Below the pieces are notes generated by a model. The model searched no databases, was not told the origin of the DNA, and was given only the letters and a program-made list of their open reading frames with translations. A stretch of 63,519 nt of DNA, filler included, from Pelomyxa schiedti (lineage: Eukaryota; Protista; Evosea): the NCBI GenBank assembly GCA_020536535.1. It is 11 parts of 11 records of this genome, joined end to end, with 100 filler letters (N's around TTAATTAATTAA, not from the genome) between each part and the next. Parts side by side here need not be neighbours in the genome. Positions count along the whole stretch, not along the records: positions 12,804 to 22,348 come from JAHLWZ010000205.1; 10 more parts are not named here. The stretch is one strand, 5' to 3'. Below, in pieces: positions 1-63,519 of this stretch (position 1 is its first letter; every line of letters starts with the position of its first letter). The translations under genes and the position numbers were made by a program.

Positions 1-290
1 TTGAAACGAAATGAGAGTTTCATCCCCCAAAACCCACAAATGAGCAGGCATTTCTGAAAAGGAGTAAGCCAGACGAAGCCTGGTTTTCTGGCAAAAGCCT
101 GACTGGGTTGGCAAGCGCTTACTTGTTGAGAAAAGAGCCGAATGTAAGAATGGTTTCTGTAAAAATCACTTCCTTACCAGAAAATTGATTTATTTACTGG
201 GCAAACGGCAATGGGTTAATCTTTGGCTTTCACTTGCGGGATCTGGGTGGTTTTATTTGGGGTGGGTTTGGTAGGGTTTCTTGTGGAGCA

Positions 291-1697
291 CTATGGTGGA
301 ACTGTGGGTGTGAGGAACAAGGGGCTTGTGGTGTAATAGAGGTTGTAACATTTTGTTGTTGAGATGAGGAACTTGGGTGTTGTTGAAGGTTGGTGTTGTT
401 GGAGCCTTGTTGATGGTGTGAGGCAGTGGGATCCTTTCCCCTGGGTGGTGCCCGTACCGCTTGCCCCTTTTCTGCACATAGTCAATTTGAGCTCATACAA
501 AAGGGGGGAAGTTAACTCACCAGATGGCAGCCTGAACAATTCAATCACACATAGCCTGCGTGGAGTAATGGTGGTTTTGTATCCTGCCCCCTCTATCACC
601 GGTGCTTCTATTGAGAACGTTTGTCTGGTCACAGTTCCATTGATGTCTCCAATGTGGGATATGAGGAATGGGATGGTGCAACTTGACGGAACGGTGGGGG
701 GCCTGTGCACCAGCCCCTGGAGTGGCACAGGTGTGCTGACAACAAGGGATTCTTCTGGTGATATCCCAATAATGTGGCCTTCTACTGGATTGTTGCAGGT
801 CACAATGAATTGGTCACTGATAGGGTAAATTTCAAAAGGTAGTGGAGCCCACCTGAGGGCTTTTTTGGTGCGAATATCCATTACGGCGTTGGGACCAGAT
901 TTGTTCCTCTGCACAACCAATGGGATGGCCCAGGGAATAACGTTGAAAGTATTGCTTGGAAGCTTGAAACACCTGCCCTCAATCAGCAAATCACCAGAGT
1001 TGCATTGCAAATCAAAGTATGCCAAGTAACTCACTGGTTTCTTGTTCACAGTGGGATTCTTGGTTCCAATGGTTTTAAACCAGACTTGCAATTTGTTGTG
1101 AAAAAGTGCTGCTTTCTCCACAGTTGCATCCTTAGGTATTGGCAGATTATCTCGGAGTTCTGGGCCCACTGGAGACCCGCAGTTGAGTGCTTGTACAACA
1201 ATAGTCTTGGTAACTCTGTCTAATGCAACGATAGCTGTGTCACTGGTAACCATAATTTGTTCCTGCCCAACTATCTTACTGTATAGAGTGGTACCGTCGA
1301 TAAGGGAAATCAATCTGCAGTTTGTGTTGTTCCCGCCACAGGTTTTTAAAAGTAGATTGTCTCTCACTCCTGAACATATGTACTCCCTCGGTTCTGCTCT
1401 AAGCACTCTAGCATCCAGAGCTCCCATTGTGTGTGGGTTCAGTGTGAGCAAGACGTGATGGGGAGTCAGTGGTGGAAGGGGTTCAAGTGTGAAGTATTCG
1501 AAGATTGGGGGTGTCCTTAGAAGGTACTCACTGACCAGAGATACAGCAGTATACTGCTTATATATACCCCGACCAGCAGCAGTGATGCAGGACCCCATCC
1601 CGCACCTAACATGACCCGCGGAGAGAAGTGCCATTACTTGTGAAATGAGAGTAACATCGGCGCGCAAAAGGAAGTTTGTTCCATCAGTGACCAGCAT
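291..1697 (-). CDS. Lineage-specific hypothetical protein, 468 aa (short N-terminal helical motif plus beta-rich body)
   Basis: Uninterrupted ATG-started ORF. N-terminal SQVMALLSAGHVRCGMGS resembles motifs in the ORFs at 49069-50244 and 55171-55672. A decayed paralog lies at 4692-5720. Confidence 0.75.
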   Translation of the reverse strand: MLVTDGTNFLLRADVTLISQVMALLSAGHVRCGMGSCITAAGRGIYKQYTAVSLVSEYLLRTPPIFEYFTLEPLPPLTPHHVLLTLNPHTMGALDARVLRAEPREYICSGVRDNLLLKTCGGNNTNCRLISLIDGTTLYSKIVGQEQIMVTSDTAIVALDRVTKTIVVQALNCGSPVGPELRDNLPIPKDATVEKAALFHNKLQVWFKTIGTKNPTVNKKPVSYLAYFDLQCNSGDLLIEGRCFKLPSNTFNVIPWAIPLVVQRNKSGPNAVMDIRTKKALRWAPLPFEIYPISDQFIVTCNNPVEGHIIGISPEESLVVSTPVPLQGLVHRPPTVPSSCTIPFLISHIGDINGTVTRQTFSIEAPVIEGAGYKTTITPRRLCVIELFRLPSGELTSPLLYELKLTMCRKGASGTGTTQGKGSHCLTPSTRLQQHQPSTTPKFLISTTKCYNLYYTTSPLFLTPTVPP

Positions 1698-2356
1698 CCC
1701 TAGAGAGTTTGGATTCGTGTATGACTGAGAACCTAGAGGGAGGCAGTGATGTTAACGTTAGGAGTTGAGTTAGAGAAAGCTAATAGCTACCTTCTCTCGC
1801 CATTAGTGAATGGTCTAGATAATGGACCAAAAAAAAAGAACAGGTGAGTATCGAAAGGTAACGAGTGACGGAAATAAAAAATAAAAAAACGGCGGAAATT
1901 ACAGCACAAAAACCCCAACTCACCAAAACATATAACGACAAGCACCATAACAACAAACCACAATACCAAAAAATGTGAAACCTTTGGTTTGTTTGCTTGT
2001 TATTGACGACGCGGCCAGCAGCACCTTTGTTCGAGTTGTCTTGAATATTGAGATCTGTCCTCTTCCATTTCCTTTCTTTTTTGCGCAGGGGATTCGTGTT
2101 GTGGGCTCGTTTCCCAGAGGGAGCAACTTGGTTTGGGTGAAAAGAAAAATTAAAAACATTTTTTTTTGTTCTTGTGCTGACTTCAATTACCCCAACAAAA
2201 CACCTGGCAAGTGATCCGGCAATTATCATAGTCGATGGAAGATACAAAGACAATTGCCGCGCAAGGATTCCACCCAAAAATACTGTGTGATGTCCCTCCC
2301 CTCCATTTAGGTGCTGCCATTGTGCACGTAATGTCGGGGTGTCAGGTGTGAGGGTT

Positions 2357-4663
2357 TTAAGGTTGACTCAGCTTGTTGAGCTTAAGAAGAATGTTACAGG
2401 CACAGGATGTTGCATAATGAATGCCTCAGTATCTTAGAATCTTCCCTGATGGCTGAAACCAAAAGATTGTTTAGGTCCGTAGTCACCATTACACAGAAAG
2501 ACTGACTCCAATTGCGACTTGTTATGAGATATGGGGTTTCCAACGAGGAAATAAAGCATTTTGCCGAAGAATTCGTCCACTCTTTTCCGGGCTGGAGTAC
2601 TTGGTTAATTTAATCATGCTTAAGAAAAGCAGCACTTTGGCCAATGTTGAATAGGGTATTCCTCATCAAAAACACCTTAGGATGTATAAAACACGGTATC
2701 TGGCGGTACCTGTGGAGGTTCCCAACCTTCATGCAAGAGACATCCTGTTAGTTCTCTTAAAATCGTTGCTTGGGGTAACCTACATCGACGTTTTCAATTT
2801 CAAATGGAATAGACAGGCAACTGGTGCTTCTAGTGAAAAACTTAAATACCAACAAAGAAATAAGAAGGTTGCAATTCAAAAGTAATGAACGGATACCTAT
2901 GGAATTACAGGCCATAGGCCAGTTTCCTGTGAGATTTGTATCAGCTCTTAAATACGATTTAAAAGTCGTATTCTATTAATATTGAAGACGAACTTACTTG
3001 CATACAACTAGCAAGCGATCAGATTTTTTCCCTATCATATGTTCCCATCAAGTTAACTTTTGGCCACCACACAGTGAAAACGTTTGCAATTTGGCATGCA
3101 AGACAGGGGGTAGTAATTCTCGAGCTGTGGGGTTAGAAGATCAGGTTGAAAAAGATAAAACCCAACATGGAATCAAATATCTCTAGATTATTAGACTGTT
3201 CGGAGGCCTAAAATATAGAGGCAGCAATATGAAAATGCATGTGCTTAGTGCCTCAGTGATCCAAGTTGGTTTTCCATTTGTCAATGATGAAATAAGTGCC
3301 CCTGGAGGAAATTAAAACGAGGAGAAAATGACTTAATACCTGCTACGGTGTAGCTTAGTTTGTCGCCGTAAGCCCGCGCCTGTTCAGAGTCAGATTGTTA
3401 AGGGATTACAGGAATTATACTAGGGATATCTCATGCCTGACAGATTTTTTGAGGGAGGTCCGAGCTTTGACATTTAGAATTCAAAGAGGGCTTTATTTGA
3501 CCGCACAACAGTGCCGCATCTGGTAGTGCGTGGTCAGGTTCACAAATCAGAAAGGTAATTACCCAAGAAATATGCATGCAAAGGTATCAGAGGTTGAAGG
3601 GAAATAGCCAAGGGAAAACAAGGAGAATCTTTGGCAACCTACAATCCTCATAAGACCTAAGATTTAAGTCAAGACACTCAATGCATGACGTGAGAAAGCC
3701 TTTCAAAGCGCAAAATATCTGTTTCATGACATTGTCCCAACCAAAGTCGTATAGGCTGAGAATTAGAAGATCTTAGAATAAAAACCAGAGAATGCCGTCA
3801 CCTCAAAGTTTTACAAGTCTAACAAATAAATATGGACTCCCCAAAAGACTGAGTTTTGGTTTATTGACAGCATTACTGTACCTTTCAGGGGAAAAACCCA
3901 AAGTAATCACCTCAACTACACTTCACACACCTCTGTCCTTGTGAAACGTTGTTAATATCAGAAACAAAGGGAAATTGTTGGGTTACCTGTTCAACTATGA
4001 TATTAGGAACACAATTGCCAAAGTTTGAAAGCATCTTCTTGCTCACACCAGATGTGTTACTTTGGGCCCTGTGAGATTTCATATTCACCTGGTTCATCAA
4101 ATAGGAGTGTCGAAGAAGTTCATGCATCACAGCTTCAATGTCACAGAGTGCTTGCTCTTTTTCTTTAACTTGTAGTGCCGCTCTTGGTTTATCTTGAGCG
4201 GGTGTGGGCTTGGCAGTTGGTTTAACAACAGTAGGTGGATGAGTAATCCCCTTCACTGAGTTTTGAGGTGAATGTGCTGTGGCACAACAAAGGAACTCTC
4301 CTTGTAGTTTTCCTGTAAATTGAACATATTTGTAGTTGGTTTGTGTATGAGTTGTGGGAGCTTTTTTATCGGGGTGGGCAGAGGTATTTGTAGTGGCAGC
4401 AGTGGGAGAGCTTGTATTATTGGGATTTTTTCTCTTTTAACCAAAAGTCAGATTTGGATCTAAATGATAACTGGATTCTGTGGGAAACACACTGTAACAA
4501 GGGTAGCTTCCTCAATAGAGTTTTCGTCTTGGGTCTTTGCATTGAACTGGGAATGATGCACTTGAACCTGTGCCTGGTTATCATCTTGTTCAGTTGTACT
4601 TTGGTCAAGAGAGGAAGGCAGCTCAGCTGGTCCCGCCGGCATCATTTGAATATCCATTGCCAT
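2357..4663 (-). CDS. Multi-exon hypothetical protein (ends approximate)
   Basis: Manual splicing gives a continuous frame over 3540-3000 (DAALLCGQIKPSLNSKCQSSDLPQKICQ|ARAYGDKLSYTVAG|ALISSLTNGKPTWITE|ASEQSNNLEIFDSML|ARELLPPVLHAKLQ). ORF pieces at 3912-4256 and 4460-4663. No recognisable domain. Confidence 0.5.
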
Positions 4664-4691
4664 GGTTATGGTCCTAGGTAAAATATGAGTT

Positions 4692-5720
4692 TTAGTTTAA
4701 TGAAAAGTGATGAATGGACATACCACGGAAAAGTGTTTCACATTCTATCTTTGCAGTGCGTACAAATGTCATAGTGTTGCCATTGATGGTGCTTTCTATC
4801 ACAGGTGCGGTGATCATAAAAGCCTGCCTTGATACCTCCCCAGTCTTCTCAGAATTGAGTATGGGAACGGTGCAACTGGATGTGGCAGGTGTAATATACT
4901 TGAGGGCATCCATACGAGGTTTCTGTCTATGGAGAGGCCGACAATGCAGCCCTCACTAGGATTTCCAAACGCAGTGAGGAACATATTACTGATGGGCATA
5001 ACCAAATTTGGAAGTGCAGTCCAATCAATAGTTGACATGGTGAGAAGATTAGTTACTTCTAAGCGACGGTTCTCCCACATGAGGCTCAGAGGAATTTTCC
5101 ACAGGACAATGTGTGAGGTCAGAGGTACATCGATTATTTTGTCGTATGTAAGTTGTAATTCAGTCCTCGGACCCCTTTCAAAACGAAAGAAGGCCAAACT
5201 CTTGATGGCCATGACTTGATACAACACCAAGAGTATTGGTCAATAAGAGCAACATCTGCAATTGTGGCAGTTCCGCTTATAAAAGGTAGTTTGATATGCA
5301 GTTCGCAGTTCATCCCTGGGAGCCCATTACTGTGACAATGCTCTCAGAAGGATGAGCTGGTACCACAGAAATACCAACTGTTCCCATCGTTATGGGGTTG
5401 AGAGACAATATTAGATGTGCAGAGCTAAGTGGAGTAGCTGCATGCAAGGTAAACGCCTCGATTTGCGGAGGGAAATAAGTGAGGAACTTGATAATGGTGA
5501 TGCCTATTGATCCAAGCCTTCGCAATGGCGAATTCAAACTACATCTATTTTCTGTGACCCAATAACCAATGTCAGAATTTGCTCCCTCGCCGGAATAAGT
5601 GCTCTCACGGAAATTGAGCAAGTGTCCGTTTGCCAACTTTGGTTTCATGAAACTAGAACATTGACTTGTCGAAGACACGGCTAAATACAAGCGAGTGAGA
5701 GGGGGCCATGTAGATTGCAA
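4692..5720 (-). pseudogene. Disrupted paralog of the 291-1697 gene
   Basis: Fragments in different frames match 291-1697 in order: FTLHAATPLSSAHLILSLNPITMG vs FTLEPLPPLTPHHVLLTLNPHTMG; GNPSEGCIVGLS vs NNPVEGHIIGIS; SSCTVPIL..RQAFMITAPVIE vs SSCTIPFL..RQTFSIEAPVIE. They are separated by a stop, frameshifts and an apparent deletion. Confidence 0.75.
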
Positions 5721-6196
5721 TGTTAAGAGTCGTTAAGTACCTGTGGGGAGATCTCGATGTATCGAACAAGTTCTTACTCGAGGGAGTGAGAAAAATGTAA
5801 AAAAAAAAACTCGTATTGCAATACGCCGCAACTGCGGAAGCAACAACAAAACCGCAAACCAAAAACGACTATGATTACGCTCGCTTTGTTTCCTTTTGTG
5901 AGTGCCTAGATCTCAGTCCCGAGGTGTTCTCCAACTTGTGCATACCTCCGGACTAGACCGGAGGCCGGTTATGTGAAGGGAATTCCAGTTGCGCCTAGTT
6001 ACGCCGAAAGACCAACTTGGTGGATTTGTTCCCTCGTAGAAGATCTCCCTCACGCACCCCAGTACCTCCTCAACCCTCATCATGCATAGACTTGGAACAC
6101 AAACACACAATCAGAAGAAAACTGAAAATAGAGCATGAGAAGCAATTGGGTCTATTTGGTTTCTGTGCCTAGTTATGTAGTACGGGTGTTTTTGTC

Positions 6197-9100
6197 TTAG
6201 TAGCGCCTGTCCCTGCGTTGGTGGTTCTCTGTGCGGTCGCGTTCTCTGTCCCTATCCCTGTCTCTTCCTCTATGGTACCTATCTATGTCACTGTCTCTGT
6301 CTCTGTCTCTGTCTCTGTCTCTCTCCCTGTCCCTGCGGTCTCGCTCCCTGTCATAGCGGTCTCTGTCGCTATCTCTATCACGGTCTCGGCTACGGTCGTG
6401 GTCCCTGTCCCTGTCACGGTCATAATCTCGGTCTCGGTGTGTCAATCCTCTTCCACCTTCGTGCCTTCCACGACTGGTTCCTCTGTAGGAAAAAAGGTTA
6501 ATGGTAATAGTTTGTTAATAGTTGGGATTTTCTTGACCTTCTGGGCTTCGGCTGACCACACCTATTGCACTGTGTTCTCCGCGCGAAATTGATATTGCCG
6601 CAGCTAAGTAAACCCAAGCAAAGTTAGGAGAACCAGGATTCCCAATTCCCAAAGCATTACATACTCGGAATTTGGACAAGCCCAATCACCATCCCTGGCA
6701 ACAGGGGGGATTATTCGAGGGGTGGGCCTTGGAGCGCTGCACCTATTGCACACTGTGCGTTGGGCAAAGTTCAAGTTCCGGCAGCTACACATTGTGGGAT
6801 TAATAAAAACAGATGACAATGTACTCCGGGTTTGGGCACTTCCAATCAAAGCCACCTTCTCTCTGCTCGGCAAGTTGAACTGAAATATTTTGGCCCAAAA
6901 ACTGGCCTCCTTATTGTCTGTAAGAGCAGGCAAGATATTGATACTATTAAAACCATCAAACCACTTGTGTGCGGCCAGCGCAGCATCTGGGTTATCATAG
7001 GTGATAGTAGCATCACCTTTTGGCACATTGGTAGTTCTGTCACGGTACAAGTGAATTCTTGCCTCCTTTGTTTTTTTATCCAACTGTTTTATGTTAACAT
7101 CTGATTTGCTTGTAAAAAGTACCTTTATAACACCCATAGACCCGAACATCTCGGCAAGTGCTTCAGTTGTTGTAGTTGCTGGTAGCCCAGTCACGTAAAT
7201 TGTATCCACAGGCGTGGGTGGAGGTGCTATTTCATGTAAAACTTTGGAAAATTGTTAAAGTTAAAACACACGGTTGTTATCAGCATAACTATTTCCACTT
7301 CTACCACCCCCACCAAATTCCCTTCTGCCCCTGGATGGCTCGTCATAAGATGATGAACCATATTCTTGGGGAGGCTGTTTGATAATGAGATAAAGTTACT
7401 GTATGATGATATGATACTAATTGTTGCCGTTGTGATTGATCGAAGTTATATCTATAGGAGTTGCCACCCTTTTTATTTTATTGTTTAGAGTGTTTGCATT
7501 TGGTGTAAGGAATGCAGAGTTCACCTGTTGCGGCGGCGGTTGCGTTTTATTATACTGTGTATGCATGGCTTGCTGCTCATAGTAAAGCTGCTGAACCTGT
7601 GGGCCCCCATGCATGCTATGTGGCTTTGATTGCTGAGTATCACTGTACATTTGGTTTTCACAAGTGGTTGTTGATTGAAAGGGTGTATTTGCCCCGGGGA
7701 TTAGACCTAGGTTGTGGGATGTGAGTTGATGATATGATGATGTTATTGAGAAGCTTGTGTATACGTAGGAAATGGAGGGATACCAACAACTTGGTTGTGC
7801 GTCTCTTCCATCTGGAGGCGCTCCAAGTAGCCTGCTGCGATTTTGGAGATATCTTGGGATGCAGTTACAAACGAGGGCTGAAACAAATGAGGGAACTAAC
7901 CGACTATCCGTTCTTGCATCAGGCCTAGCCTTGCCTCCGTAGCTTTCTGCTCCGTAGTCGCTACTTGAAGTTGATGTCCTGTAGCGGCCAGTTTTTGCTC
8001 AGTCTCCGCCAGTTTGGCTCGTAGTTCCAAGATGGCAGCCTCTGTTTCATTTGTCAATAGGGAAATGATAAAGCCATAGCGAACCATCAGCTATCTTCTT
8101 GGAAATGATCCTCGTTGCAGCCTTGGTCACTGTTAGTAGTTCTACGGCAAAGAAGGAAAGAGAAAATTCCCCAAACCTCTTTAATATAATCCACATGATT
8201 TATAAGCTCCTTCATAGCTTGGATATTATTTAAAGGCTGTTCTTCGCCTTGTTCTTCATTATTCTGTTCGTTGCTTGGGGCTTGTTGAGGAGAATCTTCT
8301 GCCTTTGGTTTGCCACGTGAACTTTCTTCTACTAGTTGTTGGTGACAAGGCTTAGTCATGATTTTCTCTTGAGAATCAAAGCCTGTCTCCGTTTTAGCGT
8401 TAACAGCTGCCATGGTCGTGGCAGTTGTTTTTTCACTGGGGTTCACTCTGCGCCGTTTTGCCGTACCTTAGGAGGGGTGAGAAAATAGTTTGCGGTTGGA
8501 TTGGGCACCTGGTTGTTGGGGACCTTGTGAATTGTCCTATTTGTGAGGGTGGTTAGCACTACTCTTTCCCGGGAAAGTGACAACGACACCCAAAAAATAT
8601 GGTAACAGCCTCAGTAAGAACATACATAAACAAAACATACCTGTTCGGGTATCACTCTTGTCTCTGCATGCACGTTGGTGTCATTCTTTCCCTGCAAACA
8701 AGGTGTTAGTGCTCAATACTTGCGGCTGTTGCTTCGCATACCGATTTCAATGGTTCAGTCACAGAGTATACCTTGCCATACTTCGTCTGGGGACCCGGCC
8801 GCGGTAGCGTTATGTTCCGCAACGTTCCAAATATTGGATGGCAACACTCTTGCATGAACGAGTGAGTGAGTGAGTGGGGATTTATACGCATACTTTCTGC
8901 ATGCCAACATAAAAGCACAGACCCTGTTGGAAGGGCTGGTGCCTGCTCAGCCGGAAACAACGCAATCAGTCCTTGCAGAGGAAAACACTCTTTTTCAATT
9001 TACAATCAAAAACCAAAGAGAAAAGCAAAAAAATACCCAAGCCAGGAACTTGATTTGTAAGGAAAACGATCCTTTGGACGGGATCGACAGGCGAAGAATC

Positions 9101-9406
9101 CATTTGCTAGCGAGATACGTGGGGTGAGAACATAAAAAATCCAAGAAGCTAAATAACCTGCACAACTTGTACTTCTGGCACGTATTTTTGGATCATCCCC
9201 CCGATGTCTCCAAACAACCCAGCCGGTGCAAGTACCACTTGGACAGCACCTGAGGGCCAAGTTGGCAGCTTCTTCCGTAGCATGCCGACCAAACTAGCCA
9301 ACCCCGGTTGAGCCGTTCCGCAAAGAAAAAAAAAGGGGAAAAACAAAGTAACTTACTGCCCCACTGCAAGTTGGTCGTTGTGAATGTGTTGAGTCAGGTC
9401 AGCCAT
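6197..9406 (-). CDS. FUS/EWS/TAF15-like RNA-binding protein (Q/G/S/Y-rich region, RRM, two RanBP2-type zinc fingers, RD-rich tail) with a long N-terminal extension; 5' end uncertain
   Basis: RRM TIYVTGLP..EALAEMFGSMGVIK..PKGDATITYDNP; zinc fingers CRNLNFAQRTVCNRC and GDWACPN|CGNINFARRTQCNRC; Arg-Asp repeats at 6197-6445. Canonical GT-AG introns link this module upstream to a coiled coil (7896-8087) and a KRRR motif near 8450. Confidence 0.8.
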
Positions 9407-9499
9407 TTTCCGTTGTTGTACGGTACCTTCACCTTGTTTCTTTTGTATTTGAAAAATTTTCTGATTCATTCGAAGGATGAGACTCGTACCATTATTTTG

Positions 9500-11213
9500 T
9501 CAATATTTATATACATAAATGTATTTTTTCTCTCCAATTGCAGTTGCAGAGCACCTGCTAGGGGGACTTTTTGGGATGGTGGATGTTTGATGAAATCGTT
9601 TCGCATGATTGGACTGTTTTGATAGATCGATTAGTACGGCTACAGGTTTTGCCCAGATTAGGGACAGATGCTCTACTCTCGATTCCACGCACTGTTGTGT
9701 TCGAGATACAGATGATGACTATCACCATCAGAGGCGGAGCGTGAACTGTCTATGGGGTTGCCAGTTCCGGCGTTCTCTGGAGTGGTATCAGTGAATCGTC
9801 ACTGTTGTTGCTTTCTTCCTTGGCCGCGTTATTGTTGTGGGATTCAGGGTCTATGTCTTCATCCCAGTCAGAGTGCTGCTTTTCTTGTCTTTCTTCTTCC
9901 AGCTTTGGTGTTGGGGTTTTTTATGGTGTCGACGTCCACTTTCTTCTCCCTCACTTGAATCTTCTTTTTTGCCTTCCCGTTCACTTTCGCTCTATTATTG
10001 GTTTTCCTTTGCTTCATCTTTGTTGCTGTGCCGGCTCCTTTCACTGTCACTGTCACTGTCACTGCCACTGCCACTTAATTTCTCCTTCTCTTTCTTCTTT
10101 TTCACTGTTTGATAATTGGTCTGAGTCCTGGTCCCTTTCTTCCTGATTGTTGTTGACTTGCCTGGAATTCTTATGCTGAAGTCGTTGGTGGCTTCCATCC
10201 CCACTGACGTACCTGGGGGATGTGTTTCCACTCCCTTTACTTTTGTCACTTTCCAACAATTTCATGGTGCTCTTGGAACAATGAGTGAATATATTCCAGA
10301 AAATACAAGGAACAACCTGAAATGTGTTTGGCAGCCAGAGTGGAATGATGGAATTTTCCCGACTGTTTAGGATTGGGTAGGAATGGTGAGAATGTCCCAG
10401 AAGTTCTTTGGGAGCTTGATAACCCCTTACTTCTGGGTGTGGATGAAGGGGATGCTATAACATGTTTCCCTTCTTTGAAAGGCGCAAAGGGAAGTGGAAT
10501 CCAGCCGCTCATGTGATTTTGTATTCGTTCGTCCAGGTTCTTTGCCAACCAAAGAGGAACGGGTCGAGTCACCTTCTTCATGGCTTGCTGTCATGTGTGA
10601 CAGAGATTTAGAGGTTGCACCAAGACTCGTTCCTAGATGCCTTGTGCTCAATTGATATTGCCCAAAAAAGGAAGTAACCGTTAGTACCCTTGAGAGAGGA
10701 ATTGAGGCCACTTGGTTTCCCTGATTTTTATGAGTCACTTAATGGTGCAAAGTTTCCTTTGCCATGGGCACAATATTGTTTTCTCGGTACGTTTTAACAG
10801 TAATGGGTGATGGGGTGCAAGCCTCTCCATAATTTAATGACTGACAGAGAGGGTCATACTCACAGTGTCCTGGGGTGTGGCCAGGTACATCCAGCCCTCT
10901 CACGCGTCGCTTTAGGTGACCGTGCCAGTTCGACCCTCACGAAAAATTGCCCCGGCCCCAGCAATCTGCTGCGGCTGTTGTTTCGGTTTCCTCCCACACT
11001 CCCACCCAGTCTCACCTGCCCATGTGTCGTCGCATTTGTAGTAGCTTGAGGTTGTGCTTGTTGCTGCCGTCGTGAGGGTGGGTCCTGGGACTGAGACTGA
11101 GTCCGAGACTGCGTGGAAGTAGACACCACGTTTGTGGTTGGGGTACTGTTGTTTTGAGACTGAGGTTGCGCTGGTTGCTGTTGGTGACCGCCAGTTCCCC
11201 CATCGACTTCCAA
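9500..11213 (-). pseudogene. Coding-like Ser/Glu/Lys/Gln-rich region upstream of the FET-like gene, with apparent frameshifts and stops at about 9500-10090
   Basis: Exons at 10090-11213 splice into one plausible frame. Downstream, the natural-looking charged sequence switches frame several times and contains TAA TAG at about 9993-9998. Confidence 0.4.
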
Positions 11214-11371
11214 AATACAAGATCGCGAAAAACAATCTCCGGGTGACTCTGCCCCTGAAAAAGTACACCTAGCTGTTCAACAGGTGGCAGAACTTACTTC
11301 CAGTTCTATTACACTTGTGGGATAGAAGAGCTTCTCAGTTAGATCGACCCACCAAACCACAAAACACACCG

Positions 11372-12224
11372 ATGAGCACTGAGACGTCACGAAACGGGGC
11401 CCGCCGAACCACCAAGTTAGTTGTCACGGGGTTCGGCCCCTTTGGCAGTGTAACAACGAACCCAACCGACGTCGTAGTCTCCAAGCTTGCCCGGGGCGCC
11501 CCCCTGTGTGCCTCCGACCCCAGGTTCACGTTCCCCCTGCCCCCCAAGCCCGCCTCGACCCCTCCTGCCTCTGCTCCGTCCCCGCCTCCCCCCGCCGCCG
11601 CCGCCTCTGCTTCCCCCGTCGCCACGCCCGCCCCCGAGGTCGTAGCAGCCGTGCTGTCCGTCGACCGCAGCGCGCTGGACGTGGTGCAGGCGCTGTGGGC
11701 CGAGCACGCCGACGCCGACGCGTTCGTCCACCTGGGCGTCAACTCCGAGGCCGCGACGTTCGACGTGGAGCGCGCGGCCGTCAACGTGCTGCGCACCGGG
11801 GCCAACGGCGAGGACCCCGACGCGGCCGTGGTCCCCGGCGCCGCGGCGGACGGCTTCCTGACCGACGGCGCCGTGTGCCGGACGATATATAACTGCCTGG
11901 AGATGAGGGAGGTCCAGGCCACCGAGTCGTTCCACGCCGGCACGTACTTTTGCAACGCCGTGCTGTTCAGGTCGCTGCTGTGCAGGCACGAGCACGCCAC
12001 AGGTGCGAGTGGAAGAGGCAGCAGGGGACCCATCGTGCTGTTTGTGCATATCCCAGGTGTGTGTGTGTTGGTGAACTAGTGGAGTTGGCAGAGATAGAGA
12101 ACTCCTCACCTACCTTGCTTTGCTTACTCTGTTTGTAGGAAGGCGGAGCATGGAGTACATTGAGAAAGGCGTTGCCATTCTGCTTAAATCTGTCTTCGAA
12201 ATAGCTCAGAACCGGGACCACTAG
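11372..12224 (+). CDS. PGPEP1: Pyroglutamyl-peptidase I (peptidase C15)
   Basis: Motifs VVTGFGPF, NPT, FVHLGV, catalytic E (ERAAVN), C (AGTYFCN) and H (FVHIP). One intron after FVHIP; last exon GRRSMEYIEKGVAILLKSVFEIAQNRDH*. Confidence 0.9.
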
Positions 12225-12703
12225 CCCCGTCATACATTTTCCCCCTCCGTCAACTCTACAACAGACTACACGTATGAATGCACCCATCAAAAAAAACCGA
12301 CACTTTCTCCTTACAGAAAACCCCCTAGTACGTTACGAACTTCAATTTTTGAAAAGGAAATAACAAACAATTTCATCAAAGCAGGAGCCATGTGGAACGT
12401 AGGGATGTTGCCGTTGTTGGGGGAGGTGACGAGCCCTGGGGTGGCCCACGTGGAGTTGATCAAGGCTTCGTATCAACTAGCCGTGGCGGATTTCAGCGTG
12501 CACGTGTGCCTGGCCCAGGTTTGTGTGTATCTCTATTTTTGGTCACCGCCCTGCGCAGGGCACTCAAAAAAAAAAAAAAAACGAAAAAAGCCTCGTTTAT
12601 AAGTTATAGTCGCCGTCGGGTGCTAAATGTCACCCACGACAAAAAAAATGAAAGGGGCGGACGCCAGGCTGCTCATTTAATAGAATTTCAATACCTAGGA
12701 ATT

Positions 12704-12803
12704 NNNNNNNNNNNNNNNNNNNNNNNNNNNNNNNNNNNNNNNNNNNNTTAATTAATTAANNNNNNNNNNNNNNNNNNNNNNNNNNNNNNNNNNNNNNNNN
12801 NNN
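12704..12803. other. Artificial scaffold-joining spacer 44N-TTAATTAATTAA-44N (also at 22349, 23959, 50314, 53089, 55071, 57969, 59433, 60827, 62390)
   Basis: Identical 100-bp structure ten times; the 12-mer puts stop codons in all six frames. Sequences across these spacers are not known to be adjacent. Confidence 0.97.
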
Positions 12804-12968
12804 CTGCCGAAAGTGTTCGCTGTGCTTGGTGATGTGTACGACACTGGCCAATGTGGCATGGCAAAGGACGCGAGGGAGGCTGTGAGGTGGTACAGGCTGG
12901 CCGCCGCATCGACGCCATTATACCGGCGTCAAACAGACAAACTCAAGGCCTACATGGGAGGAAACTGA
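12804..12968 (+). CDS. 3' fragment of the Sel1-repeat gene (second copy)
   Basis: LPKVFAVLGDVYDTGQCGMAKDAREAVRWYRLAAASTPLYRRQTDKLKAYMGGN*; differs from 17050-17214 by one Q/R change. Confidence 0.85.
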   Translation: MPKVFAVLGDVYDTGQCGMAKDAREAVRWYRLAAASTPLYRRQTDKLKAYMGGN

Positions 12969-13829
12969 TGAACACATGAAAAACAAAGCAGCATACCCTT
13001 TTTAAATTAATCACCCTGTGACTGTTTGTCGATGTTGCATCTTAGAATGTGTGCAGGGTTTTGGATTCGGGTCTTCTTTCACATCTCTCGTGAAAGCAGG
13101 GATGTAGCGTAAATACCAAGCATAATATTAGTATGCCATGTTATCTATCCAGTACTGTGTATTGGTGAATGGTGCTCACTTATAATGTTTGAACAAATAA
13201 GAACAATTGTTTAATAAGAATGCAGATGGCATGCACCGCAAACCGTTTGGGGAGTAAGTTGGGTTCATTACCGGGTCTGTTTGAGATGCCTTCTTTGGGT
13301 TAGGTGGGTTGGAGAATGACTACCTCATAAGCACAAAGCCACCATGAATATAAACAAGCGCCGGAAAACCAGCAGCAGCTTTTAGAAGTGTAAGGGAGAG
13401 AATTTGGCAGGTAAAACGCACGAGGGGTACAGTGTAATCCTCTTGTGCAGGAATATCCACTATCTCAGCAAATACATGTGGCGTTCATCACCAAACTGCA
13501 ACCAACAGACCATAAAGTAAGTCATTTTCAAAAAGAAACCTAAATTATTTGGTAAATTATCGATAATGGAAAATTTTTATTTGTGGTTTACATTGTTTAC
13601 TCCGTGCCAGCCTCGCCGCCCACATTGGCACCTCAGCCACAACCTCGCGTATCACTACCAGCAGAACTAACATCCCGACACAACAGCGAAGGGACCCAGC
13701 TGATACTTATTGTGGGTTGCTGTGCGCCGGCGCACACCCAACACACCCACAAGTATGAATTTGGAAGTCCCTGTCACTTTTTATGCCCATTCGGGGAACC
13801 AAGTTCTTGCCGAGTGCAGAAAAGGAAAA

Positions 13830-13965
13830 AGACAACTGCATCGTCTCCGCACAGCTGTTGGTCGTTGGTTCAAATCCAACCATCGGGTGTGTTTGTTTGG
13901 AGCCGAACAAACTAGCACACAAGGTGTAGCTCAATTGGAAGAGCAGCAGAATGACCTCGTTGTCT
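13830..13965 (+). tRNA. Circularly permuted tRNA-like element, copy A (3' half 13854-13888, 5' half 13920-13950); isotype unresolved, Tyr-like
   Basis: T-arm GTTGG-TTCAAAT-CCAAC; variable loop TGGTC; acceptor 3' strand CATCGGG. Then a spacer hairpin, then TA-GCTC-AATTGGAA-GAGC-A-GCAGA (D-arm and anticodon 5' stem), where GCAG pairs with upstream CTGT. T12 run at 13989-14000. Confidence 0.6.
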
Positions 13966-14186
13966 CCAAATAACCACTCTGGCCCAAATTTTTTTTTTTT
14001 ACCTATTTGTGCTGAGGTGATGGTGACTAATTGTGGGTACTTTTAAGGCCACAGACCGAACATAATAAAAGAGAATTCTCCACACGCCTCTTCACGACCT
14101 CCGCACACTAAGCAATTTTCAGGGGTGTTACAAGTTTACAGTGGTGGTAATGCCACCACCAGACTTGAAGAATCTTATTCTCTGGG

Positions 14187-14377
14187 TTAGGGACTTATGT
14201 TGATTGGAAGAAAAGGATCATACCCATCTTGTGCTGATGAAGAGATGCTTGGAATAACAGTGGAATGGTAGGTGGTTGACCCACCTGATAGCGATTCTGA
14301 TGTTGCCATCCCAGTGCCGGTCAGTTGCTTGCTGCTTTCCGGCCTCATTTCGTCAAGGGGAGGGCCGCCTCCACAGC
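14187..14377 (-). CDS. C-terminal tail of the GPCR (second copy)
   Basis: Same sequence as 18360-18535 but ends ...GYDPFLPINISP* (TAA at 14187-14189). Confidence 0.75.
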
Positions 14378-14477
14378 NNNNNNNNNNNNNNNNNNNNNNN
14401 NNNNNNNNNNNNNNNNNNNNNNNNNNNNNNNNNNNNNNNNNNNNNNNNNNNNNNNNNNNNNNNNNNNNNNNNNNNNN

Positions 14478-15143
14478 CCACCATGTCTTGTGTGGGTTTC
14501 TTCTTGAAAGAAAACCCCTTTTCTTCTAGAGTTTGAAAGAACTTGTGGTTCTCCTCTTTGGTCCAGTGAGCTTCATTTGTGGAGGGTTTCTGTTGGGGCT
14601 GGGGGAAGTGCCTGTGTTGATGAGGAAGAGGTTGTACTGTGTGGAATTGAAAATCCACACAGTATCGAGTTCTCAACATTGTGTGAAAATGTTCTCGTAA
14701 TCTTTGGTTGTGGTGATTGCAACAACTCTGTGGTTTCTCTGGCTGACTTGAATGGTAGCTACCAACAGAAGCACTTGGTTCTCACCTCCCAGCTATTATT
14801 CAGTGACCCTTTGACAACAGGACTGATGTGGAACCTTGATGGCACACTATGCACATTGCACCACAAGGGGGGGTACTACGTTGCCAATTCCAGGCACCAC
14901 AGATTTCCCGAGGGGTGTCAAGTGACACAAATTGGCCAGTCACACCTGTTTGCTTCCCCACCAGAGTACAGGAGCCCATTCACAGTGTACCACACTGAGA
15001 CTGCCATGGCGTCGCCCTCCCTGAGTGTCCCATGCACGTGGGCATCTCCCAGCATCCAGCAACCATCAGGCCTCATTCTTTCAACAACTCACAGATGTGG
15101 TGCTGATGACGAAGCCACCTGTGCTCCCACTATCACTTCATGA
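14478..15143 (+). pseudogene. 3' fragment of a lineage-specific beta-rich family member, probably disrupted
   Basis: SVVSLADLNGSYQQKHLVL resembles LFVDLENSCAAGVVV of 49069-50244. In-frame TGA near 14504; 5' end lost in the N gap. Confidence 0.45.
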
Positions 15144-15415
15144 TGGCGTGGCTGGTGTGCTCATTGGTGTGTTCACTGTGCCTTTGTCCTCAACTCTGGT
15201 TTTCGATCCCTTCTGCTGAAAAATCTTCGAACCAAACCAGCAAAAACAGAAACCATTGGCTACACTCTTCGCCAATCAGTTCCGAGAAAAAACCCCTGAC
15301 CTGACCTGTTTTTTTAGACATCACTCCCCTGCGTCAAGGGTTTAAACCCCCAGATCTCGGTTTTTGTTATTTTTCCGTTTTAATCCCACACAAAGTACAC
15401 GTCGCGCGACACGCA

Positions 15416-17214
15416 ATGCACAACCGCACGAAGAATAGCGGGAAGGGGAAGCGCCGCGAGACACAACACCAACAATCAGGGGGACCTGTGTCTCCTCCAC
15501 CATCGCAACAACAACCACCATCGCAACAACAACCATCTCCAACAAATGCCGATCCTTCAAATCGCTCTTCGTCGGCGTCACCGGAACGTACAACAAAAGA
15601 CGAGATTGCGGAAGAGTGCATAACGGCGTTTGCGTTGGGTGACAACGACCGAGCTTATGACTTCTGCATCGCACTCCTAACTGGATGCAACGACAGCATT
15701 CACCAAGGAAAAGCAACACTTCAAAATCAGCTGAGTGTCCTCGATCAAGTGCAAAAGCAGTTGCAGGACACCAAGTGCAAGGAGGGGAACAATGCACCCA
15801 GAAGTGGTGACAGCAAGAATGATGGGGGGCCGCTGGTTTCATCAGCACTTGGGCAACTGGTGTGGCTTTTCTTGGTTCTCACAGAGCCTAGGCTCCTCAA
15901 GCCGCTGTGGCCATTGGACAGAGTTGTGAGCTCAAAAAATGTGATGAGAAATGCGAAGCGTCATCCACTGAGTGCACAGAAATGGATGGTTGGGTTTCTG
16001 AAGAACATGACATCCTCTGTTGGTGCTGACAATTCACTGAGTTTTGGTACTTCTTCAATTTTAAAATTTTATCACGATTATTTCATAATGGCAATGAATG
16101 TAATTCACTTTTCCTCCAATTAGGTTACCTATCCTCCAAGAACTTGGCACACTTCCTGCTTGGAGTTGCCCTCTCCCTTGAGTACGGACCTTGGCCTTTC
16201 ACTGATGAGGCTTGCAGTATGGAACACATTAAAGTTGCAGCAGATGGTGGTGACCAAAGGGCACAGCATTGGATGCATAGAAAGCATGGTGCACAGTATT
16301 TGGCACTGCTTCGCAGGTCGGCCTCACAAGGATACTGCCCTGCCCTCTATGACCTTGGGTGTGTGAACATGGGAATGGGAGGGACCACGCCACTGTTGGA
16401 TGCTGCAGAGGGTCTCAGGCTGTTTCAAATTGGAGCTGATAGAGGAGATGCATGGTGCCAGATGCAGGTGGCCAGCCATCTGCCAGAGGCTGAGGCAATG
16501 AGGTGGATTAGACTTGCCTCTGACCAAGGCTTGCCTAGAGCACAGTGCATTATGGCAGGACCGGAGAAAAACAAAGATGCTGCATTACGCTTGCTGAGGC
16601 TCTCTGCTGCCCAAGGCATGGTAGAATCGCAATTGAGGCTTGGGCTTTTCTTCACCCTCAAAGAACCAAATGACTTCTTGGCCGCGGAGTACCTTACATT
16701 GGCTGCAAATGCAGGCAACCACTTGGCTGAATACTACCTGGGCAAGTGCTATCTGGCGGGAACAGGAGTTGAGAAGGACGACGCAGAGGCACTCAGGCTG
16801 CTACAGAAGGCCGCACAAGGCGGCATGCCAAGGGCCCACTGCGAAATTGGGATGATGTACTACCGAGGCACCGCAGCGACTCCGCGAGACATCAGAAAGA
16901 CCATTCACCACTGCAGGCTTGCTGTTCAACAGGACCCGGAGCAGACCGCCGACGCCTGCTTTCTGCTGAGCACACTCATGTTCGCTGGGGTCATTGCCGG
17001 CACCCCACGCGAGGCCATGGACTTGCTCCAGAAGTCGGCGGTGCCTGACCTGCCGAAAGTGTTCGCTGTGCTTGGTGATGTGTACGACACTGGCCAATGT
17101 GGCATGGCAAAGGACGCGAGGGAGGCTGTGAGGTGGTACAGGCTGGCCGCCGCATCGACGCCATTATACCAGCGTCAAACAGACAAACTCAAGGCCTACA
17201 TGGGAGGAAACTGA
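15416..17214 (+). CDS. Sel1-like repeat protein, 2 exons (15416-16046, 16124-17214)
   Basis: Repeated Sel1 consensus, e.g. AEYYLGKCYLAGTGVEKDDAEALRLLQKAAQGG and AHCEIGMMYYRG. A 77-nt GT-AG intron restores the frame. Confidence 0.9.
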
Positions 17215-18097
17215 TGAACACATGAAAAACAAAGCAGCATACCCTTTTTAAATTAATCACCCCTGTTAATTTGACTGTTGTTGTCGATGTTGCATCTTAC
17301 ACCCTTGCACATTCTCGGGTTTTGTATTCGGATCTTCTTTCACAACTCACATGGGCTCTGATCGAAACTTTGCCCGGTCCCTCGTGAAAGCACTCAGGGA
17401 TGCTGCGTAAATACCAAGCATAATATTAGTATGCCATGTTATCTATCCGGTACTGTGTGTTGGTGAATGGTACTCACTTGTGAGAATTTAATAATGTTTG
17501 AACATTATTAAAATTCTATTAATAAGAATGCAGATGGCATGTACCGCAAACTGTTTGGGGAGTAAGTTGGGTTCATTACCGGGTCTGTTAAAATGCCTTC
17601 TTTGGTTTAGATGGGTTGGAGAATGGATGACTACCTCAAGCCACCGCCATGAATAAACAACCGTCGGAAAACCAGCAGCAGCTTTTGTAAGGGAGAGAAT
17701 TTGGGTACAGTATAATCCTCTTGTGCAGGAATATCCACTATCTCAGCAAATACATGTGACGTTCACCACCAAACTGCAACCAACAGTGACTAAAAAGAAC
17801 CCAAATTATCTATAATGTTAAATATTAAGCACCTTGCCCATGGCAGTAACGCCACCCCCGCGCCCACAATTACTCCGTGCCAGCCCTCGCCGCCCATTGC
17901 ACCGCAGCCACAACCTCGCGTGTCACTACCAGCAGTAGCACCCCGACACAACAGCGAAGGTACCCAGCTGGCTGATAGCTTATTGTGGGTTGCTGTGCCG
18001 CACACCCAACACACCCACAAGTATGAATTTGGAAGTCCCTGTCACTTTTTATGCCCATTCGGGGAACCAAGTTCTTGCCGAGTGCAGAAAAGGAAAA

Positions 18098-18233
18098 AGA
18101 CAACTGCATCGTCTCCGCAAAGCTGTTGGTCGTTGGTTCAAATCCAACCATCGTGTGTGTTTGTTTGGAGCCGAACAAACTAGCACACAAGGTGTAGCTC
18201 AATTGGAAGAGCAGCAGAATGACCTCGTTGTCT
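18098..18233 (+). tRNA. Circularly permuted tRNA-like element, copy B (3' half 18122-18156, 5' half 18188-18218)
   Basis: Same arms as copy A. Acceptor 3' strand CATCGTG pairs 6/7 with CAAGGTG. A-box TAGCTCAATTGG lies about 60 nt downstream of B-box GGTTCAAATCC. Confidence 0.6.
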
Positions 18234-20005
18234 CCAAATAACCACTCTGGCCCAAATTTTTTTTTTTTTACCTGCTATTTTCAGGGGAGTTACAAGTTTA
18301 CAGTGGTGGTAATGCCACCACCAGACTTGAAGAATCTTATTCTCTGGGTTAGGGACTTTGATTGGAAGAAAAGGATCATACCCATCTTGTGCTGATGAAG
18401 AGATGCTTGGAATGACAGTGGAATGGTAGGTGGTTGACCCACCTGATAGCGATTCTGATGTTGCCATCCCAGTGCCGGTCAGTTGCTTGCTGCTTTCCGG
18501 CCTCATTTCGTCAAGGGGAGGGCCGCCTCCACAGCNNNNNNNNNNNNNNNNNNNNNNNNNNNNNNNNNNNNNNNNNNNNNNNNNNNNNNNNNNNNNNNNN
18601 NNNNNNNNNNNNNNNNNNNNNNNNNNNNNNNNNNNACAGTGGAATGGTAGGTGGTTGACCCACCTGATAGCGATTCTGATGTTGCCATCCCAGTGCCGGT
18701 CAGTTGCTTGCTGCTTTCCGGCCTCATTTCGTCAAGGGGAGGGCCGCCTCCACAGCAGCACTCGCACACCCGGTGGTGCCGCAGAGTGTTGCGGAGTTTG
18801 GAGAACAGGGAAAGGTCATAAGCGTAGAAAATACTGTTGAAAAATCCCAGTAGCGGCGCTGTACACACTTGAAGCAAGTATAAAATAAATACCTTGGTGT
18901 TGTTTAGTGGTTTGAGGGATTGGGAGAAACCGTACATCATTATCGGAAATCCAATTCTGTGGGATGTAAGAAAGAGGAGGTGCATTAAAAAAAACAACCT
19001 GGATTCGATTGACCATAGGAAATATCCACACCAACACAAATACAACAGGATAAATCGCAAGTTGTTGCATCATTATCTGAATGGAATTAATTGTTGAACA
19101 AAGCGAGGGAAAAAAACCTGATACGAAGTCCTTGGGCCGTTTCTTGCCAGAAGGAGACTCATTCTCGATTTGGCAAATGTTTTATAAGCCATGCGGAACA
19201 CCAGAACGTAGATTACAATCATTACGGTTGTACAACAAGACAGCGGTACGTAGAACGCCACCAGCTGCCACATATGACCAAGCTTATCCGCACTGGTTAT
19301 CCAGCACCAATAGCCGGCCGGCCCATAATCACTGGTATATGTGTTAGATATCATGGAGTTGCGTTTGTTAAGGGTTAAGTCGGCAAACCTTGTGAGGCAA
19401 GGGAGAATAGTCAGCAGAAACGCACCAAAGTAGACAAAGCCGAGCAAAATAATCTCGAATTTCAGAGTTGTGCCCTTTTTGAGGACCAAACCCCACAGTA
19501 GATGAACAGCAATCGCTGTGACCCAAGCAAATTCCATCTGGCATTACTGGATTAACCAACCGGAGAAAAAGGTCTGTGAAGCATACACACCACTTGTCCA
19601 AACTGCATTATTATCGCCTGGGCGATACAAAGTGGGTCCAATTCAGGCTTGGCTCCAATTCCTGCACACAATTGCGTTACTCTTGACCGCACTGCCAACA
19701 TACCAACAGGCACAAATCGACAATCAATCATTCCTGTAAGAGACATGTGTAGAGGCCATACCGATGCTCAACAAGTTCGCCAGGGAGGCAACGAGGGAGC
19801 TTGCCAGGAGGTACAGCACGAGCCTCGATGCTGTTGTCTTCCACTGCCTGAGGCACAGCGACACCAGCAGCACCGACGATGTGCCCGCGAGCGACAGGGC
19901 CGACATCGACACCCTCACCCACACGATGGCCAGCGCCTGCTGGTCGCTCAGCCTCCCGTCGTAGCCGCCATCGCTCTCTGGTGCTGGTGGGCTCGTGTCT
20001 GCCAT
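18180..20005 (-). CDS. 7-TM GPCR, cAMP-receptor-like/GCR1-like, multi-exon
   Basis: Seven hydrophobic segments; motifs SRLVLYL, CIAQAIIMQFG, YGPAGYWCWI, QLAIYPVVFVLVWIFPMVNRI, APLLGFFNSIFY; CECCC in the tail. The 18536-18635 gap is flanked by a 120-bp duplicated overlap (18416-18535 = 18636-18755), so the tail is probably contiguous. Confidence 0.85.
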
Positions 20006-20338
20006 CCTCCCCGTGGAGTCGTCGGGTGGCTGTTGCTCGCTCCTTTTGTTGGGTTTGTCAGTACAAATGGCGACCAACTGACGTGACGGCACGTGACTGT
20101 GCCACGGTCGTCGTCACGTTGAATCGTTCGTGTACGTGAACGAGAAAAAAATGAAAAGTTTTGATCGAGGCGGAGGAGGAAGCTTGTCAGCCGTGAGGCG
20201 TGACAAACCGCAAATGCCTGGCCGCTTTCAAATCACACTGCGGTTTTTTACTTTTTTGTTTCCCAGGTGTGAAGTTGTGTTTATGAAGACAACAGGCAGG
20301 GCATTTGTGTCAAATGTTTTTTCCCCCAATGAATGAAT

Positions 20339-22282
20339 TCAGGAAGAACTTGTTTTTGGTTTTGGTTTTGTTGAATGGTTTGTGACTGTGGTGGTGTATG
20401 TTGGGGTTGTGGTCTCTGTTTTTGTTGGTTTGGGCTTTGTGGTTGTGGTGTTCCTTCCTTTTGCGTTTATGAGAGGAAGCTGCTTGATTTTACCAGACTG
20501 TGCGGCTGTTATCCACCACCATCCAAGCCTCCTTCTGCGGTCATTCTCAAAGTCAATCACAAAGCAACCCTGGTCATCCTTCCTGACAACAGAGCCCCGG
20601 CTCTTGAAGTTGCTGGCGTTAGGGTGTATTATGACCACCTTGGATCCAATTCTGAGGTCCAGAATCATGCTCTTTGATGGGTCATAGGTGCCGGTCTCAG
20701 CGTCAAAGGGCAACTGTGAAGTGTTGTTAGTTGATCTGGGGTTGATATTATTTATATGTTGTTAGAAACATATGAAATAACTACACCGTGGATGCCGGTA
20801 TTTTAAATTTATTATTGGAAATGTGGGAATTTGGAAGAGATACCTTGAATGAACAGTCACTGCCAAATGGGGGTGAGGGTGCCGGCAGAACTTCAAGGGA
20901 AAGCAGCTCCGCAAGGATGCGGAATGCCTCGTCAAGAAGGGCCCACACCCTGATGCAGCAGTGGCTGTCAAGGTGAGTCCGCTGGAGGTTGATTATCACG
21001 GTGCCGGTGGCCTTGGGTGGATTCAAAAGGGATCGCTTTGCAGTCTTCGTAGCAATTCGGTCAGCATTCATTCCCTACCACAGGTTTGTGAGAAAGGAAA
21101 AAAAAAGAATTTCGTGAGAAACTATTATTATATTACCGACAGTGAGGTGCCCAAGCACAAGCATAAATCCACCTTCTTCTCAATTTCACACATTCCTTCA
21201 AACAAATCATTCCTCAAGCTGCCACTGAATTTAACAACGGGATTGCTTGGGTCAAACCACGCCCTAAACGGATGATTGAATGAACGATTCTAAAGTGCGA
21301 GTGATGGTGATACCCATGAATTTCATTGATTTTCCACTGAGGATAGCCCGCTTTTTGTGGAAGTCCATCACTAAGTGGAGGTCAATTTGGCAATAATTTC
21401 AGTTCAGTTTTTCGTACTGATTTTGTTGAACATAGTAGTGCAAATAGCCCGCTCTCTCCATTGCAGCAAGAACAAGGTGTGCGAATGTGGGTTTGGCATC
21501 GAGACTGGTCTTGAGGGCTGGTCCCTATTTAAACACAGTATTGAATCAACCCCAATTGAGAAAAAATTCCCACCTTGGAACCGGTCACAGATGCCCCTTT
21601 TGTGGCATAGTCGGGAATTCCACTTTCATTCACAAACAATGTCAGCAGAATTCGAGGGAGAAGAGTTTAAACACCTGGACTTGCTCAGGCCGGCACCAGT
21701 ATAAGCGACACACATCGAATTTCCCTTGACAAGACCGGCAACCAGCTCCATTTTTTTATACAGAATCTTTGGTGGATCCATGTACTCACTTGCCTCGGTT
21801 TTGCATGAGGTGGAATTAAATTATTACATTTGCGGTATGCGTACTTTGATTGTGTTTCCTTGATCCGCCCTATTTGCCACTTCTGACTTCATTACCCTCA
21901 CTGGTCGAGGCCATGCTGGTCCGCCACACTATTCAGTGAGTGTAAGTACCATTAATAATAATGAGACAAATTACCATAATACATTATGGCTCGTTTTAGA
22001 TACTAAGTAAAAACGACTCGGCCGCCAACAACGGGTTTCCGGCGGTGTTAAATTACATTATGATAAGTTGAACCAATTGCGATACTATACGGTTCTACGC
22101 ACAAGGAAGCCATTGCACCCGCTCATCCCCGCGGCCTCCTCCTCGTCCTCGTCCTCATCATCGTAGTCCTCGTCACCGCCATCATCCACGGAAGCAACAA
22201 TGGGATCATCACCAGTTACTGTCTCACTGCTGCTTGTTGTTGTTGATGTGCTTGTTGTCGTTGTTGCTGCTGCGTTTGACAT
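20339..22282 (-). CDS. Sir2-family NAD-dependent deacylase (SIRT6/7-like) lacking the zinc-binding module, with an extra C-terminal domain
   Basis: Spliced motifs: EYMDPPKILYKKMELVAGLV..CVAYTGAGLSKSSGIPDY, AKPTFAHLVLAAMERAGY, QQNHDGLPQKAG, EIHG, DLCLCLGTSLSG, VIINLQRTHLD. All introns used are GT-AG. Confidence 0.88.
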
Positions 22283-22448
22283 TTAAATGCAATGTTGTTT
22301 CGTAAACCTCTTCTTTCGGGGAAATCAAAATGAGTCAAAGCGTTGTGGNNNNNNNNNNNNNNNNNNNNNNNNNNNNNNNNNNNNNNNNNNNNTTAATTAA
22401 TTAANNNNNNNNNNNNNNNNNNNNNNNNNNNNNNNNNNNNNNNNNNNN

Positions 22449-23499
22449 TCCTCACATACTGACAGATTTCAAGACAGCTGCTGGTCTTGCCTGCAATGCA
22501 GCTCGTGAAAGTCAAGGATGAAGAAGCCACAGTCAATTTAGGAAACATTTCAAAGCACCACTTGACAACATCCAGGTTCTCACTCCTGCATGCCTTTGCG
22601 TGCAACTCAACATAGCTGTATCTCCGGAACCTTTCCACCAAACCAAATGTGCCAACCATCCACTGCGCCAACTCCAAGTGGCCCCCAGCCAGTGCACTCT
22701 CAAGTGGCTGCAGAAACTCCGACGGATCCCTGATCCCAAACCTCTGGACCAGCCACTTGGCCACGGCAGTCCATCCCCTCCGACACACGCCCAACAGTAT
22801 CCCAGATGCCCTCACATGGTCACGCAAATCTTGCTCTCCCCAATAACTCCCACTCCCACAACCGACGACATCGACATCAACACCCATCCACGTGAGGCCA
22901 GGCCAGCCCCCTCCGAGGAGCCTCTGGGCCTCCCCCAGGTGCCCGCCCACGCACAGCCCCCCGAGCACGCACATGAACTCCTTGTTCTCCCTCCTCCTCC
23001 GCATCCTCTCCGTGATGGCCCTCTGCTGCTGAGGTGCACCACCACCACCATCACCATCACCATCACCCTCTCGCTCTGCCTCCCCCTCCTCCTCGTTCCC
23101 TCTCGCGGCCGTACTCCTCCTCGACGCGATGAGCCAGTCCACGCACGAGGTGCTCCCTGCCTCGGCCGCCGCGAGCAGGGCCGCGTGCCACTTGTGGGTG
23201 TGTGCCACGAGGGCCCTGCGCACGAGTCCCCTCAGCGGGAACAGCGCCTCGCCCACCACGCACAGATCCACCGCCTGCGTCGAGGACAGCGTCGGTGCGC
23301 CGCCGTCGCCTCGGCCGTCGCTGCGGCCGCTGCCGGGGCGGCGCATCTCGGGCACGAGCCAGGGCACAAGGACGGCGTCCCACACCACGCGCGACACCAT
23401 CACGGCGCGTTCCAGCGCCATCTCCCTCGTCGTCGTCGTGCTGGTGGTCGTGCTTCTCGTCGACGATTGTGCGGCAGTGGGGGGGTTGTCTGGGTCCAT
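22449..23499 (-). CDS. Hypothetical protein with degenerate ankyrin-like repeats, 3' truncated by spacer
   Basis: Long GC-rich ORF with repeats ALLAAAEAGSTSCVDWL, GLCVGGHLGEAQRL, SALAGGHLELAQWM, KACRSENLDVVKW. Confidence 0.7.
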
Positions 23500-23577
23500 T
23501 CCCTTTCGTGGATTATTTGAAAACAAACTTGTTTTTTTCCTACAACTAAAACCGTTTGGGTTGGAGATCTGGTCTGA

Positions 23578-23958
23578 TCAGAGCAGACTGAGGACTGCAA
23601 CCAAGAGGGGTTGTTGTTCCATTGCTGCCGCGACTCGCTCTTTATCGTTGAGCTGCTTGGTGAGGGGGTGCTGGCAGTGCTTCTTGTACTGCGGCCACAA
23701 ATCATCATGATGATTATGGGAATTAGGAGTTGGTGTTGTGACTTGTTGTGCTTGGCATGTGCTACTACTAGTAGCAGTAGTAGTACCATAGGACGTGCAA
23801 GAGAGCACTAGTTGTTTATCAGGTGGATTGTTGCTGGTGTTAGTGTTGTTGTTTTCGGCGTTTTTGTTGAGGGAGGGAGGAGGGAATACAATGAGGTCAA
23901 CTTTGTGAGTGAGAGGGAGGATGAGGTCTTGGTCCAGGCGGGTTCTGATGCACAGTCC
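23578..23958 (-). CDS. 3' fragment of a hypothetical protein
   Basis: Open frame from the spacer to TGA at 23578 (GLCIRTRLDQDLILP...LLVAVLSLL*). Confidence 0.4.
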   Translation of the reverse strand, partial: GLCIRTRLDQDLILPLTHKVDLIVFPPPSLNKNAENNNTNTSNNPPDKQLVLSCTSYGTTTATSSSTCQAQQVTTPTPNSHNHHDDLWPQYKKHCQHPLTKQLNDKERVAAAMEQQPLLVAVLSLL

Positions 23959-24142
23959 NNNNNNNNNNNNNNNNNNNNNNNNNNNNNNNNNNNNNNNNNN
24001 NNTTAATTAATTAANNNNNNNNNNNNNNNNNNNNNNNNNNNNNNNNNNNNNNNNNNNNACGTTCCAACAGAATCATTCATTTAATTAAAACACAAAATTA
24101 ACGCCTTTTGTTTTTGCTTTGGGATACCAAGGGATATTGTAT

Positions 24143-24961
24143 TCACAGGATGTTGCAGCCTCCCTTCTTCCTCTTGGTGGGGAACACAACCATCTTAATA
24201 GCTTCATCAAAGATGCTCTTGAGACCTACAGGGGCATTAGTTGGTAAATCGAAGCTTGTCCAGTGAGGATGCACTGAGAGTTGTTCCTGTATAAAAGAGC
24301 GTAGTGTTACCTTTCTGGGTGAGAGCGGAGCACTCCATGTAACAGTGTGCCTTTATCTCCTTGGCAAGTTGCTCGCCTTGCTGGAATGTAATCGGGGACT
24401 GGTTGCGCTCACGAAGGCGTTCGAGGGCCTCTCGATCATCTGGGTATTTGTTAGTGATTTGCAAGTGGTGAGTAGGAGCATACCCCTCAAATCAAGCTTG
24501 GTTCCTACGAGAAGAAGTTGGCTTGCGGGGCAGTGGTGAGTAACTTCGGGCCACCACTTTGTTTTCACGTTTTGGAAAGATGTGGGGCTGATGATAGAGA
24601 AGCAGATCATAAATACATCGGTTTGAGGATAAGACAGAGGGCGGAGCCTGTCATAGTCCTCCTGGCCGGCAGTATCCCACACTTCACATAGTTAGAGAAG
24701 AGTTAGAACATATTTGAGCGTACATCCAAGTGTAACAGTCTTGTTGTCAACCATGACGTTAGCGCTGTAATTATCAAACACAGTAGGGACGTATTCCATC
24801 GGGAACGAGTTGGCCGTATACGATATCAACAGACATGTCTTTTTGGCACTCAGCAACAAAGAAAAAAAAGGGGGAGAAATAAAGAAAGAGAGATCTGCGG
24901 TACGCACTTTTCCAACGGCACCATCACCAACCACGACAAGCTTTATTGACGCAACTGCCAT
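24143..24961 (-). CDS. rac: Rac-type Rho GTPase, 5 exons
   Basis: [13 protein letters not shown]|[18 protein letters not shown]|[39 protein letters not shown]|[10 protein letters not shown]; polybasic CAAX end [10 protein letters not shown]. Confidence 0.97.
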
Positions 24962-25426
24962 CTTGAATCTTTCTTACCGCACGCGCCGCGTTACGTTTGC
25001 TTGTGCCGAGGTTTTTTTTTTGTTTTTATTTTGGAAAGAAATAGGATGTTTTTTCTTCCCTCTTTTAATACATCCAACGGAGATTATTCAGTTAACGCGC
25101 GTTCAAAATAGAAACTAAGCGTGAAATTTGATTCCCGTTCACGAGAACGAGCAATCTGGCCGAGAGTTGGCCAACGTATTGATCCCAAGGACATTGGACT
25201 GTACACAACACCAAGAGAACACCGAGGGTGTAGATAGTAAGAGATTTCGACTTGCAGCCTCGCACAGTCGCCTACAGAGAAAATCTTGTTGACCTTTGGC
25301 CAGATTCAGATTGACATCAACGTGGGGGAACGCAAGGAAGAACGGCACTGTATTTGGACCACAGGAATGATTTTGTTCAAAAACATTTTTTATTTATTCA
25401 TGGGCTCTTGTTTTAGAGTTTGAGGT

Positions 25427-28400
25427 CTATAGTGCTCTGTTGGCTTTTTGTTTGAGTGTAACTTTTTCCCCGAGTGAGAGAGCAATGCCTTGTGTCTTCG
25501 ATCGTATTCTGATGAACCCGCCGATTTTCCCGTTCTCGTTTTCAATGCTTACATTACAGAGGGCATCCTCACCTGTAAAATTGGTAAGAAAGAAAACACC
25601 AGCAAATGCGGGGCATACCAAATACACTCTTGGCATACAAATTAGCTGATAAAAATCCACAGTCTCCAGCTAAGGCCGACTTGGGGGTGATGCAGTTCAT
25701 ATTTGTTGATTGCACAATAAATTGGAGGAACTCGTATATGTCGCTAAAAGCGAGTCAGAAATAGTATGTAGGAAAGTGTAACATACGTGATGTTAGTGTT
25801 GACTACAATTTTGTTTTCCCATTCAAACTCGGCCCACATCTGACGGAACTTTATGTCGGTGCATGTTGCAGGCGAAATGTAGTCCAAAACATCAATTCGG
25901 ATCTCGTTTAACACCACACAGTTTCGATCGGGTGCATTTGCAGTTACACTTTGCCCAGCGACTTCATAGGTCAAGTTTCCGAATATAATGCCCGTTTCTG
26001 TGGATGACACCTAATGCTAGATTGGTCCCCTTTAGTGGTCATGGATTGATTCAACCTTGATGTTCGATTTCATCCTCGAGGCAGCTCCAGGTGGTATGGT
26101 AAGAAGTTGAGGGTGGTCACAGAGTTTAAGATCACCCACAGTTGAAAGTTCCAGAGTCACATTTTGCACCGTATTGCTAGTTTGATTGATAATCAGCACG
26201 TCTATTTTGAGTATGAGATGCAGAGCAGAAAAGAAAGTACAACCTAACACAATATCATACTGGTGAACAATAACAGTGGCTTCGGCGTACAACGGGTCAC
26301 TGTACCCTGTGAGTGGAACAATTCTGCTGAGTTTGGTGCTTTCATCGATCTGTTGAAGGCCGGTGATTTTTTCAAGGTCCTCGGCTGTGGTGATGTAAGG
26401 TTTTATTGAGGAACAGATGAGAGACTTTCTGTGTCTGTAGGTGCCGAGGGCGTTTTGCTGGTCAACAAGCCGAATTTAATTTGGTCATCTGCCTGTATGT
26501 TAACCTCCACCTGCTGAGTGAGCTGTGAGAGGGACGAGGGACGAATGAGAAAACGGGAAAACCTTGGCCTTTTGAGCTTCTAGTTTGGAACTTCGTTTAT
26601 CCAGAAGGGCAGCAGAAAAGGCCTTTCGGCCTTCCTGAAGTAAGGCTGTCCTACAACATTTTAAGTTCGCAATATAAATTTGATGGATACTGTGCAGCTT
26701 CATTTCTCTCAGCAAGAATGCGCAAACAAAGAGTGATTCTTTCCGCAGAGTCGTTGTCAATTTGTCTAGGCACAAGACTGCTGGTTCCCAGTTGCAACAA
26801 CTGAACAAGGAAAAGCATGACCTGTTTTGAAGTGTTACAATGAAAATGCAGAAAAACACATGATATACCTCTGCAGAAAACTTATTTTTGGTAATTGGCT
26901 CAATTGGTTGACCATTTGCTTTGATGACCAATTTAGTGAGTGTTGATGCCACAATGGTAGCCAAGAAGTGGTCCCCCTCATGNNNNNNNNNNNNNNNNNN
27001 NNNNNNNNNNNNNNNNNNNNNNNNNNNNNNNNNNNNNNNNNNNNNNNNNNNNNNNNNNNNNNNNNNNNNNNNNNNNNNNNNNACAGCAGACGTAGAGGAA
27101 CTGGCAGACTCCCCAAGGAAATCCATCAGAAGGTGCACAACTGTGCAGGCTACATCGGGGAACTTAACAGCACACTGATGTATTGTTTGAACAACCATTT
27201 GTCTATATTCTGACCCCTGCATTCTACGTAAGCTTCGTCAAACATTAAGTTTGTTTACCTTATCGAAGGACAGGTCTTGTGTCTTGTTCAATTCTTTTTT
27301 TAGGACAAGGATGATTTCATCTATATTTTTTGGTGATACAAGATCCAGTACAATATCAAGAGTTTTTCTGCGGATATCCATTGTGGGGCTGTTTCATGAG
27401 GTTAAAGGGTAAACAGAGAGGACAAATAACAAAAGATCACCTGGAAAGCACGCGCAGTAAATCCATAACTTGTTCTTGCATGACACTGCCGTGCTTTCTT
27501 TTGACATCGTTGAGCCTATCCAAAATTACCAACTTCACATTGTTATCACTTTCCTAAAGAGTGTTGACCGAAAAATGGAAATTCCAGTAACAAACAGTGC
27601 AAAGAAGGTCAATGTAGGTGGATGTAGCCGCTTTGATTGAAGTTGGAACAGAAGTGAGTAGAATTAGTGTTGATGCAGCATCAAATCTCACTGCCGCCGA
27701 GGTAGAGCTGAGAAGGGTATATATGCATTTGACATATTTTGGCTGTAGGAGGTAAGTTAAAATTAACAGTTTAAGACAGAAATAACCTTGTCAGCAGGGT
27801 TTCGGCCGCTTGCCTTTCTTATTATCTCAACTACCACAGTTTGTAAAACTTCACCAAATGACGGAACCTACAGTAAATTAGAAATGGTGTCACTCTACTT
27901 AATCACCTGGTCAATAATTGTTCCTAAATAGGAGAAAGCAGTTTCAGCAGAACAATGGTACAACATCAAAAGGGCATTTCGCCGGCATGAAGCATCACCT
28001 TCCTTCAAACAGTGAATTGATGAAAGCCATTAAGCCTTTTTTGTATGTACCGTTGCAAGGAAATTCAACATCAATTCAGGGGCATTAGGAATAAGATGTG
28101 GAGTATTTTTGAAGACGGAATGAAGTGCTTGCACAGCATTGCGTCTTACATAGGCATGTCGGTTATCAAGATTTTTCAGAAGACTCGGTATAAGAGCCTC
28201 AAGCAGCTTAATAGAAAGGTCATTTAAAGTGTTGCAAGTAAAAACACTACCTCAGGTTCCTTTAGTTTTGATAGAAGCCTGAAAGTGGAACCTCTGACAT
28301 ATTCACTGGCGTGATTCAAGTCTCCCAATAGTGAGTTGCTAGTGGCGAGGTGTTAATTAATTTGGAAAAGAGGAATACAAGAATTACCAAGCCAAGATCA

Positions 28401-28833
28401 TTTCGGGTTTCAATTTGCCAGTGGTGGGGTCGTTCTTTTCAAACACCTCCCAGTAAACCAAAAGTAATTTCTTCATCGTATGGTCCTGCACGGGAACAGC
28501 ACAACGCAAAACAGGCATCAAAAGTTGTGAGAGTTTCTCTCCTTGCAGCATACAGGTGATGATCTGAAACAACGGTAAAAGACCCACCAGAAACAACAGG
28601 GGAAAAAAAAAAGTAATGCAGTACTGAAACGGATTCGTGTCCACTAATATGCGCGGTATTATAACTTAACAAAATCTTTATAAAGAGTGATACGTCTACA
28701 ACACGGTTTTCATCGCGGCGATCTTCTTGGGAGTATCGCCCCGCTCGAGGGCCTTGCGTAAATCATCGACTTTGGTCTCCGACACGACCTTATCGTCGTT
28801 TATGATCAAATAGCACGGCGCCTCGACACTCAT
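25427..28833 (-). CDS. COPB1: Coatomer subunit beta (beta-COP), multi-exon, internal N gap
   Basis: Motifs [106 protein letters not shown]. Confidence 0.97.
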
Positions 28834-29160
28834 CCCTGTGTTTGTTTTCTTTTCTTCTTTCCTTCTTTTATTTGTTCCTTTAATTGTTTCTTTTTTCGTT
28901 TGTTCTTGTCACCTATGGGAGATCCTCAGAGAATCGAGAGATGAGAAATTGCACGGCACCCACTCATCCACGACTCTTGAGTTCCATCCTGGAGATCTCG
29001 TATGGTGCGTACCGAGACTCTGAGATTGAAAGTGGGCTGCTTTCTTTGAAATCCTCGTCGAAGAAAATCGAAGTGATGCAGAAAAAAAAAAAAAGAAAAA
29101 AAAAAACGCTTCCTCCTAACAAACAACAAAGAGAAATAATAATAAAAAAGGTGGTGGGTG

Positions 29161-30420
29161 ATGGGGCACAACAACAGTAAGAAGTATGCGTCCAAGACGA
29201 CAGCGCCCCCAAAGACCAGCGTGTCGTCATCGTCGTATTCTTCTTCCTCGTACTCCTCTTCGTCTTCGTCGTATTCGTCGGATTCCACTTCGTCGGCGTC
29301 GTCCCCATACACGCCGGCTAAAACGTATGGAGACACGTCGTCTTCATCGCGGCCTTCGGAGCCAGTAACGCCTCCTCCGGCACCAAAGTACGAGGCCATT
29401 CTATGGGGTTTTTTCTTTTTTTTTTTTTTTGCATTTGAGTATTCACATGGGCTAACTTTTTCTATGTGTGTACTTTTTACACTTCATTTCACTTTTGGTA
29501 CCAAGGAAGACGGTATGACACTTTTCACTTGCTACTGTGCCTGCACCTGACACTTTTTCCAGGATGGGTTTAACCCTGAGAGTCTCGAAGAGATGTTTAA
29601 ACGATTCGAAAGTATTACGTTATACTAATATTCACCGCAAATTCACCCTTCTTTTATCAGCACCCCCTGGAGAAGGTAAAATAGGCCCAGATGGAGTGGA
29701 ACAACTATGCAATGAACTTGGTGTAAATCCAGAAGATGTAAATTTTGCATTTTATATAATGACTGTTAACCTAGATAGATCAGTGTTTTGGTTCTGGCCT
29801 GGCACCTTAATGCCCAAGAAATGGGCTTCTTCTCCCGAGAAGAGTTTATTGGTGGACTAGAAAAGCTTAAGTAATTTTTCTTCCGTCCTCTTCACTTTTG
29901 TGACACACCATAGAACCGATAATATATCAAAACTCAAAGCACAAATGAAAGTATTCCGAGAGGAAATCAATGACTTCACAAAATTTAGAGAGGTATATAG
30001 GTTCGCGTTTTTTTTCGCCAAAGAGAAGGAATCTAAAATTCTCGGTTCGTGCATCCCTCTCACTTACTCCTGAACTTATCTTTAGCTTAGATATCGGAGC
30101 AGCTGATCCAATGCTGAAATTGCTAACTGAGGGGCGCTATCCTTTCACACCCACATTCCGGGAATTTTTGCAGGTATTTTTTTTTAACCATTACCACTTC
30201 TTAATTGTTTTAGGCCACTGGTAAAAGAAGTATGAACCTTGACCAGTGGACTAACTTCTTGGAATTTTCTCGTTCAGTCAAAAAAGATTTTGCAGGCTAC
30301 GATGAAACAAGCGCTTGTGCGTTCAATTTAATTTTATTTTATCTTTGACATTTTCCAGGGCCGGTTCTTTTGGATGAGTATGTGGAGTGGGCAAAGGAGA
30401 AAGGTGTCTCCATTGTGTAA
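29161..30420 (+). CDS. DCN1-like protein (DCUN1D/PONY domain) with a Ser-rich N-terminus
   Basis: KIGPDGVEQLCNELGVNPED, VLVLAWHLNAQEMGFFSREEF, FREVYRFAFFFAKE, MNLDQWTNFLEFS, YDETSA|WPVLLDEYVEW. Confidence 0.92.
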
Positions 30421-30549
30421 AACCTGTATAAAAATATTTACTTTAAAACAATTAGCCGTTCTCTTGCAATTATTTGAAAGAAGTCCTAACATTTTATCCA
30501 CAGCATTGTTTTTGGAATAATTTGTACATATGGTACTAAATTCTGTGGA

Positions 30550-31352
30550 GTTAACCATCAGGAATTTTGCACTTCCAGTTTTAGACCACGTAAAACCTGT
30601 GACAGTTCCTCACAGTGGGTCTAAATTTTGTAGTCAGCCTAGAAAAAAGTCTTCTTGTAGTACCTTTAGAAGTGTATCTGATGCTACAAAATTAAAGTTC
30701 GACCCACATTTGTCACTGAAAAAAGTCAAAACCTTTTGGGTTGTGGTCAGGTATGGCAAAAACAGGAAACGGGATTGGGAAACTACATGAGTTCCTTCCA
30801 TAAGCCAGGCATATGTGAACATGTAGGTTTTTCCCTGTAAATGCACAACAGCGACAGAGTCTTCACTGCCACTCACACTCTGTCCTAGTGAATATATTGG
30901 TGTTTGCATTTATGATGTGGGATTGGGAATGTGGGGGGTGCTATGTGTATTTGTAGGAACCAAATGTTTTTGTTGCTTCACACAATTGAGCAACTTGAGC
31001 TGCAAATTCTTCTGCTTTTGTTATCTCTTTTTCTAACTTGCGTACAACAAGACTGATAACAACACATGAACATGAGGGAATAAATAAAATACATGGTAAC
31101 AGGGGAAACTCACGGTATTTCCCCATCAGGGCCAAAAATTCTGTTGTTGGGTTTTTAGTTTCGTCTTTGTGTTGTTCGGTTCTGATGTAAAAAAAAACCT
31201 TATTTCGCGTGTGCCAGGGTGGATGGCGGCAATTTGTGTCAGTTTTTTTGTGATTGCCTTGAACACTTTGTGCGACACCACGGGGTTCGTCCTTGAGCAC
31301 ATTATTAAATGTGTCTGTTCCTTTTTTCCAGCCAATCTGATGCTGGCTGAGA
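30550..31352 (-). CDS. 3' part of a multi-exon hypothetical protein (ends approximate)
   Basis: Exon-like open segments (IGWKKGTDTFNNVLKDEPRG; KLEKEITKAEEFAAQVAQL; VAVVHLQGKTYMFTYAW) bounded by GT/AG. Truncated by the N gap. Confidence 0.4.
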
Positions 31353-31452
31353 NNNNNNNNNNNNNNNNNNNNNNNNNNNNNNNNNNNNNNNNNNNNNNNN
31401 NNNNNNNNNNNNNNNNNNNNNNNNNNNNNNNNNNNNNNNNNNNNNNNNNNNN

Positions 31453-34400
31453 GTGACATAGAACCTTCTATTATAGAATAACTCTAAACTCCAACTTCCT
31501 CACCTTCCATAGATGTTCAAGTGCTTACTGCTGCAAACACTAGTTTGTCAAATGAACTGAGGCGAGTGCAACCACAATCGCCATCCAAATCAATGGCTAC
31601 TCTTGGCAAGAGTTTGTTATCGAGGACAACTAGTGACCCTGCATTGGTGTCTCTGGCTCATGAAAAAGAGGAGCTGCAAAGGAAATTGACTCTGGCAAAA
31701 GAGGAATATGACACTCAGGTGCACATTCCACCACATCCTTCTCCTTTTGATCTCCAATGTCTGTACAGCAAGAAGCTCTTCGTTCTAATCTGAAGAGCCT
31801 TTGTGACACCAATACCTCTCTAGAAGAGGAAATATTACGTCTAAAAAAAGCCCTCCAGCAACAATGTACCCCATTTTCATTTATTCCAATAGAGTAATGG
31901 CGTTCAGCTCCTGCAAGCCCACATGAGAGAACGACTTCAACAACAACAGCTGATTTGAAGACTAAGTTAACTCAATTACGTGGATCTATACAGTGAGCAC
32001 CCAGCCTTGAGAACCCAAAATCCGTTTGATCTTCAAATAGGGGACCAGTGCCTGATGGCTCTCACCCTCTCGCCACTGATTCCACAACGGAAACGCCTTT
32101 GCAACCACACACTCTTCTTGATCAGATAACTGCATTGACAGGTATATTCTATTTCCCTAGTAATTCCTCACTGGCTCCTTTCAGAAACTCTCTCAAACTC
32201 GTCTGAAACAGTTTGCAATGATGGATATGTGATGACCCTTAAGGAAGAGATAACCGAACTGAAAAACAAAGTTTGGAATATCCTGTAGAATTGTGTCACT
32301 AATTCTAATTTAGGTTAATTCTCTGCAATCAGAGATGAAAGCAGTGGAGATTGCACACTGCAAATCTATCGAGCAAATGACACAACAGCTTTCTATTTCT
32401 GATGTATAGAAAACCGCAATAGGCTTTTTAATTTTACCAACCACAAGGATAAAATTAAAGTGAAAAATGCTGCCCTAGAATCCCTTTCCCGAGATTCACA
32501 ACAACAAGTTGAAAAAACCTTTTTTCTTTATGGTTTCATGAATTTTAGATATCCACACTGACAGCCAAAAATGAAGAACTTACCAAACAACTTGCCGCAA
32601 TGAACGTAATTCCCATTTAAGTTTTGTTTTTGTTTTATGGACATTTTTCCAAGAGAGATTTGGAGGAATCCAACACAACCCAAGCCACTTTGACCTCGAA
32701 AAATGTGTATGCCCTACATCTCCTTTCTTTGTCTTTTTTTCCCCCTAAAGTCCTTGACAGTACTCGAGGTTTGGAGATTGATAAACTTCGTGAAGCGGTT
32801 CAAAATGAGCATGACTTGGTGGTCCAGTACGAAAAATCTCTCTCTCACACTCAAGAGCAATTTGACCGCGAAAGGTTGTGTGACCTTCCACACTGACAAT
32901 CTTAAATGAAATCCCAAAGAGCTGGCTTGCTTAAAGTGAATGACGACACCACAGCCAAAAACCTGGCACTAAAACAAGCAAATGACACGTTGACTTCCTC
33001 TACACAACAGCAACGACTTCATATTGTTGAATTGGAGGAAACCACGTCACTCCAAGTAAGAAGTAATCTTTCATTGTGTTTCCTGAAATGCTTTAGGCAA
33101 ATCAAATAAGCTCCTTCCGAGAAATAAGTGCTAAGCTTCAAAGTGAAGTTGAAGAGAATAAAAAAGTTTTACTTACCTTCTCTGATCAACTTACTGCTGA
33201 GAGAGAAACTGTCAAACTGAAGGAGTCTGAAATTTCACACCTAAAGGAAGATATCCTTCAACTTCAGCAGCATGTTAGCCGCGCTGCAGGTAGTTTTGTG
33301 CACCACTCCCTCTTCCCTCTCAATCCAATTCAGACAAGACCCAACGCCTCGAAGAAGACTTATCAAACACTCAAAAGCAATTTAAAAAGTTACAAGATAC
33401 TTGTGACTCTCTACGGACACAACTAACAACCTCCCGTAAAGAAGTAGAAGCCAAGGTTAAGTGCCAACCACCTCTACTTGCATCCCTTATTTTCTCCCAA
33501 GGAAAAAACCATTGAGGAGCTCAAATGTTCCGTCGACACCAAAACAAAGGACTGTGACATCTTTCGTGCAGCAATACATGACTTCGAAGCGAGAGAAACC
33601 GCATTACAGCAAAAAATACTCGCTCTTTCAGAGCTGGGAGATATGAACGGCCAAATGGCATGTGTTTCGTAGGAAAAGAATTATTGTAACAGCCTATATC
33701 AGCGTCAGCAAGTGCGTTCAATGGCTGAAAAACATGTAGAACTAGAATCCAAAATTGTAGAATTGAATAACACCATAGCCGAAATAAAAATCAACAATGA
33801 AGTTCAAAGCAAGAATGACAAGCAACTTGTATGACTCCCAATATCACATTACCTCATAGACTTTGCTTAGATCAAGGAACTAAAAGAGGAATTACAGAAA
33901 CTTCGGCAACTTTCTCAAAGAGGTTATTACTTTTCCACCCTAGCTTGGTATTGATACATCCCAGGCCCCATATCAGCATCTGCAGGTCTGCCAACTGCGT
34001 TGGTCCTTCCTCCATCTATTGTCATGCCTGAACTACCTTCGAACCAATCTCCAATCCAATCTCCAGTTCAATCTGTGATGTCCTCTCAATAGCCTCCCTA
34101 GTCTTATGCATTTTAGAGGAGTCTTCCTTTTCACTCTTCGAAGGAGTTGCAAGCGGAACTTGAAGTTCTTGCCACTCGAATCGGGATAATGCAAGAAGAG
34201 AAAACAGAGATGGAGATTAAGGCATGAACAATAGTGCGTCCAGCGTAACCTCCTCCCAGGTCAAACTGAAAGATTTGGAAATTGGGAACTTGAAAGAGCA
34301 ACTAGCAACCTGGAAAGATGATTTCATCCAAACATATGTATCTACCCACAAAGTTGGTGAGCGGTCCACTGCCGCAATGGATTTGGACAAACTTCATCGA

Positions 34401-35180
34401 GCAAAAAAGGTTGATCTTATGTATGGATAGTCATAACCAAAAAAAAAAAAGGCTGGGTTTATGGGAATGTTGTTTCAAGGAAAGTTGCCGCCGATAGGCC
34501 ATGCAGCCCAGCTCTCAGAAGAGATGGTTACAAAAATGCAAGCAGTTTTGGAAGAAACCATTCTGCGCAACTTCCAATTGCGTAAGTGTCCCTTAATTTT
34601 TTTTTTTAAATACTTAGTCTGCACAGAGCGTGATCTCGTGACACTTGGGAATCAGGTTTCCACTCTTATGGAAGAAAACATTGAGTTGAAGCAAACCACG
34701 TCTTCTAGTGCCTCACAGCCCCTTCTCTCAATACCGGAAGTCACACCCAATGTAGCATTAGACCACACGCAGTCAACATCACAAACCGATCCCGGAACTG
34801 ACATCAATTCGAAATCACAAGAACCGTCACCAACAACCAACACCAACACTAACGACAACAGCACAGCACCCACTTCAACAGAATCAAAGGAGGTCTCAGA
34901 AACAATTCCCATAGTTCCCTCTCAGACCGATTCAGTATCTACTGCAGCGGCACCATCAATAACCTCCAACACCACAACACCCTCAACTGCTACTGAAATA
35001 ACTCCCACAGTTCCTATAACAGCAAAAACTGAACCTGTTCCTCTAGAAACAGAAACGCCAACCCAATCAACAGACACACAACAAAACACTCAAGTGACTG
35101 AATCCCCAGCACCAGAAAACACCACCGAACCTGTCTCTGTTGCACCAACAAATACTACCACCAGTGACAACTCTAGTTGA
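31453..35180 (+). CDS. Long coiled-coil protein with a Thr/Ser/Pro-rich C-terminal tail, many short introns; 5' end in gap
   Basis: About 15 GT-AG introns join heptad-rich exons into one frame. A conserved-looking helix EEMVTKMQAVLEETILRNFQL..DLVTLGNQVSTL precedes the tail. Confidence 0.8.
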
Positions 35181-35204
35181 CGAAAAAAGGGGAAAATAAA
35201 CTGT

Positions 35205-37151
35205 CTAGAAGAATAAATAGAAGTCCATTATTAGTGCCCGATTCCACGTTGAATTTTTGTTCCACTCACTATCACACCCAAAGGGAGGATGCTTACATAA
35301 AAGGAATGTCCATGGGGAACAACAATTTCCGGGACTCTGATTTCTCCCTTGGTTGTTGCTGGGCCTGTGTATCTGTCCCCTGGACAACAGTTCCATCGAA
35401 TACGGGATGTAGCTGGGTCAAACTCAAGCCGGAATTTGAGTGTGTGTCCACATTCAAACATTTCTTCAGGCAGGAGTTCTGCCCCGTTCTGTAAGATGGA
35501 AATGGAAGTTCTTCTGAGAACACATTTGATAGCATTAATGCTGACAGCTGTTGGGAGAAATTAATTCGGAATTATATAAAGAAGCTGTACCTGGTGCTCT
35601 CACCAAGCAGATGATTACTCGTGACCAAGGGTACATAAATGTACCGGCGGAGAAAGCAACGCATTTGCTTTGCTGCAATTCCCACATCGGTGAAATAATA
35701 CCAGGGCAATACAGGGCATCTAAATTACCCTGACTCGAGAGGCCAAGAACTGTTGACTTGAAACTTTCAATGCCTTTATAGAAGTAATTAGTCAAAAAAG
35801 GAAACTGTTTGGGTGCTATTTTACCTCCCGCTGATGGATAAAAGTGAAGGCCAGATAAACTCGCATAGGAAGAGGAAAATCCCACAGCTTGTACCCCGTC
35901 AGCTCGCGATGTCCGAACTTGGAGGAAAGACATATCCCCCAAACGGAGACTTCGGCCAACAGAGATATAGCCCTTCTTTACTCTAACCCAGACCCACTTG
36001 GAGTTATTGTCCCCCCGAGTGTGATACCTGTGATTAGCTTTATTTAAAATGATATTTGCATACGCACACAAAACATCACAGAATGAGTGGAGCGTGCCTA
36101 TAAAGAAACAAGAAGTTACCAGATTGATGCGAGAGGTGATTGTCTTGAATGAGTAGAACCCAGAAGCTTATCGGCATACTTAATACCTAGTTGTCATAAG
36201 ATTTGGCAAAAAAACTTTAGGGTAACTTGTTCCCGACTGGGAAAACTCAATGGCAATCGAATCAAGTACAGAAATAATCAGATGCAACGTCAAAGAGCTC
36301 TCAGCCTCAGGGACAAACATAAGAGCACCTCTGCCTAACATAATTGCACAGTGAGTGAAAACATGAAATGAGATCTTACAAACCAGAAGTTCTGAACTCC
36401 CAGCCCGAGCATGTAAGAAATGCAGGGGACGAAACCAGATGCAATCTATTTGATAAAGACCGATCGGAAGTATAATACTTCACTAACCAAGCCCTAGGAG
36501 AGCCAATTCCAAACCACTGCAGCGAGGATGATGAAGCACTTCCTGCAAAAGGTTTCAAAAAAAAAAAAAGTATGTGAGTTCTAACAGGGGGGGAAAAAAA
36601 AAAAAGAGGATAAAAGCATCTTCCCACTCACCACTGAAAAAGGTTGTGAAGTGATTCTTAGCCTCCAAAATAGAAGGCCTCGACGATTCCCCAAGGCAGC
36701 CCGATTCCGCGAAGCCGAGCAGACCCCATCTCATTGCATACAGCACAAGCCACACATCATAATCCTCGTCATCCGCCCTCCCCAATCTCACACACCCAGT
36801 GGAATTATCAAAGGCCCCACTAACGGCTGAAGAAGCCGCAGAAGCTGCTCTTGATGATTTCTCTGCCCAGCTGCCCCCCACTTGTCCCATAACGGCGTCG
36901 TCGGCCTGATTCTCGCCTTCATCAAAATCATCCGAGAAAGGGTCCGAGGACAGAGACGTCGGCGCTTTTGGTGCCGTCGACACTGACGACGACGACGAAG
37001 AAGACGAGGAGGACAAGGCGGATGGTGACGTCATGAGAGAGCGACGAAGGGACCAAGAGGCGCAACATAGGGACTCGACGTCGGCGGCACGAACGCCGTG
37101 GGCCAGCACGAGCTCAGGCAGAAGTGAGGCGAGGGAGTGTGCCAAATACAT
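35205..37151 (-). CDS. Multi-exon hypothetical protein (3' end approximate)
   Basis: GC-rich ATG-started first exon (36555-37151) followed by exon-like ORFs at 36376-36627, 35535-36071 and 35293-35535. No family recognised. Confidence 0.45.
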
Positions 37152-37463
37152 AGTGGATGTGCCAGTTACAAAAAGATTGTGGGTTGTTGTGTCGTAGTCG
37201 GTCGCCTTCGGTTTTGCTGTGCTCGATGCGAACTACAACAGAAAACCTGCGAGTGTCACCGTTCGCAAAAACACACACCAAACCCAACTTGGAGTGTGTG
37301 AGATATTCGGGTTAGAAACTACCAGGAAGACACCAATGAGAACCGCAGGCACCAAAAAGAACACAGTTCCATTGTGGGATCGTACGAACAGCAACCATCA
37401 CAAAAAAAAAGGCCTTGATTTTTAATTTCCGGATCTAATAAACACTGGGGTGTGCGGCGCTCG

Positions 37464-38117
37464 CTAAGAGATGTTGATCTTGAGGGGAGAGCGAGTCGGG
37501 GGCTTGGGCACCGTGATCCTCAGCACGCCGTCGGTCATCGAGGCCGTGATGGCGGCGGGGTCCGAGTCCTCGGGGACGCGGAAGGACCTCGCGAAGTTGC
37601 CGGCGATGCGCTCCTGGCGGTGGCTCGTGTCGCCGGTCCTGTAGTCGGGCTGCTTGATCCCCTTGACCGACAGCACGCCGTTGAGGGTCTCGAGCTCAAT
37701 GGACTCCTTGGGCACGCCGGGCAGCTCCATGTAAATCTGCATTATGGGTGTGAGGTGTTTGTGTTGTTTGTGTGTTTTCAGGGTGCTATTAATTTTTTTT
37801 TTTTTTTGTTCGTAGGATATTTACTGCGTGGATAGTTGTATTAACAACTGTAAAGGCTTTGAAACGTGAATGGGCACTTTTTGTTTAGGTGTGTGTTGGG
37901 AGGGGATTAATACCTGATAATCATTGTTTGTTTCTAATAGGTCAGCCTCTGGTGAGAACCATGTTGTGACTTGCTCAAAGGGATGATCCGGCATTGGCGT
38001 GGCTGCGCTTCCACCACTTGATGCACTGGAACTGCCCTCATCTTGGCCATGGACTTTCTTGTGGATTCGGCGCAGCAGTACCATGGAAGGGGAATTGCCG
38101 TGAAGAACAATCTCCAT
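37464..38117 (-). CDS. Small heat-shock protein (HSP20/alpha-crystallin domain), 2 exons (38117-37914, 37736-37464)
   Basis: PEADLLETNNDYQ|IYMELPGVPKESIEL..VLSVKG..QERIAGNFARSFRVP..ITASMTDGVLRITVPK. Confidence 0.93.
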
Positions 38118-39310
38118 AGTTGAATGGGTTTGCTTTTTCTTTAGTTGTTGTTGTGGTGATTTGCTTTGTGTTTGGTTGTACTTGTGTGTACGCTCCCTAA
38201 CTTGGGTGTCACAAAGGCAAGAAAACGGCTGTTGTTTACTTGTTCTTTTTTGTTTTTTTGAATTTTGGTCTTTGCTCTTCGTTGGTCATCCTTTTATTTC
38301 TTATGAGGGTCCAGTTTCCACGGGTTTTATGCCACCTCCACGTGATAAAAAACGAAAATTACTTCGAAATTTCGTGTAACTCTCGTATCTGCAACTCCAA
38401 AACTGGGAAAGCACCGCAGCACACATTCTAAAAGCATGCAACACCAAAGACAAATGAAGAACATGTTTTCTTTTCTCTCTTTTTACAATCCCACAACCAA
38501 AACCCGTGTAGCGGATCCTTATATACAACAACGGCTGCCCAAACCCTAAGGAAATAAATTAAAACGAACATGTAGGGTGTCACTGGCACAGAGAGCGGTA
38601 CACACCTATCATCGTTGTTGAGGGTACAAACGGTGAACACCCTTTTCTGGCCACTTACCTGCGGGGGTTTTCTCTGTTCCTCCCTGTGGTACATGGATGC
38701 CGGGATTCCGGTTGTTGGATGTGCACTGACCGCGCTCCAGACAACCAATGAAATCCAGGGTAATCCACAATCAATCGTCCATGCGTGGGCACCAACGCCG
38801 GTTGTGACCTAAGGTGTCATGAAAAGCGGCGGAACATACCACAAATGTTAACTTCACTATCAGGGTATAGGTGAGCACAGCCACTCACAAGAGGTTGGTT
38901 TTCCACACAGCTTGGCTGTTTGCTTATATACTGGATGGGGTTGTTCGGGATGGCTTTGTGAGATAGGTTGGGGAGGTACATGGGCTTTTATTTAAAAAAT
39001 ATTTTCTGCTGCTGTTTTTGGCAGTTGGCGGCCAATGCTTCATCATGGATTCAAACATCGTCCAACAAAACTCAATGCTTGAAGAGAAGAAGGGGGAATA
39101 GAAGGGAGAAGAGAGGGAAATTGGATTTGGGGGGAAGGCGGTTAGGGGAAAAAGAAAGAGAATATTCCTTTGGAATATCCCTTTCTGTTAGCAACTGCAA
39201 ACAACAAAATACAACAAAAACCACCACATGGCCAACTGCTGGGGACTAAAATGATGCAGCATTTTACAATAAACTCTTCGCTCCGACCACGAGGGAGTCC
39301 ACACAGTTTC

Positions 39311-41986
<2,676 letters not shown>

Positions 41987-42266
41987 GCTGGTCGGTTATT
42001 CGGGAACAAGTACGGCACGGTTGGATAATAAATTGCGTTTTTTTTTCTTTTTCTTTTCAAAACTGTCTTCTGTACCTCTGAGAATCCAATCTACCTCCAT
42101 TTGTCTTGGAACCTTCAGAGCACAGTTCATTGTCGGCTCATTCACCACATTTTTTTTCAGTGGAAATGGTTCGACGCTGAAACGACCTTCGTGTACAAAA
42201 AAGAAGCAAAACAGAACAGAAAAAGATTGCGTTTTTACGGTGGTGGTTCCGGAATCAAAGGAAAGG

Positions 42267-44677
42267 ATGTGGACGGACGTGAGCGCGAAAGGAGGGCGGT
42301 GCCGACGTCCATTGGTTGCCGCCGCCGGCGTCGTGGCCTGGGTCCTGTCCCCCGGTGGAATCTGTTGCCCCAGTCCCACTGGGCCCCCCGGCGCCGTGGA
42401 CCAATTGGTCCACGGCCAGGGCGACGGCGGCGCGGCGTCTTATGCTTCTGATTACGAGTGCGCCGGGGTTGGCGGCGGCGGCGGAGGCGGCGGCGGTGCG
42501 GGACAAGTTGGGGTCGGGGTCGGGGCTGCGGCGGCGGCGGCGGCGGGCGAGTCGGCCAATTGGAGGGAGGCAATTGGTTCTGTTTGGCATAATTACGGCC
42601 CGGCGGCATGTGGCGAATCTGTTTGGAACAATTACTTGCCGAGTGCGTCTCCGGCCACGGCGGCGTTTGGTGGATCTGCGTTTTTATTGACAGCGGCGGT
42701 GGTGATTCTGGCTGTGTGGGGCTGGATAAAATGGAAAAGGAGATCTGCGGTTAATCACTCTGGTGTGGCTTTGGTTTCTTTGTTGTTTGTAATAAGTGAT
42801 GGTTTTCCTTGTCTGTGTCTATGTGCGATTCCTCTTTTTAATGGGCATATTATCCTAACCATCGCGGTTTCTCTATTTAATGTTACAGAGGGAAATACTG
42901 CCCGACATACACCTTTCTTCAAGCCGGGATCAGCCGTAAGTTTTTCTGATTGTATATTTTTGAGACTAATTTTGTGAGGTCAAGTATCCAGGACTTTCTT
43001 CACAGGAAGTAATGAGATTAAACCTTATCGACGAGTTACGTTTCACCGAGGTTGCCAAAGCACACGATTATTTATGATCGTTTGACACCTCCCACAGGAA
43101 AAATATGTACAGGATTTACAACTTATTATATCAGTCTTCTTGAAACCTCTGCAAAGCTTAAAAACACTCACCGATACCGAGATGGCTTCTATATTTTCCA
43201 ATATCGAGAATTTATTCCAGATAAACAAGTCACTCTAATAATACATCAATAATATCACTTACCTTTTGTACAGACGTTTACTGGGGAAGCTGCAAGATAT
43301 TGCAACAGAACTCAAAGCCAACCCTCACATGATACCTTCTGTTGGGCCCGCATTTTTATCTTTAAAATCAGAGTTTTCTGCTGCTTATTCTCGGATATGC
43401 AAAAACCATAATGTATCATTTACAGTCCCATCCATTTACATCTGACAAGATTTCACTTTCCCCAGATATCACATGAAATAACTCAACTTGAAGAAAGGAA
43501 TGCACAATTCCGTGAGTGGCTTTCACTTTGCCAGCAGCTTCCTGAATGTCACTCCCTTGATCTCAAGGCATATATAATCAAACCGCTACAGCGTGTTTGC
43601 AGATACCCTCTCATATTGGAGCAATTGCTGAAAGCCACTCCAAAGAGCAGTGGTGACCGCACCTATGCCGATTTGCAGGAGTGCATAACATTTTTACGCG
43701 GTTTGATTGCAGAGATTGATGTCTCAGTTGCAGATCCTAAGGAAGTTATCAAGTACTTCTGTTCACTCTGCGATGTACAGCCAGGGGCTCTTGGTACGAT
43801 ATTTCCGGATACAGCTGTTCTCTGCAAAGATGGCATTTTAAAACTGACATTCCCAACCAACCTCTCTGCCTCAGCACCTGTATCTCGTATACCAACCAGC
43901 TCACTGGGATCCACAGCCGCGGTAGGCAGCCAAGAGATACCTTATCCAGCTTCAGCAACTTCCTTGTCTAAGTCCACACGAATACCAGTACTTCCTTCCG
44001 CTCTTCCTGAAAAGTCCCACAGTGCTGGGATTTCCAGTGATGACGAACACAGTGACTCTGAATCTGCCGCTAAAAATGCGCCACCTGGCGAGGATGTGTA
44101 CACAGTTTTGACAACTGAATACCTGGCTTATGCCAAACCCAGTCCGACAAAGGCAAAACCGGCACACTGTGAGCCTGTGGCCGTGAACCTTGCCTTTGCT
44201 ACTCTTAGACAGGACCCATGTCGTGGATTTCCTACCGCTTTTGAATTGGTAGTTATACCTCCTGGTTCTACTGGAGCAGGTTGCGAGTCATCTCCGCGGT
44301 TTCCCACTTCCCCACCTACTAGTGGTGGAACAACATCTCTCCGTTCATCTGTTCCAGTAGCCCCAGGCTCAAATACACCTCCATTAACAAGTAACACAAC
44401 AACAACATCCAGCAGCACGTATGACCCGCACAGGTCATCGCCGTCACCTCCCCCAGCTCCTTCCCCACCACCTACACTCCCCAAACCCAAAAGGCCACTA
44501 TTCTCCCTACGGGTCTCATATGGCCTTCCCTTCCGCTCCTTCTCTCCACCACCAGCCCCACCTCCGCCACCACAGCCTATTCACCACTTCTTTGTGTGCA
44601 CTTCTCTGCTGGACAAGAAGTTATGGTGTGAAAAAATTTCAGACGTTATCTGTAAAATTAAAACAAAGAATGTGTAA
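42267..44677 (+). CDS. Dbl-homology (DH-PH) RhoGEF with a predicted N-terminal transmembrane helix and a split PH domain
   Basis: DH motifs LIDELRFTE|EKYVQDL, SIFSNIENL, LKAYIIKPLQRVCRYPLILEQLLKAT. PH-like strands end in HFFVCTSLLDKKLWCEKI. TM segment AFLLTAAVVILAVWGWI followed by KWKRR. Confidence 0.85.
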
Positions 44678-44899
44678 TCCTTTTCTTTTTTTTTTTTTTG
44701 TGGCAAACTGTGGCGAGGTCTGTGCCACACAAACACTTTGGTTTTTACTTTTAAAAAGTTGCAACCTGCTTCTTCTTTCTACAAGCCTCGGATTTACGGT
44801 ATTACTAGAAGGAGTTTAATCGTCACTCACTGGAGACTGGTTACAGGTGGGGAGTCGAAGGGGACAGCTGAAGTCCGCTGTGGGAAAATTGCCTTCTGG

Positions 44900-45708
44900 A
44901 ATGCCACTGAATATTCTTGCACTGGTCAAAGCGTCTCTGAATGTGGTTCTTATTGTTAGCCTGGTCACACTTGGTAAGCTGCTCGTTGTGGCCTCACTTT
45001 GGCGAACAGGGGTCCTTTTGGAAGCTATCTGTGCTGTTGCAGTTGAGCTGGACACCAACAGACCACAACCAGAAACAACATACTGCTGCGTTCTTTGTGG
45101 GTGCTGGTTTGTTATGCACGGAGCAAGCTGAGGATGTGCCTGGTCAATTAGCCGCTTCTTTTGAGTTGAAGGAGTGGTGGCGGCGATTCGCCTCAGTGAA
45201 AAAACGGAGGCGGAGGAGTGGTCACTGGTGGTGTCGTGCACACGTGTGATTCGTCAACAGCCTTCACCTCCAGTCCTGCGTCATCATCCAACCATGCTGT
45301 GGCGATTCCAGTGGCCAAATCCAGGAGCCTTTCAGATGTGGGAATGGGAGCAAAGCCCTGACCTTAGCCGTGACTCCAGCAGTAATGGTCTTCTCCAGAT
45401 CAACAAACGAAATGAGAGAGAGAGAGAGAGATGCCGGTGGTTCGCAGGCAGCATCTCCCACAAAAACCACTTGATCACAACAAGGCCCATCAAATGGTTC
45501 AGAACCTTGGGCAAGCCCACCAAGTGGAACTGTGCGTTTCGCAGCGACACAGGCACGCCGTCCCCCGTCCTCCAACGACGAGGCTTTTTCCACTGTGATT
45601 GTTGCTTCTCCAAAACCTAACCCAAACGGGTCCCGACACGTCAACCGTTGCCACCAGCGAATCCCCGCACGACGGACACACGAACTTTTGGATGCAAAAG
45701 TTTTTCAC
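44900..45708 (-). pseudogene. Frameshifted paralog of the 49069-50244 family
   Basis: KSLVV/WRTGDGVPVS (frame switch) vs GFVVWRMSKNGVPVS; ISFVDLEKT vs ILFVDLENS. Multiple frame switches and stops. Confidence 0.6.
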
Positions 45709-45734
45709 AACGAAATTTTTTTTATTGTTGTGGT

Positions 45735-46003
45735 TCAGAACTGGGTGGGTTGGGGTAACCCATGAGCAGTTATGACGTGATCACTCATCTTCTTCTTAAG
45801 GGCAGGGGAAAACTCCCAGTGGTGTCCCCGGTCATTCATGACAAAGTGGCACACATTGCATGTGAGCTTCATGTTTCTCCACTTGTGGAACATCCCACGT
45901 TCAGAGAGCCATGTCTCTTCGGTGACCCACCCAGTGCCATTCTGCCCGTAATGGTTTCCTTCAATCACAGGAATCAGACCAGTAGCAATAGGCAGTATAA
46001 GCT
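45735..46003 (-). CDS. Small ORF or exon with a C2H2-like motif
   Basis: CNVC-x23-HVITAH, preceded by a plausible acceptor TTTCCTCCAG. Start not established. Confidence 0.35.
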
Positions 46004-46038
46004 GGAGGAAATTCGATGACAAAAATCAAGGGTGAGTA

Positions 46039-46255
46039 TGCAGAATCCCCCCTCAAGAGGTTCTCGTCCTCCTGACCTTCATTAACGGGTGAACTCATAA
46101 TACCCAACCGAATGATTCAAAGTTATTTATTATTATCCTCCTTCTTCGTTATTCACAAACTTAGAGACCCCAACGGCGGCATTCAATGAACAGGTTGTTG
46201 TGAAACAACCAAACGTGAATTCGCCGCGGTTGTCACCCAGATCCGGCAAGCCCTG
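46039..46255 (+). repeat. About 210-bp dispersed repeat, copy 1
   Basis: Near-identical to 57447-57649, which is on a different scaffold. Confidence 0.93.
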
Positions 46256-46997
46256 CCTCTGCAAGTACAACGTCAGCCATCGCTGTTTGGTCTTATCCGG
46301 TTTTTTTTTTTTCTGTGTTTTGTTGGAGGTTGTGGTTTGAGTTCTATTTATAAAGGCTACTCAAGTTGGATCGAACTTGACACAAACTTGCCTCCTGAGA
46401 TTTCAGCCATTTTTTTCCTTTGACCCTTCAACGCCCAAAACATGTCGCAACATAATGTGGGCGCACCCACAATGACTGGATGAGGGGCGGAGAGACCAAC
46501 CAGTGCTAGAAGATCTACTAACTGGAATAGCATGATAGCGGTGACGTCAGTGAACACCTGCGGTATGAATGATAACCCGAGAAAATGGAGAATAACAGAT
46601 ACTCAAAGTTATCCCACGTTATTCCTTAGAAGACCGTCGACAACTACAATAACTATTGTGATCGGAACAGGTTAAGCATGGCCCAGGGGAGGTTCACCTT
46701 GGGGCCCATAGCCGGCATCAGAACTACTGTGGGATCCAGTTGCAACTGTTCCACTTGATGGTGTGCTGGACGATTGAGCTTTCCCCAAAAGGACAAAACA
46801 GACCGGCAGTTGGCTAAGATCTGGAAAATACTGATGGACATCAGTTCTTTCCACGAAGCAGGAGGGAGATCTCTCTCGAAACGAACTCGAAACGGCAACA
46901 CTAGCGTTCTCGATGTCGTGGAATGGGGACACGTTGGTTTTTGGGGAGTTCCGTTGCACTTAAACTTACCTCTGCCACATCCTCGTACACAAATAAA

Positions 46998-48916
46998 ATG
47001 GGTATTTCCCACGGGCTGACAGTTGTGTTGTGGTGTTGTATATTTTGGGCCTGCACAGTGGCAGAGTGGTGCTCGGAGCCAGCCAACGAGCAGTACTGGA
47101 CCGACGTGTACTTCGACTTCGACAAGACAGTGTACGGGCATGTGCACTCAAATGACACCTACACCGGGCTATGCAACACGTCTCAGTTCTCGGGTAAGTG
47201 TCATATGTTTTGGAAAACAATCAAAAACGCAAATGTAACGAACGTAAAACGACGAGACAATTTGGCAATTGTACAATTCTGATAAACCTTCCTTCTACAT
47301 AGATGCTTGGTACACATTTCAGCCAAGTGTGGATGGAGAACTTGTTGTCTCTACTTGTGGAACCACTTGGGATACTGTCATTGAGGTGTGGCTGGCAACT
47401 CTGTTTCGTCCACATTATTTGTTTCTCAGCAAATAGGCCAACTCTGACAACAGGTACAATGTGGGTTTACATGTAACAGCCGTTCCTGCGTTGCGTCGAA
47501 TGACGATGGTTGCATTCCAGCTTCTATTAGCATCCTGTCTGTCAATGCACATGAGTTCTACAACATACGGATACGCCCATATGCGTACTATACTGTAACG
47601 TCTCAGTATACATTCAATCTGGAGTTTACTCCTACAATTAAATCATCGTCTCAGTCATCGTCGTCAGAGTCTTCTTCAAGCTTACAGAGTAATTATTATT
47701 GTAAGCGTCTTCCTACCCCTTCACTTCATCTTACCACTACCTTATGTGCAAAGTTTGCCCCGATCGGATATATATTTCGAATGAGGGGTCTGAAACTTAC
47801 GCCTTGACATCAGGCATTTATGTTAATACTGGTGATTGTTGGGATGACGATTTTACCGGGGAGTACGGTGAGAGACAGTTGCTATTCTCGGCATACTAAA
47901 TAACTCTCCTCACGTAGGGCTGTGGTTTGAGTATTTCACTGGAGACCCTTTGACACTCTCTCTATGTGCTGAATTTCCAATCACTCTCATCGTAAGAAGG
48001 GAGTTCGAAGAGTGCGCACTCTAATGTTTTTCATAGTTTGTCGCAAAACTGTGTGAGAGCACTACATCACCATACAACTGCTATTATACCTCTTCAAGCA
48101 CCTGGAAAGGTTGGGATGATTGCGAATACCAGATTGAGGTTGACATGGACATAAATTGGAACGTCAAATTCTTGGTCAAGACGTGAGTCTTTTTTTTTTC
48201 CCCTTTATAAAATGACTCTTCTTGAAGGCAGTACTATGATACCAGGATCACTGTGAGTACTTATTCATATGAGTGGTCATCCTCCCATCATGAATAGGAC
48301 CACTTTCCAAGTAATACATCAACAGTGATTTCAACTGCATTTTAACCTCTCTCAGTCTGGCTTGTGGTTCTGGCCTTCGGTCTCCTGTTTTTATGTCTTG
48401 GATTGTTCTGTCTGCTTGGGGCGTTCTGGTGCCACAGAAGAATAATAAAAAAGAGGTATACCAGCCCGATTTCCCTTTCTCCTTTCCCTTTGTTAATCAT
48501 CATTGGAAAGGAACGCGCAATACCCACCTCTGGTTGAAAGTACATGTTGCATCAACACACAACCGGCCTCAGGCGAGAATACTCAGCCTCCCAGTGTGGA
48601 ACCGTATGTTCCTTCAGTTGCTGTTAATTCCCACCCCACTAATGTACCTACCCAACAGAACATACACACCTTTCTATGGATGTGTTTCGGGCTTTCAAGA
48701 ACAGCAACAGCAAGTGCTCTTCACTCCTCCAACACAACCACCTCCTCCAGGATTGTATCCCACAATTACTCTTCCACTTCCCACCCAAACAACTTCCAAC
48801 AACTGAGTACAATTCGGAATTATGGGTGCTCGGTTTCCTGTGTATCTGATTTTTCCTGGTTCATGGGGGCACGTAGAAGAAAGTTGATTTTTAGTCCTTT
48901 TTACTCAATGGCATAA
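46998..48916 (+). CDS. Putative type I membrane protein (signal peptide, Cys-containing ectodomain, TM helix, Pro/Gln-rich tail)
   Basis: Signal-like MGISHGLTVVLWCCIFWACTVA; ectodomain motif DGELVVSTCGTTWDTVIEVW; TM WLVVLAFGLLFLCLGLFCLLGAFWC followed by HRR..KKR. Short GT-AG introns; tail frame uncertain. Confidence 0.65.
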
Positions 48917-49068
48917 GGAATCCAAAACATGGAGTACTAATGTTCCATTGGTACCAAAGGAGCCCATCAAAGTATTTATATTTTTTTCGTTACAGCGTTT
49001 GGACAGTGATGGCATCACAGCCACCAACTGGCTTTTTTGGAGAAGCAACAGCAAGTGGCTTGAAGACC

Positions 49069-50244
49069 TCAGTGCTGTGCTTCTCTCAGTAAGGCCAGAG
49101 GTGCACCGGTAATTGTGTCTTTAACGAGGGCCGTAACAACGTGCTGTGATGGTGGTGACTGCCATTTGACAGTATAAACATCTCCCGATGAGGATCCAAA
49201 GTCAGTGTTTTCTTCAGGGCTGTACTTGTACTGGCACAATGGTTTACTCAGGTCAGAAGAGGCACGGTACACCTCTGTTGTTGTCACATCCTTCCTCCAA
49301 ACAATGTGCTCAGAGGAAAAGTGGAACAGGTAGAAACTATCGGGGAATGTGTGCATTTGATTACCTGTCGCTGCGTCACAAACTCTGTAGCACCCATCAT
49401 GAGCACAATGCACAGTGAGTATTGTGGTTGGCGAGGACCAAAACAAGTAAAAAGGCTCTGGGAATGGGAGCAAAATGCTCTCCCTGGCCTTCACAACGAC
49501 TCCAGCAGCGCAACTGTTCTCAAGGTCAACAAACAAAATAGATGGTGACCCGTGATCGTCACCCACAGCAACAAGCACATCACCGCAAGGGTCGTCAAAC
49601 TGAGAGAACCGCGCACCAATCTCACCAATCTTCAACGTGCATTTCACACTGACACCTCGTGGTGACACAGGCACGCCGTTTTTGCTCATCCTCCACACCA
49701 CAAAGCCCTCACCCACGCATATCTTGACAAGCCACTTGCCGTTGCTTGTCCAGTTACCAGCCGAGTGACCCATGTGTTCCAGTGGCGACACCACGTTTCC
49801 CTTGCTGTCAACAAGAACCGAGGCCCGAGAGTAAGAGCCGCTTGCCACGAACCTGTCATCACCAACGCGCCCCCTGATTATGAACCCGCTCAAACTGCAA
49901 GCTGGCTTCGAGTCGCCAATGCGCCTGCACCACACGACGCCAAGCGTTGCACTCAAGCCAATGAACACATGAACGTTCGTGGTCGGGGGGCACATGTATT
50001 CGCTGTAGTAATCGACCTCTTGCCGCGTCGGTATCGTGATGGTGGAGCCGACCTGCCTGCAGCAGCCGACGACCCAGTCGCGGCCGAAAGACTCGCACAG
50101 GGCGCGATTGTGGGACAGCGACTTGGCCGCGCTCCCGGCGCCGCACCTCTCAATCCACGAACTCGCAAACGCAACGAACTGCGATCGCGCGTCGACTATG
50201 GGCTCAATTGTTGTGCGTTGGGTGGGTTGCTCTGCCGTACTCAT
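49069..50244 (-). CDS. Lineage-specific hypothetical protein, 391 aa, intronless
   Basis: Intact ATG-started ORF; N-terminal ARSQFVAFASSWIERCGAGS motif; beta-rich body. Confidence 0.8.
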   Translation of the reverse strand: MSTAEQPTQRTTIEPIVDARSQFVAFASSWIERCGAGSAAKSLSHNRALCESFGRDWVVGCCRQVGSTITIPTRQEVDYYSEYMCPPTTNVHVFIGLSATLGVVWCRRIGDSKPACSLSGFIIRGRVGDDRFVASGSYSRASVLVDSKGNVVSPLEHMGHSAGNWTSNGKWLVKICVGEGFVVWRMSKNGVPVSPRGVSVKCTLKIGEIGARFSQFDDPCGDVLVAVGDDHGSPSILFVDLENSCAAGVVVKARESILLPFPEPFYLFWSSPTTILTVHCAHDGCYRVCDAATGNQMHTFPDSFYLFHFSSEHIVWRKDVTTTEVYRASSDLSKPLCQYKYSPEENTDFGSSSGDVYTVKWQSPPSQHVVTALVKDTITGAPLALLREAQH

Positions 50245-50413
50245 CTTAGTCTAGAAGTACTGGTTGGGTGACGCAAAACAGGGGTTGGGAGTTTGGGAGT
50301 TCAGACACCAGCCNNNNNNNNNNNNNNNNNNNNNNNNNNNNNNNNNNNNNNNNNNNNTTAATTAATTAANNNNNNNNNNNNNNNNNNNNNNNNNNNNNNN
50401 NNNNNNNNNNNNN

Positions 50414-51320
50414 TGTTGATGACGAGCAACAATTCATCAGGCCATCTGTTGTTTAACTTCATGAAGACACTATCTGGGTCCTCACCATCGTCAAAGTCCA
50501 GCAGTGGGATCCTGAACTGCCCACAAAAAGTTGTTGACCTGGTGTTGCTGTTGAAGCAGTGAAGCTGGAGAAGATTCCTGGCACCGCCACCCTCGGCACC
50601 AAGCGCAACAATCCACTTGTAATTGACAGCATCACATCTGCTGTTGTGGAAGGACATTGGCTCCTCAAAAAGGTCCTTACCAAATCCACCGTCGTAGCCA
50701 CTGTGCCACGCCCACTTGCGACCTGTTGCCGGATGGTATAGATTCCGATAGGACATAAGGCACATGTTGTGGCGCACCCACAGGGAGCTGACGCCAGCGG
50801 CCCTGTCCTCTACCTCATCACCCACGATGCTGAGCAGCAGCGGCGACAGCCTCACGCACAGGCACCTCCGTGTAAGACCCCCCTGTGACGACGACGACGA
50901 GTGGTAGTAATCGTTAGTGTTGGCAGCACCAGCACTTCCTTCCCTTCCGTCATCATCATCATCATCATCACCATCACCATCACCATCATCACCAGTGGCG
51001 GCTCTTTCCTTTTCTCTGCCCTTGACCTCGAACACAAACACCCTGGCGGTGGACGCGACCACGCCCCACACCAGCCTGGCCACGACGTGCCCCCACGTCG
51101 CGAGTGCGGCGGCGCTCGCCGTTGCGGTCGTCGTGGCTCCCGGGGCGTCGTCGCTGTGTTGCTGCTGTGGTGTGTGGTTTTGCAGTCGCTGATGTTGTTG
51201 ACCGACGACGCAGGCGGACGCCAAAGCGCCAAGTTGGTCGCGAGCGCGCAGTACGACGTGGTGGGGGCCTTTGGCAAACTCCATTGCCGGGTCGTGTTGA
51301 GGCCACATTGATTTCCCCAA
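50414..51320 (-). CDS. Lineage-specific hypothetical protein (ARDQ motif), 3' truncated by spacer
   Basis: Open frame from ATG 51320; LRARDQLGALASA motif; low-complexity inserts. Confidence 0.7.
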
Positions 51321-52316
51321 GTATTATTTGGCAGATTAGAACGCCGATCCCGTGATCACGGGGCCTGTTGATTATTTTATTCTATGCCATTTAAGTTGTG
51401 ATTCGTTCCCTTACGAAAAGAGCTGATTGACGGACCCCCGCACCTGTGACACTGTTTAAACGGTTTTCAACACTTTCAAAATCGCATTCAAAAGCGCTTC
51501 AAAATGGATTCAAACCCTGATGGAATCCCTTTGGGAATCCCCTTTGTTGGATACCAAGGAAACATTTTCCAAAGAATCAGCTGTTGGTGTTTCAAATCAA
51601 AGGCTAGTGAGTGTTGCTCTTTGTTCACTGAATCAACATCATCAGCAATTCTCTTCACATCAGCACATTGCTATCACATAACCCTGCTTCTCCTGGCATG
51701 CTACGTTTGAGTACTTCAACATCCATGTGGTGACATCAGGTTGCTTCGTTGCGTTGCTCTTTTCATTTGCATCGTTTTGCAAGCATTTTACATTGCACCT
51801 TTGTCATTATCTGCTCTATCTACTGTGGCATTACTACTGCACTACACTACACACTCATGCACATCTACTTCAACGTTCTAGTGATTGCACACTTGTGTTA
51901 TTACCGATCTTTCAGCATCATCGTTTTTCTGTTGTTTTCTTGCTCATTCTGTTCATTGGTTGTTCGTACCAATGGGAGATGCTCAAGCGTTTTGGCAACG
52001 ACTCTGTCTACACTACATTGCATCTGTACCTACCTGCACTACAACAAGCTGTCATTCTCTGTGACAGTTATGCCAATTTTTCCCTTCTAAGGAAACCAAC
52101 CCACATTATTTTATTATGGTGTTCTTGTATGGTTTTGGAGGTATCCTGGCGAAAGGGGTGTGTACCTGGCAAGGCAGCATAGTGGCACAGAGAGTTTCAG
52201 CATGCACTCTGCAAAGAGATTAGCATACAAATCATGAGGATCATCCATACAACACCCAGCAAGTGTTTGATTCAATGTGGAAATGCTACAAACCACCAAA
52301 TCACTTGATCAATTCC

Positions 52317-52535
52317 AGAAGATCCACCGCGAAGGAACCAAGTCGTTTCCTTCCTTTTGTCCATCGGTGTAACCACCCTGGATGAGATAGCCCCTGGTTC
52401 CAGGGACACCCGAGGCGCCCCTGGGCTAGCTTTTCCCATTTGCACCGTCACCGTTCGCTTGGCTCAGCACACCAGCCTTTTTTTCTGCTAAGAAGATCCA
52501 CCGCGAAGGAACCAAGTCGTTTCCTTCCTTTTGTC
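52317..52535 (+). repeat. Perfect 45-bp direct repeat (52317-52361, 52491-52535) flanking a 129-bp GC-rich core
   Basis: AGAAGATCCACCGCGAAGGAACCAAGTCGTTTCCTTCCTTTTGTC occurs twice, identical. Confidence 0.95.
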
Positions 52536-52915
52536 TGTGTTTGTACTTGCTCTCTCCTAATGTTGCTGTTGTGCATTGATGAAGTTACCAGTTAAAAATC
52601 CTGCCCATGTTTTTTTGTGATTTGAAGCCAAATAAAGGTCAAGAGTCATTGAGACACTGATTGAATGCCAAAGATGTGGTCTTACATCATTTCAATGCAA
52701 TGTTCATTGCAACCTTTATTGGGGGTGTTCCCAGAAACTGTTCTGTCTTGTTCTCAAAAGTACACTATTTTTCTTTGTGGCAGGTACTTATGGGATTGTG
52801 TCACAGGGAGAGGAGAACATACCACTGCCTACCCACGCTTCACCATTCTCCTCCTGACGACTTGTGTGGCACTGGGTGGACCTCTCAGTCCAAGCGAACT
52901 CGATCCACCAATTAA

Positions 52916-53088
52916 TTAACCCTTTAGCTCAAATCCTAAAGCACCGGGGACAATCGAGTTCCATCGTGGAAGCTGATTTAATCGCGGTGCATCGCGATGA
53001 ACTCCGTATTAACCGCGGTGAACCGCGAGGAATCGCGATGGATCGGTGTCGGTTAGATGTATCCTTGTCTCTTTTAGGCAGGCTGTGC
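52916..53088 (+). mobile_element. Putative piggyBac-like transposon end, truncated by scaffold end
   Basis: TTAA followed by CCCTTT, then CG-rich subterminal repeats of AYCGCGRNG; the contig breaks shortly after. No transposase or second end visible. Confidence 0.4.
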
Positions 53089-53320
53089 NNNNNNNNNNNN
53101 NNNNNNNNNNNNNNNNNNNNNNNNNNNNNNNNTTAATTAATTAANNNNNNNNNNNNNNNNNNNNNNNNNNNNNNNNNNNNNNNNNNNNCTATAGCGGAAA
53201 TATATATACTTTACATTTTTTTTCTATGCCGAAAATATATATTACAATTAAATATGAGTGAAAGGAAGCAAAAAAAAAAGCAAACCTCTTTTATGCTCCC
53301 TTTTTTGATGTGTCCCTGGA

Positions 53321-53366
53321 AAATTAAATTAAATTAATTAATTAATTAATTAATTTAATTTAATTT
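53321..53366. repeat. Perfect 46-bp AT-only palindrome
   Basis: AAATTAAATTAAATTAATTAATTAATTAATTAATTTAATTTAATTT equals its own reverse complement. Confidence 0.9.
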
Positions 53367-53795
53367 AAATAATTAAAAATTAAAGAAAAAAAAAACCTTC
53401 CAACGATTCTTCCTAACCCCACTTAATCTGATTCTCACAGCAATTAATGATGCTTTGAGCTTAAACAGAGATTATTTTGAATAAAAACCAAAGAGTACAC
53501 ACTCGTCCCATGACTGCAATTTTCCTGCCAAATAAAAACTTAAAGTGGCAGTTGTTGCCACCGTCGGCGCCGACGGCACCTGCTTGTGATCAAACCGATT
53601 TTTTTTTTTTCAGTTTCATGGAAATCGGGATGAACCACAGTCACCCTGGCGTGCCAGGGTACCCACTCAAAACAAATCTGTTGATGCCCCGTGTGCTGTT
53701 GTCAGAAAACTGATCCTTGATAGAAGGAGGAACCAGGATCAGGACATTGCTCTTTGTTGAAAGAGGAAGTAGGAGGAAACTGATCCTCGATAGAA

Positions 53796-53946
53796 GGAGG
53801 ATGGAAGGTGGCTCCTTGATTGATAGTAGGAGGTGGACACACACATCACTCCTTGATATAAGGAGGAGGCACAGCTGGAGAGGTGGGAGGATGGAAGGTG
53901 GCTCCTTGATTGATAGTAGGAGGTGGACACACACATCACTCCTTGA
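53796..53946 (+). repeat. Tandem duplication, 61-bp identical blocks with 90-bp period
   Basis: 53796-53856 is identical to 53886-53946; it sits in a degenerate Pro-rich, stop-containing minus-strand frame. Confidence 0.9.
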
Positions 53947-54831
53947 AGATCCTGAAGGGGAAGGTTGCTGTGGGATCACAAGTGCAACGAAGGGCAGTGG
54001 GGGGGATCAGGGTGCATCATGAGGAGCTCCAAAGGGGAGAAAGGCATGATTTGAGGATCCAGCAAGATTCCAACCAGGCAGAGACTGCGAGGTGTAGAAG
54101 GCCACCTGCAGTGGCAGACAGAATGAAGTGCAGCTATGGTGAAATACATTTCTGAATTGGGAGTGGGGGCCAGTGCTGGGAAGTGGAGGATCAGGGACCT
54201 GTAAACTGATAGACACCTAAGGGTCAGATGTCTCACCGACGGGCACAAGGGCCCTGCACGAGGTGATAGTGAGACCAACACTGGGCCTCTATGGGGTTAC
54301 GTTCGCTGGCTGAGTCTGTGATCAGTGGCAATTCACTGCTGGCATCGCACTGATACAGTAACGAGGTGACCTACAATGACAGGAAAGAATACGTCAGGTT
54401 ATGTACTGTTACTTGTGGGATTGGAATTCTGAGCATGTAGTTACAACAACCAGAACCACAGAAACAATGGGGAAGCGCCCCATGCTAGCATATGCATTGT
54501 TGTTGCTGCGCTTTCGGTTCCGTTCCACGCCCACTCACCCTCCTTCACCTCCAAGGCTGTTGCTGTGGTGCCAGGTGCCCCTTTTCCACTGGTTGTCCCT
54601 CGAACCAGCTGCCGTGCAACGGCCTGGATGTGATAGATGGCGAGTGAGGGTGGAATGCAACTTGAGATGCAGGGGTGGTGTCCAAGAAGAGTGATTCCGG
54701 GACTGAGAAGCAGTGGAAGGTAACAAACGTGTTTACAGCCTCACCTTGTTGTTGTTGCCGCAATGCTCCCAGCATTGTTGTTGTTTCTTTCGTCATCAGA
54801 AGAGAATCCATTTGTCCTCTTCATCACCGTC

Positions 54832-55070
54832 ATGGCAGCTGCAACCAACCAACGAGTGGGTGCTGCGACCATGGTTGTCGATGACACGTCAGTGTTGCGT
54901 GGTGGTGGCGCGACATACACTGGTCGGGTGGTCGATGGCAAACCTGACAGCAGGGGCACCATAAAATGGCCAAGCGGCAGCACGTACGACGGTGTGTGGC
55001 TCAACGGAGCCATGATGGGCTGAGGGGTGTACAAGTGGCACAATGGTGAAACCCACGAGGGAGAGTGGCT
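54832..55070 (+). pseudogene. MORN-repeat gene 5' part with an in-frame TGA
   Basis: YTGRVVDGKPDSRGTIKWPSGSTYDGVWLNGAMMG*GVYKWHNGETHEGEW; the MORN consensus continues past TGA 55021-55023. Confidence 0.75.
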
Positions 55071-55170
55071 NNNNNNNNNNNNNNNNNNNNNNNNNNNNNN
55101 NNNNNNNNNNNNNNTTAATTAATTAANNNNNNNNNNNNNNNNNNNNNNNNNNNNNNNNNNNNNNNNNNNN

Positions 55171-55672
55171 TTCCCCAATCCCTCACCCACACATCAGTGA
55201 CTCCCATCAAAAAGACTGACACACCAATCCTTACAACCACCAGTGCCTCATCCTCATCATAGTCATCATCACCATCCTCGTAATTGTCATGATCACAATC
55301 AGCATCCTCTTTCATGACACTTGCCTGGACCTCAAAGACACTTGTGCATTCCAGAACCCAGTTGAGCCAGAACAGCCACAGTAGGTGGCCTCCCATAATC
55401 CTGGCTGGTGAGTGTTCGCCGCGGCGATTGCGTGGGTCGGCAGCCACAGCCAGTGGCATGACCTGGTCTCGTGCCCTGAGCCCTCCACCACGCAGGGCAA
55501 CGTCCCCAAGCCACCATGGTTTCGTCCTTGTTGTGGAAGGTACCGACATTGCGGCAGTGGAGCTTATTTCACGTTCCCACGTGGTGGAGTGGCACTTGTC
55601 ATCATCATCACCCAGGAAGGAGGTCCTTGGTTTTTTGGTTGCTGGTGAATGTGGGTAGCCTGATGAAAACAT
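55171..55672 (-). CDS. Lineage-specific hypothetical protein (ARDQ motif), 3' truncated by spacer
   Basis: LRARDQVMPLAVAADPRNRRGEHSPARIMGGHLLWLFWLNWVL in an ATG-started frame open up to the spacer. Confidence 0.65.
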
Positions 55673-56109
55673 GCAAAAACTCTGGGGGACAAGTTATTCC
55701 CAGTAATAAAAGGCACAACAGTTAATAAACACACAGTGCAAAATATCAACAGACAACGGGAAAGCAACCGACAATAAAGAATGTTTTACTTGTCGTGTGG
55801 TCCAGGTTAATGAAAAAAACAAAGAGTCTTTTTGGTTGTTTATAAAGCCTCTTTCTTGGTCTCGTGTCCCATCATCCTCATTTTCGTCGACATCGAGTAA
55901 TTCACTGAAACCATCGAACGAAGCGAAAGTGGGTCACAGGTTGTTGTTGGCACGTACAACAACTTGGAAGTGGTTGTACTAACGGAACGTGGTGTGATTG
56001 CCGTTGAGCACTGAGTCTACTAACTGTCACATTTTACAGATCGGCCACGTGGTCATCCCGTCTTTTTGTACATTAACCTCTTTCGTGTTTTTCAAACCAA
56101 AAAGAAACA

Positions 56110-57376
56110 ATGGTGAATGTGAAGGACTTTCTGTGTGGGTGCAACAACCTCCCGCTCCCTTCTTATGTTTGCATTCTTGGAAACGTGCGTGGTGAATCCA
56201 TTAATTTAATTAATTGGTTTCAGTTGATGTTTGAAGGTTGCAGGTTACGTTGCTGGTATTTTATGGCTTGCGGTGCTCTTGCCCACTTGTTGGCGAAGCT
56301 GCAGATTTTTGAAAAGGTGATACATAAATATGTTTAGATTAAGTTCTAATACTGAGACGTTGGATAGACAAGCACCGGAGTCAAGCAGGAGATGGGCACT
56401 GTTTTGGAAGGTTGTCGACTTCATCGGCGTCACTTGGGATTTCTTCCTTGTGCTCCGTCATGAGCTGCCTCTGTTTGTAATAGTACCTGTGTTCTGCATG
56501 TTTGTCACACATTTTACGCAAGTTGTCCAGCTCGCTCACTCCCTGTCTGCTTCCTGCATCAACTAAAATTATTTATTGATTTGAATTCAATCCAGGACCA
56601 TGCCGGCACATATAATCGCATTGATGGCGTTTCTTGGATTATCATCATTTACAATCAGCATTGAAGTTACTATTCCGGACACAGCCGATTTCTTTGGATG
56701 GTGTGCGTATATTCTATGGGCTCTAGAATCTTTTCCTCAGGTAGATCTATCCTTCTCTTTCGGTAATAGCTGCTAACCCCCAAAAGATCCACAGTAATAT
56801 GTTGCGGCGCTCTTCTGTGAGTTTGCGGTTCATTTTTTTACCAATATTCAAAAACAATAGGAACAACACATACCTTCCCTTGCTCTCATTACTACAATGA
56901 GAAGCTTGACAGCGCTAATGAATTATACTCTGGCAACGCCTATGCAGGGTGTTGTCCGTGATTTCTTTGCATGTTCATGCAGTTATATAAACGTGCTGCA
57001 AGCTATGTATTACTACAACAATAGGGGTTCCCCAACAACAATCAAGACACCTGACCCAGAGGGCATTGCCCTCCTTCCTTCCAAACCCAATTCATGTGCA
57101 CCTCAGCATAAATTGGCTCTTTGGATTCTAGTTCCCTGGTGTTTGTTCATTCTCCTCTTGCTGCCTCCACTGACAGTATTGCGGGCAGAATCCTTAATGT
57201 TCCTTCTGCTACCAGCAGCACTTGTTGCCATTCTATTAGTGTTCTATGTCCATACTCACGCTTGCAATAGCCCTATCACATCACCGCGGGAAATAGAAAA
57301 CCCTCAGCAGCAATCCGACCTCTCTCCTGATTCTTCAAATACCTTCGTTGGGTGGATTGAGGCAAGTCATTGGTAA
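56110..57376 (+). CDS. PQ-loop-type multi-pass membrane protein, multi-exon
   Basis: Second repeat GWCAYILWALESFPQ|IHSNMLRRS matches the PQ-loop pattern; first repeat VAGYVAGILWLAVLLP is degenerate. Several further TM segments. Confidence 0.55.
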
Positions 57377-57446
57377 TCAGAAGGAATTAACAACTGCACA
57401 AAATAAAAACCAATTATTTGAACCTGAGAGAAAACAACCAAACATT

Positions 57447-57649
57447 TGCAGAATCCCCCCTCAAGAGGTTCTCGTCCTCCTGACCTTCATTAACGGGTGA
57501 ACTCATAATACCCAACCGAATGCTTCAAAGTTATTTATTATTATCCTCCTTCTTCGTTATTCACAAACTTAGAGACCCCAACGGCGGCATTCAATGAAAC
57601 AGGTTGTTGTGAATTCGCCGCGGTTGTCACTCAGATCCGGCAAGCCCTG
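57447..57649 (+). repeat. About 200-bp dispersed repeat, copy 2
   Basis: Near-identical to 46039-46255 but lacks its internal AAACAACCAAAC-containing insertion. Confidence 0.93.
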
Positions 57650-58068
57650 TGTCTGCACAGTCCACTCTTTCTCTTCCCACCTTCTCAATAAAAAATGGAC
57701 AGTGAGGTTGTATACCTGTGTCACTCGACTCCCAACCCAAAAGATGAGGTTTCAAATCAATTACCTCCATCACTCTCTCTGTGTTTGGTTCAACATAAAT
57801 GCCTCTGTGTCAGGGAAAGAGCAAGTGGTTTATGGGTCCTGGCCATCAAATAAGCTCCTGCCAACCCAGTCAGGCTTTTGCCCAAGAATCAGGCTTTTCA
57901 ATTTTTAAAATGATTACCCTTTTTTCCCTCTCTTGGTGGGAGTTTGTGTTTTTTTGGACTTTGAGGTGNNNNNNNNNNNNNNNNNNNNNNNNNNNNNNNN
58001 NNNNNNNNNNNNTTAATTAATTAANNNNNNNNNNNNNNNNNNNNNNNNNNNNNNNNNNNNNNNNNNNN

Positions 58069-58221
58069 TGCATGATTGTTGCTCATTCTGGATTCCTATT
58101 TCAAATCAGGGATGATGCCATCGTGGTCACTGAGTACACTTCTGGTGTTCACATTCTTAGGCTTCCTGTTCTCAGTGAATATCACCACGAGTTTGAAGCA
58201 ATCTTTTCTTTCGTGCTGTGA
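58069..58221 (+). CDS. 3' end of a lineage-specific family gene
   Basis: MIVAHSGFLFQIRDDAIVVTEYTSGVHILRLP...FSFVL*, open from the spacer. Confidence 0.45.
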   Translation, partial: CMIVAHSGFLFQIRDDAIVVTEYTSGVHILRLPVLSEYHHEFEAIFSFVL

Positions 58222-58431
58222 AATGCACACCACAACAAGATAATCAACAGTACAAAATTGTTACAATTCATTTGAAGGCTGGATGCTCCCCTTTTTTCGA
58301 GGAGTACACGTACCGAAAAGATGCACGAAGGAGACTCAAAGGCACCTGTGATGGCTCGTTAAAACCAGCGTTGTAGGTCCTTCGCTAAGTACTCGGAATC
58401 TTGACTGGTCTGATCATTTTGAAGGCAAGCA

Positions 58432-59042
58432 ATGACAGACACCGAGAAGGACGAGCCACCCGTCGACGAACAGGGTGGTACCGTGGCCCAACAGGAACCT
58501 GGGACCCCCGACACGGCACCCCCGGCTACGCACGAAGCCCATAGGGAAGGCGACTCAGCAACAACAACAACAACCGATGGGCCCCCCGCCACATCCACAT
58601 CTACCACCGCCACCACCGTCACGGCCACAACCCCCCCGACCACCGAGGGCGATGGCGACGGCCAAGGCGACAGCGGCGCAAGCGGCCTGTCCCCTCCCGA
58701 CCCAACCCAGCATCAGCAGCAGCAACAACAACATATACAACCACCACAGCCCCCTGTGCCCTCCCCCTCCCCCTCCCCCTCCCCCTGCCTCCCATCCTCC
58801 TCCTCGTCGTCGTCGTCGTCGTCCTCTACAGGGAGTGGCAGTGGTGACAGTGGCAGCAACAACACGGAGCAGAGGCAGCAGCAGCAGCAGGGGGGGGTGG
58901 TGCCCGGGAGTGAGAGTGTGATTGTGGGTTGTGCTATGTCGCCGCCGCCGCCGCAGCCTGCCCCCGCTCCAAGAGTGGTATGTGCTGCAGTATTGTGTAG
59001 TAACTTATTATGAGTTGGTTGTAGTAATAGTATGGGGGGATT

Positions 59043-59073
<31 letters not shown>

Positions 59074-59432
59074 GATTACATTAACATGGGGTCAAAGGAG
59101 GCCGACCACACTACTTGTGAGGCTGAAAAGAAGGCACTCTCCGATAAGGTTTGTTGGTTTTTGGGTGGGGTTTCCCTTTGTTTCTCACTGCCTATTGATC
59201 CTACAGGTTAACCGGTTGCAAGCCCTGCTACTCAAGGCCAAGGAACAACATGACCTCAAAGCAAAACTCGCTCAAGAGAAGGCCATTGAATGTGACAAAA
59301 TGAAGAAAGAGCGCGACTCTGCACTGCAGTCCGCCGCACAGGCTGTTAAAGAAAAGGAATCTGCAATCACTGCTATCAAAGCTTCCTGTGAGAGCAAGAT
59401 TGCAGAAGAGAAAGAATCTGCAAAAAAACTGG
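58432..59432 (+). CDS. Low-complexity N-terminus plus coiled-coil protein, 3' truncated by spacer
   Basis: ATG-started Pro/Ser/Gln-rich exon, an intron containing a (TAG)n tract, then the heptad exon VNRLQALLLKAKEQHDLKAKLAQEK. Confidence 0.65.
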
Positions 59433-59532
59433 NNNNNNNNNNNNNNNNNNNNNNNNNNNNNNNNNNNNNNNNNNNNTTAATTAATTAANNNNNNNNNNNN
59501 NNNNNNNNNNNNNNNNNNNNNNNNNNNNNNNN

Positions 59533-60059
59533 CTCGTCCCATCACCCCAAATCCTGACACCCCGGCCATGGAACACGTCGTCGCCCGCCCACTCCCCGCT
59601 GTACATGCCCCCCTCCTGAGAGAGGGCCGCGCCAGACGCCGACCTCCCCTCTCGGCTCTTCCCAGCATACAAGTCGTAATCAATCCCCGTTCCACCACCC
59701 TTGCTCGAGTCATCACTCACCGATGTGTGCGACGTCTTGGCATCTGTCGAGTCGTCGCTGTGTGCGCCCCACCAAGGGCCCTTGTTGCGATCACCTGGGC
59801 TCCACTCGCCACCACCCTCCAGGGGATCTTGGTCGTCTTTGTCGCCGTGGTGTGGGTGGTGTGTGCCCCTGTCACCACCCCACCTGTCGTCCTTCCACGG
59901 TCCCTCGCCCTCGCCATCGCCCTCGGCCTCGTCCTCTGGGGGGTGGTGGCACGCGCCCCACCCGCCGTCCCTCTTGTCGTCGCGCCACTTGTGTGGTCCT
60001 CGGCCGCCGTGCCTCCTCTTGCCGTCTCGCCACTCGCCGCTGTACCAGCCGTCCGGCAT
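59533..60059 (-). CDS. MORN-repeat protein 5' part, truncated by spacer
   Basis: YSGEWRDGKRRHGGRG and MYSGEWAGDDVFHGRGVRIWGDG; GC-rich ATG-started frame. Confidence 0.7.
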
Positions 60060-60750
60060 CCTGCCGTCGCGTTTGTTTTTGGTGTACGTGGAAGGATAAG
60101 AAGTGGAAGAAAGGTGGGCGCCTTGGGTTTTATTATTTCCAGGGAGGGGATGTGTTCACTGTTGGGAGGCCCGCATCCCGTTCACTTCTGTACTTGAGAC
60201 AATTAATTGATTGTTGGTGGACAGGTCCACCACGGTTCTGGAGTGTCGACGTCTTCGAAAATCACTGCAACAACCACAAACAAAGCTACAACAACAGCCA
60301 GGAGGAACTTTTTTTTGGCAGTCGATGGAGCTGGTTAGAACATGGCCGTGAGGCGATCAGTGTTTTCCTCTTCCACAAAAAGAAAGAGAGGGAGGGATGA
60401 GAGCCACATTTTGATGCTCTCAGCCACTTGGTCCTGTGTCAAACTGGGAAATTGTGAAAACGAAAAAGCCATGGCTGTGGCAGTGCAGAGACATCTGCAC
60501 AATCACACTGAAGGGAAACCGATTGCTCTGACATGGGAAGAGACACAAGGGAGGGACATAATACCGCGAAATGAGAGGCATGACTGAACAACAAGGAACA
60601 GGAGGTCTGGGGCAGTGCCCAGGGCAGCAACACCAAACAAGGTTGAGTGAAGGTGGTTGGATACTGCACGGAGGCTTTACTCCCTCCTGCTCAGGGTCTC
60701 TACAATAGACTTCCCCTAAAACAGTCAACAGCCAACTGGTGCGTTGTCTC

Positions 60751-60813
60751 TCAGCCAGTAAATTGTTTGTCAGCCAGTAAATTGGTTGTCAGCCAGTAAA
60801 TTGCTTGTCAGCC
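60751..60813 (+). repeat. 19-bp minisatellite, 3.3 copies
   Basis: TCAGCCAGTAAATTG(T/G/C)TTG at 60751, 60770 and 60789, with a partial copy at 60808. Confidence 0.9.
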
Positions 60814-60926
60814 TCCACATGGCGTGNNNNNNNNNNNNNNNNNNNNNNNNNNNNNNNNNNNNNNNNNNNNTTAATTAATTAANNNNNNNNNNNNNNNNNN
60901 NNNNNNNNNNNNNNNNNNNNNNNNNN

Positions 60927-62389
60927 GAGCGGTGCACTGCTCCACGTAGTACTGTTGCCATACACCCCTTGAAGGGATGTGACCTACAAATCGATGTTAG
61001 TTACTGAGTAGTTGGTGGCTAGATTCCGAACCTTCAAGGGGGCATCCTGCTGGGTTGTCTGTGCAACAAAGTTCCTGCCCCCATTCGTCGGGGTGGAATG
61101 TAGGTGTGTCACACACTATCGCTGAAGAAGTTTCATTGGTAGGGCAAAGCGATTCCTCGGATGGTATCCAGTATTCTTCTGGTAGTGGGTTTATGGCGTG
61201 TTCTGTGGATTGTTAGAGATAGGCCCAGGGATTAAGAATTCCAACCGGCTTCGCTTCCAAGATCAAAATCACCTGGGGAGCACACCTCAGTAGCAAGTTT
61301 GGACCTCAAGTATTGAAGTTGATCGTAAGATAACTAAAGGAGTATGTAAGCAATATTTCACAGACTGCATGTGGGCACCTTTGTATTTGTACACAACTTC
61401 TCAGCTGAGTCACCATGGTACATGAGATAGTAATACAATGGAGAAAGTTGGTACTGGTCAGATGTTACAATGTTCTCGGTCATATTTGGATCAGCAGCGA
61501 GAAACTGATCCAGAAGTACTGTATATGTCACTACAGCGACTAGTTGCTAGCATTGGGTTAATAAATGGACTACAATTATTTGAGAAACACACTGCCGGGT
61601 AGGTTCCGTTTGAGTTAGCGTAAACTGGTAGTGCAGCAACCGACGCAGGAGTGGCTTCATCATCATCAATGTACAATGCGTCATAGGGGGTATTCCACCA
61701 GACACTCGCTTGGGTGTAAGTGGTTGTTGCAGCTTCCCGTGCAAAGGTGTACACATCAAAAACAGCGGAGATCATCCAGGGATCAATCTGGTCCTCAATT
61801 CTAATCCATAAACCTAGGTAGCCATTATTTTTCCCCAGTCAATAATTTAATGAGGTACCGTCGTTTTGACAGGCTATTTTCCGTATTACATCTTCATCAT
61901 TACCTCTGTTTCATGATTAGAATCAGACAAAAAAAATCTTCACATACCTCACAGTAAAGCTGTAAGTGAATATTGATAACGGTTGGCAATTTTGTTCGTA
62001 GGTATTCCTCATTCTGAACATTAAATTACACATTATGTAGGTTTTTTCGCTTTGTTACTCAGATATAGAGTCCAAAAGGGTAGGATGGTCTTCTTTTATA
62101 TCGCCATCAGTAACTAATACAATGGTTGCACCACAAAATGATGTGTGATTTGTTGTATAGGAGGCTGTGAGAATGTCAAACGCCTTTTCAAAAGCTTTCA
62201 AGAACTTGGAGCCTAATTAATAGTTGAGGATTTGTGGCTCATGCACTCGCATTCGCATACCACCGCCCGCTCCATTCCCACATACTTTGGCAGATAGCTG
62301 CCAAACAGAATCAAGGGCACCTCTCATCATGTATCCCCCACCAACATTTGTTATACTGTTGGTGAAGCGGACGAGGTTTACCCAGTCAT
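60927..62389 (-). CDS. VWA plus Cache-like protein fragment (calcium-channel alpha2delta/CACHD1-like), both ends cut by spacers
   Basis: DWVNLVRF..GSKFLKAFEKAFDILTAS..FCGATIVLVTDG resembles the alpha2delta VWA region; VWWNTPYDAL..AALPVY resembles the following WTxxYxDA..xLPV Cache segment. Confidence 0.65.
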
Positions 62390-62899
62390 NNNNNNNNNNN
62401 NNNNNNNNNNNNNNNNNNNNNNNNNNNNNNNNNTTAATTAATTAANNNNNNNNNNNNNNNNNNNNNNNNNNNNNNNNNNNNNNNNNNNNAATCCTTTTGT
62501 AAGGTGCATTGTCAGAAATGTGCGCTTCAATATCCTAAAAGTGCCAGCATCCACCATCGTTTCTGCATTTCCGGCACCTTGTGGCACTGCTGTGTGGCTT
62601 TTTTCCTTTTTATTATTAATTAGGTTTGGAATTTCCAGCTGAGATATTCTGTCTGTTGGATTGAGCGCAAGTAATACTTATTAAATAATAAATGCACATA
62701 GAAGAAATCATGGGATACCCCCAACAAAGGTTGCAATGAACATTGCATTGAAATGATGTAAGACCACATCTTTGGCTGTGTCTCAATGCGTTTTCTCCGA
62801 AAACGATTTGTTCTGTTCTTTGAGGATACTCACTGCTTTGCTCTCTCTGTAATAAGTGGTTTTTTTTTTATGAGTTTTTAACCCAACTCAACCCTCTCA

Positions 62900-63519
62900 T
62901 GTATCTCCAATCTGATAGGACAATACAGCCAAAGTAAGTTTATAGTGCCGTATTAATAAAAAAAAAAAACCTTTACCAGCAAACAAGCTAATCCTGGCGC
63001 GCCTCCAGCACCTCGGAGTAGTTCCAGCTCCCAATGAGGCCCCTGATGCAGAAATGACCACCGCGGCGTCGGCCACAGCAGTGACATCAGCCTCTCTAAC
63101 GTCAGTTCCAGTGCCAACAACAGCGATAGTGAAGGATGGACCACTATCCTTATGCACAAGGGCTGCGGTAAGACCCCCAGCAAGAAATCCCCAGTGCTAT
63201 CATCTGGTGAGGCAATACCTCAACCCCAACACAGCTCCCCCGACAACAACATTTGCACTAGACCAAGCACCCAACGTCATCATTCTGAACTTCCACCCAG
63301 CCATTCTCCAGAAACTTCATCACGTTCCAGACACCATTCTCAATTCCGACAAGGACATGATGTCAGAATGGCCAATTCTGACGAGGAGAAAACAGACACA
63401 CCCAGCAAACTCCGACTCAACCCGCAAACCAAAGACCTCAAGTGCCCCCAAGGTTGTGGATTCGAAGGGCAGCAAGTCAAACTCTGGAAACACATCAACC
63501 ACTGCCATAGAGAATGGCT
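62900..63519 (+). CDS. Hypothetical protein, runs off the window end
   Basis: Stop-free frame from about 62980 to the end (NKLILARLQHLG...), preceded by a GTAAGT...CCAG intron. Start not found. Confidence 0.45.

Follow-up and report, generated by a model that had tools for sequence, protein, structure and literature searches.

Pelomyxa schiedti (assembly GCA_020536535.1) carries, within the 63,519-nucleotide stretch of DNA analyzed here (the window), two copies of an element in which the 3' half of a tRNA lies upstream of its 5' half. Is this a circularly permuted tRNA gene, the candidate named in an earlier note on this DNA, or a gene for an RNA that resembles a tRNA without becoming one? 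Reports of permuted tRNA genes are confined to a few algae, one nucleomorph, and a single archaeon (PMC3978253). We found that the gene layout fits such a gene, but that the absence of a splicing motif, mismatched stems, and a weak refolded structure speak against a working tRNA as its product. Most likely, each copy encodes an abundant non-coding RNA that is discrete and linear and about 180 nt long.

We confirmed both copies in the sequence at the coordinates of the earlier note, 13830-13965 (copy A) and 18098-18233 (copy B), together with its central observation that the tRNA 3' half precedes the 5' half. In each copy the order is 3' half, a 31-nt hairpin, and 5' half, all inside a 7-bp leader/trailer helix. 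In copy A, with all features on the plus strand, the 3'-half-like segment (13854-13888) comprises the 3' strand of the anticodon stem (GCTGT, positions 39-43, at 13854-13858), a variable loop (TGGTC, 13859-13863), the T-arm (GTTGG/TTCAAAT/CCAAC, 13864-13880), and the acceptor 3' strand CATCGGG with T73 (13881-13888). The intervening hairpin (13889-13919) has 9 bp (GTTTGTTTG/CGAACAAAC) and a GAGC loop, and in the folds it closes and extends the acceptor helix. The 5'-half-like segment (13920-13950) then supplies the acceptor 5' strand (CAAGGTG, 13920-13926), TA (U8 and A9), the D-arm (GCTC/AATTGGAA/GAGC, 13929-13944), A26, and GCAGA (positions 27-31, at 13946-13950). The pairing counts given earlier were right: five of seven acceptor pairs form in copy A and six of seven in copy B, and four of five form in the anticodon stem. 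Equally sound were the helix of AGACAAC (13830-13836) with GTTGTCT (13959-13965) and the T12 run (13989-14000), a putative Pol III terminator that is T13 in copy B (18257-18269).

Copy B (RNA gene at 18077-18256, plus strand) is copy A offset by +4268, and just two substitutions, 13852 C>A and 13886 G>T, set its RNA apart from that of copy A. The gene and the 75 bp upstream of it are 99% identical between the copies; the farther upstream flank (about 13035-13754) contains many indels, and its identity in windows of 60 columns is roughly 40-97% and mostly 65-90%. The copies sit within one segmental duplication and are not separate insertions. A composite pattern of the 5' motif, T-loop, and D-arm occurred twice in the window and not once in 100 shuffles; taken with an Rfam match to YrlA at E 1e-6 to 5e-5, this argues that the arrangement is not due to chance.

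We defined the transcript from contigs of four single-cell libraries ("protist metagenome" runs), which were oligo-dT-primed and therefore make only A-tailed molecules visible. A discrete plus-strand RNA of about 180 nt, at 13809-13988, is present at high depth in all four; the interval 13830-13965 given earlier for the feature is therefore too short. Word depth is 0 over 13700-13807, rises to hundreds to thousands, and is about 0 past 13989. The template-switch oligo adjoins 13809 in all four runs (and also 13812 in run X4), while a non-templated A21 adjoins 13988, so that the captured cDNAs end in poly(A) and carry no U-tail. The sequence AAUAAC lies 17 nt upstream of the captured 3' end. 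Several sequence variants of the RNA are expressed in the sample, and run X4 contains a divergent contig of 193 nt. The positions of the template-switch oligo and the poly(A) tail place the RNA on the plus strand and so rule out a minus-strand gene.

Two promoter-like motifs on the plus strand precede the mapped 5' end. The first, ACCCACAA (13745-13752; copy B, 18013-18020), lies at -64 to -57 and fits seven of the eight positions of the Dictyostelium DUSE, [AT]CCCA[AT]AA, which is found about 63 bp upstream of non-coding RNA genes (PMC3188802; also PMC7919456 for the motif). On the plus strand of the 9.5-kb piece that carries the element, the pattern [AT]CCCA[ACT]AA occurs just twice, both times at -64 of a copy of the RNA. 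The second motif is TATA-like (TTTTTATG, 13778-13785; copy B, 18046-18053) and lies at -31 to -24. Transcription would start at 13809-13812, downstream of the DUSE-like (-64) and TATA-like (-31) boxes, and would most likely end in the T12/T13 run. Such a promoter of the snRNA/U6 type suggests that transcription is probably by Pol III. Pol II with polyadenylation may be the source of the RNA, given the poly(A) without a U-tail at the captured 3' ends and the AAUAAC upstream of them.

The lowest-energy fold of the read-defined RNA joins its 5' and 3' ends. In this fold a terminal helix forms between GCCGAGUG (13809-13816) and CACUC(U)GGC (13975-13983), and a 4-bp helix forms between UCGU (13841-13844) and A32-A35 (AUGA, 13951-13954); the leader/trailer helices number three and are nested. 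We postulate that the terminal helix (GCCGAGUG/CACUC-U-GGC) and the second helix (AGACAAC/GUUGUCU) build a rod from the RNA ends, and that the rod would be capped by an L-shaped tRNA-like module in which a T-arm and a D-arm are combined with a variable loop of 5 nt and a short equivalent of the anticodon stem. The acceptor stem of this module would not be open, since the hairpin closes and extends the helix.

How tRNA-like is the core? The tertiary interactions of yeast tRNA-Phe are the reference for nine classical contacts, and, as read from the sequence, eight of these can form: U8-A14, A9-A23-U12, G45-G10-C25, G46-G22-C13, G18-U55, G19-C56, U54-A58, and A26-U44. The sole exception is the 15-48 (Levitt) pair, which would be A15.C48. 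When run on the 221-nt locus, the Rfam tRNA model returned a local match to the T-arm alone (13.8 bits). U73, GCA, and the UUCAAAU T-loop point to a tRNA-Cys gene as the probable origin of the module.

The only significant match in Rfam was to YrlA (RF02553), at 36.1 bits for copy A and 37.2 bits for copy B (E 5e-5 to 1.2e-6). These scores are about half of the Rfam gathering score of 69 bits. The cmscan alignment, which is significant relative to random sequence, spans the entire model (positions 1-114) and recovers the order of T-arm, acceptor-like stem-loop, and D-arm as well as the closing stem, to which it assigns AGACAAC of the second helix. As a control, we scored ordinary tandem-tRNA junctions on the same model and obtained 19.7-34.7 bits; thus, the YrlA match reflects the layout of T-arm, hairpin, and D-arm and not homology. 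The present RNA and YrlA share a closing stem formed by the ends, which leads through the T-arm, a closed acceptor-like stem-loop, and the D-arm back to the stem, and both keep the nucleotides of the tRNA tertiary contacts. The present RNA also has a candidate GNCGA-type motif at the 5' end. YrlA has GNCGAAN0-1G near its 5' end (Chen et al. 2014, PMC4201824); GCCGAGUG, at the read-mapped 5' end, has one mismatch to this motif, and GACAACUG, the site that cmscan aligned to it, has two. Unlike YrlA, the present element is a nuclear gene of a eukaryote and has two promoter-like motifs upstream as well as a T-run, and its RNA is longer (about 180 nt versus about 110), with a second, terminal helix, a far longer acceptor hairpin (about 20 bp), and a Levitt pair, A15.C48, that cannot form. 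YrlA is bound by Ro60 (TROVE) and encoded within about 4 kb of its gene, a linkage that is a feature of bacterial operons. The present element has no adjacent Ro60 gene: a scan of the 9.5-kb piece, covering its 10 larger ORFs, gave no TROVE match, and in a eukaryote such linkage is not expected.

The terminal helix also invites comparison with animal Y RNAs, especially Y3. The 5' strand, GCCGAGUGCAG, agrees at 10 of 10 nt with the part of human Y3 that Ro60 contacts (CCGAGUGCAG is identical to Y3 positions 8-17; Y3 sequence from PMC4798961), and the opposite strand reads CACUC-U-G versus CACUUG in Y3. Ro60 mainly contacts the 5' strand GGUCCGA (PMC4201824). We therefore consider GCCGAGUG at 13809-13816 a candidate Ro60-type motif. 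The region of GCCGAGUGCAG also resembles the A-box/D-arm of class II tRNAs (GCCGAGUGG, found in a phage tRNA-Ser), and for this reason the identity with Y3 could be coincidental. Like animal Y RNAs, the present transcript is a small RNA with ends that pair in the predicted fold; its gene, with a putative external TATA-containing promoter and a T-run, resembles those of type 3 for Pol III. It differs in lacking the 7-bp lower stem, in carrying its bulge on the 3' strand (animal Y RNAs have a bulged C on the 5' strand), and in having a complete tRNA-like module in place of the internal loop. Animal Y RNAs end in oligo-U, whereas the cDNAs captured here end at 13988 with poly(A), although oligo-dT sees only A-tailed molecules. 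On the 221-nt locus, neither the Rfam Y_RNA model (RF00019) nor the Vault model (RF00006) gave a match at E<=10.

Together, these features suggest a stable tRNA-mimic non-coding RNA with Y-RNA/YrlA architecture, which fits better than a permuted gene yielding a working tRNA; we give this reading an even chance of being right. Such an RNA would act as a Y-RNA-like scaffold, its rod binding a TROVE-family protein, with Ro60 the first candidate, and its tRNA mimic recruiting or occupying tRNA-recognizing factors. In its most specific form, the proposal is that this is the first eukaryotic YrlA-type Y RNA: bound by Ro60, with a complete tRNA mimic as effector module, and expressed from an snRNA-type gene in a protist. 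We advance this form only tentatively and think it more likely wrong than right. In the literature searched, tRNA-mimicking Y RNAs come only from bacteria and phages; the Y RNAs of animals lack this module. A eukaryotic RNA that is abundant and combines a Y-RNA-like rod with a tRNA core both permuted and closed is new whether or not it yields a tRNA. If it is bound by Ro60, it would link the bacterial and eukaryotic branches of Ro60/Y RNAs and bear on their origin. If the YrlA-type reading is true, tRNA mimicry either goes back to the ancestor of Ro60 ribonucleoproteins or has two separate origins, and the factors that the tRNA-like module recruits could be studied in a eukaryotic system.

The same transcript and fold would equally suit a functional tRNA-mimic RNA whose partner is a protein other than Ro60, an alternative that we regard as rather unlikely. 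The RNA could be an amoeba vault-type RNA on the TROVE domain of TEP1, or it could serve tRNA-binding enzymes, La, or export factors as a decoy or regulator. Vaults occur in Amoebozoa and there include TEP1, which has a TROVE domain. Vault RNAs, which are uncharacterized outside Metazoa, are transcribed by Pol III, contain tRNA-like boxes, and have paired ends (PMC3762200). The present RNA shares with them the tRNA-like boxes, the paired 5' and 3' ends, and a TROVE partner, which for the present RNA is only proposed. In vault RNAs, however, the A box precedes the B box, whereas here the T-arm (B box) comes first and a full D-arm (A box) follows; vault RNAs have no full T- and D-arms, and the Vault model found nothing. 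Moreover, the 5' motif specifically resembles a Ro60-type motif.

Alternatively, the element could be a relic or repeat of tRNA origin, for example what is left of a tandem duplication of tRNA-Cys or a SINE-like sequence, that is transcribed and polyadenylated but has no specific function. We judge this unlikely. The several expressed variants do suggest a multi-copy family, the acceptor and anticodon stems contain mismatches, and tandem-tRNA junctions score nearly as high on the YrlA model. The captured RNA is poly(A)-tailed, with AAUAAC upstream of the T-run; a poly(A) tail and such a signal upstream of a T-run occur in some tRNA-derived SINEs. Against these points, neither flank holds a tRNA remnant, the order of the A and B boxes is wrong for a SINE promoter, and the copies belong to one segmental duplication and are not separate insertions. 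Precise RNA ends, high abundance, three nested leader/trailer helices, the retention of nearly all tertiary-contact nucleotides, and a dedicated pair of upstream promoter-like motifs common to both copies are likewise hard to reconcile with a relic.

We return to the possibility raised at the outset, a genuine circularly permuted tRNA gene for Cys-GCA (or Val-GAC if the halves are joined at 37/38). On this reading, the linear RNA would be a precursor that loses its leader and trailer and is circularized by ligation of its ends; the intervening hairpin would then be cut out by RNase P and tRNase Z before CCA addition. In algal permuted tRNA genes, the order of the A and B boxes is inverted, the intervening sequence measures 1-74 nt, and a TATA-like box lies upstream and a T-stretch downstream (PMC3978253); the present organization equals theirs, with a 31-nt spacer, a TATA-like box, and a T-stretch. 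As in the permuted genes of Cyanidioschyzon merolae, prasinophytes, the Bigelowiella nucleomorph, and Thermofilum (PMC3978253), the 3' half, intervening sequence, and 5' half follow in this order and the halves pair with each other. [quoted passage not shown] The hint of Cys in the earlier note has gained weight from U73, a Cys identity element, and from copy B, which, when spliced in silico, scores above the ARAGORN default threshold with a perfect anticodon loop, AUGCAAA. Spliced copy A, with C at position 37, fell below the default and passed only at -ps90.

The remaining evidence makes a working tRNA very unlikely. The earlier caveat that no canonical bulge-helix-bulge (BHB) motif can be formed holds, and a relaxed BHB (hBH or HBh') is also absent at the junction. 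The 4-bp helix of UCGU with A32-A35 does lie where the central helix of a BHB would lie for a 37/38 junction, but where a BHB has 3-nt bulges, this helix has a 4x4 internal loop (CCUC/UGCA) on one side and a 9-nt loop (CUCCGCACA) on the other. The acceptor stem has one or two mismatches, which in copy A are two adjacent A.G pairs, and A31/G39 is mismatched in both copies. The re-permuted RNA folds weakly (-15.6 to -18.7 kcal/mol), with no full cloverleaf in its minimum-energy structure. ARAGORN found neither a tRNA nor a tmRNA in the genomic sequence and, in circular mode at the default threshold, no tRNA in four excerpts; at a relaxed threshold, circular mode gave many contradictory calls, with anticodons that differ between the copies. 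A pre-tRNA has no need of a two-helix rod, and this reading leaves the extra terminal helix and the 20-nt extensions of the RNA, whose long leader and trailer form the rod, unexplained. In the libraries the RNA occurs only in its linear, full-length form, and none of the four runs has a back-joint inside the element, but this argument is weak because oligo-dT-primed contigs could not have revealed a circle or a mature tRNA. Were the RNA nevertheless matured into tRNA-Cys, permuted tRNA genes would extend to a new eukaryotic supergroup and to BHB-free processing. An artefact of dimeric tRNA is ruled out, as there is no tRNA remnant on either side and the halves pair mutually.

We also searched for relatives of the RNA. 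A metagenome scan with the composite pattern (5' motif, T-loop, and D-arm) returned at least 120 loci, and all those listed are explained by tandem tRNA genes; two scans of viral contigs yielded phage tRNA arrays and no relative. An exact 24-mer from the D-arm side had no match in prokaryote genomes, and the open frame across the RNA, used to find spurious ORFs of relatives in a protein database, gave no candidates. With these results and two copies that are 99% identical, the fold is without support from covariation. The ORFs that neighbor the RNA genes are eukaryotic and include a Sel1-repeat ORF and a Dicty_CAR-like GPCR.

The earlier note had described, in two copies, a tRNA 3′ half placed upstream of its 5′ half; on re-reading the sequence we found this layout in both, and the observation is here confirmed and extended. 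In copy A (+ strand throughout), the 3′ half (13854-13888) is composed of GCTGT, TGGTC, a T-arm (GTTGG/TTCAAAT/CCAAC), CATCGGG, and T73, and a 31-nt spacer with a 9-bp hairpin (13889-13919) joins it to the 5′ half (13920-13950), composed of CAAGGTG, TA, a D-arm (GCTC/AATTGGAA/GAGC), A, and GCAGA. The helix AGACAAC/GTTGTCT (13830-13836/13959-13965) encloses both halves, and a T-run follows at 13989-14000 (T12 in copy A, T13 in copy B). Within the RNA, two substitutions (13852 C>A, 13886 G>T) are all that distinguish copy B, 4268 bp further downstream. Searched as one composite pattern, three of these motifs gave two matches in the window and none in 100 shuffles, and ARAGORN found no tRNA or tmRNA on the 9.5-kb piece (12,804 to 22,348) that holds both copies.

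We mapped four single-cell, template-switch/oligo-dT RNA libraries from one "protist metagenome" sample onto 13700-14059, with the silent flanks as a control for DNA, and found the element in all four. Depth was 0 up to 13807, hundreds to thousands across 13809-13988, and about zero past 13988. In every run the template-switch oligo adjoined 13809, and in one run 13812 as well, while at least 21 A directly follow 13988, where the genome has T, so the poly(A) tail is non-templated. These boundaries define an RNA of ~180 nt on the + strand, which reaches 20 nt beyond either side of the feature proposed at 13830-13965. There were many short contigs with one or two altered letters or a 2-nt gap. 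A 193-nt contig from one run (X4), probably representing a divergent paralogue or orthologue, matches the element only in its last 56 nt (13921-13975, the D-arm side; four changes and one gap), with no fit at 90% identity for its first 137 nt. It is the best sequence at hand for covariation analysis. Together, these contigs indicate that several variants of the RNA are expressed.

The lowest-energy fold of both copies contains a terminal helix of GCCGAGUG (13809-13816) with CACUC-U-GGC (13975-13983). Inward from it lie an A-rich internal loop, the 7-bp AGACAAC/GUUGUCU helix, a 4x4 internal loop, a 4-bp helix (UCGU/AUGA), a 9-nt/1-nt loop, a 4-bp anticodon-stem equivalent with A26-U44, and a four-way core of T-arm, closed acceptor hairpin (CAUC/GGUG plus about 14 further base pairs), and D-arm. 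Of the nine classical contacts of yeast tRNA-Phe, eight could form (U8-A14, A9-A23-U12, G45-G10-C25, G46-G22-C13, G18-U55, G19-C56, U54-A58, and A26-U44), the sole exception being 15-48 (A.C). A hand-drawn cloverleaf-in-rod model lies ~10 kcal/mol above the lowest-energy fold; since tertiary contacts are outside the energy model, we give this gap little weight as an objection.

Among all Rfam models, the only significant match was YrlA, a bacterial tRNA-mimicking Y RNA-like family, over the whole model (1-114; 36.1 and 37.2 bits, E 5e-5 to 1.2e-6) and far under the gathering score of 69. The tRNA model matched the T-arm alone, locally (13.8 bits), and the Y_RNA and Vault models gave nothing on the locus at E<=10. 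As a control, junctions in 20 metagenome loci with tandem tRNA genes, the kind of false positive that the authors of the family point to (PMC4201824), scored 19.7 to 34.7 bits. The YrlA match therefore shows layout (stem, T-arm, closed acceptor hairpin, D-arm, stem) rather than homology. The locus differs from such junctions in that neither flank carries a tRNA remnant and the two halves pair together. Searches for relatives returned only tandem tRNAs among the metagenome matches listed, only phage tRNA arrays in viral scans, and nothing in a prokaryote genome scan or in a protein search, made with the open frame across the RNA, for spurious ORFs of relatives.

YrlA RNAs have in common a GNCGAAN0-1G motif near the 5′ end, similar to the GGUCCGA contacted by Xenopus Ro60, whose contacts are chiefly with the 5′ strand (PMC4201824). 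The mapped 5′ end of our RNA, GCCGAGUGCAG, has one mismatch to this motif and shares 10 nt with human Y3 (...GGUCCGAGUGCAGUGG...; full sequence from PMC4798961), the partner strand being CACUC-U-G here and CACUUG in Y3. By our estimate, chance would yield ~0.06 cases of a 10-mer shared by any part of the RNA with one of the four human Y RNAs, and far fewer at the matching location. The motif letters also resemble a class II tRNA A-box/D-arm, a likeness through which a phage tRNA-Ser matched the search pattern. In contrast to animal Y RNAs, the bulge is on the opposite strand and the 7-bp lower stem is absent. None of the ten ORFs scanned on the 9.5-kb piece has a TROVE domain.

Our preferred reading, to which we give an even chance, is a stable, abundant tRNA-mimic ncRNA of Y-RNA/YrlA architecture, probably tRNA-Cys-derived, its likeliest candidate partner being a TROVE protein (Ro60). 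A tRNA mimic that would bind something else, such as vault/TEP1 (PMC3762200), is possible but doubtful. Somewhat less likely still is a tRNA-derived relic without specific function. U73, GCA, and the UUCAAAU T-loop, which strengthen an earlier hint of Cys, point to tRNA-Cys ancestry.

The earlier note's own proposal, a permuted tRNA gene, fits the defining features of such genes (PMC3978253) in half order, spacer length, upstream TATA-like box, and downstream T-stretch, but not in the junction motif. The BHB that could not be formed before is indeed missing: a 4-bp helix (A32-A35 with UCGU) occupies the central-helix place, flanked by 4x4 and 9-nt loops instead of 3-nt bulges. When the halves were joined in silico, copy B passed ARAGORN's default threshold and copy A only a 90% threshold. 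A 33/34 or 34/35 joint gives copy B a Cys-GCA reading (loop AUGCAAA), a 37/38 joint Val-GAC. The acceptor-stem mismatches noted before recur (one or two A.G), A31/G39 is mismatched, and position 37 (Cys register) is C in copy A. Re-permuted RNAs reach only -15.6 to -18.7 kcal/mol, and the full cloverleaf is not the lowest-energy fold. Assembler contigs show no back-joint (circle or permuted junction) of the element, the oligo-dT-primed libraries being blind to circles and mature tRNA. Nor does this reading give a role to the outer helix or to the 20-nt extensions. We regard a true permuted tRNA gene as improbable. M. smegmatis YrlA is cleaved by RNase P and receives CCA (PMC4201824), so a Y-like RNA might conceivably be processed in part like a tRNA. 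In the literature searched, reports of permuted tRNA genes come only from algae, a nucleomorph, and an archaeon (PMC3978253), and those of tRNA-mimicking Y RNAs only from bacteria and phages; either functional reading would thus be without precedent in this part of the tree.

Counted from 13809, a TATA-like box (TTTTTATG) lies at -31 to -24 and a DUSE-like box (ACCCACAA) at -64 to -57. In Dictyostelium, many ncRNA genes, whether Pol II or Pol III, have the DUSE ([AT]CCCA[AT]AA) ~60-63 bp upstream (PMC3188802; PMC7919456). A + strand scan of the 9.5-kb piece with the relaxed motif gave just two sites, one at -64 of each RNA copy. These boxes and the T12/T13 run suggest an external, U6-like Pol III promoter. 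Two adjoining CACCCA repeats (CACACCCAACACACCCACAAG) lie near the promoter (13735-13752 and 18003-18020), the second being the DUSE-like box. The captured molecules carry poly(A), and no U, at their 3′ end (13988), and an AAUAAC precedes this end by 17 nt. The RNA would be either a Pol III product, U-tail trimmed and A-tailed, or a short Pol II poly(A)+ transcript. U-trimming and A-tailing are reported for some Pol III RNAs.

Both copies lie in a segmental duplication of ~1.7 kb (12804-14480 and 17050-18760) and are not independent of each other. The RNA gene plus 75 bp upstream is 99% identical between copies; the farther upstream flank (about 13035-13754) is ~40-97% identical per 60-column window (mostly 65-90%, many indels), and the downstream flank 98-99%, save for a ~110-nt insertion in copy A only (14003-14111), immediately 3′ of the T-run and with 98-100% identity on both sides. 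A 121-nt unit occurs three times at 100% identity (14257-14377, 18415-18535, and 18636-18756) beside N runs (e.g. 14378-14477), and may be a genuine short repeat or a scaffolding artefact. The genes next to the RNA copies are eukaryotic. A Sel1-repeat ORF (16144-17214, +; 356 aa; Pfam PF08238, 5e-30) has its 3′ end inside the duplicated segment (17050-17262 = 12804-13016, 100%). Minus-strand ORF pieces at 18503-20092 resemble exons of a multi-exon seven-transmembrane receptor gene, a Dicty_CAR-like GPCR (protein atlas score very high) with a weak GPR_Gpa2_C match, which supports a eukaryotic nuclear origin.
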